In this document: positions 1 to 64,000 of the stretch, one piece after another
Layout of the letters: every line of letters starts with the position of its first letter
Position numbering within the stretch: position 1 is the stretch's first letter
NCBI GenBank assembly: GCA_049320885.1
Contig: JBMORA010000009.1
Location: 32,001 to 96,000 of the forward strand
DNA length: 64,000 nt
Source: Thermodesulfobacteriota bacterium
GTDB taxonomy: Bacteria > Desulfobacterota > Desulfobacteria > Desulfobacterales > SURF-7
Direction: 5' to 3'
Position numbers and translations under genes: made by a program
The notes under the pieces: generated by a model
Told to the model about the DNA's origin: nothing
Database searches by the model: none
The model's input: only the letters and a program-made list of their open reading frames with translations

Positions 1-1127
1 CGTACACGGGGCCGGGCGGCGATCACTACATTTTTGAAGGCTTCGAGGTCACCGGCGGGACATCTCGGGGGATCTATCATCAGGCCAGCGATCTCACCAT
101 CCGGGATGTGGTGGTTCACGACTGTCCGGCCCATGGCCTTTTGGGCGCGGATCAGGGCTCCGGATCCCTGCTGATGGAATATGTGGAAGTCTACAACTGC
201 GGCAGCGGCACCCAGCGGCATCAGATCTATATGGCCACCGACGAAGTCCATTATCCGGGCAGCGTGTTCCGGATGCAGCATTGCTACATTCACGACGGCA
301 GCGGCGGCAACAATGTAAAAACCCGGTCCGAACGCAACGAGATTTACTACAATTGGATCGAGGGCGCTTATTATCACGAACTGGAGATGATTGGACCCGA
401 TGGAGGCGACGGCGGCGATCCCGGGCTGGCCCGGGAGGATTCGGATGTGGTGGGTAACGTGTTCGTCAAGACCCGGGAGTTTGCCGTTATCCGGGCCGGC
501 GGCGACGGCACGGGGGAGACTGGCGGCCGCTACCGCTTTGTGAACAATACGTTCATCTCCGCCGGTCCGGCGGTTTTTCGATTGTTCGACGGTATCGAAA
601 GTATCGAGATGCATAACAACGTGTTTTTCCGCAACAGCGGAGTGGTGGACATCATGCGCACGGTGGATGCGAACTGGACCACCGGCAGCGCCGTGATCGC
701 CGGTAGCAACAACTGGGTGCTCCAGGGCGCCGCCAATGTGCCGGTTCAGTGGCTCTTCACCATCACCGGCGCGGATCCCGGCTGGTTGAATCCGCCGGGC
801 CTTGATGTCCGGACGGCTGCCGGCAGCCCGCTGGTCGACGCCGGGAATCCTGCGCCTTCCGGACCCGCTGGTTATCCCTTCCCGGATCCGTTTTTCCCTC
901 CGGCGATGCACCCGCCGTTGCGGCAATTGGAATCCACCGGCACTGCGCAGACGAGACCGTCGTATGGCGCCATCGACATCGGCGCGTTTGAATTTTTCGA
1001 CGCGGATTTTTCAGCGGATCGGGATGCCGACGGCGATGTGGACGGAAGCGACCTCGCCGTCTATGCCGCGGCAGGTGATTTCAACCAGTTGATTTTGTTC
1101 GCCGCTGCATTTGGTCAGGGCGGATAA
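1..1127 (+). CDS. Extracellular right-handed beta-helix protein (5'-partial) with C-terminal mini-dockerin-like tail
   Basis: Frame is open from position 3 (YTGPGGDHYIFEGFEVTGG...). It has repeated beta-helix-like strands (IYYNWI, VVGNVF, FVNNTF, MHNNVF), an IDIGAFEF motif and the tail DRDADGDVDGSDL...FAAAFGQ. Confidence 0.75.
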   Translation, partial: YTGPGGDHYIFEGFEVTGGTSRGIYHQASDLTIRDVVVHDCPAHGLLGADQGSGSLLMEYVEVYNCGSGTQRHQIYMATDEVHYPGSVFRMQHCYIHDGSGGNNVKTRSERNEIYYNWIEGAYYHELEMIGPDGGDGGDPGLAREDSDVVGNVFVKTREFAVIRAGGDGTGETGGRYRFVNNTFISAGPAVFRLFDGIESIEMHNNVFFRNSGVVDIMRTVDANWTTGSAVIAGSNNWVLQGAANVPVQWLFTITGADPGWLNPPGLDVRTAAGSPLVDAGNPAPSGPAGYPFPDPFFPPAMHPPLRQLESTGTAQTRPSYGAIDIGAFEFFDADFSADRDADGDVDGSDLAVYAAAGDFNQLILFAAAFGQGG

Positions 1128-1216
1128 TGATTTGGCGACGGCGACGTGGATGAACGGTTCCCAGGAAATCGATATCACCGGTGTGGAAAGAAGCACAGAG
1201 CTGGAGATAGGCGGCC

Positions 1217-3583
1217 ATGACAGAACAAAGTAAGTTCCGGAACCGCATGATTTTTTTATACATTCTGATGACGTTTTCCGCTGCCGGCGCCAGAGCCCGG
1301 GCAGCGCCATCCAATGAGGAACTGTATCAAGCATTGCCCGCGCCGGAGGCGGTGTGCGCGGATCATTTCAACGATTTCCTTCACTCCGATTTCGATGATG
1401 ACGCGGATTACCGGGTCCTCGAAGTCGGCGGCCAGCCGTTCACGGAAGCGCTGGAAGTGGCGGTCCACCGGTTGCCCGCATCCGAACAGCGCGTGAATCT
1501 GACACTTGTCTCGCAGGAACCGCTCCAGGACGACGAGATCCTGCTGTTGAGCTTTTATGCCCGCAGGGTGGATGCAGCGAACGGCCAAGCCAGTTTTTTG
1601 CTGCAACACAACGGCGATCCCTGGACGCAGTATGTTTCCTGGCGAGTCGACATCGGCAATGAGTGGCGGCGTTACTATCTGCCTTTTTCCATTCAGGTCT
1701 GGCGAGGGATGGGCGCCGAACGGCCGGTGCCGCCGCCCATGGACGGAGATGCGCACACCTTCGGGCGCGGTGAAGTCCGTTTTCGTCTGTGCCTGGGAAG
1801 CACTGTGCAAACCCTTCAGTTCGCCGATGTCCACCTGGCCAATTATCGTCAGCAGGTATCGGGGACGGAGTTTCCCATTACCCTTGAACCGGGGGCGGGA
1901 ATGATCAGCGTACCGCCGGAAAATGAATTTTCCGCTGGTCCGGCCTGGATTCCCGATATCCTGGGAAGATCCGTTAATGAAGATCCCTATCTGCCGGATT
2001 TCAGCTATGCAGGCTTTGCGTTTGGGGAAATCTGGCCGCCGGTAATCGATCCCGGTGAAACCAGTTTGACGGTCACGGCCTTCGGTGCCGTTCCGGATGA
2101 CGGCCTGGATGATACGATCGCCTTGCAGAACGCCTTGACGGCGGCGCATGGGGTGAGCGGACCGGTTTGCGTGGCGTTTCCTCCGGGAAAGTTTCATATC
2201 CGCGAAATCCTGTTTGTCCGACGCAGCCATATGCGCTTGAAGGGAGCCGGCAGCGGGCCGGAGGGAACCATTCTCGCCGTTACCAGGCCCATGGCGGACA
2301 TGATCCGTCCGCCCATGATACGGGAAATGGAGGAAGCCATCCGGGAAGAGAATCTGACCACCGGATACGGTGAACCGTATTCGCCGTTTTCCTGGACCGG
2401 TGGTGTCATCTGGTTGGGTAGAAACAGCGCCGGACCAGGCGAAGCGGTTTTGACGGAGACACTTGGGACCGGCTTGCGGGGCGCACACGCGGTGGGCGTG
2501 GGAGACGCCTCCCGTTTGACGCCGGGGATGATCGTCGGCTTGCGGTATTATGACGATTCGCCCGGAAATCCCTTGCGCGAGCATGTATTCGGCTGCACCA
2601 GCCTGGATTTGCCCATGGGTTTTGGGGAGGAATTACCGGAGGAGCCGGAAGTGTGGCAGTACCTGACAGTGGACTCGGTTCAAGAACAGGAGGTCAGGTT
2701 CAAGGAGCCCTTGAATCATGACATTCAATCAGGCTGGCGCGGCGAACTCCGCGAATCCCATTTTCTCACTCACCTGGGTGTGGATAGCCTCTGCATCGAA
2801 TTTCCGGAAGCCGTTTATGCCGGTCATCACATCGAAGCGGGCTATAACGCCATATACACCAACGCCGTGGCGCATGCCTGGATTTCCAACGTACGGATCG
2901 TCAACTCCGATTCCGCAATCATCGTGGATTCCTCCAAAAATGTCACTGTTCAGGAAATCGGCATTTCCGGCCGGGATGGCCATTATTCGCTGATGGCCGC
3001 CGATTCGGACCAGATTCTGTTCCGTGATTTCACCATCAGCGCCCGGGCCTGTCATAATCCCAGTTTCAACACCTACAGCCGCACCTGTGTCTACAGCGGT
3101 GGCAACGTGTGCTGGCCCATGCTGGACCAGCATTGCGGGATGAATCACCAGAACCTCATGGAAGATCTGGTTTTGACCGGCCCGGCCCGCCAGCTTTGGA
3201 CCCATGGCGGCAGTGAGTCCCGGCGTCCGGCTCACGGTGCCGGCAATACCTTCTGGAATCTTCGTTTGGAACCGGCGAACAGCCTGCCGGTGGTGGCGCC
3301 GGGAATCGGCGACGGCCCCAATGCGATTTTCGTGGGTTGGCGTACACGGGCGGAGCTTCTGTTTCCGTATGGTCCTTTTGCCCATGCGGAGGGAATGGGC
3401 CGGGCGGATATGGCGGTTCCTTCGTTGCATGATTACCAGCTGTCGGGCCGGCTTGGAGGAAATCATGACTGTTCAGCCGATGGCGACAAAGATGCGGATG
3501 TGGACGGGTTTGACCTGTGGTACTTGATACAAAAGGGTGGGAATCAATGCCTTCCGGATCTCGCGCTGTCATTCGGAAGATGA
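1217..3583 (+). CDS. Secreted pectin-lyase-fold (beta-helix) protein with N-terminal CBM-like domain and C-terminal mini-dockerin-like tail
   Basis: Signal peptide (ILMTFSAAGARA). CBM4-like segment LLQHNGDPWTQY...EWRRY. The segments LPDFSYAGF and VTAFGAVPDDGLDDTIALQNA...FPPGKF are typical of pectate_lyase_3-type N-termini. Tail DGDKDADVDGFDL...LALSFGR. Confidence 0.75.
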   Translation: MTEQSKFRNRMIFLYILMTFSAAGARARAAPSNEELYQALPAPEAVCADHFNDFLHSDFDDDADYRVLEVGGQPFTEALEVAVHRLPASEQRVNLTLVSQEPLQDDEILLLSFYARRVDAANGQASFLLQHNGDPWTQYVSWRVDIGNEWRRYYLPFSIQVWRGMGAERPVPPPMDGDAHTFGRGEVRFRLCLGSTVQTLQFADVHLANYRQQVSGTEFPITLEPGAGMISVPPENEFSAGPAWIPDILGRSVNEDPYLPDFSYAGFAFGEIWPPVIDPGETSLTVTAFGAVPDDGLDDTIALQNALTAAHGVSGPVCVAFPPGKFHIREILFVRRSHMRLKGAGSGPEGTILAVTRPMADMIRPPMIREMEEAIREENLTTGYGEPYSPFSWTGGVIWLGRNSAGPGEAVLTETLGTGLRGAHAVGVGDASRLTPGMIVGLRYYDDSPGNPLREHVFGCTSLDLPMGFGEELPEEPEVWQYLTVDSVQEQEVRFKEPLNHDIQSGWRGELRESHFLTHLGVDSLCIEFPEAVYAGHHIEAGYNAIYTNAVAHAWISNVRIVNSDSAIIVDSSKNVTVQEIGISGRDGHYSLMAADSDQILFRDFTISARACHNPSFNTYSRTCVYSGGNVCWPMLDQHCGMNHQNLMEDLVLTGPARQLWTHGGSESRRPAHGAGNTFWNLRLEPANSLPVVAPGIGDGPNAIFVGWRTRAELLFPYGPFAHAEGMGRADMAVPSLHDYQLSGRLGGNHDCSADGDKDADVDGFDLWYLIQKGGNQCLPDLALSFGR

Positions 3584-3796
3584 AATGGCCATGTCGGATG
3601 AGGGGTTTTTGTTTGGCGCGGGGTTGCCTGTATGCTTTTGGTAACAATTGGGTTCACGGGAGTATCCACTGTTCACTCCATTCCAGTTCGTTTCTGGTGG
3701 GCAAATTTTGTCGGCCAGAGTGAAGAGATAGTAATCGACGGCAGCCGTTGAAGACTGAAGTGCAATAACCGTGTGCCGGATCGGCATGCGGAGCCT

Positions 3797-3812
3797 TGGC
3801 ATGACAATTGCT
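3797..3812 (+). promoter_or_regulatory. Sigma-54 (-24/-12) promoter upstream of the cohesin-dockerin and VPLPA-CTERM genes
   Basis: TGGCATGACAATTGCT matches TGGCAY-N5-TTGCW with exact GG-N10-GC spacing, about 120 bp before the ATG at 3930. Confidence 0.7.
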
Positions 3813-3929
3813 CCATCCTGGTGTTACATCTCGGGAAAGCAGGGAACCTTTTCTGCTTACGAGGAAGATTCAACAACCCAACGGGCATATCCGAAGAAAA
3901 CTCGATCGTTTCCTAAAGAAGGAGGAAAG

Positions 3930-4616
3930 ATGCTGAAAACAACAGTCTGGCTGATTGTTTGCGCATTTTGGCTGTTTGGATCCGGAGATCCGATGGCCGC
4001 GGAAGTAAATGTCGCGGCGGAAGGCGCCTATACGGAAACCGGCTTGGTGGTGGAAGTATACGCAGGAACGGCAACCGCCATTCTCAGCTACGGGATCAAG
4101 CTGACCTATGATGCGGAGCAACTGGAAGTTAGCGGGGCGGAAAAAAACGAAACCGTCTGGTTTATGGGCGACGGAACTCCTTCCGGCAACAGCGCCTACA
4201 TGAATCCCGATACGAGTGTTCCGGGAGAAGTTGTCATTATCGGCGGCAAGCTGGACACGGCGGCTCCAGCGGCAGGTGTCAGCGGGCAGAGGATTTTACT
4301 GGGTAGGGTGTTTTTCAACCGGACGGATTCATCCATGCCGTTTGCGCCGACACTGGCCATTGACCTTGCCAGAACCAGTCCCTATGCCAATTTTGTTTCC
4401 ACGGCCGGCCAAATTCTCGATGGCGACGGAGTGGGTTTTTCCATGAAAGTGGTTGAGCGCGGCGACTGCAATGGCGACGGCTCGATCACGCCGGCGGATA
4501 TCATGGCGGTCAAGAGCCGTATCGGATCGGCCAATGCTCCCTGCTATGTGGATTGCAACAACGACGGTGCGGTTACACCCCAGGACATCAACTGCGTCAA
4601 GCGCAAGATACACTAA
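3930..4616 (+). CDS. Secreted cohesin-like domain + two-repeat (type I-like) dockerin protein
   Basis: GGAGG RBS before ATG 3930 and a signal peptide. Cohesin-like strands ILSYGIKLTYDAEQL and ILLGRVFF. Duplicated Ca-binding dockerin loops GDCNGDGSITPADI and DCNNDGAVTPQDI. Confidence 0.75.
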   Translation: MLKTTVWLIVCAFWLFGSGDPMAAEVNVAAEGAYTETGLVVEVYAGTATAILSYGIKLTYDAEQLEVSGAEKNETVWFMGDGTPSGNSAYMNPDTSVPGEVVIIGGKLDTAAPAAGVSGQRILLGRVFFNRTDSSMPFAPTLAIDLARTSPYANFVSTAGQILDGDGVGFSMKVVERGDCNGDGSITPADIMAVKSRIGSANAPCYVDCNNDGAVTPQDINCVKRKIH

Positions 4617-4680
4617 GGCAAGATATGTCACGCCTGGATGGGTACATGCAACTGGCTTACAAAAAGGAGGTCTGGCAATT

Positions 4681-5202
4681 ATGAAAAGAAATATCTTTTT
4701 TCTGATGGTGCTGTTCATGGTATGGGGAACCGGCGCGGCTCACGCCGCCTATATTTATACGCTGGATGTCACGATTCCCGACCCGTTGGGGATCGCTGAA
4801 AAATCGCAACGAATCGGCATGGTGGACTTTCGGGTCAGCGGCGGTGTTTTGAATACGGATTGGACCTATGAACTCGGAACCGTCGTGCCTGCAAGCGGAA
4901 ACTGGATTTTCGAGGTTTACGGCGGGGGCTGGTCGGCCTTGTATGACAATTATCCCTGGCCCCTCAGTGATGACGCGATCGCCCCGCTCCAGGGCAGCGG
5001 CAGGCTGTTGACCATCAATTCCAGCGTTCCCTTGACGTTCACGGATTTGGGGTTCGGTGATTATTCCGGCAATCCAGTGGAATCCGGCTATTTGACATCC
5101 GGAGGTTTTCAGGACGCCAGCGCGGTGCCGATCCCGGCCCCGATCTTCCTGTTGGGCATGGGATTGATCGGTCTTTGGGGCGCGCGGCGGCAGCAAGCGT
5201 AA
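4681..5202 (+). CDS. VPLPA-CTERM (PEP-CTERM-class) exosortase-sorted surface protein
   Basis: AAGGAGG RBS and signal peptide ending AHA. C-terminus VPIPAPIFLLGMGLIGLWGARR is motif + TM helix + basic residues. Confidence 0.85.
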   Translation: MKRNIFFLMVLFMVWGTGAAHAAYIYTLDVTIPDPLGIAEKSQRIGMVDFRVSGGVLNTDWTYELGTVVPASGNWIFEVYGGGWSALYDNYPWPLSDDAIAPLQGSGRLLTINSSVPLTFTDLGFGDYSGNPVESGYLTSGGFQDASAVPIPAPIFLLGMGLIGLWGARRQQA

Positions 5203-5330
5203 ACAGAAAGGGCGAAAAATCCCTCACCCGGTATGGCGGCGGCGGGGGCGTTCTATCCAGACCCCCCTGCCGATAGCGCCTAGCGATGGCCCATTTCAGG
5301 ATGGGCGCAGTCTAACAAAGGAAGCAGCCC

Positions 5331-7445
5331 ATGTATCCGAGATCCCGAACACAGCGAATTCGAATGCTTACATTTCTGTTGACCATTATCGTATCGTCGC
5401 TGCTCTTTGGATTCCAGCGCAGCGTTCAGGCCGCGGGTCCGATCATTGCCGATCATACCATCACCGACATCAGCGCCGTACCCGCTTCCGCGTTTGAGAA
5501 CGCCAAGGCGCAATTGCATATCGCCTACGGCCATACTTCCCACGGCAGCCAATTGATAACCGGCATGAGCGCCCTGGCGGCGGACGACGGTTTGTTTTCC
5601 TTCAACAACGGCGGCAACGGGGGCGCCCTGGATCTGCATGATGGCGCCTTTTCCGGTGCGTCGGATCTGGGCAACCCCAACCGAACGGCCTGGGAGACCG
5701 CCACGCGCACGTATTTGAACAATCCGGCCAATGCGGACGTGAACGTGGTAATCTGGTCCTGGTGCGGCCAGGTGGATGGGTCGGCGGCGGACATCCAGCA
5801 GTATCTCGATTTGATGAACGGCCTGGAACTGGATTACCCGCATGTTAAATTCGTTTACATGACCGGCCATCTGAACGGCACCGGCGCGACCGGCAATGTG
5901 AACCAGCGCAATGAACAAATCCGGAATTACTGCGTCACCAACAACAAAATCCTGTTCGACTTCGCGGACATTGAAAGTTTCGACCCGGACGGAAGCGTGA
6001 ATTATATGGCGTTGAACGCCAATGACAACTGTGACTACTCCGGCGGCAACTGGGCGAGCCAGTGGCTGGCGGCCAACCCCTCCCATGAGCTGGCGCTGCT
6101 GGCTTCGTCCGGAAACTGCGGCAGCTGCGCCCACAGCCAGCGTTTGAACTGCGTATTGAAAGGCAGGGCGGTCTGGTGGCTGTGGGCCCGGCTGGCCGGT
6201 TATGAATCAAGCGAATGCGCTGCCCAGCCGACGGGGCTGTCGGCGACTTCCGACAGCCCCGGTCAGCTCACCACAATCCAGTTCCAGGACAATTCCGTGA
6301 ATGAGGACAGCTTCGTCCTGCAGCGCCAGGTGGACGGCGGCGTCTGGGAACAGGAATACGCCGTGCTGCCGGCCAATACGACGACGTTTACGGATACGGG
6401 CCTGGGTTCCGGTATGTATTGTTACCGGGTGCTGGCGCATCAGAATGACGACGGCACGGGTCAGCCCTGCAATTCATTGCCGTCCAATTCCGCCTGCGCC
6501 CAAATCACCCTGCCGATGCCGCCTGCTGCGCCGTCCAATTTGAATGCCCAACTGTCCGGCGGCGATGTTCAGCTGAGCTGGCAGGACAACTCCGACAATG
6601 AAATCCGAATGACGGTGGCGCGGAGCATGGATGGACAGGCCTTCGCGGTGCTTGCAACCCTTGGCGTCAATATTACGGCCTATACGGATTCCACTGTTTT
6701 ACCGTTGCACACCTACACGTATCGGGTATCCGCGGGAAACGACTACGGCGATTCCGATTATTCCAACGAGGCCTCCCTGTATGTCCCGGAAGCAACGGTT
6801 GATCCGGTCACCATCCGGCTGACCAGCGCGGCGGAGGTGGACGATGCCTTCCTGCGAGCGGATTATCCGGACACCAACTATGGGTCCACCAATTATCTCG
6901 GCCGGACCGAACCGCCGTTTTCCTTTGCAATCAAATTCCACCTGCCTTCCACGCTGCAGAACCAGAAAATCACCGATGCCCGGGTGGCTTTTTATGGCTG
7001 GAACCAGAGTGCTTTTCCGTCCGGCGAGTATCTCAATCTGTACAACGTGACGACAGCCTGGAACGAAGGCACGGTCACCTGGAATTTCCCCTGGTTGACG
7101 CCGGGGGGGGATTACGACACGACGCACATGCTGGGCCGCACGGAATTTTCCAGCGGAGCGGATCATGCCTATTTTGCGCCCATCGTAATCACTTCCACTG
7201 TTCAACAATGGGTGGACGGGTTGACGCCCAATAACGGCATGATGCTGGTGCACGAAGCAAGCGCCCGAACAGGTCTGAAGGCCAGTGAATACAGCGGCGG
7301 AAAGTCGTACCTCGACATTACCTATATTCCATGTGAGGTGGACCTGGACCATGACGGTGATGTGGACGGGTCGGATCTGGCGGTGAAGGCCCTATCCGGG
7401 GATGTCAGCTGTCTGGATGCCCTGGCGACCCGCTTTGGGCGATAG
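5331..7445 (+). CDS. Secreted multidomain protein: SGNH-like N-terminal domain, 2x fibronectin type III, DNRLRE-like domain, mini-dockerin-like tail
   Basis: Signal peptide ending VQA (true start may be a few codons downstream). AYGHTSHGSQL...AHSQ motifs. FN3 motifs WQDNSDNE and YTYRVSA. DDAFLRADYPDTNYG...WNEGTVTWN...VQQWVDG..NNGMML segment. Tail DLDHDGDVDGSDL...LATRFGR. Confidence 0.75.
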   Translation: MYPRSRTQRIRMLTFLLTIIVSSLLFGFQRSVQAAGPIIADHTITDISAVPASAFENAKAQLHIAYGHTSHGSQLITGMSALAADDGLFSFNNGGNGGALDLHDGAFSGASDLGNPNRTAWETATRTYLNNPANADVNVVIWSWCGQVDGSAADIQQYLDLMNGLELDYPHVKFVYMTGHLNGTGATGNVNQRNEQIRNYCVTNNKILFDFADIESFDPDGSVNYMALNANDNCDYSGGNWASQWLAANPSHELALLASSGNCGSCAHSQRLNCVLKGRAVWWLWARLAGYESSECAAQPTGLSATSDSPGQLTTIQFQDNSVNEDSFVLQRQVDGGVWEQEYAVLPANTTTFTDTGLGSGMYCYRVLAHQNDDGTGQPCNSLPSNSACAQITLPMPPAAPSNLNAQLSGGDVQLSWQDNSDNEIRMTVARSMDGQAFAVLATLGVNITAYTDSTVLPLHTYTYRVSAGNDYGDSDYSNEASLYVPEATVDPVTIRLTSAAEVDDAFLRADYPDTNYGSTNYLGRTEPPFSFAIKFHLPSTLQNQKITDARVAFYGWNQSAFPSGEYLNLYNVTTAWNEGTVTWNFPWLTPGGDYDTTHMLGRTEFSSGADHAYFAPIVITSTVQQWVDGLTPNNGMMLVHEASARTGLKASEYSGGKSYLDITYIPCEVDLDHDGDVDGSDLAVKALSGDVSCLDALATRFGR

Positions 7446-7461
7446 CAAACGACCGGTAGTG

Positions 7462-7501
7462 GAAAAACTCCCGGCCGGGGAACGCCCGGCGGGAGTTTTT
7501 C
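7462..7501. terminator. Rho-independent terminator-like hairpin (A/T tracts on both sides)
   Basis: GAAAAACTCCCGGCCGGG...CCCGGCGGGAGTTTTTC inverted repeat right after the stop at 7445. Confidence 0.7.
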
Positions 7502-7521
7502 GTTGAAAGGAAACGACCCGG

Positions 7522-8778
7522 ATGAAAAACCGATTTGTAATGTCATGTGTCATCTGGCTTTGTCTGTCCCGCGGTATGCTTTGGGCCGCGGATCTTTCGG
7601 TTTCCGATTTCGGCCAGCTGATTTCCGCCCTGGACAGCGCCGCGCCGGGGGATACAATTTTGATGGCGGACGGGGTCTATCAGATATCCGGAACCTGGGC
7701 CGTCGCCGTGACAACGCCGGATATTGTCATCCGCAGCGCTTCCGGAAACCGGGAGAACGTCATCGTCAATGGAATGGGGATGAACGCGGCAGGGCATCAC
7801 GGGTTTTGGGTCAGCGCCCATGATGTTACCATCCGGGATCTCACGGTGCAGAATGTGCGCAACCATTGCATTCAGACCGACATAAATGTGGACAATCTGC
7901 GGATTGTCAATTGTGTGTTGCGGGATGCGGGGGAGCAGATTCTGAAGGTTCCCTTCAGCAGCGGAATCGCTGATCCCGCGGAAAACGGAATCGTCGAAAA
8001 CTGCCTGTTCGAATACAGCGCCGGATTCGGACCGCGATCCTATATAGGTGGAATCGATGTGCATTTTGGAAGGGATTGGATCGTCCGGGACAATACATTC
8101 CGTTTTATTCGAAGCCCCGGGGGATCTCTCGCGGAGCATGCCGTCCATTTCTGGACCAATTCGGAAGGCACGCTGGTGGAGCGCAACAAGATCATCACCT
8201 GCGACCGGGGAATCGGGTTCGGTTTAGGATCGAGCGGTCACACAGGGGGTGTTATCCGGAACAACATGATCTATCACGATGGCAGCCCCGGATTCAACGA
8301 CGTGGGTATCGGTCTGGAAAACGCGAGCGATGTGACGGTATGCAACAACACCATATGCCAACTTTCCTCATACCCGAACGGGATCGAATACCGCTTTCCG
8401 GGAACGACGGCGAGAATCGAGAACAATTTGAGCAATAAAGCCATCGCCGGCCGGGACGGCGGTGCGGCGATTTTTGGCGGCAATCTGACCAACGCCCTGG
8501 AATCCTGGTTTGCGGAGCCGGAAAGCGGTGATCTGCATCTGGCCTTTCGGGTTGAAAGCGTGGTGGATCAGGGGATATTCAGCGAGCATGTCCAGGATGA
8601 CTACGACCGGCAGGTGCGTTCTCCAGGTTCTGCCATGGATATCGGTGCGGATGAATTGTCTTTCTGCCGGCCGGATGGCGATATGGATGCAGACGTTGAC
8701 GGCAGCGACCTGGTTCATTTCCTGGAGAACTATCAGGACGGCTGTCTTGCAGAATTCGCCGTGGCATTCGGTCGCTGA
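7522..8778 (+). CDS. Secreted right-handed beta-helix (polysaccharide lyase/NosD-like fold) protein with mini-dockerin-like tail
   Basis: Signal peptide, AAPGDTILMADGVY, repeated xxRNNxI strands, MDIGADE motif and tail DGDMDADVDGSDL...FAVAFGR. Confidence 0.8.
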   Translation: MKNRFVMSCVIWLCLSRGMLWAADLSVSDFGQLISALDSAAPGDTILMADGVYQISGTWAVAVTTPDIVIRSASGNRENVIVNGMGMNAAGHHGFWVSAHDVTIRDLTVQNVRNHCIQTDINVDNLRIVNCVLRDAGEQILKVPFSSGIADPAENGIVENCLFEYSAGFGPRSYIGGIDVHFGRDWIVRDNTFRFIRSPGGSLAEHAVHFWTNSEGTLVERNKIITCDRGIGFGLGSSGHTGGVIRNNMIYHDGSPGFNDVGIGLENASDVTVCNNTICQLSSYPNGIEYRFPGTTARIENNLSNKAIAGRDGGAAIFGGNLTNALESWFAEPESGDLHLAFRVESVVDQGIFSEHVQDDYDRQVRSPGSAMDIGADELSFCRPDGDMDADVDGSDLVHFLENYQDGCLAEFAVAFGR

Positions 8779-8795
8779 TCCTTCGCGGTCTGGTG

Positions 8796-9434
8796 CTAGA
8801 AGAGGAGTGTAATGAAACAGATGCCGCTGCTGGAGGAATCGCCGGAATCGGAACCGCCGTCGCTTTCCGGGTTCCCCGGGGAATCGGCGCTTAGGGTCAC
8901 GGCGCCGAAGCGCAGGGCCTGGGTGTCATCATCCAGAATAACGTTGCCGGTTGTCACAAAATTTTTATAATCGCCGTTTTTGCCGATGGAAAGCGAAACC
9001 GCGGGCGGATTGGCGGTTGCGCGGTTGAAACGGACCGTGCCGAGAAGGATTTTATCACCACCGACGCCCGCGGCGGGATTGTCGGCGTCAAGCTTGCCTC
9101 CCACGATGATCACCTCTCCCGGATTGGTCGTCACCGGATCCACATACGCGTGTCGCTGGGCGCCCTGGCCGAAATACCAAGTCTCCTCGTTTTTTTCGGC
9201 GCTGACGAGGGAAAGATCGGCGGGGTTATACGACAACTTTACACCGAAACTGATCAGATTTCCGGATTGGATATCAGCATATATCCTTACGGTTACCATG
9301 CTTTCCGAAAATTCTCCCTCGCCGTAGACATGAACCGTCTCTGAAAGAGCCCGTCCGGGGAGGCTGAGCGTTGCAAAAAGGATCAGGAGCGGGAGCAGGC
9401 GGAATTGTGAGTCCTGCTGCGGGAAGGAGCGCAT
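8796..9434 (-). CDS. Secreted cohesin-like protein with Ser/Gly linker and C-terminal Cys-Phe-Ile (CFI-box-CTERM-like) sorting tail
   Basis: Clear paralog of 3930-4616 (AEKNE, PGEV.I.GGKLD, PAAGV.G..ILLG.V.FNR, Y.NFV). Ends SDGGSDSGDSSSSGICFITLLF. Confidence 0.75.
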   Translation of the reverse strand: MRSFPQQDSQFRLLPLLILFATLSLPGRALSETVHVYGEGEFSESMVTVRIYADIQSGNLISFGVKLSYNPADLSLVSAEKNEETWYFGQGAQRHAYVDPVTTNPGEVIIVGGKLDADNPAAGVGGDKILLGTVRFNRATANPPAVSLSIGKNGDYKNFVTTGNVILDDDTQALRFGAVTLSADSPGNPESDGGSDSGDSSSSGICFITLLF

Positions 9435-9664
9435 GGTTCAACATCCTTTCAAGTGGTTGGAATGCAATACCGGTTCGAAGTACCCTGCAGTTTCCTTACT
9501 CAATCGGTATTGAAATAGCAACCAGCTTTCTTTGTTTTTCGCATGTGAGCCTCGCTCCGACGTTGGTGAAGGGCTTGCCTTTTCAATTGATTAACCTTAG
9601 ATTTGATGATAACGATTATCGCTCGCCGGAAAGGCGCAGCAAAGAAGGATGCCGGAGCGCGAAT

Positions 9665-12613
9665 ATGCGAAAAAGATGTCTGACGATAGTGGTCTGCCTG
9701 ATGGTGTTGTCGGGGATTCATCCGCTCATCAAATTCACGGGAAAGCCTGGAATCCCCCATGCATGGAGTCTCCATTTCCGCACTGGCGCTGTGGCTGACG
9801 CGGCCGGCCTGGAAAACGGCACGGGGCTTGTGATCTGGCCCCATGAAAAAAGCGATCTGTCTCCGGACCCGGACGTCCGATATGGCCGATTTCCAAATGG
9901 ATTTCGATATATTTTGAAACACAACCAGGAACCGCGCAACCGGGTCAGCGCCCATCTTGTCATTCAGACCGGTTCCCTCAATGAAACCGAAGAGGAACGC
10001 GGTCTGGCTCATTTTCTGGAACATATGCTGTTCAACGGCACAACCCATTTCCCGCCGGGGGAGATGGTGAAATATTTCCAGCGCATCGGAATGCAGTTCG
10101 GACCGGATGCCAATGCGCACACCGGATTCAATGAGACGATCTATGATGTGCTGCTGCCCCTGGGGGACCGGAAACACCTGGAGGAAGCCCTGGTGGTTCT
10201 GCTGGATTACGCCCAGGGCGCACTCCTGCTTCCGGAAGAGATCGAGCGGGAGCGCAATGTTGTTTTGGCGGAAAAACGCACCCGGGATTCGGCCGAATAC
10301 CGGATCATGGAAGCGTCCCTGAATTTTGAGATGCCGGATACGCTTTTGCCCAAGCGGCTGCCCATCGGTTTGGAACCGGTCATCCGCAAAGCGGATCAGG
10401 CATTGTTCAAAGGGTTTTATGATGCCTGGTACCGGCCGGACAATATGATCGTTGTGATGGTGGGCGACTTTGATCCGACGGTGGCCGCCCAATTGCTGGA
10501 GGAAAAATTCGCCGGAATGATTCCCAGGGCTCCGTGGCGGCCGCTGCCTGATCTCGGTGAGCTGGCACATGAGGGCCTCAAGATATTCCACCACTATGAG
10601 AAAGAATCCGGCAAGACCGCCGTTACCATCGAGCGGATCAAAAAAGTCATGCCGGAACCGGATTCGTTCGATTACCAGAAACGCATGCTCGAAAAATACA
10701 TGGCGGACCGCATTGTTCAAAACCGGCTGGACAAACTGGTGAAGAAGCCGGATTCACCTTTCACCAGCGCCACGGTCAGCTCGGGAATCCACCTGCAGGA
10801 ATTTTTTTACGCGGATTTGATGGCCCATTGCCGCCCGGAAAACTGGTCGCAGTCTCTGGCCAAGATGGAAAAGGTGTTGCGAAAGGCGCTGCAATTCGGC
10901 TTCACGGAGAACGAGATCGAGAGGGTCAAGAAGGATCTCCTGGCGGAAATGGACAAGGCCGAAAAGGGAGCCGCAACCCGCAACAGCCAGTCGCTGGCAT
11001 ATGAAATCATATGGAATCTGGACAACGACAGGGTGTTTCAATCTCCCAAACAGGAAAAGGCGCTCTTCGCCCCGGTGGTGGGTTCGGTCACGGCGGCACA
11101 GCTCCATGAGGCCTTCCAGGATACCTGGGCCGAGGATTCGCGCTTGGTCCTGGTGACGGGAAACGCCGACATCGAACCGGCTCCAGAGGCGGCCATCCGT
11201 GAGGTGTTTGCGGCAAGCCGGAACGTCGCGGTCCAAAAACCAAAGGCGGTGGAATCCGCCCGGTTCCCCTATCTGCAGCCGGCCGAAACGCCGCTCCAGA
11301 TCGCAAAACGCGAGGACATCACGGATCTGGGAATTACCGTGATCGATTTTCAAAATGGTGTCCGCTTGAATTTGAAGCCGACCAGGTTCAAAGAAAACGA
11401 ACTGTTGGCGGCATTGCGTTTCGGCCGGGGCCGGTATGGGGAACCGGTGGACCAGGAGGGGCTGGCGGTGCTGGCCGAGGCGGTCTTGAACGAAAGTGGA
11501 ACCGCCACCTTGGACAAGGAGGAGTTGGCCGAGGCCTTGGCCGGTAAGATCACCCAGGTCCGGTTTCAGATCCGCGATGAAGCCATGGAAATGGCCGGCC
11601 GCAGCAGCCCGGAAGAGACCGAGCTGCTGTTTCAGCTTTTCCAGGCCTATCTTCGGGACACCGGGTTCCGTGAAGACGCCTATCAACTGGTGAAAGAGCG
11701 CTTTCGTCAGCGCTATGAGGCGCTCCAGCATTCGCCGGATGGCGCCATGGAACTGCATGGGAAGCGCTTTCTGGCCGGAGGAGACTCCCGGTTCGGTATG
11801 CCTGCGTATGAAAAGCTGACGGAAAGCTCATTGGACCGGATCCGCCAGTGGGTCCAGGACCAACGCGCCGGCACGGCGGTGGAACTTTCCATGGTGGGTG
11901 ATTTCGACGTGGAGACAGTGATTTCCCTGGCTTCCCGTTATCTGGGAACATTCCCGGCGCCGGTTTCCAAAGCAGAACCAGAAGACCTGCGGAGACCACA
12001 ATTCCCGGCCGGCAAATCACTTGCGCTGAAGGTGCCCACGGAGATCCCCAAGGGGCTCGTCGATGTGGCCTATCCCACGGATGATTTCTGGGACATCAGC
12101 CGGACCCGCCGAATGGTCATCCTGGGGGAGATCGTTTCGGAAATGATGCGCGTCAAAATACGGGAAAAGCTGGGCGCCTCCTATTCCTCCTACGCCTATA
12201 ACGATGCCAGCCGTGTCTATAGAGGCTATGGCGTGTTTCATGCCGTTGTGCAGGTGGCGCCGGAAGACGCGGAAATGGTGGTTCGGGAAATCCATCAGAT
12301 AGTGGAAGATATCCGTAATAACGGTGTCGGCGACGATTTGTTGAAGAGAGCCCTTGATCCGGTGCTGACCAGCCTGAAAGACATGCTCAGAACCAATCCC
12401 TACTGGTTGAACAGTGTCATGCAGGGCATGCGGCGGCATCCCCAGCAGCTGGAATGGGCCCGGACCCTGCTGCCCGATTACAGCAGCATCACCAGGAAGG
12501 ATGTCCGGGATTTCGCCCTGCGGTATCTTGACAACCGGAAAGCGGCCAGGATCGTGATCACGCCGGATAAACCAGAAAATGAGCCGCCCGGGGGCAAGCA
12601 GGGAGAATCATGA
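9665..12613 (+). CDS. M16 family zinc metallopeptidase (PqqL-like), exported
   Basis: GSLNETEEERGLAHFLEHMLFNGT inverted HxxEH zinc motif, NAHT and REKLGASY. N-terminal hydrophobic signal. Start taken at ATG 9665. Confidence 0.92.
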   Translation: MRKRCLTIVVCLMVLSGIHPLIKFTGKPGIPHAWSLHFRTGAVADAAGLENGTGLVIWPHEKSDLSPDPDVRYGRFPNGFRYILKHNQEPRNRVSAHLVIQTGSLNETEEERGLAHFLEHMLFNGTTHFPPGEMVKYFQRIGMQFGPDANAHTGFNETIYDVLLPLGDRKHLEEALVVLLDYAQGALLLPEEIERERNVVLAEKRTRDSAEYRIMEASLNFEMPDTLLPKRLPIGLEPVIRKADQALFKGFYDAWYRPDNMIVVMVGDFDPTVAAQLLEEKFAGMIPRAPWRPLPDLGELAHEGLKIFHHYEKESGKTAVTIERIKKVMPEPDSFDYQKRMLEKYMADRIVQNRLDKLVKKPDSPFTSATVSSGIHLQEFFYADLMAHCRPENWSQSLAKMEKVLRKALQFGFTENEIERVKKDLLAEMDKAEKGAATRNSQSLAYEIIWNLDNDRVFQSPKQEKALFAPVVGSVTAAQLHEAFQDTWAEDSRLVLVTGNADIEPAPEAAIREVFAASRNVAVQKPKAVESARFPYLQPAETPLQIAKREDITDLGITVIDFQNGVRLNLKPTRFKENELLAALRFGRGRYGEPVDQEGLAVLAEAVLNESGTATLDKEELAEALAGKITQVRFQIRDEAMEMAGRSSPEETELLFQLFQAYLRDTGFREDAYQLVKERFRQRYEALQHSPDGAMELHGKRFLAGGDSRFGMPAYEKLTESSLDRIRQWVQDQRAGTAVELSMVGDFDVETVISLASRYLGTFPAPVSKAEPEDLRRPQFPAGKSLALKVPTEIPKGLVDVAYPTDDFWDISRTRRMVILGEIVSEMMRVKIREKLGASYSSYAYNDASRVYRGYGVFHAVVQVAPEDAEMVVREIHQIVEDIRNNGVGDDLLKRALDPVLTSLKDMLRTNPYWLNSVMQGMRRHPQQLEWARTLLPDYSSITRKDVRDFALRYLDNRKAARIVITPDKPENEPPGGKQGES

Positions 12614-13434
12614 TACGCCCCCTGCTCCTTTTTTTCATGGCCACCGCCATGGCCTTCGCGGGCTCCGAAGCCCTCCGGGCCGAAGGACACAAGCCCCTGC
12701 CGTTTACCAACGACCTGGGTATGAAGTTTGTCTATCTTCCACCGGGCACCTTTCTGATGGGCAGCCCCCTGGATGAATTGTATCGCAATCCGGATGAGGA
12801 ACTGCATCCCGTAACGCTGAGCCGGGGATTTTTCATGCAGACCACCGAGGTGACCCAGCGTCAGTGGCGATCGGTCATGGGTTACAATCCTTCCAAATAC
12901 AAGGAGTGTGGAAGTGATTGCCCGGTGGAAATGGTCACCTGGAATGCTGTCCAGGCGTTTATCCGCAGGCTGAACGCCCGGAGCCGGGACATACAGTATC
13001 GTCTGCCGACGGAAGCGGAATGGGAATATGCCTGCCGCGCCGGAACGCGCACCCCGTTCTTTTATGGTGACTATCTGTCGTCGGATCAGGCCAATTATAA
13101 TGGCCATTTCCCGCTTCCCGGAACACCGCGGGGGATCAACCGCAACAGCACCATGCCGGTGGGAAGCTTTCCACCCAACGCTTTCGGCCTGTATGATCTG
13201 CACGGCAACGTGGTTGAATGGTGCCAGGATTATTATGGCGCCTATCCGCCGGGGGCGGTAACCGATCCCGTCGGTCCGGCGCGGGGGATGTCCCGGGTCT
13301 GCCGGGGGGGCGGGATGAGCAGCTATGCCCGGCGCTGCCGTTCGGCAAACCGTACCCGGCATTTACCGGATTATTGGAATTTTTACATCGGCTTCCGTCT
13401 GGTCTGTTCCGTAACGCCGAAGGGAACCAAATGA
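12610..13434 (+). CDS. Formylglycine-generating-enzyme (FGE-sulfatase/SUMF1) domain protein, exported
   Basis: FLMGS, TTEVTQRQW, YRLPTEAEWEYACRAG, PNAFGLYDLHGNVVEWC and IGFRLV motifs. Signal peptide. ATGA overlap with the upstream gene. Confidence 0.92.
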   Translation: MIRPLLLFFMATAMAFAGSEALRAEGHKPLPFTNDLGMKFVYLPPGTFLMGSPLDELYRNPDEELHPVTLSRGFFMQTTEVTQRQWRSVMGYNPSKYKECGSDCPVEMVTWNAVQAFIRRLNARSRDIQYRLPTEAEWEYACRAGTRTPFFYGDYLSSDQANYNGHFPLPGTPRGINRNSTMPVGSFPPNAFGLYDLHGNVVEWCQDYYGAYPPGAVTDPVGPARGMSRVCRGGGMSSYARRCRSANRTRHLPDYWNFYIGFRLVCSVTPKGTK

Positions 13435-14156
13435 GAAGCCGGGAATTGATACGTCGCGGCCGGGTTGCATGGCTTTGTTTTTTTTTCACCGCCGTTCCCT
13501 GCCTGGCGGCGCCACCCACGCCGCCGGACGAGGTGATCCGGGACGCGGAAGCGGTGGCGGCCGCAAGCCAGGACATTTTTCGAAAACTGTTCTTCAGTAG
13601 TTCTTATAATAGCCTGAAATGTCAAGATAATATATATAATTTACTGGTCGAGATCCGCCGCGCCAACCTGGACCTCTCCCAGGTGAAGGTGCTGGTTATT
13701 TTTGATAAGGATCATGACCGGTTGATCCCGACAAAAGAAAAAAAGGAAAAAAAGTATTACGGCGTTGAGCGTCCCGATATCACGACCTATCGGACCCGTT
13801 CGGTGCCGTCCCGCCAACCGCCGCCCAACCGGTTCCGGTATCATGTACTGGCGGTGGTTCAGGACAAGGTGCTGGATTTTGATTATACCGACAGTCCGGC
13901 CTTTCCGCTGGTAACGGAATATGTCGACGGCATGTTCTGTGACGGAAAACTTTCCCGGCAGGAGCGGCGCGACCTGTTTAACCGTCTGATTCTGAGAATC
14001 ATTTCAGCCGAGGATTACCTGCGGGATCATCCCCAGCACCCGAGCTATTATTTGTTCGATCTGGACCGCAAATATCCGTCCCGAACAGTGGAGGAATATC
14101 TTCAAGGTGCGCCGGTTTTGCCGGCGTCACCTCCGGAACCGGTGCAGGTCCGGTGA
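13431..14156 (+). CDS. Exported protein resembling N-terminal glutamine amidohydrolase (NTAQ1/WDYHV; Cys-His-Asp)
   Basis: ATGA overlap and a signal peptide. Motifs CQDNIYNLL, FRYHVLAV, VLDFDY and LRIISAEDYL are colinear with NTAQ1 motifs CEENIWKL, WDYHVVLL, IYDLDT and FRVIRADSYL. Confidence 0.6.
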   Translation: MRSRELIRRGRVAWLCFFFTAVPCLAAPPTPPDEVIRDAEAVAAASQDIFRKLFFSSSYNSLKCQDNIYNLLVEIRRANLDLSQVKVLVIFDKDHDRLIPTKEKKEKKYYGVERPDITTYRTRSVPSRQPPPNRFRYHVLAVVQDKVLDFDYTDSPAFPLVTEYVDGMFCDGKLSRQERRDLFNRLILRIISAEDYLRDHPQHPSYYLFDLDRKYPSRTVEEYLQGAPVLPASPPEPVQVR

Positions 14157-14174
14157 GGGCATGACCCTTTGGTG

Positions 14175-14969
14175 TTAGGAAATATCTGTTATATCAAATA
14201 ATTGTAATGTATTGTTCCAGATGGTGGCCGCCAGCGCGGCAGGCTCCTCGCCACGCACTGCCGCGAGTTTCAGAAAAGTGGAACGCACAAACGCCGGTTC
14301 ATTTCGGCGAAAGCGATTGCGCTCCGGAGTCGGCGTCAGGTAGGGCGCATCGGTTTCCACCACCAGCCGGTCCCCGGGGATTTCCGGCACCATTTCACGG
14401 AGCTGTTCTCCGCGCTGCCGGTTGGTCAGAATGCCGGTGATCCCGATATGGAGCCCCATGTCGACATAGTTCCGCATTTCCTCTACGGTGCCGGAAAAAC
14501 AATGCACCACCCCTCGGCGGGATCTCCGGTGGTGGGATTTCAGGATATCCAGGAATCGACCGCCGCTGTCCCGCTCATGAAAAATCAGGGGCAGGTCCAG
14601 CTCATCGGCGATTTCGATCTGGCGATGAAACCAATGCTCCTGGTCTTGTTGGGGGGAGAACATGCGGTTGAAGTCCAAACCGGTTTCACCCCAGGCCCGC
14701 ACTTTGGGATGCCGGGCCAGCTGTTTCAAACGCCCGAGGGATTTTTCACTGCATTCCGCCGCATCGTGGGGGTGAATTCCAATGGATGCATAGACGCCTG
14801 AATATTTTTCGGCCAGGGCGATGGCGTGCTCCGAGGTTTCCAGGGTGATTCCCACCGTCATCACGGCTTTGACCCCAGCCCTGGCGCCCCGGGCCATGAC
14901 CTCCGGGAGATCGGCGGAAAAAGACGCATCGTCCAGATGGCAGTGGCTGTCAAACAGCTTTTGCTCCAT
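14175..14969 (-). CDS. tatD: TatD family deoxyribonuclease
   Basis: DSHCHL, GIHPH, GETGLDF, VVHCFSG, ETDAPYL and RNEP motifs. Confidence 0.93.
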   Translation of the reverse strand: MEQKLFDSHCHLDDASFSADLPEVMARGARAGVKAVMTVGITLETSEHAIALAEKYSGVYASIGIHPHDAAECSEKSLGRLKQLARHPKVRAWGETGLDFNRMFSPQQDQEHWFHRQIEIADELDLPLIFHERDSGGRFLDILKSHHRRSRRGVVHCFSGTVEEMRNYVDMGLHIGITGILTNRQRGEQLREMVPEIPGDRLVVETDAPYLTPTPERNRFRRNEPAFVRSTFLKLAAVRGEEPAALAATIWNNTLQLFDITDIS

Positions 14970-15203
14970 TTTTTCCGTGCCTTTCTGCTTCGTTATGGGC
15001 TGATCGATGAACGGGGTCTTCCATATCATTGTTTGTTCCGGGGGGCAATCTTTCCAGCAGGCCTAATGAACTGCGCCCTGAATTAAGTGTTGCATTTATT
15101 ATGAGTATAAGCTTATAAATACCATTTGCGTCGGGTTGAATTCGGATCAGCGTTCATCGCCGGGTGCGGCTGAACGGATCTATCTTATAAGGAGGATGAA
15201 TAT

Positions 15204-16034
15204 ATGTTCAAAATTGTTCGTCGGGAAGAAATGTCAGGGGGCACGGTGATTCTGAATGAAATTGAAGCACCGCTCATCGCCCGCAAGGCCAAACCGGGTC
15301 AGTTCGTTATCCTGAAGGCCAACGAGACCGGAGAAAGAATTCCCCTGACCATGGCGGATACCAATCCGGAAAAAGGCACCATCACCATCATTTACATGGT
15401 GGTGGGCAAATCCACTGCGCTTTTCAAAACCCTCAAGGTGGGCGAGGGATATCAGGATATCATCGGCCCGCTGGGAAAACCGACCCACCTGGAAAATGTC
15501 GGCACGGCGGTCTGCGTGGGCGGCGGAACGGGGATTGCGGTGTTGCACCCCATCACTCGCGGCCTCAAGCAGGCGGGAAATCACGTGATCAGCATCATCG
15601 GCGCCCGCAGCAAGGATATCCTCATTCTGGAAGACCAGATGCGGGCCGCTTCCCATGAACTGCATGTCTGCACGGACGACGGATCGTACGGCCATCACGG
15701 ATTCGTCACCGACGTGCTGAAAACCGTACTGCAGAGTCAAAAGGTCGGCCTGGTGGTCGGCATCGGTCCGGTGCCCATGATGAAGTTCGTATCCAAGATG
15801 ACAAAGGAATTCGGCGTCAAGACGCTGGTCAGCCTGAACCCCATCATGATCGACGGCACCGGCATGTGCGGCGGCTGCCGTGTTTCCGTGGGCGGCAAGA
15901 CCCAGTTCGCCTGCGTGGACGGGCCGGAATTTGACGGACACCTGGTGGATTTCGACGAATTGATGTTGCGCCTCCAGTCCTATTGCGAGGAAGAAAAAGA
16001 GTGCTACCAGGAATTCTGCACCCTGAAAGAATAA
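15204..16034 (+). CDS. nfnA: Electron-bifurcating transhydrogenase small subunit NfnA (SudB-like)
   Basis: KPGQFVI, GERIPLT, VGGGTG and DGTGMCGGCR...CVDGPEFDG [2Fe-2S] motif. AAGGAGG RBS. Paired with a GltD-like gene. Confidence 0.9.
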   Translation: MFKIVRREEMSGGTVILNEIEAPLIARKAKPGQFVILKANETGERIPLTMADTNPEKGTITIIYMVVGKSTALFKTLKVGEGYQDIIGPLGKPTHLENVGTAVCVGGGTGIAVLHPITRGLKQAGNHVISIIGARSKDILILEDQMRAASHELHVCTDDGSYGHHGFVTDVLKTVLQSQKVGLVVGIGPVPMMKFVSKMTKEFGVKTLVSLNPIMIDGTGMCGGCRVSVGGKTQFACVDGPEFDGHLVDFDELMLRLQSYCEEEKECYQEFCTLKE

Positions 16035-16086
16035 TCATGTGCTAGTGTGCATCCTAAAGATATCCGATCACACCATGGAGGATAGA

Positions 16087-17499
16087 ATGGCGGAGAAAGC
16101 AGAAAAAAAAGAAAAAACCCCACGTCAACCCATGCCCGAACAGGATCCCAAGGTTCGGGCTCGAAATTTTGAGGAAGTCCCTTACGGATACAGCCCGGAA
16201 ACAGCCATGAAGGAGGCGGAACGCTGCCTGCAGTGCAAAAATCCGGCCTGTGTCAACGGATGTCCGGTGGGCGTGGATATCCCGGGTTTTATCAGCCGGA
16301 TCAAAGAGGGGGAATTTGCCAGGGCCATCACCAAAATCTGGGAGAAAAACAGCCTGCCGGCGGTCTGCGGCCGTGTCTGCCCCCAGGAGATGCAATGTGA
16401 AGGCCAGTGCATTCTGGGCAAAAAAGGAGAGCCGGTGGCCATCGGCAACCTGGAAAGATTTGCCGCGGACTACGCCCGCAACAGAGGGGAGTGCGAACTG
16501 CCCGTACAGGCCGAGCCCACCGGAAAACGCGTGGCCGTGGTGGGTTCCGGTCCGGCCGGATTGACCGTGGCCGGCGATTTGACCCTGAAAGGCCACAGCG
16601 TCACGATCTTTGAGGCCTTTCATAAACCCGGCGGGGTGCTGGTTTACGGCATTCCCGAATTCCGTCTGCCCAAGGACATCGTTTTCGCCGAAGTGGCGGC
16701 CCTGGGCGACATGGGGGTCAAGCTTGAACTCAACCAGGTCATCGGCCGGACCATCACGGTGGACGAACTGTTCGCGGATGGATACGACGCCGTTTTTCTG
16801 GGGGTCGGGGCAGGACTGCCGCGGTTCCTGAATGTACCCGGCGAGAACCTGATCGGCGTCTATTCCGCCAATGAATATCTGACCCGCTCCAACCTGATGA
16901 AGGCCTACCGCTTTCCGGAATACGACACCCCCGTTATCAAGGGCAAACATGTCATTACCCTGGGGGCTGGAAACGTGGCCATGGATTCGGCGCGCACGGC
17001 CCTGCGGCTGGGCGCGGAAAGTTCCAGCATCGTCTATCGCCGTTCCCGGGAGGAAGTGCCGGCCAGGTCTGCGGAAGTCCACCATGCCGAGGAAGAAGGC
17101 GTTCAATTCCATTTTCTGACGGCTCCGGTGAAATTCCTGGGCAATGAAAAAGGGCGGTTGACTGGAATGGTCGGTCTGAAAATGGAACTGGGGGAGCCGG
17201 ATGAATCCGGGCGCCGACGGCCGGTGGCCGTCAAAGGCTCCGAATTCGAAATGCAATGCGACCTGGCCATCATCGCCGTGGGCGCCAACGCCAACCCCTT
17301 GCTGACCGGTTCCACGGAAGGCCTGAAGCTGAACAAATGGGGGTATATCGTGGCGGATGAGGCCAGCGGCAAGACCAGCCGCAAGGCGGTCTGGGCGGGC
17401 GGCGACATCGTCACCGGATCGGCCACGGTCATCCTGGCCATGGGCGCCGGTCGTAAGGCCGCCGACTCCATGCATGATTATCTGACCAGAGGCTGGTAA
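16087..17499 (+). CDS. nfnB: NfnB (SudA/GltD-like NADPH-dependent Fe-S flavoprotein)
   Basis: RCLQCKNPACVNGCP, CGRVCPQEMQCE, GSGPAG, YGIPEFRLPK and GAGNVAMD motifs. Confidence 0.9.
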   Translation: MAEKAEKKEKTPRQPMPEQDPKVRARNFEEVPYGYSPETAMKEAERCLQCKNPACVNGCPVGVDIPGFISRIKEGEFARAITKIWEKNSLPAVCGRVCPQEMQCEGQCILGKKGEPVAIGNLERFAADYARNRGECELPVQAEPTGKRVAVVGSGPAGLTVAGDLTLKGHSVTIFEAFHKPGGVLVYGIPEFRLPKDIVFAEVAALGDMGVKLELNQVIGRTITVDELFADGYDAVFLGVGAGLPRFLNVPGENLIGVYSANEYLTRSNLMKAYRFPEYDTPVIKGKHVITLGAGNVAMDSARTALRLGAESSSIVYRRSREEVPARSAEVHHAEEEGVQFHFLTAPVKFLGNEKGRLTGMVGLKMELGEPDESGRRRPVAVKGSEFEMQCDLAIIAVGANANPLLTGSTEGLKLNKWGYIVADEASGKTSRKAVWAGGDIVTGSATVILAMGAGRKAADSMHDYLTRGW

Positions 17500-17668
17500 A
17501 TCGGCTCAGGTTCCGAACAGCAAGAGCAATCGAGGCCGCGCCGTCCGTTTTCCCGTTCCGGGCGGCCTGTGGCGGCGCAGCTTCCGTTTGCCTGAATTGG
17601 TTTCGCTTCCCTGCGCAACGCCCTTGCGCACGACCTGACCCTGAAAACCGGGTTTCTAACCGGACTGC

Positions 17669-18478
17669 ATGAAAAGACGCTATCACAGGGTTCTGACCAT
17701 CGCCGGCTCGGACAGCGGCGGCGGCGCCGGCATCCAGGCGGATCTGAAAACCATAGCTGCCCTGGGCTGTTACGGCCTGTCAGTGATTACCGCCGTCACG
17801 GCCCAGAACACGACCGGTGTCACGGCGGTTCACGCGGTTCCCGGTGATATCCTGGCAGCCCAGCTAACGGCGGTTTTGACCGATATGGGCGCCGACGCCG
17901 TCAAGATCGGCATGCTGCTTTCCCCGGAAGCCGTCCGCATTATCGCCGATGGCCTTTCCCATTCACCCCTTCCGCCGATTGTGCTGGATCCGGTCATGTC
18001 CGCCCAGAGCGGAGGTCAGCTGCTTCATGATGACGCCCTGGAGGTCTTGAAAACATTCCTTCTACCCAGGGTCCATGTCCTCACTCCCAATCTGCCCGAG
18101 GCGGAACGACTATTAAACAGGAAGATCAGGACCGCAGGCGACATGCCCCGGGCGGCCCGGGATCTGGCCGGCTTCGGCAGCCGGAACATCCTGTTGAAAG
18201 GCGGCCATCTGGAAGCGGATCAGTGCGTTGACTGGCTGTATCTGGTGGAGGAAAACCGGTTGCTGGAGTTTCCGGGCGAGCGGGTGCAAACCCGAAACGA
18301 TCACGGCACCGGCTGCACCCTGTCCGCCGCCGTGGCCGCCCTGCTGGCCAGGGGCGAATCCGTTGCGGCTGCCGTGGCCGGAGCGAAACATTTTCTCACC
18401 AAGGCCCTGAAGGCCGGCGAATCCTATCGGATCGGTCGTGGCCGCGGCCCCCTGCATCATTTTCATGCCTACTGGTAG
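17669..18478 (+). CDS. thiD: Hydroxymethylpyrimidine/phosphomethylpyrimidine kinase
   Basis: LTIAGSDSGGGAGIQADLKT, TAQNT, DPVM, TPNLPEA, KGGH and HGTGCTLS motifs. Confidence 0.96.
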   Translation: MKRRYHRVLTIAGSDSGGGAGIQADLKTIAALGCYGLSVITAVTAQNTTGVTAVHAVPGDILAAQLTAVLTDMGADAVKIGMLLSPEAVRIIADGLSHSPLPPIVLDPVMSAQSGGQLLHDDALEVLKTFLLPRVHVLTPNLPEAERLLNRKIRTAGDMPRAARDLAGFGSRNILLKGGHLEADQCVDWLYLVEENRLLEFPGERVQTRNDHGTGCTLSAAVAALLARGESVAAAVAGAKHFLTKALKAGESYRIGRGRGPLHHFHAYW

Positions 18479-18481
18479 CGG

Positions 18482-20062
18482 TCATTCATCCCATCCCTTC
18501 GCCACGGGAGATCCGTGCCGGAAGGAGTGGACGCCCTTGGGTAGGTTTATGAAAAGCCTTTCCTGGCGCGGCAGACATCGGCCCACCTGGTGGGCGGCGG
18601 GCAGTTTTTCCCGCAAGGATTCGAAAACATCCGGCTTGCAGGCAAACAGCAATTCATAGTCCTCGCCCCCGGAAAGCACCGTCGCGAGAGGGTCGGCCTT
18701 GTATTTCCGGCAATAGGAGATCAATTCCGGAGCCATATCCTGACGGGAAAGGCACCATTCGATGGAGATATTCGAGGCTTCGGCGATGTGGCCGGCATCG
18801 CCGCTCAGGCCGTCGCTGATATCGGTAACGCAGGCCACACCGTGGTCGGCCAGAATCTCCGCCGCATCGAAGCGCGGCCGGGGGATTTTGAAGCACCGGA
18901 CCAGCTGGGGAAAATCCGGATCGTTGCGGATCAGCAGGTCCAAGCCGGCCCGGGCCAGGCCCAGGGGGCCGGTACAGTAAAGTCCGTCTCCGGGGAGTGC
19001 TCCCGACCGGCGTGGAAACCCATCCGGCCGGCCTTCGCCGACGGCGAACAAATCCAGGGCCAGGCGATCTCCGGCGGAAATGTTGCCGCCGCCCAAAACG
19101 CATCCATACCGCCGCAGGGCCTGACCGATTCCAGTGTACAGTTCCTCGGCGGTTCTCCCGGAAACATATGGTGCCAGCGTTAAATTGATGAACAGGCCGA
19201 CCGGTTTCGCAAAACAGGCCGCCAGATCGCTCAGGGTAACGGCAACCGCTTTTTGACCGATTTCCCCGGGTGTCTGCCAGTCCAGGCGGAAATGAACCCC
19301 TTCCCGCTGGGTGTCCGTGGTGATCACCGGTGAGCGCAAGGCGGACAACAGGCAGGCGTCATCGCCGGGGGGGATGCGCAAGACGTTGTCATCCGTGGGA
19401 CATCCGGCCGAAGCGAGTTCCAGCAGTTTTCGGATCAGGCCGAATTCATCGCTCCAGGGGGCATCGATTCTGTCCCGGGAGGGGCAGCCGCAGGATGCGG
19501 CCATTTGTCGAACGGAAGCGTTTCCGGCCATCCGGTTGCTTGCGGCGACACCGGCGGCGCCATGGACGAGATATCGGGCCGCCCGTTCCGGATTCATCAC
19601 GCCCGCGATGACCACCGGCAACCGGTACCGCTTGGAAATGGCACCCGGGCTGGCTGCGCCGGTGTCGGAGGATCCGACTTCCAGATAGTCATAGGCCGTA
19701 AGGATGTCCGCTGCGTCTTCCGTTTTTTCCAGCGAATAGCCGACAAGGGCGCCAGGACCCAGCAGGGCACGAATTTCATCCGGATGTTCCGGTTTCGCTT
19801 GCAGATGCACACCGTCGGCCTCCAGGGCTTTCGCCAGCATCACATTGTCCTGAACCACAAACGGAATCCGGTTGCAGCGGCACAGATCCCGAACCGCCAT
19901 ACCTTCCCGCAAGTGGCGGCAGGAACCATCCGGCTGGTTGTACCGGATCATGGTAGCGCCGGCTGTAAGCGCCGCCGCCACCTGCCGAAGCAGGGTCCCG
20001 TGGCCGCCCTCTCCATCGGTGACGTAGATGAAACGCAGGTGGGTGGTGTTTTGAAAGCTCAT
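18482..20062 (-). CDS. thiL: Thiamine-monophosphate kinase ThiL fused to an N-terminal degenerate ThiE (TMP synthase)-like domain
   Basis: C-terminal half has EFGLI, GDDAC, TTD...EGVHF, LSDLAA, DISDGL and GGEDYELLF. N-terminal half is ThiE-like (IYVTD, ADGVHL). Start placed at ATG 20062, just downstream of the HD gene. Confidence 0.88.
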   Translation of the reverse strand: MSFQNTTHLRFIYVTDGEGGHGTLLRQVAAALTAGATMIRYNQPDGSCRHLREGMAVRDLCRCNRIPFVVQDNVMLAKALEADGVHLQAKPEHPDEIRALLGPGALVGYSLEKTEDAADILTAYDYLEVGSSDTGAASPGAISKRYRLPVVIAGVMNPERAARYLVHGAAGVAASNRMAGNASVRQMAASCGCPSRDRIDAPWSDEFGLIRKLLELASAGCPTDDNVLRIPPGDDACLLSALRSPVITTDTQREGVHFRLDWQTPGEIGQKAVAVTLSDLAACFAKPVGLFINLTLAPYVSGRTAEELYTGIGQALRRYGCVLGGGNISAGDRLALDLFAVGEGRPDGFPRRSGALPGDGLYCTGPLGLARAGLDLLIRNDPDFPQLVRCFKIPRPRFDAAEILADHGVACVTDISDGLSGDAGHIAEASNISIEWCLSRQDMAPELISYCRKYKADPLATVLSGGEDYELLFACKPDVFESLREKLPAAHQVGRCLPRQERLFINLPKGVHSFRHGSPVAKGWDE

Positions 20063-20066
20063 GGCG

Positions 20067-20618
20067 CTATCGGTAATCGAAGAATTCCGCCCATTCCTGG
20101 AAACGATCGGCCTTGTCCTGGCCGAAGGGGAGCAACGAGGCGATGACCTGGGCCAGTGTTTTTTCCTCTCCGCCGGAAGCGGAATCCTTGGAATAAAACT
20201 TGTCGGCGAAACAGACGATCTTCTCTTCCAGCGACACCGGCAGCATGTCCCGGGCGGGCAGCGGCAAGCGATACCGCCGGATTTCCTCCGCCGTGATACC
20301 AACGCCCACATGACGTTCACAGACCAGCGCGTGGCGGGGAAAGCCCCGTTTATCCATCTCCAGGCGTCCCAGATAGCCATGGGCCACGTAACGGTGGGCG
20401 CCGTGGCAGCCGATTTTGCTCGCCCGGGTATAGACAATGCCGATATCATGAAGCAAGGCCGCCTCATGGATGAAAGGGATATCCGGCTGCAAATGCCGGA
20501 CCCGTTCCGCGATGGCGACGGCCTTTTCAGCGACCTGCTCACTGTGGCGCACCAGAATGGCATGGGCTTTCGAACCCGGCCGATAATAGTCCTCGATCAA
20601 TTCGTATGGATTCATCAT
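20067..20618 (-). CDS. HD (HDIG)-domain phosphohydrolase
   Basis: HS..VA, ALLHDIG, H..LG, CERHVG and EEKIVCFADKF motifs. Confidence 0.9.
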   Translation of the reverse strand: MMNPYELIEDYYRPGSKAHAILVRHSEQVAEKAVAIAERVRHLQPDIPFIHEAALLHDIGIVYTRASKIGCHGAHRYVAHGYLGRLEMDKRGFPRHALVCERHVGVGITAEEIRRYRLPLPARDMLPVSLEEKIVCFADKFYSKDSASGGEEKTLAQVIASLLPFGQDKADRFQEWAEFFDYR

Positions 20619-20667
20619 CTGTCGAAAGCCGTTACATGGGGCCGGACTGCCGGCCCCTTTGATGGCG

Positions 20668-21766
20668 TTATCTCTTCAGGGAAAGGAGCGCACCCTCGAT
20701 GAACGGGTCGATTCCGCCGTCCAACACCTGGTTGACATTGCCGACTTCCAGATTGATCCGATGATCCTTCACCAGCTGATAGGGATGCAACACATAGGAT
20801 CGGATCTGGCTTCCCCAGGCGATGTCATCCTTGCTGTCATGCAGGGCCTGCATCTTTTTATCCTGTTTTTGCTGCTCGCTCTGATACAGACGGGACCGCA
20901 GTACTTTCATGGCCAAATCCTTGTTGCGATGCTGGGATTTTTCCTGCTGGCATTGCACGACGATACCGGTGGGCAGGTGGGTGATCCTGACGGCGCTGCT
21001 GGTCTTGTTCACGTGCTGTCCGCCGGAGCCGCTGGCCCTGTAAACGTCGATGCGCAGATCCTTTTCTTCTATGTTGACGACGATTTCCTGGTTCAATTCC
21101 GGATAGACAAAAACCGCTGCAAAAGACGTATGGCGTTTCCCGCTGGCGTTGAAAGGGGAAATCCGCACCAGCCGATGCACGCCTGTCTCCATTTTCATAT
21201 ATCCGAACGCATAATCACCGCTCGCGGTGAAGGTCACGCTTTTGATCCCGGCTTCATCGCCGGGTTGCAGGTCGATGAGACTCAGTCCATAGCCTTTGCG
21301 ATCAACCCAGCGCGTGTACATCCGGAACAGCATTTCCGCCCAGTCCTGGGAATCGGTTCCCCCCGCTCCCGCATTGATGGACACAATGGCGTTGCTTTGG
21401 TCATGTTCACCGTCCAGCATCAAATTCAATGAAAACCGCTGAATTTCGCTGGAGATACGCCTCAATTCGGCGCCGACCTCCTGGATCGTTGCGTCATCGG
21501 CTTCCTCCACGGCCAGTTCCAGGAGCATGCCGGCTTCATCCAGGTCCTTGTTGAGCCTGTTCCAGGCCGAAACCTTGGATTCGAGGACGGTACGTTCCTT
21601 CAGGATGTCTTTGGTCTTTTCCGGCTGGTCCCAGAAGCCTTCCCGGGCGGTCATGGCCTCGATTTCCTTCAGCCGTTTTTCCTTGGCAGGCAGGTCAAAG
21701 ACAGCCTTTCAGCTGTTCCAGCTTTTCGGACGATTCTTGTATCATGGTTTTCAGATCGTGTGCCAT
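20668..21766 (-). CDS. prfB: Peptide chain release factor 2, translated via programmed +1 frameshift
   Basis: GGAGG RBS, then ATG 21766 MAHDLKTMIQESSEKLEQLKGCL, CTT-TGA-C at codons 23/24, and the +1 frame continues DLPAKEKR... with SPF and GGQ motifs. Confidence 0.96.
21694..21700 (-). other. prfB +1 frameshift site CTTTGAC
   Basis: Minus strand reads AAAGGCTGT CTT TGA C. It joins the short upstream ORF to the main RF2 frame. Confidence 0.93.
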
Positions 21767-21777
21767 TGGTTCGCCTC

Positions 21778-23337
21778 CTATGGTGTTTGACCTTTTTTTG
21801 TATATCGCCACACGAGAAAAAGCAATACGATAGCCAGACAACCAGCTGCAAAAACATCACCGAAGCGCGAATACACCGTTTTATCCCGGATCAGGGGCAT
21901 TGGTCGGGTCAAGGCGGCGTCTTCAAACAAGGCGGTCGCTGCGGTAATGCGGCCGATCGGATCGATGAAGCCGCTGATCCCGGTATTGGCGGCCCGGGCC
22001 AGGGACCTTCTGTTTTCCACCGCCCGGAAAAGGGCCATGGAAAGATGCTGATAGGGGGCGCCGGTTTTTCCGAACCAGGCATCATTGGTGATATTGATCA
22101 GCAGGTCGGCCTGGTTGTCGGCCATGGAGCGGGAAAGCTCCGGAAAGATGATTTCAAAACAGATCTGAACGCCGAGCCTGTTGCCGGACCAGTGGAGGGT
22201 CGCCCCTTTTTTCCCGCCCCGGAAATCTCCTACCTGGGCCACCAGTTTTCCGAGAAACGGAAACCATTTTTTCAGGGGCACGTATTCACCATATGGAACC
22301 AGATGGACTTTGTCGTATTTCTGGAGGGGCCGGCCGGCGGGATCCATCAGGTAGGCGCTGTTATAATATTCGAGCCGGCCGATCTCCCGTATGAAGGAAG
22401 GGCTCCCGATGAGAAAATACGTTCCGATGTCGCGGATTCCATTCTGAACCAGCCAGGTGAGTTTTGTCGCGTGGGGCGCCAAAAAATAAAACGGCGTCGC
22501 CGTTTCCGGCCACACGATCAAATCCGGTTTTTCCGCTGCCGCCCGGCGGGACAAGGATAGATATTTCCGAACGGTGGCGGCCTGGAAAGCCGGATCCCAT
22601 TTGACCGACTGGTCGATGTTGCCCTGGATCACGCTGATGGTTTTTTGGGCTGCTCCCGCCATCCGGGCCTCCAAGAACCCGATCCGATGATTGCCGTAGG
22701 TCCAGGCGGCGACGGCGGCGGACAGGAAGGCCACGCCCGTGAACACGGCCGTTTTCCGGGCCACGGCGTTTCCCTGCCAATCCCTGCGAAACCAATACAT
22801 GACCAGCAGGAAAAGCGCGGCGTTGGCCATGACGATCAGAAAGGATACACCATATACGCCTGTCAGGTCGGCCAGCTGGATCAGCGGCAGGACCTGATAT
22901 TGGGAATACCCCAGGCATCCCCAGGGGAAACCGCTCAGCAGGTAGGTGCGGATCCATTCAAGCGCCGTCCACAGCGCCGGAATGAAAAAAAGGAATCCTG
23001 CAGTCGGGCGGGGCCAGAACCGGCAACAGAGATAGGCAAACCCGGCCCAATACAGCGCCAGATAGAAACACAATAAGACCAGCAGCGACACGCTGACAAC
23101 GGCGGGCAGCTGGCCGTAGAGGGTCATGGTTCCAACCAGCCAGTACAAGAGCGTCAGATAATGGGAAAGCCCGGCGATCAGGCCCAGGGAGAATCCCCGG
23201 GCCGCTGTAGCCTTGCGAAAGCTGAGCAGCAGCGGAACCAGCGCCAGCCATGCAAGCCCGTAACCGTCCGCCCGGGGGAAAGCCAAGGTGAGGAGGAGTC
23301 CGCTGCCGATTGCCGATAAAACCGCTTTTCGATTCAT
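21778..23337 (-). CDS. lnt: Apolipoprotein N-acyltransferase
   Basis: Multiple TM helices. GFPW, QGNI, WPETA, YDKVHLVPYGEY, ICFEIIF, TNDAWF and RAANTGIS motifs. Start uncertain (up to 23427). Confidence 0.95.
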   Translation of the reverse strand: MNRKAVLSAIGSGLLLTLAFPRADGYGLAWLALVPLLLSFRKATAARGFSLGLIAGLSHYLTLLYWLVGTMTLYGQLPAVVSVSLLVLLCFYLALYWAGFAYLCCRFWPRPTAGFLFFIPALWTALEWIRTYLLSGFPWGCLGYSQYQVLPLIQLADLTGVYGVSFLIVMANAALFLLVMYWFRRDWQGNAVARKTAVFTGVAFLSAAVAAWTYGNHRIGFLEARMAGAAQKTISVIQGNIDQSVKWDPAFQAATVRKYLSLSRRAAAEKPDLIVWPETATPFYFLAPHATKLTWLVQNGIRDIGTYFLIGSPSFIREIGRLEYYNSAYLMDPAGRPLQKYDKVHLVPYGEYVPLKKWFPFLGKLVAQVGDFRGGKKGATLHWSGNRLGVQICFEIIFPELSRSMADNQADLLINITNDAWFGKTGAPYQHLSMALFRAVENRRSLARAANTGISGFIDPIGRITAATALFEDAALTRPMPLIRDKTVYSRFGDVFAAGCLAIVLLFLVWRYTKKGQTP

Positions 23338-23637
23338 GTCTGTACGATACCCGATCCCGCTGGTGAAAATGGCGTCCATGCGCATCCTTCCCATACGGGA
23401 ATGCCGTTTTTTTTGCAAGACCGGCATGGCGGGTCGCTGTGAAATCCATTTGAGTTTTACACCCGGTTATGATATTCTTTTTAAACAATTACCATTCCAA
23501 AGAAAATTCGGTGCACGATATTTGCTCCTGGCATTTCGTTCGTTTCCCAAGACCAGTTGATTCGAATCAGGCACATAACGGTTGACTGGCATTTCCGATA
23601 ATCCATCCGAAAGGAAAAAACAACACGGGGTGAGCTG

Positions 23638-23946
23638 ATGAGTGAGATCTCCAGAAACAGCAGCGGGATTGTCGTCAAACCCGGAAAAGATATTGTGGCC
23701 TCCATGGCAAACGAATTCAGGTCGGAACTCTACAATCTGGTGCAGGAAGGCCCGAAGGAGCTGATCGTCGATCTGGAGGGCGTGGCCATCATCGATTCGG
23801 TGGGCATCGGCGTCATGATCGCGACGCATAACTCCCTGAACAAGGTCGGCGGGAAGCTGAAAATCATCCATGCCGAAAAGAATATCTATGATTTGTTCAG
23901 CACGATGCGGCTCAACCGGCATTTCACGGTGGAAGGCGACGGCTGA
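23638..23946 (+). CDS. STAS-domain anti-sigma-factor antagonist
   Basis: LIVDLEGVAIIDSVGIGVMI with the phosphorylatable Ser. 102 aa. Confidence 0.9.
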   Translation: MSEISRNSSGIVVKPGKDIVASMANEFRSELYNLVQEGPKELIVDLEGVAIIDSVGIGVMIATHNSLNKVGGKLKIIHAEKNIYDLFSTMRLNRHFTVEGDG

Positions 23947-24068
23947 TCAGGTCGGATCGGAGGGGGCCGGGGCCGACGGTTTCCCGCGCAAGTTCGCACC
24001 GGGTAACCGGCAAAAAGAATTTTCGGACGCTCGGCGCAAAACCGGGCATGCCGCCCCGGGCGTCCGTG

Positions 24069-24881
24069 TCAGGAATTGATTACATCGGATTCCTTTGCCT
24101 TTTCCGTCCGGTCTTCCGTTGCGTGTGTTTCTTCGATCAGTTGCATGGCCGGGTCATTGTTGCCGCCGAGCAACAACGGATGGTTGCCCTCCAGCTGCAA
24201 AAATTTGAATTTGGCCAGCTCCATTTCCATATTCATGGCGCGCAGCTTCAATTTATACTGCAGGTAAATCCAGAAAAAGACAACGGAAACGACGATGCCG
24301 GAAACGATGGCGGGTATCCACCAGTAACGGGTCAGCCAAGTCATGGCGACACCACCGGTATATTTTACGATTTCAGGAATATACCAGAAAAGAAAAATGA
24401 CAATGATGGAGAGCAGCATAAACCAGATGATGTTGATCTGGCTCAACCGGTTCAGGGCGGCCACAAATTTTCCCGGGGCTTCGGCCGGTTCGTTCTCGCC
24501 GGGATCCACCGCCTGAAAATAGGCTTTGGTGAGCAGCAGGACCAGAAACGCAATCCCGATGGGCACGCCCACGGAAATGAGAATCCAGGCTTTCCAGGGA
24601 AACGGGATGATCTCCTCGACTTCTTTCACCAGAAGATAGGTCTGTTGGTTCACAACGCTGCCGTAAGTATTGAAGGCCACCCGTTCGTTCGGTTTTAGTT
24701 TTTCCGGATTATGGATATACGTCTGGGCCATTTCCTGGGTAATGGGCGTTTCGGTGCGTTTTACCACATCCTGCTGATAGGCCAGGGTGAGCAGGATGAT
24801 CAACAGTTCAAGGGCGCACACGGCGATGGCGATAATTTTCAATATGCCGTCACGATCCTTGTCATGGATGATTTTTTTCAT
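24069..24881 (-). CDS. Hypothetical integral membrane protein (about 4 TM)
   Basis: AAGGA RBS and four hydrophobic segments. No family recognised. Confidence 0.75.
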   Translation of the reverse strand: MKKIIHDKDRDGILKIIAIAVCALELLIILLTLAYQQDVVKRTETPITQEMAQTYIHNPEKLKPNERVAFNTYGSVVNQQTYLLVKEVEEIIPFPWKAWILISVGVPIGIAFLVLLLTKAYFQAVDPGENEPAEAPGKFVAALNRLSQINIIWFMLLSIIVIFLFWYIPEIVKYTGGVAMTWLTRYWWIPAIVSGIVVSVVFFWIYLQYKLKLRAMNMEMELAKFKFLQLEGNHPLLLGGNNDPAMQLIEETHATEDRTEKAKESDVINS

Positions 24882-24935
24882 GTCGTTCCTTACGCACCGC
24901 TTCTCGCGGCGCAGCTGCTTTTAGGGGCAGGGTTG

Positions 24936-26306
24936 TCATGGTTCCATTTCGGACATGGGGCATTTTACCGGGGAATACGCGGTTGTCAACCGATATTCAT
25001 CCGCATCCAGCTTATCCAATTTCTCCATCAGTTTTTCCGCAAAGATGTCCATATCGAACAGAATGTCCCGGTAACTGTCGAAATAGAGAAATTGTTTGAT
25101 CAGCAAGGTGAATTCCCGGGGAAAACGGATACCGTGCTCTTGACCGATTCTCACGATTTCCAGCAGGAAATCCTCCGGGGCCGGCAAGGTCCCGGGTTCG
25201 CGGACCGGATCCCAATCTTCGGATATATCGGTTGATTGATACAGGGCTTTCAAGTCGTCGGCAAGCCGGACGGTATCGACTTTTTTCTTGGTCATGCCGA
25301 TGGCCGCCATGGCCCGGGCCATCAGCGGAATATCGCCCGTGATCATGGACGTCAACAGGGAGCTGACTCCCTCCCGGGTTCTTCGGGAAATATGGCCGAC
25401 GATTCCGAAGTCGATAAAACCCACGCGTCCGTCCGCGAGGACCAGCAGGTTGCCGGCATGTAAATCGGCATGAAAGAGCCGGCAGGCGGTGACACTGTCC
25501 AGCCAGGTGCTGAAGGCCGCGTTCAGAATAGCGTGGGGCCGATCCGTGGATTCCAACAATTGCTTTCGGTCGGTCACGGGGATGCCGTCGAGGCGCTCCA
25601 GGGTCAGGACGCGCTTTGTGGCGGCATGGGAAAAAATCCGGGGGGTCACCACCGCCGTATTGCCGGTATCCTTCAGGTAGTCCGCAAAAATCTGGATATT
25701 CTCCGCTTCCTTTTTAAAGTCGCATTCTTCCATCACCGTTCGGCGGATTTCCGCGAGAATTCCCGAAAGGGAAGCGTGCTTCAGGCCAGGTACCAGGAAT
25801 TCCAACAAATTAGCCGCAAAAAACAGAAAATTGAGATCCGTTGTCAGGGTCTCCCGGACCCCGGGGCGTTGAATTTTTATCACCGCGTTTTCACCGCTCA
25901 CCAGGCGGGCGGCGTGAACCTGTGCAATGGAGGCGGAGGCCAGGGGGGTGCTGGAAATAAAGGAAAAAATATCCTCCATGTACCGGTTTCCGAGTTCTTT
26001 TTTCAGGATTTTTTTTATCTGCGCAAAGGGTACGGGCTCGGTACGGTCCAGACAGCGTTGAAATTCCTTCACATAGTTTTCAGGGAAAAGGGATGGAGAA
26101 CTGGCGATGAATTGTCCCAGCTTGATATACGTCGCTCCCAGGCGCTCGAAGGCTCTGCGAAGGAGCACCGGTGAAGGCGGCCGGTCCTGAAGAACATAAT
26201 CCAGGCCGGTTTTGACAAGAGCGCCCGCTGTCTGGCGGATTCTTTTGAAACCGTTGATACCCAGGGATACGGCGGATGGAATTTCTTGGTAAAGCTCCTG
26301 AAGCAT
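24936..26306 (-). CDS. ABC1/UbiB/AarF atypical kinase family protein
   Basis: LGATYIKLGQ, PLASASIAQVH, VIKIQRPG, FHADLHAGN and FIDFG motifs. Start uncertain (ATG 26306 or TTG 26324). Confidence 0.92.
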   Translation of the reverse strand: MLQELYQEIPSAVSLGINGFKRIRQTAGALVKTGLDYVLQDRPPSPVLLRRAFERLGATYIKLGQFIASSPSLFPENYVKEFQRCLDRTEPVPFAQIKKILKKELGNRYMEDIFSFISSTPLASASIAQVHAARLVSGENAVIKIQRPGVRETLTTDLNFLFFAANLLEFLVPGLKHASLSGILAEIRRTVMEECDFKKEAENIQIFADYLKDTGNTAVVTPRIFSHAATKRVLTLERLDGIPVTDRKQLLESTDRPHAILNAAFSTWLDSVTACRLFHADLHAGNLLVLADGRVGFIDFGIVGHISRRTREGVSSLLTSMITGDIPLMARAMAAIGMTKKKVDTVRLADDLKALYQSTDISEDWDPVREPGTLPAPEDFLLEIVRIGQEHGIRFPREFTLLIKQFLYFDSYRDILFDMDIFAEKLMEKLDKLDADEYRLTTAYSPVKCPMSEMEP

Positions 26307-26322
26307 TTCAATCCCGGTTGAC

Positions 26323-26356
26323 AAAAAAAAGGAATTGCCGCTATCGGCAATTCCCT
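26323..26356 (-). terminator. Rho-independent terminator-like hairpin with U8 tail
   Basis: GGAATTGCCG-ctat-CGGCAATTCC perfect 10-bp stem. The adjacent A8 on + is a U8 tail on the minus strand. Confidence 0.7.
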
Positions 26357-26418
26357 GATGCTATACATTTTTTATATGTCTTGGCAAGAGGGTTCGACGG
26401 CTGAAACCGTCTGGCCCA

Positions 26419-26841
26419 TCAGTGCAATGTCACCTTTCCGTTGGTTGGATGCAGCAGCCATTCAGCTGTTTCGATGAATTGCGTGAGGGCTTGGTTGAAC
26501 TGACGAAGGCTGTGATGGAGGGCCTGGTGCTCGGCGGCGATTTTGTTCAGGGTCGTTTCGCGTTCCAGAAATTCGGCATAGGCGCGGAGAATGGCCTTGT
26601 CAACGGTGGGCATTTCCCCGAAGGCCACTTCCAGCAAATAATCACCGGTGCCGTGATCAGGATCGTAGGCGCAGCCGGTGACGGTTCCACTGACGGATAT
26701 TTTATCCACATGGGCGGCGACTGGCATGGGGATGTCCCAATTCATGGTGGTGCCAACTCGACATGGTTCCGTCACCCGCAAGATGGCTTCTCTTTCCGTC
26801 AATCGAACGATGGTTTTGTCCATGATGCTTTTCCCGGACAT
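26419..26841 (-). CDS. Hypothetical protein, degenerate PilZ-like barrel plus C-terminal helix
   Basis: ISVSGTVTGC...YLLEVAFGEM...AILRAYAEF resembles PilZ C-terminal strands and helix. RxxxR and D/NxSxxG motifs are absent. Confidence 0.5.
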   Translation of the reverse strand: MSGKSIMDKTIVRLTEREAILRVTEPCRVGTTMNWDIPMPVAAHVDKISVSGTVTGCAYDPDHGTGDYLLEVAFGEMPTVDKAILRAYAEFLERETTLNKIAAEHQALHHSLRQFNQALTQFIETAEWLLHPTNGKVTLH

Positions 26842-26846
26842 TCCGA

Positions 26847-27044
26847 TCAGGTCCGGTTACTCCCTGAATAAGATTCGTTGATAATCCGAACCGCGATTCT
26901 GTCCGGGTCAACCCGATAGGATTGACTCCAGATCATCCGGGTCAGTTCAAGGATTTTATCGGTTTCAGCCGTCGCTTCCGTTCCGGCAGCCGGGTTGTTC
27001 TTTGAAATGCCTTCCCGGTGGCAAAGATTCAAGCCCTGGTCCAT
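26847..27044 (-). CDS. Small FlgM (anti-sigma-28) C-terminal-like protein, 65 aa
   Basis: CAGGAGG RBS before ATG 27044. DKILELTRMIWSQSYRVDPDRIAVRII resembles the FlgM C-terminal pattern (kv..ik..I..G.Y.vd.e.IA.ki). Confidence 0.55.
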   Translation of the reverse strand: MDQGLNLCHREGISKNNPAAGTEATAETDKILELTRMIWSQSYRVDPDRIAVRIINESYSGSNRT

Positions 27045-27242
27045 TTTTCCTCCTGCACCATGTGCCGGCGACGTTGCCGGCATTTGACAAGGTTGCCCTC
27101 TTGGTGAATCGTGTGCGAACAATGTTTGCATACTCGATTATCGTATGCGTGTCAAACAAAATCCATGTAACAAATGAAAGGTCGCCCATAAATTACAGCC
27201 CGGGCGCTACAAAAGTATTGACCGGATCCAAGCCGGCTGGAT

Positions 27243-28535
27243 ATGACCAAGTTGCCAGGGAATCAAGAAAGGAATCGGATCATCGCAAAGATACTTGCCA
27301 TGGGGATTGCATGCTTTTTCGTCTGGATACCGGTCATGGCGGCCCAGGCGCTGGAATACCGTTTGGGCGGGGAAATTTACAACCGGTTTTATCAGGATGA
27401 CCATTTCTGGGACAGCGGGAACCGTGAATTCAACCGCCGCGAGGTGTATAATATCGTTACGGCAGCGCCCAGTCTGAGCCTCGCTGCCGGAAAAATGCTG
27501 ACCGGATATCTGCAGGCGGACATGGAGTGGACTCATTTTTTCGACCCGGAGCCGGAGGATGTGCTGGAACTCCGGCTTACAAACGCCTATGCGAATTTGT
27601 CCATGGGCAACTTCCTGGTTTCCGCCGGCAAGATGTTCCTCCAGCTCGGCAAGGGGCTGCTGATCGCCAACGAAGAACCGACCGTCATCCTGCAGTACGA
27701 AGCCGCCCGGAAGTATTATCTGAACATTACCGCCGCCCAGGTATTGACCTCATCACCCATGGCCGCCCTCACTCTTGGATACCGCCCGGGATTTTTGGAA
27801 AAAATCGAATGTTTCGGGGTTTTTTTCCAGGACCGGGACGACGGTTTTGCGGAAATGCTCAATAATACCTTATGGTTTGACGGGTTGAGGAGCGAAGGTG
27901 GGATTTGCTGGCTGGGCTTGAACCTGGATTTCTTTGTCAGCGATCTGGTGGTTTCCGGTGTGGCCATGCTGGAAAAGGGCAAGCTGGATGTGACCAGCGG
28001 CGTGCGAAAGGCGTCTTTCGATATATCCGCATATCTGCTGGATATGAGCCTGGATTATAACGTCACCGATCGGATATCGGCCGGGGTGTTTTTTTTTCTG
28101 GCCAGCGGTGACAACCGACTGCGGGAGGAAGAGGTGACCGCTTTCGTATCCCCCCTGCCCTTCAATCCCCGGGGGGCGATTTTTTTTGACCCGGGATTTG
28201 TGGCTCTGGATTTGGATCAGGAGGAGATCTTGTGGCCGGGCGGCGTGACCATGGCCGGGGCCGTCGTCCCCGGAGCCCGGCTGAGCCTGCAGCTCCTGGA
28301 ACCGCTTTCCGTTGACTGGATGGTGGCGACCTATTACCCGGAACAGAAACCAGCGCGCGATCGGGACTGGTATGGCTGGGAAACGGACCTGCTGTTGACC
28401 TATCGGTGGAGTGATTCCAAACGCTTGTTTTTCGAGGCGGACTGGTTCAGCCATGGAAATTATTTCAGACGTCTGGAGGACGAAATTCCGGAAACGGCCA
28501 CCAGAATCCTGGCCGGTTTCCATCTGGTTTTTTAA
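27243..28535 (+). CDS. Outer-membrane beta-barrel protein (alginate-export-like)
   Basis: Signal peptide ending AQA (start may be 27300), amphipathic beta strands, ASGD and GWETDL motifs, and C-terminal Phe (FHLVF). Confidence 0.75.
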   Translation: MTKLPGNQERNRIIAKILAMGIACFFVWIPVMAAQALEYRLGGEIYNRFYQDDHFWDSGNREFNRREVYNIVTAAPSLSLAAGKMLTGYLQADMEWTHFFDPEPEDVLELRLTNAYANLSMGNFLVSAGKMFLQLGKGLLIANEEPTVILQYEAARKYYLNITAAQVLTSSPMAALTLGYRPGFLEKIECFGVFFQDRDDGFAEMLNNTLWFDGLRSEGGICWLGLNLDFFVSDLVVSGVAMLEKGKLDVTSGVRKASFDISAYLLDMSLDYNVTDRISAGVFFFLASGDNRLREEEVTAFVSPLPFNPRGAIFFDPGFVALDLDQEEILWPGGVTMAGAVVPGARLSLQLLEPLSVDWMVATYYPEQKPARDRDWYGWETDLLLTYRWSDSKRLFFEADWFSHGNYFRRLEDEIPETATRILAGFHLVF

Positions 28536-28579
28536 TCCGGATGATAACTTTTTCCTAGAAAACGTGTTAGATACAGCAG

Positions 28580-29176
28580 ATGAGCATGGATGCGGATGTC
28601 ATACAGATGCTGGAATTTCAGGCCGGCAACCAGCGCGCCTTCCAGGTTTTGTTTGACAAATACCGGAAAAGGATCATCCATTTTTGTTACCGGTTTTGCG
28701 GGGATCCGCTTCGGGCCGAAGAGCTGGCCCAGGAGGTGTTTTTGAACGTCTACAAGGGGGCTGCCGATTACCGGCCGACGGCCAAGTTTTCCACATGGCT
28801 GTTTCAGATCGCGACGCATGCCTGCCTGAACGAACTGCGCAATGCTGGGTACCGGCAACGGATCGATTCCCTGGATGCGCCGATGGTGACAAGTGACGGC
28901 GAAGCGCGGCCCCGGGAAATCCGCGATCTTTCCGGGCCGCCGGATGAGGTGTTGGAACAGCGGGAACGGGAGGCGCTGATCCAGCGAGCGCTTATGGAAT
29001 TGCCGGAAAAACAAAGAGCGGCCCTTTCGTTGCGGGTGTTGAACGGATTTTCCTATCAGGAAATCGGAAGTCAGATTCATTGTTCGGAAAATTCCGTAAA
29101 AACCCTGATCCATCGCGGCCGGCAACAGTTGAAGCGATTTTTTCAACAACTGGAACAGAGAGGCGACGCGGCATGA
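28580..29176 (+). CDS. ECF RNA polymerase sigma-70 factor
   Basis: AEELAQEVFL, FSTWLFQIA, LPEKQRAAL, FSYQEIG and VKTLIHRGR motifs. Confidence 0.95.
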   Translation: MSMDADVIQMLEFQAGNQRAFQVLFDKYRKRIIHFCYRFCGDPLRAEELAQEVFLNVYKGAADYRPTAKFSTWLFQIATHACLNELRNAGYRQRIDSLDAPMVTSDGEARPREIRDLSGPPDEVLEQREREALIQRALMELPEKQRAALSLRVLNGFSYQEIGSQIHCSENSVKTLIHRGRQQLKRFFQQLEQRGDAA

Positions 29177-29640
29177 CATGTCCGTATGATAAATGGCTAT
29201 CCCGGTATATGGACGGCGAGCTTTCGGAAGAGAAGAACACGCAAATCCGGATCCATATGAATACCTGCGATGCCTGCCGCAGGGAATTCGACGTGCTGGC
29301 GGGACTGGATGCCCGGCTTCGGTCGCTGCCTGAAATCGAACCATCGGAGGGGTTTGAGCGCGCATTTTGGAAGAAGGTGGCGGAATGGGAGGAAAGCCGC
29401 GCGAAACGAAAGGGCTGGGCGGTCTTTGGACGCTTCTGGTCACCGGTCCTGGCCGGCGCCCTGGCGATGGCGGTGGTCGTTTTGGGGATTCAGTTGTTCA
29501 GCCGGGGCACCCCCGTCCCATCATGGGAGGAGATGATGATGGCCGAGCAGATGGAGTTTCTGTTGGATTATGATCTCGTTCGCCACCTGGAAATGCTGGA
29601 AAACTGGGAGGCCATCAACCAGGTCGCCGAGTCGTCATGA
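29173..29640 (+). CDS. Zinc-finger (zf-HC2/ZAS) transmembrane anti-sigma factor
   Basis: LSRYMDGELS...HMNTCDAC, one TM helix, ATGA overlap with the sigma gene. Confidence 0.9.
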   Translation: MTCPYDKWLSRYMDGELSEEKNTQIRIHMNTCDACRREFDVLAGLDARLRSLPEIEPSEGFERAFWKKVAEWEESRAKRKGWAVFGRFWSPVLAGALAMAVVVLGIQLFSRGTPVPSWEEMMMAEQMEFLLDYDLVRHLEMLENWEAINQVAESS

Positions 29641-29867
29641 TGCGAATTCTGGCCTGGATCATGGGGTTGCTTTTATGGATCGGTACGCTCCGGGCGGGGG
29701 CGGAGGAAAAGACGGACCGGCAACCGGACGACATCAGCCGGGAAGACCTGGAAATCATCCGGGTCATGGAGACCCTGGAGCTGATGGAAATAGCGGACCA
29801 GATGGAGCTGCTCAACGATATGGAAATCGTGATCGATGAAGAAAGAAAGGAAAATGATGAAGAATAA
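29637..29867 (+). CDS. Small exported acidic protein
   Basis: ATGA overlap, signal peptide, D/E-rich mature region. Confidence 0.7.
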   Translation: MMRILAWIMGLLLWIGTLRAGAEEKTDRQPDDISREDLEIIRVMETLELMEIADQMELLNDMEIVIDEERKENDEE

Positions 29868-30369
29868 CTTCATTTTCTGGCTGTCGATCCTGCTGGGTCT
29901 CATGGCCGCCAATCTGCGGGCGGAAACCGCGGCTGTCGAAGCGGTGCCGCCGGCGGCGGTCGAAAAATGGCGTGACCTGACGGAGACGCAGAAAGAAACC
30001 TTGCGGGAGCGGTATAAAAAATGGGAATCCATGCCGGAGGAGGAGAAGGAGGCGCTGAAGCAGCGGATCCGCCGGTTCAAATCCCTGCCCGAGGAAGATC
30101 AGAAGCGGATCAAAGCCAATTTGGATCGGTATCGGAAATTATCTCCCGAGGCCCGGGCCGGATTGCAGCAGCGCTATAACCGCTGGAAAGCGTTGCCGCC
30201 GGCCCAAAAACGCCAGATAAAGGAAAATTATCAAAAATTCAAACGGATGAACATGGAACAGCGACGGCAGGTGTTCCAGCGCCTGCAGAAATGGAAAAGA
30301 ATGACTCCCTCCCAGCGGCAGGCGGTGCGCGAGAATATTCAGCAATACAGAAAGCGCCGGAGCCCATGA
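29854..30369 (+). CDS. DUF3106-like exported basic helical-repeat protein
   Basis: Signal peptide. Repeats W..L...Q/E...L..RY..W (KWRDLTETQKETLRERYKKW etc.). Confidence 0.8.
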   Translation: MMKNNFIFWLSILLGLMAANLRAETAAVEAVPPAAVEKWRDLTETQKETLRERYKKWESMPEEEKEALKQRIRRFKSLPEEDQKRIKANLDRYRKLSPEARAGLQQRYNRWKALPPAQKRQIKENYQKFKRMNMEQRRQVFQRLQKWKRMTPSQRQAVRENIQQYRKRRSP

Positions 30370-31526
30370 CAATAGCTGTTTGTTATGACGCCGTCATTGT
30401 CGGCGCCGGTCCCGCCGGCTCCTTGACGGCATACCATCTGGCCCGGAACGGACTGCGGGTCGTGATTCTCGAGAAAAAAAAACTGCCGCGCTACAAGCCG
30501 TGCGGCGGCGGACTGACCGCCCGCGCTTTGTCCAGCCTACCCTTCGGTATCGAGACCGTGATTGAAGATTATACCCGCCAGCCGAACCTGTTGTATCGCA
30601 ATCGGTTGGTTTTTCGGCAGGACCTGGACCGGCCGGCCATTGCCATGGTGATGCGCGACAGGTTCGACGCCTATCTTGCGGCCAAGGCGGTTGAGGCCGG
30701 CGCTGAGGTGAGGGACGCCACGGCGTTTCGTGCTGTTTCCGGAGGAGCCGGAAAGCTGTCCGTTCGAACCGATCGGGGTGATTGGAAAACAAGGATCATT
30801 GTCGGTGCCGACGGTGTCCACAGCCGGGTGGGACGCCAGCTGGGCTTGTGTCCGGAATATCGCACCATGACGGCGGTGGAAGGGGAGTGTTATTACGGGA
30901 AGGCGGACCTGCCGGTCCGGTACAGGGGTGCGGTGCATTTCGATTTCGGCGTTCTGCCGAAAGGGTATGGCTGGGTTTTTCCGAAACAGAACCACCTCAG
31001 CATCGGTGTCGTCACCCTGGGACGCCACCGGCAAAGCCTCTTCCAGGATTTCCATGCCTATCTGGAATTGAAAGGCCTTTCAGCGGGCGTCCGCGTCCAT
31101 CCACTGCGGGGGCATTTGATTCCCTTTGCGCCCCGGGGCGGCAACCTGTATGCCGACCGGCGGGGTCTCCTGGTGGGGGATGCGGCCGGTTTTACGGATC
31201 CCCTGACCGGCGAGGGTATTTATTATGCCGTCCGCGGCGCCGCCATTGCAGCGGAACATATCCGGAAAGCCCTTGACAACGGTTATGATCAGCTGCCATC
31301 GTATACCTCCGCCATCCAGCAGGCGTTCGCGCCGGATTTGATCCGCGCCGAGCGCATGTCACGGTTTATCTATCATTGCCCGAAAATGACAAAAATTCTG
31401 CTCCACCATAAGGGCGATATCATCGGCCGCTGTCAGCTCGACATCATTACGGGCCGGAAGACCTATCGCCAGCTGTTTCGGCAGATCCTGAGCTTTTGGC
31501 GCCGGGAGTGGTGGCAGCTGGTTTGA
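30366..31526 (+). CDS. Geranylgeranyl reductase family FAD-dependent oxidoreductase
   Basis: VGAGPAG, PRYKPCGGG, RDRFD, GADG, GYGWVFPK and GDAAG..DPLTGEGI motifs. Confidence 0.92.
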   Translation: MTIAVCYDAVIVGAGPAGSLTAYHLARNGLRVVILEKKKLPRYKPCGGGLTARALSSLPFGIETVIEDYTRQPNLLYRNRLVFRQDLDRPAIAMVMRDRFDAYLAAKAVEAGAEVRDATAFRAVSGGAGKLSVRTDRGDWKTRIIVGADGVHSRVGRQLGLCPEYRTMTAVEGECYYGKADLPVRYRGAVHFDFGVLPKGYGWVFPKQNHLSIGVVTLGRHRQSLFQDFHAYLELKGLSAGVRVHPLRGHLIPFAPRGGNLYADRRGLLVGDAAGFTDPLTGEGIYYAVRGAAIAAEHIRKALDNGYDQLPSYTSAIQQAFAPDLIRAERMSRFIYHCPKMTKILLHHKGDIIGRCQLDIITGRKTYRQLFRQILSFWRREWWQLV

Positions 31527-31647
31527 CAACATGTAAAAATTTCCGTCGCGTCCCCGTCCGGCCAGCTTCTCATCCCTGATAAGCGCCCGGCGGAACAATC
31601 ACTTTTTGTTCCAATGCCTTGAAAGGCGGCCGGGACATTTTGGACAT

Positions 31648-31663
31648 TGGCATATTCATTGCT
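31648..31663 (+). promoter_or_regulatory. Sigma-54 promoter upstream of the FrhB-like gene
   Basis: TGGCATATTCATTGCT with GG-N10-GC spacing, 75 bp upstream of ATG 31738. Confidence 0.7.
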
Positions 31664-31737
31664 CCTTGATTTCAGCAGCAACAGCGTCTTCGCATTTTCA
31701 GAATCAGAAACCATCGGGTGAAAAAGCGGAGCATGCC

Positions 31738-32850
31738 ATGAAAACATTTCTCAACCTGATCCAGGAAGTGCTGGATCCGGGATGTTGTCATCGCTGCGGC
31801 GGCTGCGTGGCGTTTTGCGCGGCCGTCAATTTCGGCGCCCTGGCGATGGGGGAAGATGGAATCCCTTTCTACAAGGATAAGGATAAATGCATTGAATGCG
31901 GTTTCTGCTACAGGATTTGCCCGGAGATCGATGCACTCAGGGAAGAAACCCGGCAGCGGATTTCCTGGAGCCCGCCCCTGGGACGGATCCTGGATGTGAC
32001 GGTAGCCCGGGCCAGGGACGCCGGTCTCCGCGTTCACGCCGGGGGCGGAGGGGTCGTTACGGCGCTTTTATTGCATCTGTTCGATATCGGCCGTATCGAC
32101 GGCGCCATCGTCACAAAGGTGGTTGCGCCCTTTACCTGCAAGCCCTGGCTGGCCAGAACACGACAGGAAATCATCGAGGCCGGTGGATTTCATTTCGACG
32201 CTTCGCCCGGCGTGTCGCTTTTCGGGGAAAAATATGCCAGCTATCCGCCGTATCTGGAATTGATCGCGCCCATGGCCAAACAGAATCTGCGGCGGATAGC
32301 GTTTGTCGGCCGTCCTTGTCAGATTGAAACCTTGCGCCGGATGGAAACCCTCGGTGTTGTGCCTTCGGAAGCCATCAAGTACTATATCGGTCTTTTTTGC
32401 ATGGGGAATTTCCGGTTCGGGGCGGATGAGCAGGAGAGGCTGGAGAACATCGGAGGATTCAACTGGGCGGATGTGCGGAAAATCAATTTCAAGGAGGGAC
32501 TCCAGATTCATCTGAACAACAGAGAAGTAAGGGTGATTGACATCCACCAGCTGAATTTCATGAAACGGTATGCGTGCCTGCATTGCGGTGATTATGCCGC
32601 CGAGTTTGCCGACATCTCCTGCGGCGGCATGGGGTCGGCCGAGGGCTGGACCAGCGTCATCATCCGGACCGCCGTGGGCAGAGCGATTGTCGCCGATGCG
32701 GCCGAGGGTGAACTGGAACTGTTCAGCCAATCGAAAAATCAGGAGGTGGCGCACCGGGCGTTGAGTAAAATCCGCGTCATGTCCGACAGAAAGAAAAATA
32801 TGGCCAGGCAGAATCGGATGGAGCTGCTGGAAAAACCAACAGCAGAGTAA
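31738..32850 (+). CDS. Coenzyme F420 hydrogenase/dehydrogenase beta-subunit (FrhB/FdhB) family protein with N-terminal 2x[4Fe-4S]
   Basis: CHRCGGCVAFC and CIECGFCYRICP ferredoxin motifs. GGVVTALL, VGRPCQI, IGLFC, CLHCGDY...ADISCG and GWTSVIIRT motifs. Confidence 0.9.
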   Translation: MKTFLNLIQEVLDPGCCHRCGGCVAFCAAVNFGALAMGEDGIPFYKDKDKCIECGFCYRICPEIDALREETRQRISWSPPLGRILDVTVARARDAGLRVHAGGGGVVTALLLHLFDIGRIDGAIVTKVVAPFTCKPWLARTRQEIIEAGGFHFDASPGVSLFGEKYASYPPYLELIAPMAKQNLRRIAFVGRPCQIETLRRMETLGVVPSEAIKYYIGLFCMGNFRFGADEQERLENIGGFNWADVRKINFKEGLQIHLNNREVRVIDIHQLNFMKRYACLHCGDYAAEFADISCGGMGSAEGWTSVIIRTAVGRAIVADAAEGELELFSQSKNQEVAHRALSKIRVMSDRKKNMARQNRMELLEKPTAE

Positions 32851-32857
32851 TAGGGAA

Positions 32858-33481
32858 TCACCCCCAGCGCTTGAGAATGAACTGTCTGCTTTCCAGGTAT
32901 TCCATCATGACCTCGACACACTGGGTCACCGTCAGCTCGTCGGTTCGCAGATGAATTTCCGGTTTCTCCGGAGGCTCATAAGGCGCGCTGATCCCCGTGA
33001 ATTGAGGAATGGCTCCCGTGCGGGCCATTTGATACATTCCTTTGGGATCCCGCTTTTCACATTCCTCCAGCGGGCAATCCACAAACACTTCGATAAAGGA
33101 ACCGTCGCCCTTACTCAGCGCGCGCGCCATGTTGCGATCTGAAATATAGGGCGAGATAAATGCGACCATATTGATCATCCCGGCATCGCGGAGAAGACCA
33201 GCGACTTCGCCGATACGACGGATGTTCTCTTCCCGGTCGGTGGGCGAGAAACCAAGATCCTTGTTCAACCCATGCCGGATGTTGTCACCATCCAGAATAT
33301 AGGTGTGGCAACGGCGGGCATGCAGAACGCTTTCCAGGGCGACCGCCAGGGTGGATTTTCCGGAGGCCGGCAAACCCGTGAACCAGAGGGTGAAACCCCG
33401 ATGTCCGTTCAGGCGCTCCCGATCGGCACGATGAATCTGGCCCATGTGCCAATGTACATTCGTCGACGAAATACCGTTCAT
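32858..33481 (-). CDS. cysC: Adenylyl-sulfate (APS) kinase
   Basis: WFTGLPASGKST, LDGDNIRHGL, DREENIRR, RDPKGMY and FTGISAPYE motifs. Confidence 0.96.
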   Translation of the reverse strand: MNGISSTNVHWHMGQIHRADRERLNGHRGFTLWFTGLPASGKSTLAVALESVLHARRCHTYILDGDNIRHGLNKDLGFSPTDREENIRRIGEVAGLLRDAGMINMVAFISPYISDRNMARALSKGDGSFIEVFVDCPLEECEKRDPKGMYQMARTGAIPQFTGISAPYEPPEKPEIHLRTDELTVTQCVEVMMEYLESRQFILKRWG

Positions 33482-33607
33482 GGCTGGTGCCTCCATTTGC
33501 TGATGGTTATGACGCCCACAGACCGACTGTTTTTTTCGCTCCGCGGCGATATCTGTCGGTATCGCAGGCGTAAGCATGATGGTTTTTGATTTGTCTGCAA
33601 CCAATCC

Positions 33608-33623
33608 TGCAATAGCGATGCCA
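33608..33623 (-). promoter_or_regulatory. Sigma-54 promoter upstream of cysC
   Basis: Minus strand reads TGGCATCGCTATTGCA, a consensus match. Confidence 0.7.
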
Positions 33624-33870
33624 TCTTCAATAGGAGGGCCGGTCGCGGCAGGGTACTGTAACTGATTTCATTTTCAATCGCCGGATCCGGCCGGCTGTTC
33701 GGCCGGAGGCATCCAACCTGTCGGACATTTTTACGATATGTCAAGATCAGCTCCTGCTGCCATGTAAAAAAATCCGATCACCCCGGGCATCCGACGAGGA
33801 TGCCGGATTGATAATGACAATAAATATTTTGAATCCAGCAAGATAAAACCGCGGGCGGCAGTATTTTTGC

Positions 33871-33886
33871 TGGCATTGTATTTGCT
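33871..33886 (+). promoter_or_regulatory. Sigma-54 promoter upstream of the GAF histidine kinase
   Basis: TGGCATTGTATTTGCT. A second GG-N10-GC (CGGCAGTATTTTTGCT) abuts it at 33856-33871. Confidence 0.65.
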
Positions 33887-34015
33887 AATGTTTCCGTCTA
33901 GCACAATTGCCGGCTGCCGCGGATGACATCCTTGCGCGTCATCGTCGTTCAACCTGCTGAAGTCTCAGCGGTTGACCCGGTTCGCTGTTTTCAGGATAAT
34001 TAAAGGAGCTCCGTG

Positions 34016-35857
34016 ATGCAGTCGGGGTATGAACTTATTCAAAAGCAGTTCTTTTTTCGCAAAGAACTGATGGAGCGGGTCGGCTGGTTCATCCGCCTGC
34101 GCTGGCTGTTCATTGTTGCCGGGGTTTTGGGCAGTGTGGGCGGCCATTTTTTTTGGCCGCCGATTCCGCTCCGTTGTTTGTTGAGTATCTTTCTGTTTAT
34201 CGCGGGATACAATCTTATTTTTTTCCTGTTGTATTTGGGATTGAACACCTGCCGGCCGACGGATGAAAAGGCCTATGTTCTTTTTGCAAACTGCCAGATC
34301 GGTTTTGATCTGTTGGCGCTGGGATGGATGATCCATTTCACCGGAGGAATTCACAGCCCGTTTCTGTTTTTCATCCTTCTGCATGTGATCATTGCCGGCA
34401 TTCTATTGTCTCCCGCCAGCTGTTTCATCTATGGCCTGATGATCCTGACGGTCCTTGGTCTGATCATTTATTTTCAATATATCGGCGTATTAGCTGTTCA
34501 GCCGGTTCTGTTTCACAATACCCTTGCGTCACCGAGGCCGGAGATGCCCCAGACCCTTTTTTTGTTCGCCATCGACGCTGCGTTGGTGTTGATCACGGCG
34601 GCCTTGACGACTTCCATCAAGATCGGGCTGAGAATCAAGGGCCGGGAACTGCTGATCGCTTCCAGGGACCTGGAGGCCAACAACCGCAAGCTCAATGCCC
34701 TGTATGAGATGGTGAAAGACATGGGATCGCGCACCGGACTCCAGGAATTGATGGATTCGGCCACGCGTAACGGCGTTAGGATCATGGGTGTCAAGGCCTG
34801 TGCCATCAAACTCCTGGATGACCAGCGGAAAAAGCTTCGCTTTGCCTCGGTGTACGGTCTGAGTGGTGATTATATCGCCAAGGGGGCGGTGGATGTTGAG
34901 AAGAGCGTCATCAATCGAAAAATCATCGAGGGGCAGGTGGTTGCCGTGGGTCGGATCCAGGAGCAGGACCAATTTCAGTATCCCGAGGACATCCAGAAAG
35001 AAGGGATTGCCTCCATGGTTTGCCTGCCGCTGCGGGTGGAAAAGATGATCTTTGGCGTGTTCTGCGTGTACAGCGATGTGTCCGATGCCTTTGCGGAAAG
35101 CGATATCCGCTTTTTCACCCTGATGTCCGATCTGACGGCGCTGGCCATCGAGAATCTGAGAAGCGAACTGAACAAAACCTGGTTTTTTCAGAAAACGGCC
35201 CATCAGCTGCGGTCTCCCATGAATGCGGTTCACAGCATGCTCAGGACCCTGCGCAAGAGCTCTCCGGGAAATGGCGATTTTCAACGGGAAGAAACCATTG
35301 CTCGATGCGAGAAACGGCTTGAGGTGCTCGGAACCATGGTCGGCGATTTGCTGGGTCTCGGAATCCACCGGGCAGGAAGCGATCCGAAAAAATTTCATCC
35401 GGTACATATCGGCCAAGTGGTGGAACGCTTGCTTCCCATGTATCGGACCCAGGCGGGAGAAAAAGGGATCGCCATCGAATATGCGATTCAGGAACCGTTG
35501 CCGGCCGTGATGGGCGATGACTCGCTGTTTGAGGATTTGTTCGGCAATCTGATATCAAACGCCGTTAAATATACTTCCAGGGGCGGCTTGATCGATATTG
35601 CCATTCGCACCGAAGGCTCCGGCCGAATCCGTTGGGACATCCAGGATACCGGCATCGGCATTCCGGATGAGGAGCTCCCTCACCTGTTTACGGAGTTTTT
35701 CCGGGGGCAGAACGCCAAGGCCGTCACCGAAGAAGGCACCGGTCTGGGCCTCGTGATTGTGAAAGAAATTCTGGATCAATTGAACGGGACCATTCAGGTC
35801 ACCAGTACCGTCGGCAAGGGCACCTGTATGACCCTGCGGCTGCCCGCCGTGCAATAG
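34016..35857 (+). CDS. Membrane-bound GAF-domain sensor histidine kinase
   Basis: About 6 TM helices, GAF domain (SMVCLPL), H-box AHQLRSP, N-box NLISNAVKY, and DTGIGI and GTGLGL G-boxes. Confidence 0.93.
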   Translation: MQSGYELIQKQFFFRKELMERVGWFIRLRWLFIVAGVLGSVGGHFFWPPIPLRCLLSIFLFIAGYNLIFFLLYLGLNTCRPTDEKAYVLFANCQIGFDLLALGWMIHFTGGIHSPFLFFILLHVIIAGILLSPASCFIYGLMILTVLGLIIYFQYIGVLAVQPVLFHNTLASPRPEMPQTLFLFAIDAALVLITAALTTSIKIGLRIKGRELLIASRDLEANNRKLNALYEMVKDMGSRTGLQELMDSATRNGVRIMGVKACAIKLLDDQRKKLRFASVYGLSGDYIAKGAVDVEKSVINRKIIEGQVVAVGRIQEQDQFQYPEDIQKEGIASMVCLPLRVEKMIFGVFCVYSDVSDAFAESDIRFFTLMSDLTALAIENLRSELNKTWFFQKTAHQLRSPMNAVHSMLRTLRKSSPGNGDFQREETIARCEKRLEVLGTMVGDLLGLGIHRAGSDPKKFHPVHIGQVVERLLPMYRTQAGEKGIAIEYAIQEPLPAVMGDDSLFEDLFGNLISNAVKYTSRGGLIDIAIRTEGSGRIRWDIQDTGIGIPDEELPHLFTEFFRGQNAKAVTEEGTGLGLVIVKEILDQLNGTIQVTSTVGKGTCMTLRLPAVQ

Positions 35858-35897
35858 GTGCATGATGGGGGCTGGGAATTCCGCCGCTGCCGCCGGG

Positions 35898-36419
35898 TCA
35901 CCTGGAGTTGCGGGAATGGGTTTTGCGCCAGTCGCGTGGTGAGGTGTACTGGCCGGGAGAAAGGGACCAGATTCCGCGCCTGGCGTGGCTGGCTTCCCGC
36001 TCGGCAGCCTGATAGGGACCGAGGTCGAATCCCCGGGGCGGCCTGCCGCGGTAGACTTCGGCCAGCCCCCCGCGCACCAGTTCAAGGTTAACGATGTTGC
36101 CGGCGATGGAAACGACCGCCAACTGGCGGTTATAGGGTTCGATTCCATATCCATCCAGGACGACTTTCTGGTTCAACACCATCCGGGAAAGAAATTGACG
36201 GGCCTTTTCACCATAGGGCTGACCGGGGTTGCGTTTGCCCTTGCCGGTTTCGGGTGCGTCGATGCCCGCCAGCCGGACCTTGATTTCAACTCCATAGCCT
36301 TCCGCTTTCAGGGTGTCTCCGTCGTAGACCCGAATGACTGTCCATTCCGCGGCCGACGCCTGGACCGAAAACCAACCGCAAATCAAGAACAGCCATACTG
36401 CGACAGATCGTACCGACAA
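35898..36419 (-). CDS. Thermonuclease (SNase-like) family secreted nuclease
   Basis: Signal peptide. VYDGDT, VRLAGIDAPE, GQPYG, NLELVRGGLA and RRGIWS motifs. Confidence 0.92.
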   Translation of the reverse strand: MSVRSVAVWLFLICGWFSVQASAAEWTVIRVYDGDTLKAEGYGVEIKVRLAGIDAPETGKGKRNPGQPYGEKARQFLSRMVLNQKVVLDGYGIEPYNRQLAVVSIAGNIVNLELVRGGLAEVYRGRPPRGFDLGPYQAAEREASHARRGIWSLSPGQYTSPRDWRKTHSRNSR

Positions 36420-36711
36420 CGAAAAAACTCCCGAATAACTTTAAAAAAACCATCCGGCGGACTTTCCCGGAATTCGCCTCGTCTATCGGAAAAGAGCGGG
36501 CCTGTCAAGCCCCGCAACGGCGTGAAGGGATTGGTATCGCGCAGAGGCGCAGGGCCGCAGGGAACAGAAAAAAGCAAGTGAGAATCGGGTACCGAAGCTT
36601 TGCGGAGCGATTGATGTGCAGGGAAGGGGGGTATGGTAGTTTTTGGGTACGAAAACAAAATCACTTGTAAAGACAAAATATATTGTGTAAACGGATAGGT
36701 ACAACCAAGAG

Positions 36712-36936
36712 ATGATGATGAAGGCAGAATTCACAGCAATTATAGAAGCCGCGCCTGAGGGGGGGGGCTGGGCTATTTGTCCAGAAGTGCCTGGCGCCAA
36801 CGGACAGGGCGAGACCATAGAGGAAACCAAGGATAATCTTCGACAGGCGATTTAGTAGATCTTGGAGAATCGTAAGGCCGACATTTTGAGAGGGTTGCCC
36901 GATGATGCCATACAAGACACGGTGATGATCGGATGA
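36712..36936 (+). pseudogene. hicB: HicB-family antitoxin pseudogene (two in-frame TAG)
   Basis: MKAEFTAIIEAAPEGGGWAICPEVPGANGQGETIEETKDNLRQAI-TAG-TAG-ILENRKADILRGLPDDAIQDTVMIG*. The stops are at 36853-36858. Confidence 0.85.
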
Positions 36937-36956
36937 AACGGCGAGATTTGGAACGA
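36933..36956 (+). pseudogene. HicA-like toxin 5' remnant (about 8 codons)
   Basis: ATGA overlap with hicB. MKRRDLER is a typical HicA start, and similarity is lost just before the attC site. Confidence 0.55.
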
Positions 36957-36971
36957 ATGGAAATTTTTACC

Positions 36972-37072
36972 CCCCAACCAGTCGCTCCAACCAACGGCAG
37001 GAGCCGTTCGCGTCGGAGTGAAATTTGAGCGAAAATGGCGGCTCCTGCCCTTGGCTGAGCTTAGTGTTCGGC
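36972..37072 (+). mobile_element. Integron attC recombination site
   Basis: R'' CCCCAAC ... R' GTTCGGC. Imperfect inverted repeat GCTCCAACCAACGGCAGGAGCCG / CGGCTCCTGCCCTTGGCTGAGC with an unpaired C in the L'' arm. About 100 bp. Confidence 0.8.
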
Positions 37073-37088
37073 GAGGAAGATAACACCC

Positions 37089-38300
37089 ATGAATTTTATA
37101 GATGAATTTATTAAAAAAGAATCTTCTGCCGGTATTACACTCATTTTTGTAACCATTCTTGCACTGTTACTTAAAAACTCTCCACTTTCACAATTATATG
37201 AAGAATTTCTTCATACACCGGTCGAAATTCGATTTGGTGCCTTACATATAAATAAACCACTTCTGCTCTGGATCAATGATGGACTAATGGCAGTGTTTTT
37301 CCTGTTGATTGGGCTTGAAGTCAAGCGCGAGTTGCTTGAGGGTCATCTGTCTTCTCTCGTCCAGGTCGCATTGCCAGGCATCGCTGCCATTGGAGGCATG
37401 GTGGTGCCCGCACTTATTTATATCTATTTCAACCAGGATGAGCCAATAGGTATGCAGGGATGGGCTATTCCTACAGCTACGGACATTGCCTTTGCTCTTG
37501 GTATTCTCTTGCTACTTGGTAAACGTATTCCTGTATCTCTAAAAATTTTCCTACTTGCTTTAGCCATAATTGATGACCTGGGCGCCATCGTTATCATTGC
37601 AATTTTCTATACTGTTAAGCTGTCCAGTTTATCAATAACGATTGCCACCATGGCCTTGGTATTTCTTGTGATCATAAATCGTATGGGCGTGGTAAAAAAA
37701 GCCGCCTACTTTATAGTTGGCTGTATACTTTGGGTCAGCGTTTTGAAATCGGGAGTGCACGCTACTCTGGCCGGCGTCGCACTGGCATTCACTATTCCTC
37801 TGCGATCGATCGATAAAAACGGTCATGAGTTTTCATTATCAAAGTCAATTGAACATGATCTGCATTTCTGGGTTGCCTTTTTTATTTTACCGCTTTTTGC
37901 ATTCGCAAATGCAGGCGTTGACCTACGCCAGGTTTCTTTTGCATCGATGTCAGGTAACGTTCCTGTCGGCATTATGGCTGGACTGTTTTTTGGAAAACAA
38001 ATCGGTGTATTTGTTTTCAGCTGGATAACTATAAAATTGGGGTTTGCAAAATTGCCTGAGGGTAGCAAATGGATACAGCTTTACGGTGTTTCAGTTTTGA
38101 CTGGAATCGGTTTCACCATGAGCCTGTTTGTGGATTCACTCGCATTCAAGGACGATACCTTGTTCCAGCATGCTGATAGGCTCGCGATATTACTAGCATC
38201 CTTTGCATCTGGCCTTTTGGGTTACCTCATATTAAGATTTTCTCGCGATTGCACCAACAAAGATTTGAGCCATGCATATAAATGTTATAACGGAGAGTAA
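37089..38300 (+). CDS. nhaA: Na+/H+ antiporter NhaA (AT-rich, cassette-like)
   Basis: WINDGLMAVFF, GLEVKRE, GWAIPTATDIAF, LAIIDDLGAI, KSGVHATLAG and GIGFTMSLF motifs. Visibly more AT-rich than the flanks. Confidence 0.96.
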   Translation: MNFIDEFIKKESSAGITLIFVTILALLLKNSPLSQLYEEFLHTPVEIRFGALHINKPLLLWINDGLMAVFFLLIGLEVKRELLEGHLSSLVQVALPGIAAIGGMVVPALIYIYFNQDEPIGMQGWAIPTATDIAFALGILLLLGKRIPVSLKIFLLALAIIDDLGAIVIIAIFYTVKLSSLSITIATMALVFLVIINRMGVVKKAAYFIVGCILWVSVLKSGVHATLAGVALAFTIPLRSIDKNGHEFSLSKSIEHDLHFWVAFFILPLFAFANAGVDLRQVSFASMSGNVPVGIMAGLFFGKQIGVFVFSWITIKLGFAKLPEGSKWIQLYGVSVLTGIGFTMSLFVDSLAFKDDTLFQHADRLAILLASFASGLLGYLILRFSRDCTNKDLSHAYKCYNGE

Positions 38301-38324
38301 AATTGATTTTAAAAGCAGATTTGT

Positions 38325-38347
38325 CGCCGAATCGGGTAGCCGAGGGG
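38325..38347 (-). mobile_element. Remnant junction: attC R'' (CGCCGA|) interrupted by the 3' end of a group IIC-like intron
   Basis: + strand CGCCGA|ATCGGGTAGCCGAGGGG. Minus strand CCCCTCGGCTACCCGAT resembles a group IIC domain VI terminus. CGCCGA is complementary to the TCGGCG that follows the crossover at 37066. Confidence 0.55.
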
Positions 38348-38363
38348 TTGGACCGGTGGCTTT

Positions 38364-39146
38364 TTAGGGGCTTCTTCCTTGCCGCAAGGCTTGGATCAAC
38401 AGCAGCAAACCGAAGGCGATGAAGCCCAGCATGGCGATCTGGGCCTGGGTCATGCCCAAGGCCACGATGGGGTCCCTGCGGAGCAGGTCCAGCCCCAGCC
38501 GCAGAATACCGTAGAGGATCAGATACAGCGCGGCGACGACTCCCGCAAGGGGCTTCCCGGCCGCATATTGGCGCCGGAAGGTCTTCCTGAGGATCCAGTA
38601 GAGAAAGAGATTCAGGCAAACGGCGTAGAGCGGCACGGGGTTGTCGAAGCGCCACTCCCGGCCCATGAACGCTAGCCGGATTTCCCGGCCCCAGCAGCAT
38701 CCCACCAGCAGGCAGCCGACTCTGCCCACGGCGTGGGCCAGCGGGATGTGCATGAAGACCGCGTCCCAGCCCTTGCGGATATCGATTTGCAGGCGACTCA
38801 AGAGCAGGGTGACCAGCAGAAACGGCAGCAACAGGCTGGCATGAAAGGTTTCGTGGCGGCCTTGGGCGAACTGCTCCAGAAAAAACCGGAAATTCCATTG
38901 TTCCACCGGAAAGTAGAACATGTTGGCGGCCCTGGAACTGATCAGCCCGGCCGGCAGGACCAGGATGCCGGCCAGGCTGATGAAGAGCCGCACTTTTTTA
39001 GGGGGAAATCCCAGCCCCGTCAGGCAGCCATGGACCCCCGCGACCGCCAGGACGATACCGAGCAGAATCAGCGAGTAGTAGATTCCATTCAGGAGCCATC
39101 CCAGCAGCGGAAAGGAGATATGGCCTTTCAATAGGGCGTACAGCAT
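38364..39146 (-). CDS. Divergent prolipoprotein diacylglyceryl transferase (Lgt)-family membrane protein
   Basis: AVGRVGCLLVGCCWG, PVPLYA and YGILRLGLDLLRRD motifs. Multiple TM helices. Confidence 0.75.
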   Translation of the reverse strand: MLYALLKGHISFPLLGWLLNGIYYSLILLGIVLAVAGVHGCLTGLGFPPKKVRLFISLAGILVLPAGLISSRAANMFYFPVEQWNFRFFLEQFAQGRHETFHASLLLPFLLVTLLLSRLQIDIRKGWDAVFMHIPLAHAVGRVGCLLVGCCWGREIRLAFMGREWRFDNPVPLYAVCLNLFLYWILRKTFRRQYAAGKPLAGVVAALYLILYGILRLGLDLLRRDPIVALGMTQAQIAMLGFIAFGLLLLIQALRQGRSP

Positions 39147-39149
39147 GGA

Positions 39150-41231
39150 TTATTGTACCGTAAATATCCGTGATACGCCCTCATAGGGGTTGATGCTGCC
39201 GTCCCAGCCGTTTTTCCAGTGGCCGAGATGGCGGATGCGGTATTTTCCCGGCGCTGTATCCTGGGGAATGGTCCAGCGGATGATGACATTGGAGCGGTCC
39301 GTGCCTTCCCGCTGCCATTCATAAACGGTTTCCGGAGCCGCATCCGTGGCGACCACCTTGTCGAAGACCAGACCCGGAACATCCTCGCAGACCGTGACCG
39401 TGTCGCAGCCTACGGTTTCCTCGTGGCATTCGGTCACCGTCCCGGTTTTCATTTTTTCGACTTTCAGGAAGGTCTGCTGAATCATCAGGTTGTTCTTGGG
39501 ATGGCCGCCCACGAACTGCACCACAACCGTGGCGCCGCGGGAATACGATGCGTTGGCGTCGATTTCCACGTCGCCGAAATCCTGGTTCAGGTATTTGCCG
39601 TCCCAGACCACGCCGGTCTGGAAATTGATCACATCGTCCCGCAGATCCCGGGGAGTCGGGCCCGCGGACAAGGGGGCGCCATCCCGGAGGGCAGCGGCGA
39701 CGGCCGCGAATTCCTGCTGAAAGGCATTCAAGGAATAGGGGCCGAACATGTTGGAGCCGCCTTCATAATGCTGGACGGCGTATTCCTCGCGGGTGGTCAG
39801 GTAGGAGCAGTAGGCGTTGGCCGGCGCCGTGATCACGACATGGTCGACCAGTCCGCCCAATTGTTCCCGGACCGTATCGCGGAGCCGCCGGCCGGCCATG
39901 GTGGTGATTTCCACCGGGGCAGCCACGATGGCCAGGTTGCCGATGCGGACGATCTGCAGGGGCAGGACTTCCGGCACCCAGGGAAAGGGCACGGCATCGC
40001 CGGCGGGGAACAGGATGATTTTTTCACCCTGGCATTCCTGAAGACCCGGCACCAGGGTGAATTCCGGCCAGGAATTCCCGCCCCAGACCATGCCCTCATG
40101 GGCCAGGTCGATGCCGGCGCCGTCCTCGGTGCTCCCCGCCACCTGGGAGAAGCCGATGGCCGCCGAGCAGGTGGTGATTCCGGTCAGGCCGCCCGTCCAC
40201 TGGGAATCAACCGGCAGTTCGTCGAAGTTGACGTGGCGGTGGCGGTAATCGATGCCGCCCTCCAGGTATTCCGTCGCGCTGTTGTACAGTTGCAGGGCCT
40301 TGTCGAACTGCCGCTGCCCGATGATTTTCATGTGATCGTAATCGGACGTTCCGTCCGGATATCCCCAGTAAATGTTGGGGGAGACGTCGCCGCTGTTGCT
40401 CTGGGCAAAGGCGGCCACGAACGTGCGCTGGTTCACGGCGGAATAGTTGGTCCCTTTGAGCTTTTCAAACAGGTATTCGGCGTATCCCTTGTTGTCGCCG
40501 GTGATCAGATGGTTGGTGTTGCCGACGCTGGTGGGATGCACCGCGAACCAGTTGATGACGCCGATTTCCTGGTTGGTGTCCGAAACCAGCTTGAGCAGGG
40601 TCATGGTTTTATCTGTATTGTGCGCGTACAGGGCCCTTTCCGAAGCCGGATTGTTCATGTAGGCGTCGTAGGAGCGCTGCCAGCCGCAATTGTCCAGGTC
40701 CCCGCCGGCGATGAGGATCTTGCCGGGGACCAGGTTGGTGTGGGCGATTTTGATGGAGCGGTAGATGCCGTCCACGATGACGTTGAAATTCTCCTCGATG
40801 AATCCCAGCACGGAAAGATCATAGGTCGTATAATGTGAAAACCCGCCCGGGCCGCTGTGGGTGTGGGTGGCGCTGAGGAGGACGTTTTGTTCGGTATAGA
40901 GCCCCCCGAGGGCCGGGTCGTTTTGCAGCTTTTCCACCACCTGCTGTTTCACTGCCTGGAAGATCATGCCCAAATCCGCGCAGACGAAGGCGACGCGTTT
41001 GCCTCCCGCGGGTTCGGCGATGACATAGGCCCGGGAGCGGAGGCGCATGTGGATTCCCGCGGTTTTCTGGTCCACCATGGAATAACCCATCATGCCGACT
41101 TCCGCGGCCGGGCCGGTGATGTCATAAACACCGGCGCCGATGAGAAATTCGCCGGGAGAGGCGGAAATGTTGCCGGGCAAGAGAAAAAAACATGACGCGA
41201 GGAACAGCAGGATGAAATGGGTGCGTTTCAA
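39150..41231 (-). CDS. Secreted neutral/alkaline ceramidase
   Basis: AAGGAGG RBS + TTG start and a signal peptide. DITGP, GIHMRLRSRA, SATHTHSGP, WFAVHPTS, GDNKGYA, GDVSPN, TTMAGRRLR and QHYEGGS motifs. Confidence 0.93.
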   Translation of the reverse strand: MKRTHFILLFLASCFFLLPGNISASPGEFLIGAGVYDITGPAAEVGMMGYSMVDQKTAGIHMRLRSRAYVIAEPAGGKRVAFVCADLGMIFQAVKQQVVEKLQNDPALGGLYTEQNVLLSATHTHSGPGGFSHYTTYDLSVLGFIEENFNVIVDGIYRSIKIAHTNLVPGKILIAGGDLDNCGWQRSYDAYMNNPASERALYAHNTDKTMTLLKLVSDTNQEIGVINWFAVHPTSVGNTNHLITGDNKGYAEYLFEKLKGTNYSAVNQRTFVAAFAQSNSGDVSPNIYWGYPDGTSDYDHMKIIGQRQFDKALQLYNSATEYLEGGIDYRHRHVNFDELPVDSQWTGGLTGITTCSAAIGFSQVAGSTEDGAGIDLAHEGMVWGGNSWPEFTLVPGLQECQGEKIILFPAGDAVPFPWVPEVLPLQIVRIGNLAIVAAPVEITTMAGRRLRDTVREQLGGLVDHVVITAPANAYCSYLTTREEYAVQHYEGGSNMFGPYSLNAFQQEFAAVAAALRDGAPLSAGPTPRDLRDDVINFQTGVVWDGKYLNQDFGDVEIDANASYSRGATVVVQFVGGHPKNNLMIQQTFLKVEKMKTGTVTECHEETVGCDTVTVCEDVPGLVFDKVVATDAAPETVYEWQREGTDRSNVIIRWTIPQDTAPGKYRIRHLGHWKNGWDGSINPYEGVSRIFTVQ

Positions 41232-41486
41232 GGAGGCCTCCTTTCGTTGGGGTGACGGGTGAGGGGTGGTCAGGAAATCATCGTTGTTTCTCCGAAAGCG
41301 AGTTTTTCTTCAGGCCGCTGGCGCCGCACGATGGGCCGGCCGCAAATCCGGAAGGATAAGCATCCGGTGGTTGCGGGGTTCGAACAGCAAAAGCGGGAAA
41401 TTGGCGGAAAGTGAGTGATTGCTCACTCTTTCGGTTCTACATATCCGCTCCGTATCGGTTCGTCAAGAAAAATCCAAAAGCGGTTT

Positions 41487-42896
41487 TCAGCCCACCGGCG
41501 GTCTGGGAAGCTGGACGGCGGATTGGAGGCCCAGGGCGACCTCCGATATGATTCCTTTTTCCACATAAATCGGGCGGATGATTTCCCGTAATTCCGGGAG
41601 TTTTTTCAAAAACCATACGGCGCCCGCGAGGCAGAAGACGCCGCCGATCAACAAGGTTCGCGGCGCTCCGATCCGCTCGGCGGTCATGCCCGCCAGAAGG
41701 CTGCCGAAGGGGGCGGTTCCCATGACGCACATGACATAAAAACTCATCACCCGGCCGCGTTTGTCTTCATCCGCAATCGTCTGCAGGATGGTATTGCCGG
41801 AAGCCAATTGCACCATCATGCCGAAACCCGCCAGAACCAGGAGCGGGATGGAGAGCCACAAGAAGGGCGACAATGAGAAACCGATGAGTCCCAGACTGAA
41901 CAGAATGGTCATCAGCGGCAGCACGCGCTCCAATCCGACGACGGTTTTGCGAATCGCCAGGAAAACCGCGCCGCATAAAGCGCCGCCGCCGGCGGCGCTC
42001 ATGAGGAACCCGAAGACATGCGGTCCTCCCCGGAGAATATCCTTTGCAAAAATCGGCAGTAAGACCACATAGGGCAAGCCCATGATGCTGATCACCATGA
42101 GCAGCAGCAGCACGGACCGGATGGGGGCAACGCCGAAAGAATAGGCAATCCCTTCTTTCAGGTCATCCAGCATTTTGTTCGCTGACCGTTTTTTGTCGTT
42201 TGGCGGAATTCTCATGCGCAGCAGGGAGGCGATTACGAACAGATAGCTGAGTCCGTTCAGCAGGAAACAGATCCCTTCCCCGAAAATGGCGATCAAGGCG
42301 CCGGCAATGGCGGGACCCACCAGCCGGGCTCCGTTGAACATGGCCGAGTTCAAGGCGATGGCGTTACCCAGGTCTTCTTTGTTATCGATCATTTCCACGG
42401 TGAAGGCCTGCCGCACCGGTGTGTCAAAGGCGTTGACCAGTCCCAGAAAAGCAGCTAGCAGCAGGATATGGCCGATACGGACGGCGCCGGTCAGCACCAG
42501 GCCGGACAGGATCAGGGACTGCAGCATCGAAAGCAGTTGGGTGATGACCAGCAGTCGACGGCGATTGATCCGGTCCGACAGAACGCCGGCGACCGGCGAC
42601 AACACGAACACCGGAAACAGCCCGAGAAAGGTGACCGCGCCAAGAAGCATTTCGGAAGATGTCAGCCGGTACACCAGCCAGTTCATGGCCACCCGCTGCA
42701 TCCAGGTGCCGATCAGGGATATGCCCTGACCGGTGAAAAACAGCCGATAATTGGGGGAGGCCAGGGTCCGGAAAAGGTGTCGCAGGCGCCCGGCGCCGAA
42801 AGGATGATCCGTTTCGGCGCCGGTATTTTCCTTCCGGTGTGCTTGAGGCGGCGTTTCTGGATTGAAGTGATATTCTTTTTTCAGTCCCTGCCTCAC
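41487..42896 (-). CDS. MFS transporter (DHA3/EntS-like)
   Basis: NYRLFFTGQGISLIGTWMQ, GVLSDRINRR, NAIALNS and RGRVMS motifs. About 12 TM. Start may be downstream. Confidence 0.92.
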   Translation of the reverse strand: MRQGLKKEYHFNPETPPQAHRKENTGAETDHPFGAGRLRHLFRTLASPNYRLFFTGQGISLIGTWMQRVAMNWLVYRLTSSEMLLGAVTFLGLFPVFVLSPVAGVLSDRINRRRLLVITQLLSMLQSLILSGLVLTGAVRIGHILLLAAFLGLVNAFDTPVRQAFTVEMIDNKEDLGNAIALNSAMFNGARLVGPAIAGALIAIFGEGICFLLNGLSYLFVIASLLRMRIPPNDKKRSANKMLDDLKEGIAYSFGVAPIRSVLLLLMVISIMGLPYVVLLPIFAKDILRGGPHVFGFLMSAAGGGALCGAVFLAIRKTVVGLERVLPLMTILFSLGLIGFSLSPFLWLSIPLLVLAGFGMMVQLASGNTILQTIADEDKRGRVMSFYVMCVMGTAPFGSLLAGMTAERIGAPRTLLIGGVFCLAGAVWFLKKLPELREIIRPIYVEKGIISEVALGLQSAVQLPRPPVG

Positions 42897-44458
42897 CGTC
42901 TGATGTCACCGGATCTTCCTGGCCTGGATTCTCTCGGGGTGGTGGTGCCGCCGGAAACCCGTTCACCCCTGGTTTCCGATCGCGCCTCCCGGCCCCATGT
43001 CGAAGCGGATGAAGATGTCCCCGTTCTTCTCTGCAGGGGTTCCACCGCCGGATTCGTCTTGGGAACCTTGTAGCGGTTGGGGGGTGCGGCTTTTCTGTCC
43101 AATTGATCCAGCGGCCTGGATGCAATCGGCGATCTGGGGATCGCGGTTCTGTTTTGTCCGGAAAATTCGGAAGATGTTTCCGCCGGTTTTCTCATCTTCG
43201 GGTTCTCCCACTGGCGACGCTCCTTGCCGTAGGTGCGGACTTCGTTTTCGCGCTGGCGGATTTCCTTGCGTTCATTTTCGTTCAGCCGCTGATACCGGAA
43301 GGAAGAATCCTTGCGACTCATCGCCTGGTCGACGGGGATGGCGATCTGTCGGCCTCTTCCCGTGGCCGGGGCGCTGTCCTTCCCATAGCGAACGGATGAA
43401 GTGACCCAGCGGGAAGGCCGCGCTTCCTTGTGCTGGCGGCGTTCCTGGAATGTATTTTGGAGACGATGCTCCCATTCGTGATCATGGCGATGAATCCAGC
43501 GTTGATGGGCAAAAATCGGATCGTAGCCGCGCCGCCGTGCATGCAGGGAGAACCATGGATAGATGCCCCTCTGGTAGTATTTGGGCGCATAATAATCACC
43601 GAAATAATAATGGCGGTATCCCGGCCGGATGAAAAGGCAGTCGGAAAATACATTCAGGTCGATGACGAATCCGGGTGAAAACGAGAAGGCCACATGGGTC
43701 AGGACCACCGGCGGGAAAAAAACAGGGGCGAAGATCACGCCGCGCCGGACCACCGGGTAGTCCCAGTATCCGCCGATGAAGACATATCCGCGGGGGGTCC
43801 AGAAATAACGGGCCGGGACCCAAATCCAATCCGGTTGCATTTTGGCCCAGTATCCCGGCCGCCAGACATAACGCCCATGTTTCCAGAGCCAGCATCCCGG
43901 GATCCAGGCGTATTCCGGGGAAGGGGCATTGACATTGGGACCCAGCTCAACGGATTCCGGCGGTTCCGGCAGGTATTCCGTTTCAGTGATCTGGATGCTG
44001 ACCCAGTAACCGGAAATCCACTGGAATCCCTGGTTGCTTTTCCGCCAGTAACCCGGTATCCACTGCCGGCCCGGCGGCGGGACGCGCCACACCCCGCTGA
44101 CCCAGATGAAATCGTTGCGGTCCTCGTCCCAGGACCAGTAACCGGGGATCCATTTGACGTCGCCTTCCGGTTTTTGTTCCGGCGGTGACTCTTCGATGGG
44201 CGGAGGCGCCTCTTTGGGCGCCCGGGCGCCCGGTTGGGGGTCATAGGCCACGGTTTCGGCAAAGGCCTCGTGAATCGGCCCATGGGCCAGCACCTGGACT
44301 TCGTTCTCTCCGGGAGGATTTTCCTCGGCCGCTGTTTGCTGCGGCAATCCGAACCCGATTCCGGCGGCTAGCAACAACACCAACAGACAACGCCAACGAA
44401 TGGCACGTTTCGTGATCATGACCATGACGGATTCTCCTTTAACCATGACAGCCATCAT
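42893..44458 (-). CDS. Exported YXWGXW/WXXGXW-repeat protein with Pro-rich and basic disordered regions
   Basis: Signal peptide, GPIHEAFA motif, and many WIPGYW/WVSGVW/WRPGYW repeats. Confidence 0.85.
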   Translation of the reverse strand: MMAVMVKGESVMVMITKRAIRWRCLLVLLLAAGIGFGLPQQTAAEENPPGENEVQVLAHGPIHEAFAETVAYDPQPGARAPKEAPPPIEESPPEQKPEGDVKWIPGYWSWDEDRNDFIWVSGVWRVPPPGRQWIPGYWRKSNQGFQWISGYWVSIQITETEYLPEPPESVELGPNVNAPSPEYAWIPGCWLWKHGRYVWRPGYWAKMQPDWIWVPARYFWTPRGYVFIGGYWDYPVVRRGVIFAPVFFPPVVLTHVAFSFSPGFVIDLNVFSDCLFIRPGYRHYYFGDYYAPKYYQRGIYPWFSLHARRRGYDPIFAHQRWIHRHDHEWEHRLQNTFQERRQHKEARPSRWVTSSVRYGKDSAPATGRGRQIAIPVDQAMSRKDSSFRYQRLNENERKEIRQRENEVRTYGKERRQWENPKMRKPAETSSEFSGQNRTAIPRSPIASRPLDQLDRKAAPPNRYKVPKTNPAVEPLQRRTGTSSSASTWGREARSETRGERVSGGTTTPRESRPGRSGDIRR

Positions 44459-44501
44459 TGTACACTCCCAATACTACATTTCATTCGGACGCTGCCGCCG
44501 C

Positions 44502-45788
44502 TCATGAAAAGATCCAACCCGGATGGGATTCGGCCCACTCCGCGGCGGTTTGCGGCAGCCATTCCGACAGCGATTTTTCCAGATAAAAGCGGGGTGCCAG
44601 CAAGTCTTCCTCCGGCCCGAGCAGACCCTCGGTGCGCGCGATTTTTTCCAGTTCGGTATGGGGATAAATCCGAATACCGGCGGTAAAACGCATCATCTCC
44701 GGCTGGAGATGTTCGGCAAAAGCCAGGCTTTCCATGACGGTTGCGCGGGTTTCCCCCGGACCGCCCAGCAGTAAAAAGCCCATGCGGCGGATGCCGCGGT
44801 CTTTAAACAACCGGGAGACTTCCGTCACCATCGACGGCGTGAACCGTTTGTTCATGGCCCGAAGGACGGCCGCGGAACCGCTCTCGAATCCCAAGGACAC
44901 CTGCACGCAACCCGAGCGAGCCATGAGATCGGCCAGCTCGTCATCCACGCCGAAAGGGTAGAGAATCGCCTGCCAGCGGATGTCCAGGCGGCTCTTGAGA
45001 ATTTCCCGGCAAAACGCTTTTGCATAGGAAAGCGGAAAATTAAAGGTATTGTCGGTAATGAAAAATTGTTCGAAACCGGCTTCGGCATATTGTCGCAGAA
45101 CGGTTATGACGGATTCCAGGGGCCGTTTTCTCAGCCGCCGTCCTTCGATTGCGGCCGTGGAACAGTAACTGCAGTTCATGGGGCAGCCCCGCCGGGTCTG
45201 GAAGGGCAGCCAAATGGTTTCGGGCTTGAAATCCGGGTGAAGGTTCAATCCGTTTGCGGGAGACGGCAGGGGATGCCTTTCCCAACCCGGCCGTGATCCG
45301 GGATGGACGGGCGGTGCTTCCGTTTTTCCGGTGAACAGTCCGGGAATGCCGTCGATGTCGGCCCTATGCTCTATCCGGTTCAGCAATTCAACGAAGGCGT
45401 CTTCGCCCTCCCCCTGGATGCCCATATCCGCGCCCAGATAGGCGAGAGCGCTACGGGGAAAGATACTGTAACCGGCCCCGCCCAGTACGATGGGGGCGCG
45501 CGACAACCGGCGGCAGGAATCGACGATTTCCTTGACCGCCGGGAGCAAAAAGCGGGTCTGGCGCATGGACTGGTCATCGATGTTGCGTACGGAAATGCCG
45601 ATCACATCCGGCTGGAAGTCGGCAACGGCGCTTTCCAGATGTTTCCCGACATTTTCCCGGGTCATCAGGTTGAGAGCCCGTGTTGCATGGCCGGCATTCT
45701 CCACGGCCTGCTGGACACAGGCCAGACCCAGGGGCATGACCGGCATATTGATTTGTTCCGTATTGGCGGAAACCAGGAAAACCTTCAT
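44502..45788 (-). CDS. B12-binding radical SAM protein
   Basis: PLGLA, PDVIGISVRNID, GGAG and GEGE (B12 domain). QTRRGCPMNCSYC, DNTFN, PGET and GIRIYPHT motifs. Confidence 0.9.
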   Translation of the reverse strand: MKVFLVSANTEQINMPVMPLGLACVQQAVENAGHATRALNLMTRENVGKHLESAVADFQPDVIGISVRNIDDQSMRQTRFLLPAVKEIVDSCRRLSRAPIVLGGAGYSIFPRSALAYLGADMGIQGEGEDAFVELLNRIEHRADIDGIPGLFTGKTEAPPVHPGSRPGWERHPLPSPANGLNLHPDFKPETIWLPFQTRRGCPMNCSYCSTAAIEGRRLRKRPLESVITVLRQYAEAGFEQFFITDNTFNFPLSYAKAFCREILKSRLDIRWQAILYPFGVDDELADLMARSGCVQVSLGFESGSAAVLRAMNKRFTPSMVTEVSRLFKDRGIRRMGFLLLGGPGETRATVMESLAFAEHLQPEMMRFTAGIRIYPHTELEKIARTEGLLGPEEDLLAPRFYLEKSLSEWLPQTAAEWAESHPGWIFS

Positions 45789-46040
45789 CGCTTCCTTGCC
45801 TTTGTTATTCCCTGCAACCGAACATGGCCGCTACTATAGTCCATTTTTGCTGAAAATGCCAACCGGTGTTGATTTTTCCGGTCGATTTTCGGGTGTTCTT
45901 TATCTATCATATTGATTGCATTATAATTGCCGATGAGATAACAGTTGCAATACAGATAGGCGGACAGCGGAGAAGGATTTTTTGAGATATCCTGCCGCCT
46001 TGTCCTGATGAGAAGGCTTAATCCGGATCGGGAGGTAACC

Positions 46041-47024
46041 ATGGAACATCCAATGGGGCTGTTGGAAGAAGTGCGGGGATTCATGAAAAGCCGGATCATT
46101 TTGACCGGTGTGGAACTGGATCTGTTTACCCAGGTGCAGCGCGGGGTGGACACGGCCGAGGGGCTTGCGAAGCAGAACGGTCTTGACCTCCGCGCGCTCA
46201 GACGGCTGATGGATGCCGTTGTGACCTATGGGTTGCTGGACAAACAGGGGGGCCGGTATGCTTTGACTCCGGAAGCCGCCTTTCTGTCCGCCGACCACCC
46301 GGAATCGACACTGCCCATGATGTTGCATATGAATGAACTGTGGAACAATTGGTCCGGCCTTACCGCCGTCGTGACAACAGGGAAAAATCTCCAGCCGGTG
46401 TCCGTATCGAAAAAAACGGAAAAGAACCGGAAGGCGTTTATCGGAGCCATGCACGTGGTGGGTCGCCATCTTTCCAGGGAAATCGCCGGAGCCCTGGACC
46501 TTTCTCCTTATCGAAAAATGGTCGATATCGGCGGCAGCTCCGGTACCTACACCATTGCTTTCTTGCAACGGAATCCCGCGATGAAAGCGGTGATTTTCGA
46601 TCTGGAGCCGGTAATCCCCCTGGCGGAAGAGCGCATCCGGTCGGCGGGCATGCTGGATCGGGTGGAACTGGCGGCGGGGAATTATTACACGGATCCCCTG
46701 CCGGAAGGCTGTGATCTGGCCCTTCTCTCCGCCATTATCCACCAGAACAGCCCGGACCAGAACCGGGAACTGTATGGGAAAATTCATGCAGCGCTGGTCC
46801 CCGGCGGAACCCTGATGATCCGGGATCACATCATGGATGAAAACCGGACGGTTCCTCCGGGCGGAGCGGTTTTCGCCCTGAACATGCTGGTGGGGACCCA
46901 GGGCGGGGATACCTATACGTTTCGGGAAATATCCGGCGACCTTGAAGCCGCCGGATTTTCGGATGTACGTCAGATCCGGAGCGGTGAAAAGATGGACGGT
47001 ATTGTAACGGCTCGAAAACCATGA
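46041..47024 (+). CDS. SAM-dependent O-methyltransferase (Methyltransf_2 with dimerisation domain)
   Basis: GGAGG RBS. FIGAMH, VDIGGSSG, IFDL, LSAIIH and ALVPGG motifs. Confidence 0.9.
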   Translation: MEHPMGLLEEVRGFMKSRIILTGVELDLFTQVQRGVDTAEGLAKQNGLDLRALRRLMDAVVTYGLLDKQGGRYALTPEAAFLSADHPESTLPMMLHMNELWNNWSGLTAVVTTGKNLQPVSVSKKTEKNRKAFIGAMHVVGRHLSREIAGALDLSPYRKMVDIGGSSGTYTIAFLQRNPAMKAVIFDLEPVIPLAEERIRSAGMLDRVELAAGNYYTDPLPEGCDLALLSAIIHQNSPDQNRELYGKIHAALVPGGTLMIRDHIMDENRTVPPGGAVFALNMLVGTQGGDTYTFREISGDLEAAGFSDVRQIRSGEKMDGIVTARKP

Positions 47025-47032
47025 TGATTTTC

Positions 47033-47545
47033 CTACCGCAGATAATCATGAATGATATCGTTCATCAGGTATTCGATCTTCTGGCGAACGGTTTTGAGCT
47101 GATTGGAAACCCTGGTGTAACGGGGAGGAGTTTCCAGTTCAGCGGTTTCGATTTGCGGAGAAGCCTTTTGGTCGACGACCAGTTCGACGGAACTTAAATA
47201 AACCGTGCGTTCCAGCACGATTTTCCGCACCCGGACCCAGAGGTAGCTGGCCGCCGGTATCTGCTCCGCCTGCTCGGCAAAGCGGATCCGCGCCAGGTAG
47301 GGCGCCATTTTGGTTTTGATATCATCACGGATTGCCTTCAGGAGCCGGCGGGGATCCTCGGTTCCGGGATCCAGATTTTCCACAGTCACCAGAATCCATT
47401 GAATATTATGGATCATTTTCCGATAGCTGGTATCCCGGCTGTCCGCGGCGTTTCCCCCCGTCACCGGGGGGGCGGCCAGCAGCACCAGCAGGCCGATGAT
47501 CAGGCGTCGAAATGCCTTTTCATGAAGAATGGATAGCCACCACAT
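47033..47545 (-). CDS. Hypothetical exported protein
   Basis: Fills the gap downstream of the dehydrogenase. Hydrophobic N-terminal segment. Confidence 0.6.
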   Translation of the reverse strand: MWWLSILHEKAFRRLIIGLLVLLAAPPVTGGNAADSRDTSYRKMIHNIQWILVTVENLDPGTEDPRRLLKAIRDDIKTKMAPYLARIRFAEQAEQIPAASYLWVRVRKIVLERTVYLSSVELVVDQKASPQIETAELETPPRYTRVSNQLKTVRQKIEYLMNDIIHDYLR

Positions 47546-47552
47546 TCCGACA

Positions 47553-48524
47553 TCAACCGGTTAAAAGGTTTTCCGGCCGTTCGCCCCGCAGAGCCCGGGC
47601 GATATTGGCCATGGTCATGTGAATGATCCGCAGTTGGGCTTCATTGGAAACACCGGCGATGTGCGGGGTCAGAATCAGGTTGGGGTGGGGCGAGTTCAGG
47701 AAGGGGTTTCCCGGCCTGATCGGCTCTTCGCTGAAGACGTCCAGCGCGGCGCCGGCGATTCCACCTTTCTGCAGTGCATCCGCCAGGGCCTGTTCGTCCA
47801 CCAACTCTCCCCGCCCCACATTGATCAGAACAGCGGTGGGTTTCAGGGAGGCCAAGGTGGTTGCATTGATCATGTTCCGGGTTTCATCGGTCAGCGGGCA
47901 ATGGAGGCTGATGACATCGGCGACGGCGAAAAGTTCCGCCAGAACCCGATGGGCGGCCCCCAACTCCTTTTCTTCCTGGATTGTCAAGCGTGTTCGGGAA
48001 TAGTAAATCAAATTCACTCCGAATGGCTTCAGCCGTTGGGCCACGGCGCGGCCGATACGGCCCATGCCCACGATACCCCAGGTTTTCCCGCCGAGTTCGG
48101 CCGGGCGGATTTCCAGCTGTTTCCATTCGCCTTGTTGGGTGCTCCGGTTGGCCGCCAGGATTTTTTTCAGCAAGCCGAGACCGCACATGACGGTATGCTC
48201 GGCAACGGCGACGCTGTTGGCGCCGGGGCAGTTGGCCACACGAATGCCCATCCGGGCGCAGGCTTCCAGATCGATATGCTGGTATCCGGCGCTTGGTTGC
48301 TGGATGAGTTTGACATTTCGCGCGGCCCGGACGATATCGGCGGTGATATTGTTTCGAAAGGTGAAATCGCCGACAATGATATCCGCATCGACCACGGCCT
48401 GTTGTATTTTTTCCGCTGACCAGGCGCTGGCGTCCGTCACCTCGACATCATGGATGCCACTGCTTTGCAGGATGTGGACGATGAACTCTTTGGGCAGGGG
48501 CGCCATGGAAACGATTTTTTTCAT
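47553..48524 (-). CDS. D-isomer-specific 2-hydroxyacid dehydrogenase
   Basis: VAEH, GIVGMGRIG, ISLHCPL, INVGRG, LDVFSEEP and LTPHIAG motifs. Confidence 0.93.
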   Translation of the reverse strand: MKKIVSMAPLPKEFIVHILQSSGIHDVEVTDASAWSAEKIQQAVVDADIIVGDFTFRNNITADIVRAARNVKLIQQPSAGYQHIDLEACARMGIRVANCPGANSVAVAEHTVMCGLGLLKKILAANRSTQQGEWKQLEIRPAELGGKTWGIVGMGRIGRAVAQRLKPFGVNLIYYSRTRLTIQEEKELGAAHRVLAELFAVADVISLHCPLTDETRNMINATTLASLKPTAVLINVGRGELVDEQALADALQKGGIAGAALDVFSEEPIRPGNPFLNSPHPNLILTPHIAGVSNEAQLRIIHMTMANIARALRGERPENLLTG

Positions 48525-48707
48525 CTGTATCGCCTTTTGGTCGACTATGGTGACGGTGACTTTTTATTTGTTGTATGAAAAAGGCGCGGGGCTGTCAAGA
48601 TTCGGCAGGTGTCTGTCCGCACGTTCCCTGGAATGCAATCTGCTTGACACTCGCAAAGGGATTGGAGATAGTCGGACAATTCTCATCCAAAACCGGAAAG
48701 GGCTTAC

Positions 48708-49226
48708 ATGCTGATACCCTATTGCGAAAAAATTCCGAAAATCGGGAAGAATGTTTTTATCGCCCCCACGGCCGTGATCATCGGTGATGTCGTTATCAGG
48801 GATAACGCCAGCGTCTGGTTCAACACCGTCATCCGGGGCGATTTGGCCGGAATAGTTATTGGAGAAAACACCAATATCCAGGATAACTGCACGGTCCACA
48901 CCGACCATGACAAGCCCGCCGTCATCGGCTCCAATGTAACGGTGGGCCATAATGCCGTCATTCATGGCTGCACCATCGAAGACGACTGCCTGATCGGTAT
49001 CCAGGCGGTCATCCTGAACGAGGCCCGGGTGAAGAAAGGAACGGTGGTCGCCGCCGCTTCACTGGTGAAAGAGGGCCAGCACGTGGGCCCGTTTCAGCTG
49101 GTTGCCGGAGTACCGGCGGTAGTCAAGAGATCCCTGTCGGAGGAACTGGTCCGTAATTATCAGGAGCCGGTTCACAGTTATCTGAAATTGGCGGCGGCCT
49201 ATCAAACCGCGGCGAAGGGCGGATGA
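48708..49226 (+). CDS. Gamma-carbonic-anhydrase family (hexapeptide repeat) protein
   Basis: IGDV, RGD, NIQDNCTVH and VGHNAVIHGC motifs. Confidence 0.93.
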   Translation: MLIPYCEKIPKIGKNVFIAPTAVIIGDVVIRDNASVWFNTVIRGDLAGIVIGENTNIQDNCTVHTDHDKPAVIGSNVTVGHNAVIHGCTIEDDCLIGIQAVILNEARVKKGTVVAAASLVKEGQHVGPFQLVAGVPAVVKRSLSEELVRNYQEPVHSYLKLAAAYQTAAKGG

Positions 49227-49243
49227 TAAACGGGGACCGGCTT

Positions 49244-50278
49244 CTACTCACCGGGCGCGGTCAGGATTGTCTCCAGCAGATTTTCGATGGAATCGGTTAT
49301 AATCAGGGCGCTTTTTTTCGTATAGCCGCCGGATAACAGCATGAGAATGGGAATCTCGCGTTGAACCGCGTTGCGGAAAACGATTTCGTCCCGTTTCACG
49401 ATGCCGGCATGGGTGATGCCCATGGCGCCCAGGGGGTCTTCCCTGAAAATGTCCGTTCCGGCATTGTAGATGATAAAGCCGGCCTTGGACAGTTCCAATG
49501 CCTTGGGTAATTCCTGCTCTATCAACTGCAGATACGGTTCATCGGATATATAGGCCGGTACGGGGTATTTGTATTCCACAAAGCGTTGGGCGTAGTCATC
49601 ATTGGGATAAATCTGATCATTATACACGTCGAAAATATGAACCCGCTTCTCGGATTGCAGGATCGTGGATACGCCGTTGCCTTGATGGGCGTCAAGGTCG
49701 ACAACCAGGACCCGCTTTTGGGGATGCAGCTCCAGGAACCTGTATACGGCCAGCGGGATATCCGCATAGAAACAAAATCCTTCACCGGAGTCTGATTTTG
49801 CGTGGTGATATCCGCCGGAAAGGTTGATGGCCCAGCCGTGCTTCAGGGCCAGGTCGACTCCCAGCAGACTTCCGCCGGTTGCATACCGCATGGGTTTCAG
49901 CAGGCAGCGCTGGACCAGAAAATTCGGTGCCAGACGCAACAGCGGCATTTCCGCTATCTGGGCCGCTGTATCGGAATTCTGCAAGGTGTCCAGATATGTC
50001 TGGGTATGGACTTTCCGGAGTTCCGCATCCGTCACGGGCGCGGGTTGATAAATCCGGAAGAGGGACAATCCCCGCCTTTCCACCAGGCGCTCGAAGACGC
50101 GGCCGTATTTTTTGGAATCAAAGGGATGGAATTTTTCGAACCCCAGGAAGGAGATGTTATATTTATCCGTATAAATAATGGGGATTCGTTCAGGTTTCAT
50201 CTCCTTTGACTGTCCGGTCTGAATCGAGATGAAAAGAGTTGACAGCAGCACTCCTCCGAAAACCGGCAAATAGTTCAT
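49244..50278 (-). CDS. Histone deacetylase family protein, HDAC11 (class IV)-like
   Basis: YNISFLGFEKFHPFD, GWAINLSGGYHHA, GFCFYADI, DLDAHQGNG, YNAGTD and SGGY motifs. Start is 50278 (signal-peptide-like) or 50200. Confidence 0.9.
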   Translation of the reverse strand: MNYLPVFGGVLLSTLFISIQTGQSKEMKPERIPIIYTDKYNISFLGFEKFHPFDSKKYGRVFERLVERRGLSLFRIYQPAPVTDAELRKVHTQTYLDTLQNSDTAAQIAEMPLLRLAPNFLVQRCLLKPMRYATGGSLLGVDLALKHGWAINLSGGYHHAKSDSGEGFCFYADIPLAVYRFLELHPQKRVLVVDLDAHQGNGVSTILQSEKRVHIFDVYNDQIYPNDDYAQRFVEYKYPVPAYISDEPYLQLIEQELPKALELSKAGFIIYNAGTDIFREDPLGAMGITHAGIVKRDEIVFRNAVQREIPILMLLSGGYTKKSALIITDSIENLLETILTAPGE

Positions 50279-50666
50279 TTTTCTTCTCCACCAGCATGGT
50301 TGCAATCGGGATGTCCGCGGGAGCCAGTTTGTATTGCAGAAGGGTTCCCAGCGGTGCCCAGGAGTATTGATCATGCACTTTCAAGGTGAAACGAGTTTCC
50401 CGGAGAGTGGTCAGGATCGCCAGCAGGCGGATGGCGCCATGGGCATAGAGGTATTCGCTTTCCGCAATGATTTCGGTTGCGGTTGAGGAGACGCCCAATT
50501 CTTCCAGCAGTTCCCGCTCCAGGCATTCCTGGGGGGTTTCGCCCTCTTCGATTTTGCCACCCGGAAACTCCCAGAATCCGGCCAGTTTTTCTCCAGGACC
50601 ACGACGGGTGATGAGCACCGTGTTTCTTTTCAGAATGATGGCGGCCGTAACGGTTTTGACAGTCAT
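50190..50666 (-). CDS. MutT/NudG-like Nudix hydrolase
   Basis: WEFPGGKIEEGETPQECLERELLEELG Nudix box and LAPADIPI. Confidence 0.92.
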   Translation of the reverse strand: MTVKTVTAAIILKRNTVLITRRGPGEKLAGFWEFPGGKIEEGETPQECLERELLEELGVSSTATEIIAESEYLYAHGAIRLLAILTTLRETRFTLKVHDQYSWAPLGTLLQYKLAPADIPIATMLVEKKNELFAGFRRSAAVNSFHLDSDRTVKGDET

Positions 50667-50938
50667 TGCAATCCTTTTTCGTGTCGGGCAACGGGAAATA
50701 TCATCGTGCAGGTGCGCAAGGGATAAGACAGCATATTCCAAATCCGGATAATCGTAAATCCATTTTCCGGGGTCTGGAAGAGGAACCCGCTTGCCGTTTC
50801 AGAAAAGCCGGTCCAGGACCGTCCGTGTCTGGCGGCGAGGAAGATGGGGATGCTATTTCCCTTGAACAAAGCGGAGCGGTTTGTTAGAAAAACAGCTGGT
50901 ACGCTTGAAACATCAACAACCGGGCCCATGATACCGTT

Positions 50939-52015
50939 ATGAGCTTCGAGATCACACGCAAGAAAACACGGGAAATTGCCGTCGGGAAGGTAACGATCGG
51001 CGGGTCGTCGCCCGTATCGGTGCAGTCCATGACCAATACCCATACCCATGATATCCCGGCGACAGTGAAGCAAATCCGGCTTTTGGAGGATGCCGGCTGC
51101 GAAATCGTTCGCGTGGCGGTTCCCGATGAGGACGCTGCCGCAGCCATCGCCGGCATTCGTAAACAAATCGGGATTCCGCTGATTGCCGATATCCATTTTG
51201 ATTACCGGCTGGCCATTGCGGCGGCGGAAGCCGGCGCCGACGGCCTGCGGATCAATCCCGGCAATATCGGCGGCATCCGCAAGGTCCGGGAAGTGGTGCG
51301 ATGCGCATCCGAGCGCCGGCTGCCCATAAGGATAGGCGTCAACGCCGGCTCGCTGGAGAAAGATATCATTAAACAGTACGGAGGGGTAACACCCGAGGGC
51401 ATGGTGGCCAGCGCCTTGAGGAATATCGACTTATTACGCGAGCTGGATTTCCACGATATCAAGATATCCATCAAGGCCTCGGATGTGGGCAGGACGGTGA
51501 GCGCCTACCGGCTTCTGTCCGCTAAGACGGATTTGCCGCTGCATGTCGGGGTTACGGAAGCCGGGGGGTTGTTTGCAGGGATCGTCAAGTCTTCCTTAGG
51601 CATCGGCATGCTGCTGGCCGAGGGCATCGGCGACACCATCCGGGTGTCGCTTACCCGGGATCCGGTGGAGGAAGTGCGGGTCGGTTATGAAATCCTGAAA
51701 AGCCTGGGTATCAGGAGGCATGGGCCGGAGATTATCTCCTGTCCGACCTGCGGACGCTGCAACATCAAGCTGTTTGATATTGCCGAGCGCATTGAAAAGG
51801 AGTTGCTTTCCTGTAAAAAACCCATCAAGATCGCGATCATGGGGTGCGTGGTAAACGGACCGGGCGAGGCCCGGGAGGCGGATATCGGCATTGCCGGCGG
51901 CGACGGTATCGGCATTCTCTTCAAAAAAGGAAAAGTGGTGAAACGGTTTCCCCAGGAGCGATTGGTGGAAGTGTTGTTGGAAGAAACAGCGAAATTTGAA
52001 ACAGCAGAGGACTGA
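50939..52015 (+). CDS. ispG: (E)-4-hydroxy-3-methylbut-2-enyl-diphosphate synthase
   Basis: VQSMTNT, ADIHFDY, RINPGNIG, GVNAGSL, SCPTCGR and GCVVNGPGEA motifs. Confidence 0.97.
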   Translation: MSFEITRKKTREIAVGKVTIGGSSPVSVQSMTNTHTHDIPATVKQIRLLEDAGCEIVRVAVPDEDAAAAIAGIRKQIGIPLIADIHFDYRLAIAAAEAGADGLRINPGNIGGIRKVREVVRCASERRLPIRIGVNAGSLEKDIIKQYGGVTPEGMVASALRNIDLLRELDFHDIKISIKASDVGRTVSAYRLLSAKTDLPLHVGVTEAGGLFAGIVKSSLGIGMLLAEGIGDTIRVSLTRDPVEEVRVGYEILKSLGIRRHGPEIISCPTCGRCNIKLFDIAERIEKELLSCKKPIKIAIMGCVVNGPGEAREADIGIAGGDGIGILFKKGKVVKRFPQERLVEVLLEETAKFETAED

Positions 52016-52016
52016 G

Positions 52017-53540
52017 ATGGGCAAAACGGTGCAGACGGCAATTACTCCCACCCGGGAGGAAGACTATCCGGAGTGGTATCAACAAGTGGTGAAGGCTTCC
52101 GATTTGGCGGAAAAATCGCCCGTGCGGGGCTGCATGGTGATCAAACCCTGGGGGTATGCCCTGTGGGAAAACATGGTGCGGATTCTGGACGAGATGTTCA
52201 AGGCCACCGGGGTGAAAAACGCCTATTTCCCTTTGTTCATTCCCTTGAGTTTTCTGGAAAAGGAGGCCGAGCATGTGGAAGGGTTTGCCAAGGAATGCGC
52301 CGTGGTGACCCACCACCGACTGGAAAAAGGCCCGGACGGCGGACTCGTGCCGGCTGGTAAATTGACCGAACCGCTGGTGGTCCGGCCGACCTCGGAAACG
52401 ATTATCGGGGATTCCTTTGCCAAATGGGTCGGCAGTTATCGCGATCTGCCCATTCTGATCAACCAGTGGGCGAACGTCGTGCGATGGGAGATGCGCACCC
52501 GGACGTTTCTGAGAACCAGCGAATTTTTGTGGCAGGAAGGGCATACCGTCCATGCGACAAGGGAAGAAGCCGTGGAACGGACACGCCGGATGCTCCAGGT
52601 GTATTCCGCGTTTGCAGAGGAATATCTGGCCATGCCGGTGATCCAGGGTGAGAAATCGCCGTCCGAGAGATTTCCGGGAGCCGTCGATACCTTGTGTATT
52701 GAAGCCATGATGCAGGATCGGAAGGCCTTGCAGGCAGGCACTTCCCATTTTTTGGGGCAAAATTTCGCCAAATCGTCCGGCATCCGGTTTCAGACAGCCG
52801 AGAAGCAGGAGGAATATGCCTGGACCACCTCCTGGGGGGTATCCACGCGGCTCATCGGCGGTCTGATCATGAGCCATGGCGATGACGATGGGATCATTAT
52901 TCCACCGAAGGTCGCCCCGTCCCATGTGGTTCTTCTGCCCATCATCCGGAACGCCGCTGATCAGCAACCGGTCATGGAATATGTACGGCTTGTAGCCGCC
53001 GCTTTGGGGGAGAAAACCTACGCAGGCAGAAAACTAACGGTGGAAATCGATGATCGCGAGATCGGCGGCGCCAGGGGGTGGGAGTGGATCAAGAAAGGCA
53101 TCCCCCTGCGGGTGGAAATCGGTCCACGGGACATGGCCGAAGACTCGGTTTTCATCGCCCGGCGGGATAAGTCCCTGCGGGAAAAAACCGCCATGAAACG
53201 CCAGATTTTTGTGGAAGCAATTACGGGAATACTGGACGACATCCAGAAAAATTTGTTTGACCGGGCCTTGCAATACCGTCAGGATCATACGCATACCATT
53301 GATGATCCCAACGAGTTCAGGCGGTTTTTTACTCCGGAAAATTTGGAAAAACCGGAGATTCACGGGGGATTTTCTTTCTCGCGCTGGTGCGGTTCCCCGG
53401 AATGCGAGGCCAAGACCAAGGATGAACTGATGGTGACCATCCGCTGCATACCGTTTGAGCCGGGAGAGAACGAAACCGGTCCCTGCGTCTGTTGCGGGAG
53501 CCCCGGCAGCCGAAGGGTGATTTTCGCCAAGGCCTATTGA
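52017..53540 (+). CDS. proS: Proline--tRNA ligase (archaeal/eukaryal-like type)
   Basis: EAEHVEGFAKEC, RPTSET, WEMRTR.FLRT.EFLWQEGHT, LQAGTSHFLGQNF and C-terminal FAKAY. Confidence 0.96.
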   Translation: MGKTVQTAITPTREEDYPEWYQQVVKASDLAEKSPVRGCMVIKPWGYALWENMVRILDEMFKATGVKNAYFPLFIPLSFLEKEAEHVEGFAKECAVVTHHRLEKGPDGGLVPAGKLTEPLVVRPTSETIIGDSFAKWVGSYRDLPILINQWANVVRWEMRTRTFLRTSEFLWQEGHTVHATREEAVERTRRMLQVYSAFAEEYLAMPVIQGEKSPSERFPGAVDTLCIEAMMQDRKALQAGTSHFLGQNFAKSSGIRFQTAEKQEEYAWTTSWGVSTRLIGGLIMSHGDDDGIIIPPKVAPSHVVLLPIIRNAADQQPVMEYVRLVAAALGEKTYAGRKLTVEIDDREIGGARGWEWIKKGIPLRVEIGPRDMAEDSVFIARRDKSLREKTAMKRQIFVEAITGILDDIQKNLFDRALQYRQDHTHTIDDPNEFRRFFTPENLEKPEIHGGFSFSRWCGSPECEAKTKDELMVTIRCIPFEPGENETGPCVCCGSPGSRRVIFAKAY

Positions 53541-53574
53541 AGCAGAACGATTTTTTTCGTAAGTCCGTTTCCTT

Positions 53575-55734
53575 ATGATTCGAATCAACGACATCATCGA
53601 TAAAATCGTTGAATATTATCCGGACGCCGATCTGGATATCATCAACCGGGCCTATATTTATTCCGCCCGGGTGCATGCCGGTCAGGTCCGGCTTTCCGGC
53701 GAGCCATACCTGGCGCATCCTTTGGAAGTCGCCTACATCCTGGCGGATATGAAACTCGATCGGGTGAGCGTCGCCGCCGGGTTGTTGCACGATGTGGTGG
53801 AGGACACCCACGCGAGTATCGATGAAATCCGGGATATGTTCGGCGCGGAAGTGGCCCATATCGTTTCCGGGGTCACGAAAATCAGCACCATCCCGTTGAA
53901 CAGTTCCCAGGCCCGCCAGGCGGAAAGCATCCGCAAAATGATTCTAGCCATGGCGGACGACATCCGGGTCATTCTGATCAAGCTGGCCGACCGGCTGCAC
54001 AACATGCGCACGCTTCAGTATCACAAGAGTGAAGAAAAACGGGTGGCGATTGCCCAGGAGACCCTCGATATTTATGCTCCCATCGCCGCCCGGCTGGGCA
54101 TCTATTGGATCAAACAGAACCTGGAGGATATTTCTTTTCAATATGTAATGCCCGAACAGTATGCCAACATCAAAACCCTGGTCAACCGCGGCATGGAAGA
54201 GCGCGAGGAATACATTGAGACCGTCAAATCCTATATTCAGCACAAGATGGACGAATCCGGGCTGAAATGTGAAGTGGTGGGCCGGTTTAAGCAATATTAT
54301 AGCATTTATCAGAAAATGGTGACCCAGCAGCTCGAATTTGAAGAAATTTACGATTTGATCGCATTCCGCATCATCCTGGACACCGTGCAGCAATGTTATG
54401 AGGCCCTTGGCGTTCTGCACTCGCTGTGGAAACCGATTGCAAAAAAATTCAAGGATTATATCGGGATGCCCAAGGCGAATATGTACCAGTCCCTTCATAC
54501 CACGGTGATCGGTTCTTTCGGTGAGCGTATCGAGATTCAGATCCGGACCCATGAAATGGATCGGGTGGCCAAGTCCGGAATCGCAGCCCATTGGAGCTAT
54601 AAGGAAGGGCGGAGTATTGACGAAAAAACGGGTGAGACGTTTGCCTGGATTCAAAATCTGGTTGAAAATCAAGAAGAATTTAACGATCCGAATGAGTTCC
54701 TGGAAAACGTCCGGATTGATCTTTTTCCCGATGAAATCTACGTGTTTACCCCTCGCGGCGATATCAGGTCATTGCCCAAGGGGGCGACACCGGTTGATTT
54801 CGCTTATATGATTCATACGGAAATCGGCAGCCGTTGTACCGGAGCAAAGATCAACGGCCGCATGCTGCCGTTGCAAACCGAACTGAAAACCGGCGATATC
54901 GTTGAAGTTATCACCACAAAGGGGAGCCATCCGAGCAAGGATTGGCTGAACTTTGTCAAAACCGTCAAGGCGCGTTCCCGCATCCGTCAGTGGATCAAGG
55001 TTCAGGAAAAGGGTCGCAGCATCACTCTGGGCCGTGAAATGTGCGAGAAGGCGTTTCGGAAATACCGACTCAATTTCAACAATCTGGTTAAATCGGCTGA
55101 GATGGAAAAAATCGTGGCCGATTTTGGATTCAGGGAGGTGGACGACCTGATCGCCGATGTGGGGTACGGCAAGATTACCCCTTTGCAGGTGGTGCGAAAG
55201 TTTCTCCCCAAGCCGGAGGATGAGCAGAATGCGGAAAAAGATGAACGTTCCATATTCGGCAAATTGATCGGAAGGGTCAGACGGAAGAAGAACGACGGCG
55301 GGGTGGTGGTCAAGGGAATCGACGATGTGCTGGTTCGCTTCGGTAAATGCTGCCAGCCGGTTCCCGGAGATGCGGTGATTGGTTATATTACGAGAGGTCA
55401 AGGGGTGACGGTCCACAGAACCGGCTGCATTCACGCCTTGAAAATGACGCCGGAACGGCGGATTGAAGTGACCTGGAACCGAGAAAAATCGGAAACCTAC
55501 CCTGTCAAAATTCAAATCCGTTCATATGACAGGTTTGGTCTGCTGGCGGATATTACGGCCAATATCAGTAAAAATGGGGCCAATATTCTCAGGGCGAACG
55601 CGGACATTCATGAAAGCAAAATGGTGGACAGCTATTTTACCATTGCCGTGGAGGATACCGAGCATCTGAATCGGATCCTCTCTTCCATCCGCAAAATCAA
55701 ACAGGTACATGACGTAAAACGGCTTGACGACTAG
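53575..55734 (+). CDS. spoT: Bifunctional (p)ppGpp synthetase/hydrolase (RelA/SpoT, Rel)
   Basis: HD hydrolase (SGEPY..HP, LLHDVVED), synthetase (YQSLHT, EIQIRT), TGS, CC and ACT domains. Confidence 0.95.
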   Translation: MIRINDIIDKIVEYYPDADLDIINRAYIYSARVHAGQVRLSGEPYLAHPLEVAYILADMKLDRVSVAAGLLHDVVEDTHASIDEIRDMFGAEVAHIVSGVTKISTIPLNSSQARQAESIRKMILAMADDIRVILIKLADRLHNMRTLQYHKSEEKRVAIAQETLDIYAPIAARLGIYWIKQNLEDISFQYVMPEQYANIKTLVNRGMEEREEYIETVKSYIQHKMDESGLKCEVVGRFKQYYSIYQKMVTQQLEFEEIYDLIAFRIILDTVQQCYEALGVLHSLWKPIAKKFKDYIGMPKANMYQSLHTTVIGSFGERIEIQIRTHEMDRVAKSGIAAHWSYKEGRSIDEKTGETFAWIQNLVENQEEFNDPNEFLENVRIDLFPDEIYVFTPRGDIRSLPKGATPVDFAYMIHTEIGSRCTGAKINGRMLPLQTELKTGDIVEVITTKGSHPSKDWLNFVKTVKARSRIRQWIKVQEKGRSITLGREMCEKAFRKYRLNFNNLVKSAEMEKIVADFGFREVDDLIADVGYGKITPLQVVRKFLPKPEDEQNAEKDERSIFGKLIGRVRRKKNDGGVVVKGIDDVLVRFGKCCQPVPGDAVIGYITRGQGVTVHRTGCIHALKMTPERRIEVTWNREKSETYPVKIQIRSYDRFGLLADITANISKNGANILRANADIHESKMVDSYFTIAVEDTEHLNRILSSIRKIKQVHDVKRLDD

Positions 55735-55780
55735 CCCCGGTGGTTATCAGAAACCGCAGTTGCCGGTGTTCAAAACGCGC

Positions 55781-55972
55781 TTACGGTGCTTTAACCACAA
55801 ACCCGGATTTGATGCAATTCGTGCAGACTTCTATGCGCCGAACGTGACCATCCCGAATGGCGCGGACACGCTGCAAATTTGGATTGAAGCGCCGTTTGTT
55901 GACATTGTGGGCATGGCTGACATGATTGCCGACCATTGGCCGTTTTCCGCAGATTTCACACATTTTAGACAT
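55781..55972 (-). CDS. rpmB: 50S ribosomal protein L28 (Cys/Zn form)
   Basis: [17 protein letters not shown]...RRFNPNLQ...VCTNCIKS. Confidence 0.96.
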
Positions 55973-56080
55973 CTTGATGCTCCCTGAAACAAATTCCGTA
56001 GACGGTTTCGATTCAACAGAATTAGGCTTAGTACATTAAAAATCCACGGTTGTAAAGTGTTTTTTGTCGGCAATGGGCCA

Positions 56081-56779
56081 TCAGCCCTCGGTCGGTTTCT
56101 GCCGCGGTTCCGTATCGGTCTTTTTTTTACTCAGCCCTTGTTTCCGGATGGCTTCCTCGCAGAGGGTCATATAGCGCAGCGCTGTTTGATGCAACCCAAC
56201 ATCGGGGTAATCCGTAATCACCGACTTGAAACGATGCATGGCTGCCTGGTAGCGCTTTTCGTTATAATAGAAAAGACCGACGTAGATTTCGTTGCCTGTC
56301 AGGTTTTTTAAACAGACCTTCCGGTGTTCCTGGGCGCGGATGGAATAGGGATCTCGCGGATAGCTTTTCATCAGCCGGTCGAAGGTCTCCAGCGCTTTTT
56401 GAGCCGTACTCTGATCCCTGTCGATGGTGTCCACCTGGACAAAATAGCAATATCCGATCTGATAGATCACATACGGAGTGTTCTCGTTGGTGGGATGGAG
56501 GTTTTCAAATTCCTCGTAGGCCAGAATCGCGTCCGTATATTCCTCGATTTCAAAATGGGCATCGGCGATTTTCAATTCCGCCTCCGTGGCGTATTTGCTG
56601 AACGGATACCAGTCTTTTAATCGCTTATACGAATCGATGGCCTTTTTATAGCGTTCGGACGCGAAGTATTCCTTTCCCTCTTGGGCAAGTTCTTCGGCGG
56701 ATTTATCCGGCTCGGTTTGAAACCAGGAACAACCGGCCATGCTGAAGAGGACCAGAATGATGAAAAACGCTTTTTTCAT
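56081..56779 (-). CDS. bamD: Outer membrane protein assembly lipoprotein BamD
   Basis: Lipobox MAGC and TPR repeats. YPFSKYA..AELKIADA, F..LHP and DRDQ motifs. Confidence 0.9.
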   Translation of the reverse strand: MKKAFFIILVLFSMAGCSWFQTEPDKSAEELAQEGKEYFASERYKKAIDSYKRLKDWYPFSKYATEAELKIADAHFEIEEYTDAILAYEEFENLHPTNENTPYVIYQIGYCYFVQVDTIDRDQSTAQKALETFDRLMKSYPRDPYSIRAQEHRKVCLKNLTGNEIYVGLFYYNEKRYQAAMHRFKSVITDYPDVGLHQTALRYMTLCEEAIRKQGLSKKKTDTEPRQKPTEG

Positions 56780-57705
56780 GGGGTCATGTTTTCAAGATAA
56801 TGTTCCGCCGAGGAAACGGCGATGGCGGCGTCTCCCACAGCGGTGGCGATTTGCCGCAACGGTGTATTGCGGACATCCCCGGCGGCGTAAACGCCAGGAA
56901 CGGATGTTTCCATGCGTGCATTGGCTTCGATGAATCCATACTCATCGCATTCGATGGCGCCGCCAATGAATTCCGTATTCGGGGTAATGCCGATCCAGAT
57001 AAAACAACCGTCGACCCTGATTGATGATGCCGCGCCGGTTTTGACATTCCGCAATTCAATCTTTTCAACATCCTTTTGGCCAACAATATCGGTGATGACG
57101 CTGTCCCAGACGACTTCAATTTTATCGTTTGCAAAAGCGCGTTCCTGGAGAATTTTGGCGGCCCGCAGCTTGTCGCGGCGATGGATCAAGTATACCTTGC
57201 GGGCGAATTTGGTCAGATACTGGCTTTCCTGGACAGCTGTATCGCCGCCACCCACCGCTGCAACGATCTTGTCCTTGAAAAAGGGGCCGTCACAGGTTCC
57301 GCAAAAAGAAACCCCGCGCCCATAAAATCTATCCTCACCGGGAATTCCCAGCCGTTTGGGGGCTGCTCCGGAAGCGATGATAATCGTGGGTGTTGATATC
57401 TCCCGGTCACTCAATCGGATTTTTTTAATCGGTCCGCTCAGATCAAGCGACAGGACTTCATTTGACTCGATGGGCAACTGAAACCGTTTGGCCTGGTCCG
57501 TCATGCGCTGAACCAGTTCGGCTCCGGTCAATCCCTCTGGAAATCCGGGATAGTTTTCCACCCAATCCGTGACGAGGATCTGTCCGCCGGGAACAATTTT
57601 TTCCACCAGCAACGTATTCAGTCTTGCACGGGCTGCATATAAACCGGCTGTAAGGCCTGCCGGGCCACCGCCGATAATGACGAGGTCATGGTCGAATTGC
57701 TTCAT
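56776..57705 (-). CDS. trxB: Thioredoxin-disulfide reductase
   Basis: GGGPAG, ENYPGF, GVSFCGTCDG, VGGGDTA, HRRD and AAGDV motifs. Confidence 0.96.
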   Translation of the reverse strand: MKQFDHDLVIIGGGPAGLTAGLYAARARLNTLLVEKIVPGGQILVTDWVENYPGFPEGLTGAELVQRMTDQAKRFQLPIESNEVLSLDLSGPIKKIRLSDREISTPTIIIASGAAPKRLGIPGEDRFYGRGVSFCGTCDGPFFKDKIVAAVGGGDTAVQESQYLTKFARKVYLIHRRDKLRAAKILQERAFANDKIEVVWDSVITDIVGQKDVEKIELRNVKTGAASSIRVDGCFIWIGITPNTEFIGGAIECDEYGFIEANARMETSVPGVYAAGDVRNTPLRQIATAVGDAAIAVSSAEHYLENMTP

Positions 57706-57717
57706 CCGGTTTCGCCC

Positions 57718-58044
57718 CTACACCATTTTTTTTATTGTTTCTTCGAGTTTTGATTTGGTAGTGATGCCAACTATTTGTTCGAATACTTTGCCGTCTTTAA
57801 AGAAAATAAGGGTAGGAATGGATTTGATTTCAAATTTGGCTGGTGTCACCGGATTGTCATCCACGTTGCATTTCATGATCTTGATCTTGTCACCGAATGA
57901 TTTGCTCAGGTCCTCCAAAACCGGCGCCATTGCGCGGCAGGGCCCACACCAGGGCGCCCAAAAATCAACCAGGACAGGTTGCTGGGATTTCATTACATCT
58001 GTTTCAAAGCGACTGTCGTCAATTTCTATGATTCCTGCGGCCAT
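57718..58044 (-). CDS. trxA: Thioredoxin
   Basis: VDFWAPWCGPC and SIPTL motifs. Confidence 0.97.
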   Translation of the reverse strand: MAAGIIEIDDSRFETDVMKSQQPVLVDFWAPWCGPCRAMAPVLEDLSKSFGDKIKIMKCNVDDNPVTPAKFEIKSIPTLIFFKDGKVFEQIVGITTKSKLEETIKKMV

Positions 58045-58299
58045 GTTTTATTTCCTTTCATGAATTGTATGGGGTGTAGCGTGCATGAATATATAAATGT
58101 GTTCATGTCTTGTCAACCTCCAGCCTGTATTCTTGGTTTTTTTGGCGCCGGCTTGATGCCATATCGGCATGGGATGATAAAGGCCTGGCTGGTGTCCACC
58201 CTGGGTCAAAGTGGGTCTGCTATATGTTGCGTTATTTGTAACGTTGTGATAGGTATGGATGCATGTTGGATGATGATATCCGTACAGGAGGGGAAGCGC

Positions 58300-58794
58300 A
58301 TGGAGGGAACGGAAAGGGTGCTGGCAGAAAAAATGAAAGCTCGCCTTGCCGGTGAGCGGGATCGCCAGCGCCGATGGCGTTCGCGGCAGAAAGAGCGGGG
58401 TTGTAAGTCGGTGGCTGGAATGATTTCGTCGGTTGCGTATGCCCTGCTGATGGAGGAGAAAAAGCGTACGGGTGAGCGGCTATCCGATATTTTGGAACGG
58501 GCGATCATGGGCCTTTGCGGAAAGGGGAAGAATAACGTTTTGAATAACGTTATTAGTAATGAAGCCCCTGGTGTTGAGCCCACAGTGAAAAATCAACCGG
58601 ATCAACTGGCGGAGATCATTTCGAAAATTGAAAACATGAGAATCGACCAAAGACTTCCGTTCAATGAGATCGCCCGGCGGTTGAATGAATCCGGATTCCA
58701 GGCACCTGACGGACAGGGCCTTTGGGAGGGCCGGCTGGTATATCAGCTGCTGAAGAAGCTGGAGATCGATGATAAGCCTGTCGACCTCGGCTGA
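58300..58794 (+). CDS. Hypothetical DNA-binding protein (RHH-like N-terminus + recombinase-type HTH C-terminus)
   Basis: AGGAGG RBS. RQRRWRSRQKERG...LSDILERAI. PFNEIARRLNESGFQAPDGQGLW resembles the serine-recombinase DNA-binding motif. Confidence 0.6.
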   Translation: MEGTERVLAEKMKARLAGERDRQRRWRSRQKERGCKSVAGMISSVAYALLMEEKKRTGERLSDILERAIMGLCGKGKNNVLNNVISNEAPGVEPTVKNQPDQLAEIISKIENMRIDQRLPFNEIARRLNESGFQAPDGQGLWEGRLVYQLLKKLEIDDKPVDLG

Positions 58795-59019
58795 TAACCC
58801 TTCCGCGGGATTGGCCGGAAACGCAATATCATACATTCCATGTACCCCCGGCATGCAAGATATGTCTGTTTGTTCGTGGGCGCCAACCGGAAACGGAGGC
58901 GGTCGCTAAAAAAAATTATGATAAAATACAAATATATATAACTATATTCATCTCCGTGGCACAATCCTTGTTATCTGGGAAAAGCATGTGGACTGCCATC
59001 TGGATGAAGGAGGGTTGAA

Positions 59020-59133
59020 ATGAAAATTCGCACGGAAATTATCAGGGATTTTGATGAAATCATGGCAGAATTGGCGTTGGTTCTTGAGCAGCTCGGTTCC
59101 AGGTTTATCGGCATGGACTGGTTGCCCTGCTGA
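59020..59133 (+). CDS. Putative 37-aa small protein (absent from the ORF track)
   Basis: AAGGAGG RBS. Sequence MKIRTEIIRDFDEIMAELALVLEQLGSRFIGMDWLPC*. Sigma-54-like site at 58957. Confidence 0.45.
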   Translation: MKIRTEIIRDFDEIMAELALVLEQLGSRFIGMDWLPC

Positions 59134-59534
59134 ACGGCGCCATATCGCCAAGCCGTCACCGCACCCCAGCAGCCGGCGGTAGAAACCGCCGGCACTGCCA
59201 ATCTGCCCGCAAATGCAAACATTCCATTTGAAGGTTGTGGAAGACTATTGGATATGCACCGTTTCATCCATACGACTCCGTTTGGCCGGCAGAGGCGGAG
59301 TGTCCAATGATATGGGACGGAACAGCCGATCACCGGCGGACCGAAAGCGCCGGGCGCTAGGATGGCGCGCCCTGTTTGGTTTGAGGTGTATTCGGTTCTT
59401 GAAGGATTGAAAAATCATCCCGGCTCTGCTATTCATATCCGCAAATTTGTCAGAAACATCCGGACGCCTTTGTGTCATTTCGCAGAAGAACAGCGGATGC
59501 AGGCGCTTCGGTGAAAAACAACCATCTTGGAAAA

Positions 59535-60212
59535 ATGGATAAAATGGATAAGCAACCGTCCAATGCCGCCATATCCAGAAGCGCGCTGAGAAGACAGCGT
59601 GAAAAAGAATTGCGCTATCAGACGATATTGAGAGCTGCCGAATCCCTGTTCTCGAAAAACGGTTACCACCAGACCAGCATGGAACAGATAGCGGATCAGG
59701 CCGAGGTTTCAACCGGTTCGGTATATTTTTACTTCAAAAACAAGGCGGATCTGCTCGTTCATTTGTTGACCGAAATCGGTGATTTTTTACGAAAACTCGT
59801 GGGAACGGAATTCCGGAAATTCGATTCTAGCATGGAAGGGTTCAAGTCGGCGGGGCTTGTTTTTTTCCGGGAGTTCTGCCTGCAACATCCGGAGAAAGTC
59901 GCCATTCTGTTTCGGGAATCCACCGGTCAAAGCGTTGAAGTGGAAGAACTGCGGAAAAAATTATTTGATCAGTTGACAACAGATATCCGGAATGCCTTGG
60001 TGCAAATCATCATGCGGCGCACAACGGATTTCAGCGCCCGACTTTCCGTCGAAGTCATGGCGGTTTGCATTGTCGGCATTTATGAGCGGGTGGGGTATCA
60101 TTATCTGCTGTGGCAGAACCGTTCCGAAGATATTCTGACAATTGGCGAGGATGCCGTTGCTTTTATCATCGGCGGGGTCGAAAAGCTGATTGAGGAGACC
60201 TCCTTGGTTTAA
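59535..60212 (+). CDS. TetR/AcrR family transcriptional regulator
   Basis: ILRAAESLFSKNGYHQTSMEQIADQAEVSTGSVYFYFKNK HTH. Confidence 0.93.
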   Translation: MDKMDKQPSNAAISRSALRRQREKELRYQTILRAAESLFSKNGYHQTSMEQIADQAEVSTGSVYFYFKNKADLLVHLLTEIGDFLRKLVGTEFRKFDSSMEGFKSAGLVFFREFCLQHPEKVAILFRESTGQSVEVEELRKKLFDQLTTDIRNALVQIIMRRTTDFSARLSVEVMAVCIVGIYERVGYHYLLWQNRSEDILTIGEDAVAFIIGGVEKLIEETSLV

Positions 60213-60599
60213 TATCGATATTGCTGAGACAAGTCTCGGCCGTATCCGATAAAATTCCCGTTCTTGCCCCGAAAAATCCGACTGCGCCGCTATTTTCCAA
60301 CCCGAAATTACCGCCTGGAAATGAAATGATTCTGATGGAGCGTCCCGATAAATAGGACGTGCGTCCTGTCTTGCAGGACAGCTGCTGCGGCATCCCGGAT
60401 GCCGAAGGGTCCAGGCAGACCTGGATTAAATATAACAATTTGAAAAGTAAAGATAAAATACAAACGTCCCGGATGTCAAAATTTTGGCAAGGAAATTGAA
60501 TATCTCTCGAAGCAGTTCGGCAGGAACGGCGTGCGGTCGATAATATGGTTGGAGGCGGTTCGCCTACCAGCAACCCAAACCTTCGGAGGAGGTACGAGA

Positions 60600-61178
60600 A
60601 TGTTCTTCAAAAAATTGTTCATGGACAACACTGGCTCTCTTTCCTACCTGATTGGCTGCACCGAAACGAAAACGGCATGCGTAGTTGATCCCAAACGGGG
60701 TGTTCATGAATATATCCATGCCGCAATGGCGCATGGAATGAAGATCACCCATATTTTCGATACCCGCAGCCACGCCCGGAATCTGAAAGTCAACATGGAA
60801 TTGAAACTGCGGACCGGTGCCGAAATCTATTATCTGAATTCACCGGAGCTGGCTACCCACCAGGTTGTTAAAGAGGGAGACGAGTTCCGCTTCGGCAGCG
60901 CCCTTGTGAAGGTCATCAACAGTCCCTGTCACAATCCTTTCGGCAATTCCATACTGGTTGCCGATATCTCGAGCAATACCGAACCATGGATGATTCTGCA
61001 CCCGGACAGTCTTTTCATTGGCGATCTGGACCGGCGGTCGAATTTGACGGGGGACGCCCTTTCCGGTGCGGTTTCGCATTATCTGGATCAGCATGAGCAT
61101 CATTATGGCGGGATACCGGGCAATCCGGGCTATGGAAAATATGGCGACATGGACCTGAACCATCAATACGCCATGTAG
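60600..61178 (+). CDS. Metallo-beta-lactamase-fold (persulfide dioxygenase/glyoxalase II-like) protein with degenerate metal site
   Basis: GGAGG RBS. SYLIGC, VVDP and ITHIFDT motifs. The canonical THxHxDH is replaced by TRSHARN. Confidence 0.75.
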   Translation: MFFKKLFMDNTGSLSYLIGCTETKTACVVDPKRGVHEYIHAAMAHGMKITHIFDTRSHARNLKVNMELKLRTGAEIYYLNSPELATHQVVKEGDEFRFGSALVKVINSPCHNPFGNSILVADISSNTEPWMILHPDSLFIGDLDRRSNLTGDALSGAVSHYLDQHEHHYGGIPGNPGYGKYGDMDLNHQYAM

Positions 61179-61186
61179 CATGCTTT

Positions 61187-63721
61187 TTATTGTCCAGGCC
61201 GCTTCTTTTCTAGAATTTTTCTGATTTCCCGGGAAAGCTGGCTCATATTGAAGGGTTTCGGAATAAAGCCGTCGCAGCCGTTTTCCAGCAAAGTGGCCGC
61301 CGTTCCATCAATGCCGTATCCGCTTGAAAGCAGAATCCGGGCTTGCGGATGGATGAGCTTGAGACGCTCGTAAACTGATCTCCCATCCATATCCGGCATG
61401 ATAATGTCCAGGATAACCAGGTCGATTTTTTTGTATTGCTGTTGAAATTTTTCGATGGCCATTCGGCCGCCTCTGGCCAGAATGACCTGATAACCCATTT
61501 CTTTGAGCATCAACTCCCCGATTTTAACCACCATGTCCTCATCGTCCACCAGCATGATGGTTTCTGATCCGGCCTCCCAATCTTCATCCGGCGATTTTAC
61601 GGAAATAGACTCTTTTTCACTGGCGATAAAAAAAATGTTGAAGGTGGTGCCTCGGCCTTTTTCGCTCTGCACATGAATAAAGCCCCCATGCCGGCGAATG
61701 ATGCCGTATGCTGAAGCCAGCCCCAAACCGGTGCCTTCGCCTTCTTCCTTGGTGGTGAAAAAAGGCTCGAATATCTTTACGCGCACGCTTTCATCCATTC
61801 CCATACCGGTATCGGTAATGGAAACTCTCACGTAGGGGCCGGGAGCCGCCTTGTAGGCCTCGACTTTGGGCGGCGTTAAAATGACATTTTCGGTGGCCAG
61901 ATACAGATCTCCGCATTCATTCATCGCCTGACGGGCATTGATGAACAGATTCAGCAACACCAGTTCGACCTGTCCGTGATCCACCTCCACTGTCCAAATA
62001 TTTTTCTGGAAGTATTTGTGGATTTTAATACCTTTACAGGTGCGCGCGAACATGTGAGCGGTCTTGTCGATAATATCGTTCATATTGGATGGTTTGACAA
62101 GATAATGGCCAGCTCTGGCGAACCCGAGGAGCTGGCGTGTAAGGTTCGCCCCGTTTTCAACACTTTGCGAAATACTCTTCATTTCATCCTGATAAGGGTA
62201 ACCATGATCCCGATCCAATAAAATAAAGGAGACATTCCCCTGGATGACTTGGAGTAGATTGTTGAAATTATGGGCAATACCGCCAGCAAGGGTTCCAAGT
62301 GCTTCCATTCTTTGGGCTTTATAGAATTCTTCCTCCATTTTTTTATGGTGGGTGATATCCCTGAGAAAATGGAGCATCGCCGGTTCCCCTTCCCAGGATA
62401 TTTTAGCCGCATTCAGTTCGGCCCACATGATCTCGCCTTCCTTGTTCAATAAGCGGAAAGAAAAAACCTGCAGGGACTGCGGATCCTTTTCCACCGAGCG
62501 CAGACGGCTTTCGACAACCTCGCGGTCATCGGGGTGAATGAAGGAAAAAAAGGGCTCACGATCAAGGGCGAGGGATAAACGGCTTCCAATATGCGCGGTG
62601 ACCGAATTGGCGAATTTAATCTTGCCATCCTGGATAATAAAGATGGCCTCGCTGGCGTTTTCAACCAGCATGCGATATTTTTCCTCCGATTCCCTCAAGG
62701 CGGCGTCGGCCCTTTTTTCCTCTGTTATGTCCCTGAAATGTTCAACAATCTGTGTGATTTCCCCATTATCGTTGACCACCGGATAGGCCCGGGCGTCCAG
62801 CCAGACCCCCGGGTCGTCCATGTATTTGACGACCCGGGCCGGTTTTTTGGTCCGCTGGACTTCCAGGGCCGCGCATTGTTCGCACGGCGAGTTTCTTCGA
62901 ATCAGTTCATAGCATTTCCGACCCACAAGACTCGATGTTCCAGATGACAGAAACCGAGTTCCGGCCTGGTTATACCGGATAATCGTTTTATCCGTCCCGT
63001 GCACCCCCAACACATCCGGGATTGCATTGAATACGGTTTCGAGTAAAACGCTGGTTTCCCTCAGCTGGGTCTCGGTTTTTTTCCGGAGTTCCTCTGATCG
63101 GTTGCGGTCTTCGATTTCTTTTTTCAGCTGCCGGTTGGAGTCCATCAGTTCCGCTGTGCGGTCACCGACGAGATTCTCTAAATGATTGCGGTATGTTTTT
63201 AATTCCGCTGCTACTATCCGGTGCTCTTCGATTTTTTCCTGAAGCGCCTGATTGGTAAGTTCAAGATGGTGCTTTTCATCGCGCAGACGGTTAATGTAGT
63301 TTTCGTTGCTTTTTCTGAGGGTGGATGACAAGGCGCGCATGATGGCGAGGGAAATGGTGAATCTCCGTTCAATGAAAGCGGCAAAATCATGTTGAAAAAC
63401 CGATAACAAGCGGGCGGCATGCCCTTCAACCACGGCCGTGGCGCTGCGCGGCCGCTGATCAATCAGGGCCATTTCACCGAACATGTCACCGGGCGCAAGC
63501 AAGGTGAGGGTATACGGCTGGGGTCCGCCATGGTTTTTCCAGATTCTTACTTCGCCTTCCACGATGATATAAACCCGGTCGCCGATTTCGCCTTCGCGGA
63601 AGATAACAGTTTCCTGCTCAAACCGTTCTTCATGACAGGCCGCGCAAATGGCGGTTATATCGTCGGGGGGAAGCGATTTGAAAAAGGGTATGTTTCGTAA
63701 AAATTGGTGAATGCTGTCCAT
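61187..63721 (-). CDS. Hybrid sensor histidine kinase: cNMP-binding - coiled coil - 2xPAS - HisKA - HATPase - REC
   Basis: [19 protein letters not shown] segments, [22 protein letters not shown], and LVDDE...LDIIMP...KPF. Confidence 0.93.
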
Positions 63722-63727
63722 GTGCTG

Positions 63728-64000
63728 TTATCCTAATTCGTGTTCCCTTTTAAGTATCAGGGCGGTGCGGGAAGGAAGGTAAAGCCGGATTTGATGATCA
63801 GCCGCATTTCCGGTCTTGGCAGGCTGAGTGAAATGGATTTGATCCATCATCAAGCGGTTGTGTCCTCCATAGGCAGGTCTGTCCGAGTCAAAGATCATCC
63901 GGTATTTCCCTGGGGCCAGCCGTATGGCGTAATCCGTATGAGAAGCTGTCGGATGGAAGCAGAAAACAAACAACAGGCCGCCGCGCTCGAAAGCAAGCAC
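63728..64000 (-). CDS. glgB: C-terminal end of 1,4-alpha-glucan branching enzyme (partial)
   Basis: LAFERGGLLFVF.FHPT.S.TDY...PGKY....DSD...YGG..R...LYLPSRTA is typical of the branching-enzyme C-terminal domain. Confidence 0.8.
   Translation of the reverse strand: MLAFERGGLLFVFCFHPTASHTDYAIRLAPGKYRMIFDSDRPAYGGHNRLMMDQIHFTQPAKTGNAADHQIRLYLPSRTALILKREHELG

Follow-up and report, generated by a model that had tools for sequence, protein, structure and literature searches.

A probable two-tier cohesin-dockerin surface display cassette in a Desulfobacterales-type bacterium

The gene cluster at the beginning of the window (the whole 64,000-nucleotide stretch of DNA analysed) probably encodes a system for surface display that is built from cohesins and dockerins in two tiers. 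In this model, the cohesin-like domain B of a PEP-CTERM protein holds the dockerin of an adaptor, and the adaptor's cohesin A holds the one-loop tails of cargo proteins. The model is likely in view of the gene order, of motifs and predicted folds, and of how the parts co-occur and covary. The system is likely cellulosome-like but without cellulases, and its host is a Desulfobacterales-type bacterium. The cargo/adaptor/anchor logic put forward in a preliminary description is supported, though with a different wiring, and all open reading frames (ORFs) of that description were confirmed:

1..1127, + strand: cargo 1, 3' part; secreted beta-helix protein of about 481 aa whose start lies about 320 bp ahead of the window; dockerin-like tail with one loop, 1005-1121
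1217..3583, + strand: cargo 2; secreted 788 aa beta-helix (pectate-lyase-like) protein, its N-terminal domain matching no named family; tail 3467-3580
3930..4616, + strand: adaptor; signal peptide (by eye), cohesin A 4002-4445, joined without linker to a two-repeat symmetric dockerin, about 4455-4613
4681..5202, + strand: predicted anchor; hypervariable domain B, cohesin-like, at 4747-5124 between a signal peptide (by eye) and a PEP-CTERM-type tail at 5125-5199
5331..7445, + strand: cargo 3; 704 aa, unnamed N-terminal domain, FN3, CBM96/DNRLRE; tail 7329-7442
7522..8778, + strand: cargo 4; secreted 418 aa beta-helix protein; tail 8662-8775
8796..9434, - strand: second cohesin A protein; cohesin A 8892-9335, Ser/Gly/Asp linker, short CFI end

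As proposed earlier, the four large proteins end in the same short dockerin-like tail. Its 38 residues comprise the motif D-x-D-x-D-x-D-V-D-G-x-D-L, a short helix and an A-x-x-F-G end. The motif is not due to chance, because a 13-position pattern matches only 7 of 58,099 six-frame ORFs of the genome, and this cluster holds 6 of the 7. Tails occur in seven proteins of this genome (N-terminal in two, permuted in one), the further genes being two just upstream of the window and one on contig C43. In 21 aligned tails, Asp is invariant at positions N, N+4 and N+11 of the calcium loop and present at N+2 in most. Dockerins are the best PDB matches (E 0.0018), and the tails score under the Pfam dockerin cut-off, with 5 of 21 matching at E up to 1 (best 1.4e-4). 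They resemble NCBIfam GC-type dockerins (NF041540), which are short C-terminal dockerin-like tags on secreted proteins, but fall below the 29-bit cut-off of that family (13.7 and 24.1 bits). In this genome, each tail has a single loop with two predicted helices and lacks both a second calcium loop and a duplicated repeat; two-repeat forms are present in relatives.

The domain shared by the two small proteins, previously assigned to cohesins by eye, is borne out as a cohesin fold by structure search with the model of cohesin A (pLDDT 96). Cohesins fill the first 20 VIA rows, the best with Z 14.2 (rmsd 2.8, 134 aligned), and Foldseek concurs. The adaptor domain scores 13.8 bits against the Pfam PF00963 cut-off of 24.1, and its counterpart in the CFI protein gives no match. 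The two proteins are indeed paralogues, with 34% identity over the full length and 43% over the domain.

Tails and cohesin A co-occur, in agreement with the initial proposal. Among 301 genomes of the order, 17 carry both, 2 the cohesin only and 8 tails only, which places tails in 17 of 19 A-positive genomes versus 8 of 282 others, counted with profiles drawn partly from the sampled lineages and with related genomes that are not independent. In the phylum sample, tails are found in 7 of 8 A-positive genomes, all 6 genomes with at least 6 tail matches carry cohesin A, and tail-only genomes make up 8 of the 15 that are tail-positive. Tails in cohesin-less genomes, a distribution which the preliminary description held to count against it, were found in part: 8 of 25 tail-positive genomes of the order have no detectable cohesin A. 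Three genomes are tail-rich with no cohesin detected, G232 (11 matches, 95% complete), G276 (8) and G110 (8), and a search of G232 for cohesin A, domain B, the adaptor dockerin and Pfam cohesins found none.

These three genomes, the missed Pfam cut-off and the absent second loop would suit tails that act without a cohesin, either as stand-alone calcium-binding tags (sticking to envelope or matrix, or pairing mutually) or as export signals, with the adaptor and anchor serving other partners. We consider this unlikely. Tails accompany cohesin A in nearly all A-positive genomes, often in the same operon, and one-loop dockerins of R. flavefaciens are described as binding cohesin in PMC12270676. 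A C-terminal export signal does not fit, because 11 of 56 ORFs carry the tail N-terminally (5) or internally (6). Complex prediction, performed with the tail of cargo 4 as partner of the adaptor and domain B, hints in the same direction and weakly suggests tail-adaptor binding. The score was 0.59, weak by the tool's own rating, from a three-chain job that yielded no contacts, lies outside the calibration of the tool and may pass through likeness to solved cohesin-dockerin structures; the best control gave 0.02, and replacing the adaptor gave 0.00. Of 157 solved pairs 116 attain the tool's mark, as do 2 of 215 mismatched ones; just 18 solved pairs, but both mismatches, do so at 0.60 or under. 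The complex runs showed at least 96% contact agreement and a partner pLDDT of at least 74.

Judged by its domains, the cargo is made up of beta-helix proteins, proteases and adhesins rather than cellulases. Among the initial labels, beta-helix, FN3 (E 0.004, under cut-off) and CBM96/DNRLRE are supported, whereas the 'SGNH-like' and N-terminal 'CBM-like' domains have no match in Pfam, NCBIfam or PDB. The N-terminal domain of cargo 3 is widespread (3306 relatives). In 50 cargo proteins of related loci, we found adhesin-like domains (FG-GAP 4, PKD-type 6, FN3 3, vWA 1) as well as S8 (4) and C25 (1) proteases, one GH17, one GH18 and 7 beta-helix proteins. Dockerin-bearing cellulases (GH5, GH9, GH48) were found neither there nor in the 7 own cargo proteins, and the term 'glycan-modifying mini-cellulosome' is therefore too narrow. 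A multi-cohesin primary scaffoldin is likewise missing from the genome, in which cohesin A is present twice, each time as a single domain, and domain B once.

The same pairs could alternatively serve mainly adhesion in trans, between cells or between cell and matrix, with the adaptor bridging the anchor of kin to matrix-bound cargo, and not the display of enzymes on the own cell. The many adhesin-like domains agree with this, as do the presence of the cassette in records that bear the title Seep-SRB2 or are listed under Seep-SRB1a and the high expression of cohesin/dockerin genes reported for ANME-SRB consortia in PMC10553843. It is nevertheless quite unlikely as the main role, given that the highly expressed Seep-SRB2 protein PXF55063.1 is not the cassette pair of that record (PXF54711.1 and PXF54712.1) and that enzymes are also common cargo.

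Turning to the lower tier of the two-tier model, the two-repeat dockerin of the adaptor, which has two calcium loops with their helices, was confirmed above the Pfam cut-off (PF00404, 40.3 versus 22.9 bits, E 3.7e-10), and its profile retrieves solved dockerins at E down to 7e-9. In 128 dockerins, positions 10, 11, 14, 17 and 18, in the numbering of recognition positions, are identical between repeats in 97, 94, 91, 92 and 66%, compared to 14, 19, 10, 47 and 17% in the shuffled control, with no excess match at positions 4, 8, 16 and 19. Recognition positions differ among lineages yet agree between the two repeats of one dockerin, a symmetry like that of the dual binding mode.

The likely anchor of the adaptor is the PEP-CTERM protein at 4681-5202, which had been mentioned without a role as a VPLPA-CTERM protein. 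The motif, hydrophobic helix and basic cluster are clear by eye, and the scores stay under curated cut-offs (15.8 versus 20.7 for PF07589, 17.3 versus 25.35 for TIGR03370); one homologue is annotated at NCBI as 'PEP-CTERM sorting domain-containing protein'. Among complete adaptors with at least 800 bp of downstream DNA, the next gene is a PEP-CTERM gene in 38 of 40 (35 of 37 after dropping 3 duplicates), and all 12 further two-repeat adaptors, a frameshifted one included, have such a gene next to them as well, in comparison to only about 13 PEP-CTERM genes of this kind in the genome. The two exceptions are L023, in which the second dockerin loop is decayed, and L033; cohesin A genes with another dockerin type (L081, L084, L090) also have no PEP neighbour. 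Adaptor neighbours constitute one family, with 6 held-out members matching its profile at E 7e-7 to 8e-20 versus 0.15 or worse for other PEP genes of the same loci.

Domain B (pLDDT 93) is modelled as a putative divergent cohesin without strand 1, since the structural match begins at cohesin residue 16-31. The top 9 VIA rows are cohesins with Z 6.0-6.6, under 8 (best Z 6.6, rmsd 3.8, 107 aligned), as are the top 11 Foldseek rows, at E no better than 2.6e-3. None of 28 family members matches PF00963, and the domain B and cohesin A profiles do not align. Among 8 further neighbours chosen by position, one exceeds the Pfam cohesin cut-off, and 3 PEP neighbours match the cohesin A profile (E 1e-7 to 1.5e-4).

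Comparison of 37 loci indicates that the sequence of domain B tracks the adaptor dockerin and not the adaptor cohesin. Partial r is 0.27 for dockerin and B, a value reached in 0 of 2000 permutations, and -0.01 for cohesin A and B, and the signal rises from -0.06 to 0.26 at the cohesin-dockerin junction. For 25 of the 37 loci, the one with the nearest dockerin is among the top three B neighbours, compared to 4 of 37 with cohesin A, and shared tree splits number 7 of 34 for dockerin and B versus 2 of 34 for either pair with cohesin A. Linkage alone could yield such covariation, since dockerin and B adjoin in DNA. It is very unlikely that the adaptor dockerin binds cohesin A instead, on the CFI paralogue or on other adaptors as head-to-tail spacers, with the PEP-CTERM gene a linked bystander: the genome has only two A-type cohesins, the match of domain B is middling and ScaH is described as a variable-length spacer in PMC12270676 and PMC12484212, but the splits that dockerins share with cohesin A are own-genus ones, the CFI form is known from only 3 same-genus genomes, and a hypervariable dockerin is ill-suited to a conserved cohesin (mean column identity 35% for A, 16% for B).

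Owing to this narrow range (1 of 150 best representatives) and a cohesin of the adaptor's own type, the CFI protein is not supported as the anchor of the adaptor, the role first given to it. The linker and the terminal CFITLLF are present, but the NCBIfam CFI-box-CTERM model (NF041770, 69 positions) has its one match, under cut-off, elsewhere in the genome. The protein is a predicted direct cargo receptor, likely a genus-restricted additional cohesin A. In general, cohesin A is found fused to many different C-terminal modules, and G350 has a direct fusion of cohesin A and PEP-CTERM next to 7 tail ORFs, an adaptor being absent from the 20 kb around it.

According to the two-tier model, Sec would export cargo, adaptor and anchor, and an exosortase (two PF09721 genes above cut-off in the genome) would process the PEP-CTERM tail of the anchor. 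Parts may cross the outer membrane through a type II secretion system, for which the genome has two GspD genes, a periplasmic location being a possible alternative. Dockerin loops would fold with calcium, the adaptor would bind cohesin B in either of two orientations, and diverse cargo with one near-constant tail code would load onto cohesin A, including the additional one likely anchored directly through the CFI protein. The lower tier would form a lineage-specific lock, in which dockerin and cohesin B change jointly and are apparently exchanged as a unit, with the breakpoint within the adaptor gene. More tentatively, the adaptor may translate an almost invariant tag on the cargo into a key that is specific to the lineage, the cargo socket being universal and the lock private: the key-lock pair (dockerin plus PEP-CTERM cohesin) would be swapped by recombination within the adaptor gene, any tagged protein nearby, neighbours' included, could be captured, and the adaptor would be usable by kin only.

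Two-tier attachment in C. thermocellum employs an SdbA-type anchor, the CipA scaffoldin and OlpA/OlpC as direct receptors. The system described here would be similar in having two orthogonal cohesin-dockerin pairs (anchor-scaffold and scaffold-enzyme) and an additional surface cohesin of the enzyme-binding type. It differs in that each protein has a single cohesin, a CBM3 scaffoldin and cellulases are missing, PEP-CTERM takes the place of SLH or sortase, the envelope is Gram-negative and the anchor pair is hypervariable. R. flavefaciens (PMC12270676) shares with it monovalent cohesin-dockerin adaptors that switch specificity (ScaC/ScaH with the ScaE anchor) and truncated dockerins that combine a single calcium loop with two helices, the group 2 of that paper, there called the sole known functional naturally truncated dockerins. 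The likeness to group 2 is one of architecture; phylum and anchor differ, and tails in our system end in A-x-x-F-G, often bear a Cys pair and grade into two-repeat forms.

Gram-negative cohesin-dockerin systems are already known. Predicted non-cellulolytic assemblies include the Ca. Stygibacter complex (PMC8542988) and the 'planctosome' of Nemodlikiaceae (PMC6461901), the model of which likewise comprises an anchor, an adaptor and peptidases as cargo. The planctosome is anchored by a lamin-tail protein and the Stygibacter complex by a C-terminal domain on a multi-cohesin scaffoldin, and the portions of these descriptions available mention neither an anchor of PEP-CTERM type nor tails with one loop nor a lock that covaries. 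Syntrophic sulfate reducers with cohesin/dockerin adhesins (PMC10553843) belong to the same phylum as this host. The S10 table there holds one adaptor of this family, from a Seep-SRB1a genome, as a 'type I dockerin' protein; the rows for that contig omit its cohesin and PEP-CTERM neighbour, and the text available puts forward no assembly logic. No description of a swappable two-tier cassette was found in the literature searched, as far as its available texts extend.

The role of cohesins and dockerins beyond cellulosomes is described as an open question in PMC5244752 and PMC10553843. The locus supplies candidate partners, a proposed assembly order and a putative specificity code, and a non-cellulosomal role is therefore testable with four small proteins. 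It offers a likely function for a class of anonymous PEP-CTERM proteins, suggests a way in which sulfate reducers hold enzymes and adhesins at the surface, and may provide protein engineers with numerous orthogonal docking pairs of natural origin as well as a very short dockerin. If the private lock exists, it would imply self/non-self recognition on sulfate reducers, ANME partners included, and would make dozens of orthogonal cohesin-dockerin pairs available as a natural library, together with a 38-residue dockerin family. The cassette is also borne by a cultured species, Desulfosarcina variabilis (locus L042).

The seven ORFs of the cluster (1..9434) were found as the preliminary description had them, and the cluster is a real feature. 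Its small proteins are as follows:

3930-4616, + strand: adaptor, cohesin A followed by a two-repeat dockerin
4681-5202, + strand: anchor candidate, domain B followed by a PEP-CTERM tail
8796-9434, - strand: CFI protein, a second cohesin A followed by a linker and a CFI end

A cohesin fold had been proposed for the domain common to the adaptor and the CFI protein, and comparison of predicted structures agrees in both VIA and Foldseek. The model (pLDDT 96, 115 aligned sequences) has cohesins as all of its top 20 VIA matches (best Z 14.2, rmsd 2.8, 134 of 151 aligned) and 58 Foldseek matches at E up to 0.001, the matches listed all being cohesin entries. Against Pfam the domain remained below cut-off, and a sequence search of the PDB gave no match. 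The common domain, designated cohesin A, has a cohesin fold as modelled.

For the combination of cohesin A and a two-repeat dockerin there are 148 relatives close to it in length, and the genome collection contains 33 such loci. The closest adaptor relatives are in Desulfobacterales, Desulfobacteraceae or Deltaproteobacteria records, which makes a Desulfobacterales host likely. Among the best 150 cluster representatives of 289 matches, 78 were classified by a strict script as the two-repeat-dockerin form. The remaining 72 divide into 5 partial sequences, the CFI form of the window itself and 66 proteins in which cohesin A is joined to a different C-terminal module. By eye, these modules include other dockerin types, short hydrophobic ends and one PEP-CTERM-like end; in one fusion, IPTL-CTERM behind cohesin A is over its cut-off. 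Short hydrophobic ends follow cohesin A in eight proteins (P0121, P0126, P0145, P0151, P0179, P0190, P0207 and P0235); in these ends Pro, frequently with Trp, precedes a number of Leu and acidic residues. They are a candidate anchor signal, to which NCBIfam gave no name in the five of these proteins scanned. A membrane-anchored cohesin A form of opposite polarity was observed in L083:488-1273 (genome G151), where cohesin A is preceded by a Cys-rich N-terminal segment plus a membrane helix and has no dockerin. Adaptor genes of loci L039, L049, L078 and L023 are frameshift-split or have a decayed second loop, by gene decay or assembly error.

Forty complete adaptors had 800 bp or more of downstream sequence, and directly after 38 of them lies a small PEP-CTERM gene (35 of 37 without three duplicates; 14 complete adaptors with less downstream DNA excluded), 37 of these neighbours being recognized by pattern and that of L051 by eye. 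The exceptions are L023, with the decayed second dockerin loop, and L033, an Omnitrophota record. Further two-repeat adaptors from genomes have the neighbour in 12/12 cases, one frameshifted, and none follows the three cohesin A genes whose dockerin is of a different type. The neighbours belong to a single family, whose profile is matched by six members held out of it but not by the other PEP-CTERM genes of these loci; in the window's genome, G000, it finds only 4681-5202. Their mean column identity is 16%, compared with 35% for cohesin A. At loci L029, L031, L050, L051, L077, L086 and L087, the anchor gene is often succeeded by a further PEP-CTERM gene unrelated to it, resulting in small arrays.

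Domain B of this family is probably also a cohesin. Its model (pLDDT 93) has cohesins as the top 9 VIA matches, at middling Z of 6.0-6.6, and as the top 11 Foldseek matches, with no E under 0.001; alignments set in at about residue 18 of the cohesins, which leaves domain B without the first strand. Matches to Atlas structures reach TM 0.52-0.56, several in cohesin clusters and all below the naming bar. None of 28 domain B members matched Pfam cohesin, profile-profile comparison of domains A and B disclosed no similarity, and a PDB sequence search and an Atlas feature search with domain B returned no match and no usable match, respectively. Among the neighbours of divergent adaptors, 1 of 8 scanned is over the Pfam cohesin cut-off and three match a cohesin A profile.

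Covariation was assessed in 37 of 43 loci, after three near-duplicates and three loci with 5'-truncated cohesins were dropped. Domain B similarity follows that of the adaptor dockerin (partial r 0.27, with 0 of 2000 permutations as high) and not that of cohesin A in the same adaptor polypeptide (partial r -0.01, p 0.55). Nearest-neighbour agreement with domain B is 25/37 for the dockerin versus 4/37 for cohesin A. Sliding-window values are about zero or negative where the 3' end of cohesin A lies and climb to 0.19-0.26 along the helices of the dockerin, and trees of dockerin and domain B have 7 of 34 splits in common, each having only 2 in common with cohesin A, both own-genus. Dockerin positions 9-11, 13, 14, 17 and 18, a set picked after the symmetry result was known and composed of non-independent columns, carry a mean covariation signal of 0.13 versus 0.04 at other variable positions. 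Across 128 dockerins the recognition positions vary widely (about 3 bits) but are the same in both repeats, in contrast to positions 4, 8, 16 and 19. Diverse but repeat-matched recognition residues are the pattern of a working dual-mode dockerin (PMC12484212).

Linkage of neighbouring DNA keeps some residual probability as the source of the covariation between dockerin and domain B. Sequence breaks, however, fall within the adaptor gene and not at the boundary between the two, which suggests that selection keeps the dockerin and domain B together. Self-polymerization, in which adaptors would bind one another, became less probable after the PEP-CTERM adjacency and covariation results and was downgraded. 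Two-tier wiring of the cluster, with tagged cargo on cohesin A and the adaptor dockerin on domain B, is in our assessment reasonably likely.

The tag of the cargo proteins is a 38-residue dockerin-like tail. With helices assigned from sequence, a single calcium-type loop is followed by two helices joined by a short linker, the second with an A-x-x-F-G end, and a Cys pair is often present; short one-loop and two-repeat forms both occur in relatives. Functional one-loop dockerins are known from R. flavefaciens (PMC12270676). The tail pattern matches 7 of 58,099 six-frame ORFs in G000, four in the window (G000:C9:32001-96000; gene 1 starts about 320 bp before its edge), two just upstream and one on another contig, C43. 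Those outside the window are:

G000:C9:28088-29479 (= L001:14088-15479), upstream of the window: 463-residue secreted protein without a Pfam family, permuted tail
C9:29476-31614, just upstream of the window: N-terminal tail
C43 of G000: N-terminal tail

In the permuted tail the helix with F-G comes first and the calcium loop second, resembling a two-repeat tail trimmed at both ends. A chance motif and a purely C-terminal sorting signal were both rejected as explanations of the tail.

Of the seven cargo proteins in G000, four have beta-helix matches, one an FG-GAP propeller, one FN3 and CBM96, and one no family. The scan of related loci covered 50 of 56 tail ORFs, excluding four same-genus orthologues and two short fragments. 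It yielded beta-helix (7), S8 protease (4), C25 protease (1), GH17 (1) and GH18 (1) proteins, as well as FG-GAP (4), PKD-type (6) and FN3 (3) domains; nine had no match, and cellulase families were absent from these 50. The 'SGNH' label given earlier to the N-terminal domain of 5331-7445 remains unconfirmed, a PDB sequence search with it being empty. This unnamed 260-residue domain (5331-6220) belongs to no Pfam family; its 3306 relatives are 40-70% identical. It is joined to many export modules. In several relatives, of which one carries the name Bacteroidota, these are type IX secretion tails, a fusion that suits surface cargo. In G150:C3 near 235909 (locus L081), a tail match lies inside a 15,496-residue open frame that immediately follows a cohesin-dockerin gene.

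In the order, cohesin A occurs in 19 of 301 genomes, tails in 25 and both in 17 (Fisher p 7e-20, overstated because kin are non-independent and profiles were partly built from these lineages); among 301 of the phylum, the numbers are 8 (one marginal), 15 and 7. Tails go with cohesin A in that 17 of the 19 cohesin A-positive genomes of the order carry them. Eight tail-positive genomes of the order in which searches found no cohesin A, three of them tail-rich, speak against this pairing. Pfam cohesin and domain B were not found in the five tail-only genomes searched for each, the adaptor dockerin profile matched only a 1230-residue ORF of G276 in five, and ten stretches read directly contained tails but no cohesin. 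In genome G350, seven tail ORFs lie next to a cohesin A gene with a PEP-CTERM end, a one-tier version of the display system.

A three-chain prediction (adaptor and domain B, with the tail as partner) scored 0.59, against 0.02 for the best control and 0.00 with the adaptor replaced, a value graded weak by the complex tool (of solved pairs 116 of 157 reach its mark, of mismatched ones 2 of 215, with only 18 solved pairs and both mismatches at 0.60 or under) in a job outside its calibration, without contacts in the output and of a type where a cohesin-dockerin pair may pass through resemblance. At least 96% of contacts are shared between runs, and partner pLDDT is 74 or more. In the proposed wiring the tails would pair with cohesin A.

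The CFI protein had been proposed as the anchor. Its cohesin A-CFI fusion was observed only in three same-genus genomes, so it is not the anchor of the family, and a general anchoring role was rejected; it fits a predicted extra direct receptor. A linker plus CFI end occurs in 15 G000 ORFs of at least 200 residues, versus 0-2 for nine control tripeptides, and is therefore a real C-terminal signal, distinct from the NCBIfam CFI-box, for which we infer an anchoring role. The linker in about 15 G000 proteins is acidic/Gly/Ser; most CFI ends run for no more than 10 residues and lack a membrane helix, and a few have a helix and a basic end, possibly an undescribed short sorting signal. A CPBP-type intramembrane protease that scores under the cut-off for MrtJ is flanked, in G000:C21:9312-16699, by a weak match to the CFI-box on one side and a CFI-ended gene on the other; it is a candidate processing enzyme for the short signal. 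No MrtJ-type protease in G000 is over cut-off.

Exosortases process PEP-CTERM proteins, and G000 encodes exosortases and GspD secretins, two of each scoring over cut-off; the parts would presumably have a route across the outer membrane. Promoter and terminator counts were not above shuffles. The cluster is predicted to resemble two-tier cellulosome attachment in its working, yet it is no cellulosome; the reading as a true one was rejected. Predicted Gram-negative cohesin-dockerin assemblies (PMC6461901, PMC8542988) and cohesin/dockerin adhesins of syntrophic sulfate reducers (PMC10553843) have been published, the last with a table entering one adaptor of the present family as a dockerin protein only. 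An archaea review treats dockerin and exosortase separately. The searched literature, with most subscription journals outside it, gave nothing on PEP-CTERM with cohesin, PEP-CTERM with dockerin or the CFI-box, nor a description of the cassette. Apparently new within that literature are a hidden, hypervariable, probable PEP-CTERM cohesin (domain B) that segregates together with the dockerin of the adaptor, and a one-loop dockerin tag of wide occurrence. After the cluster, 9371-13434 contains by eye an M16-type zinc protease gene (HxxEH motif) and an FGE-sulfatase-like gene.
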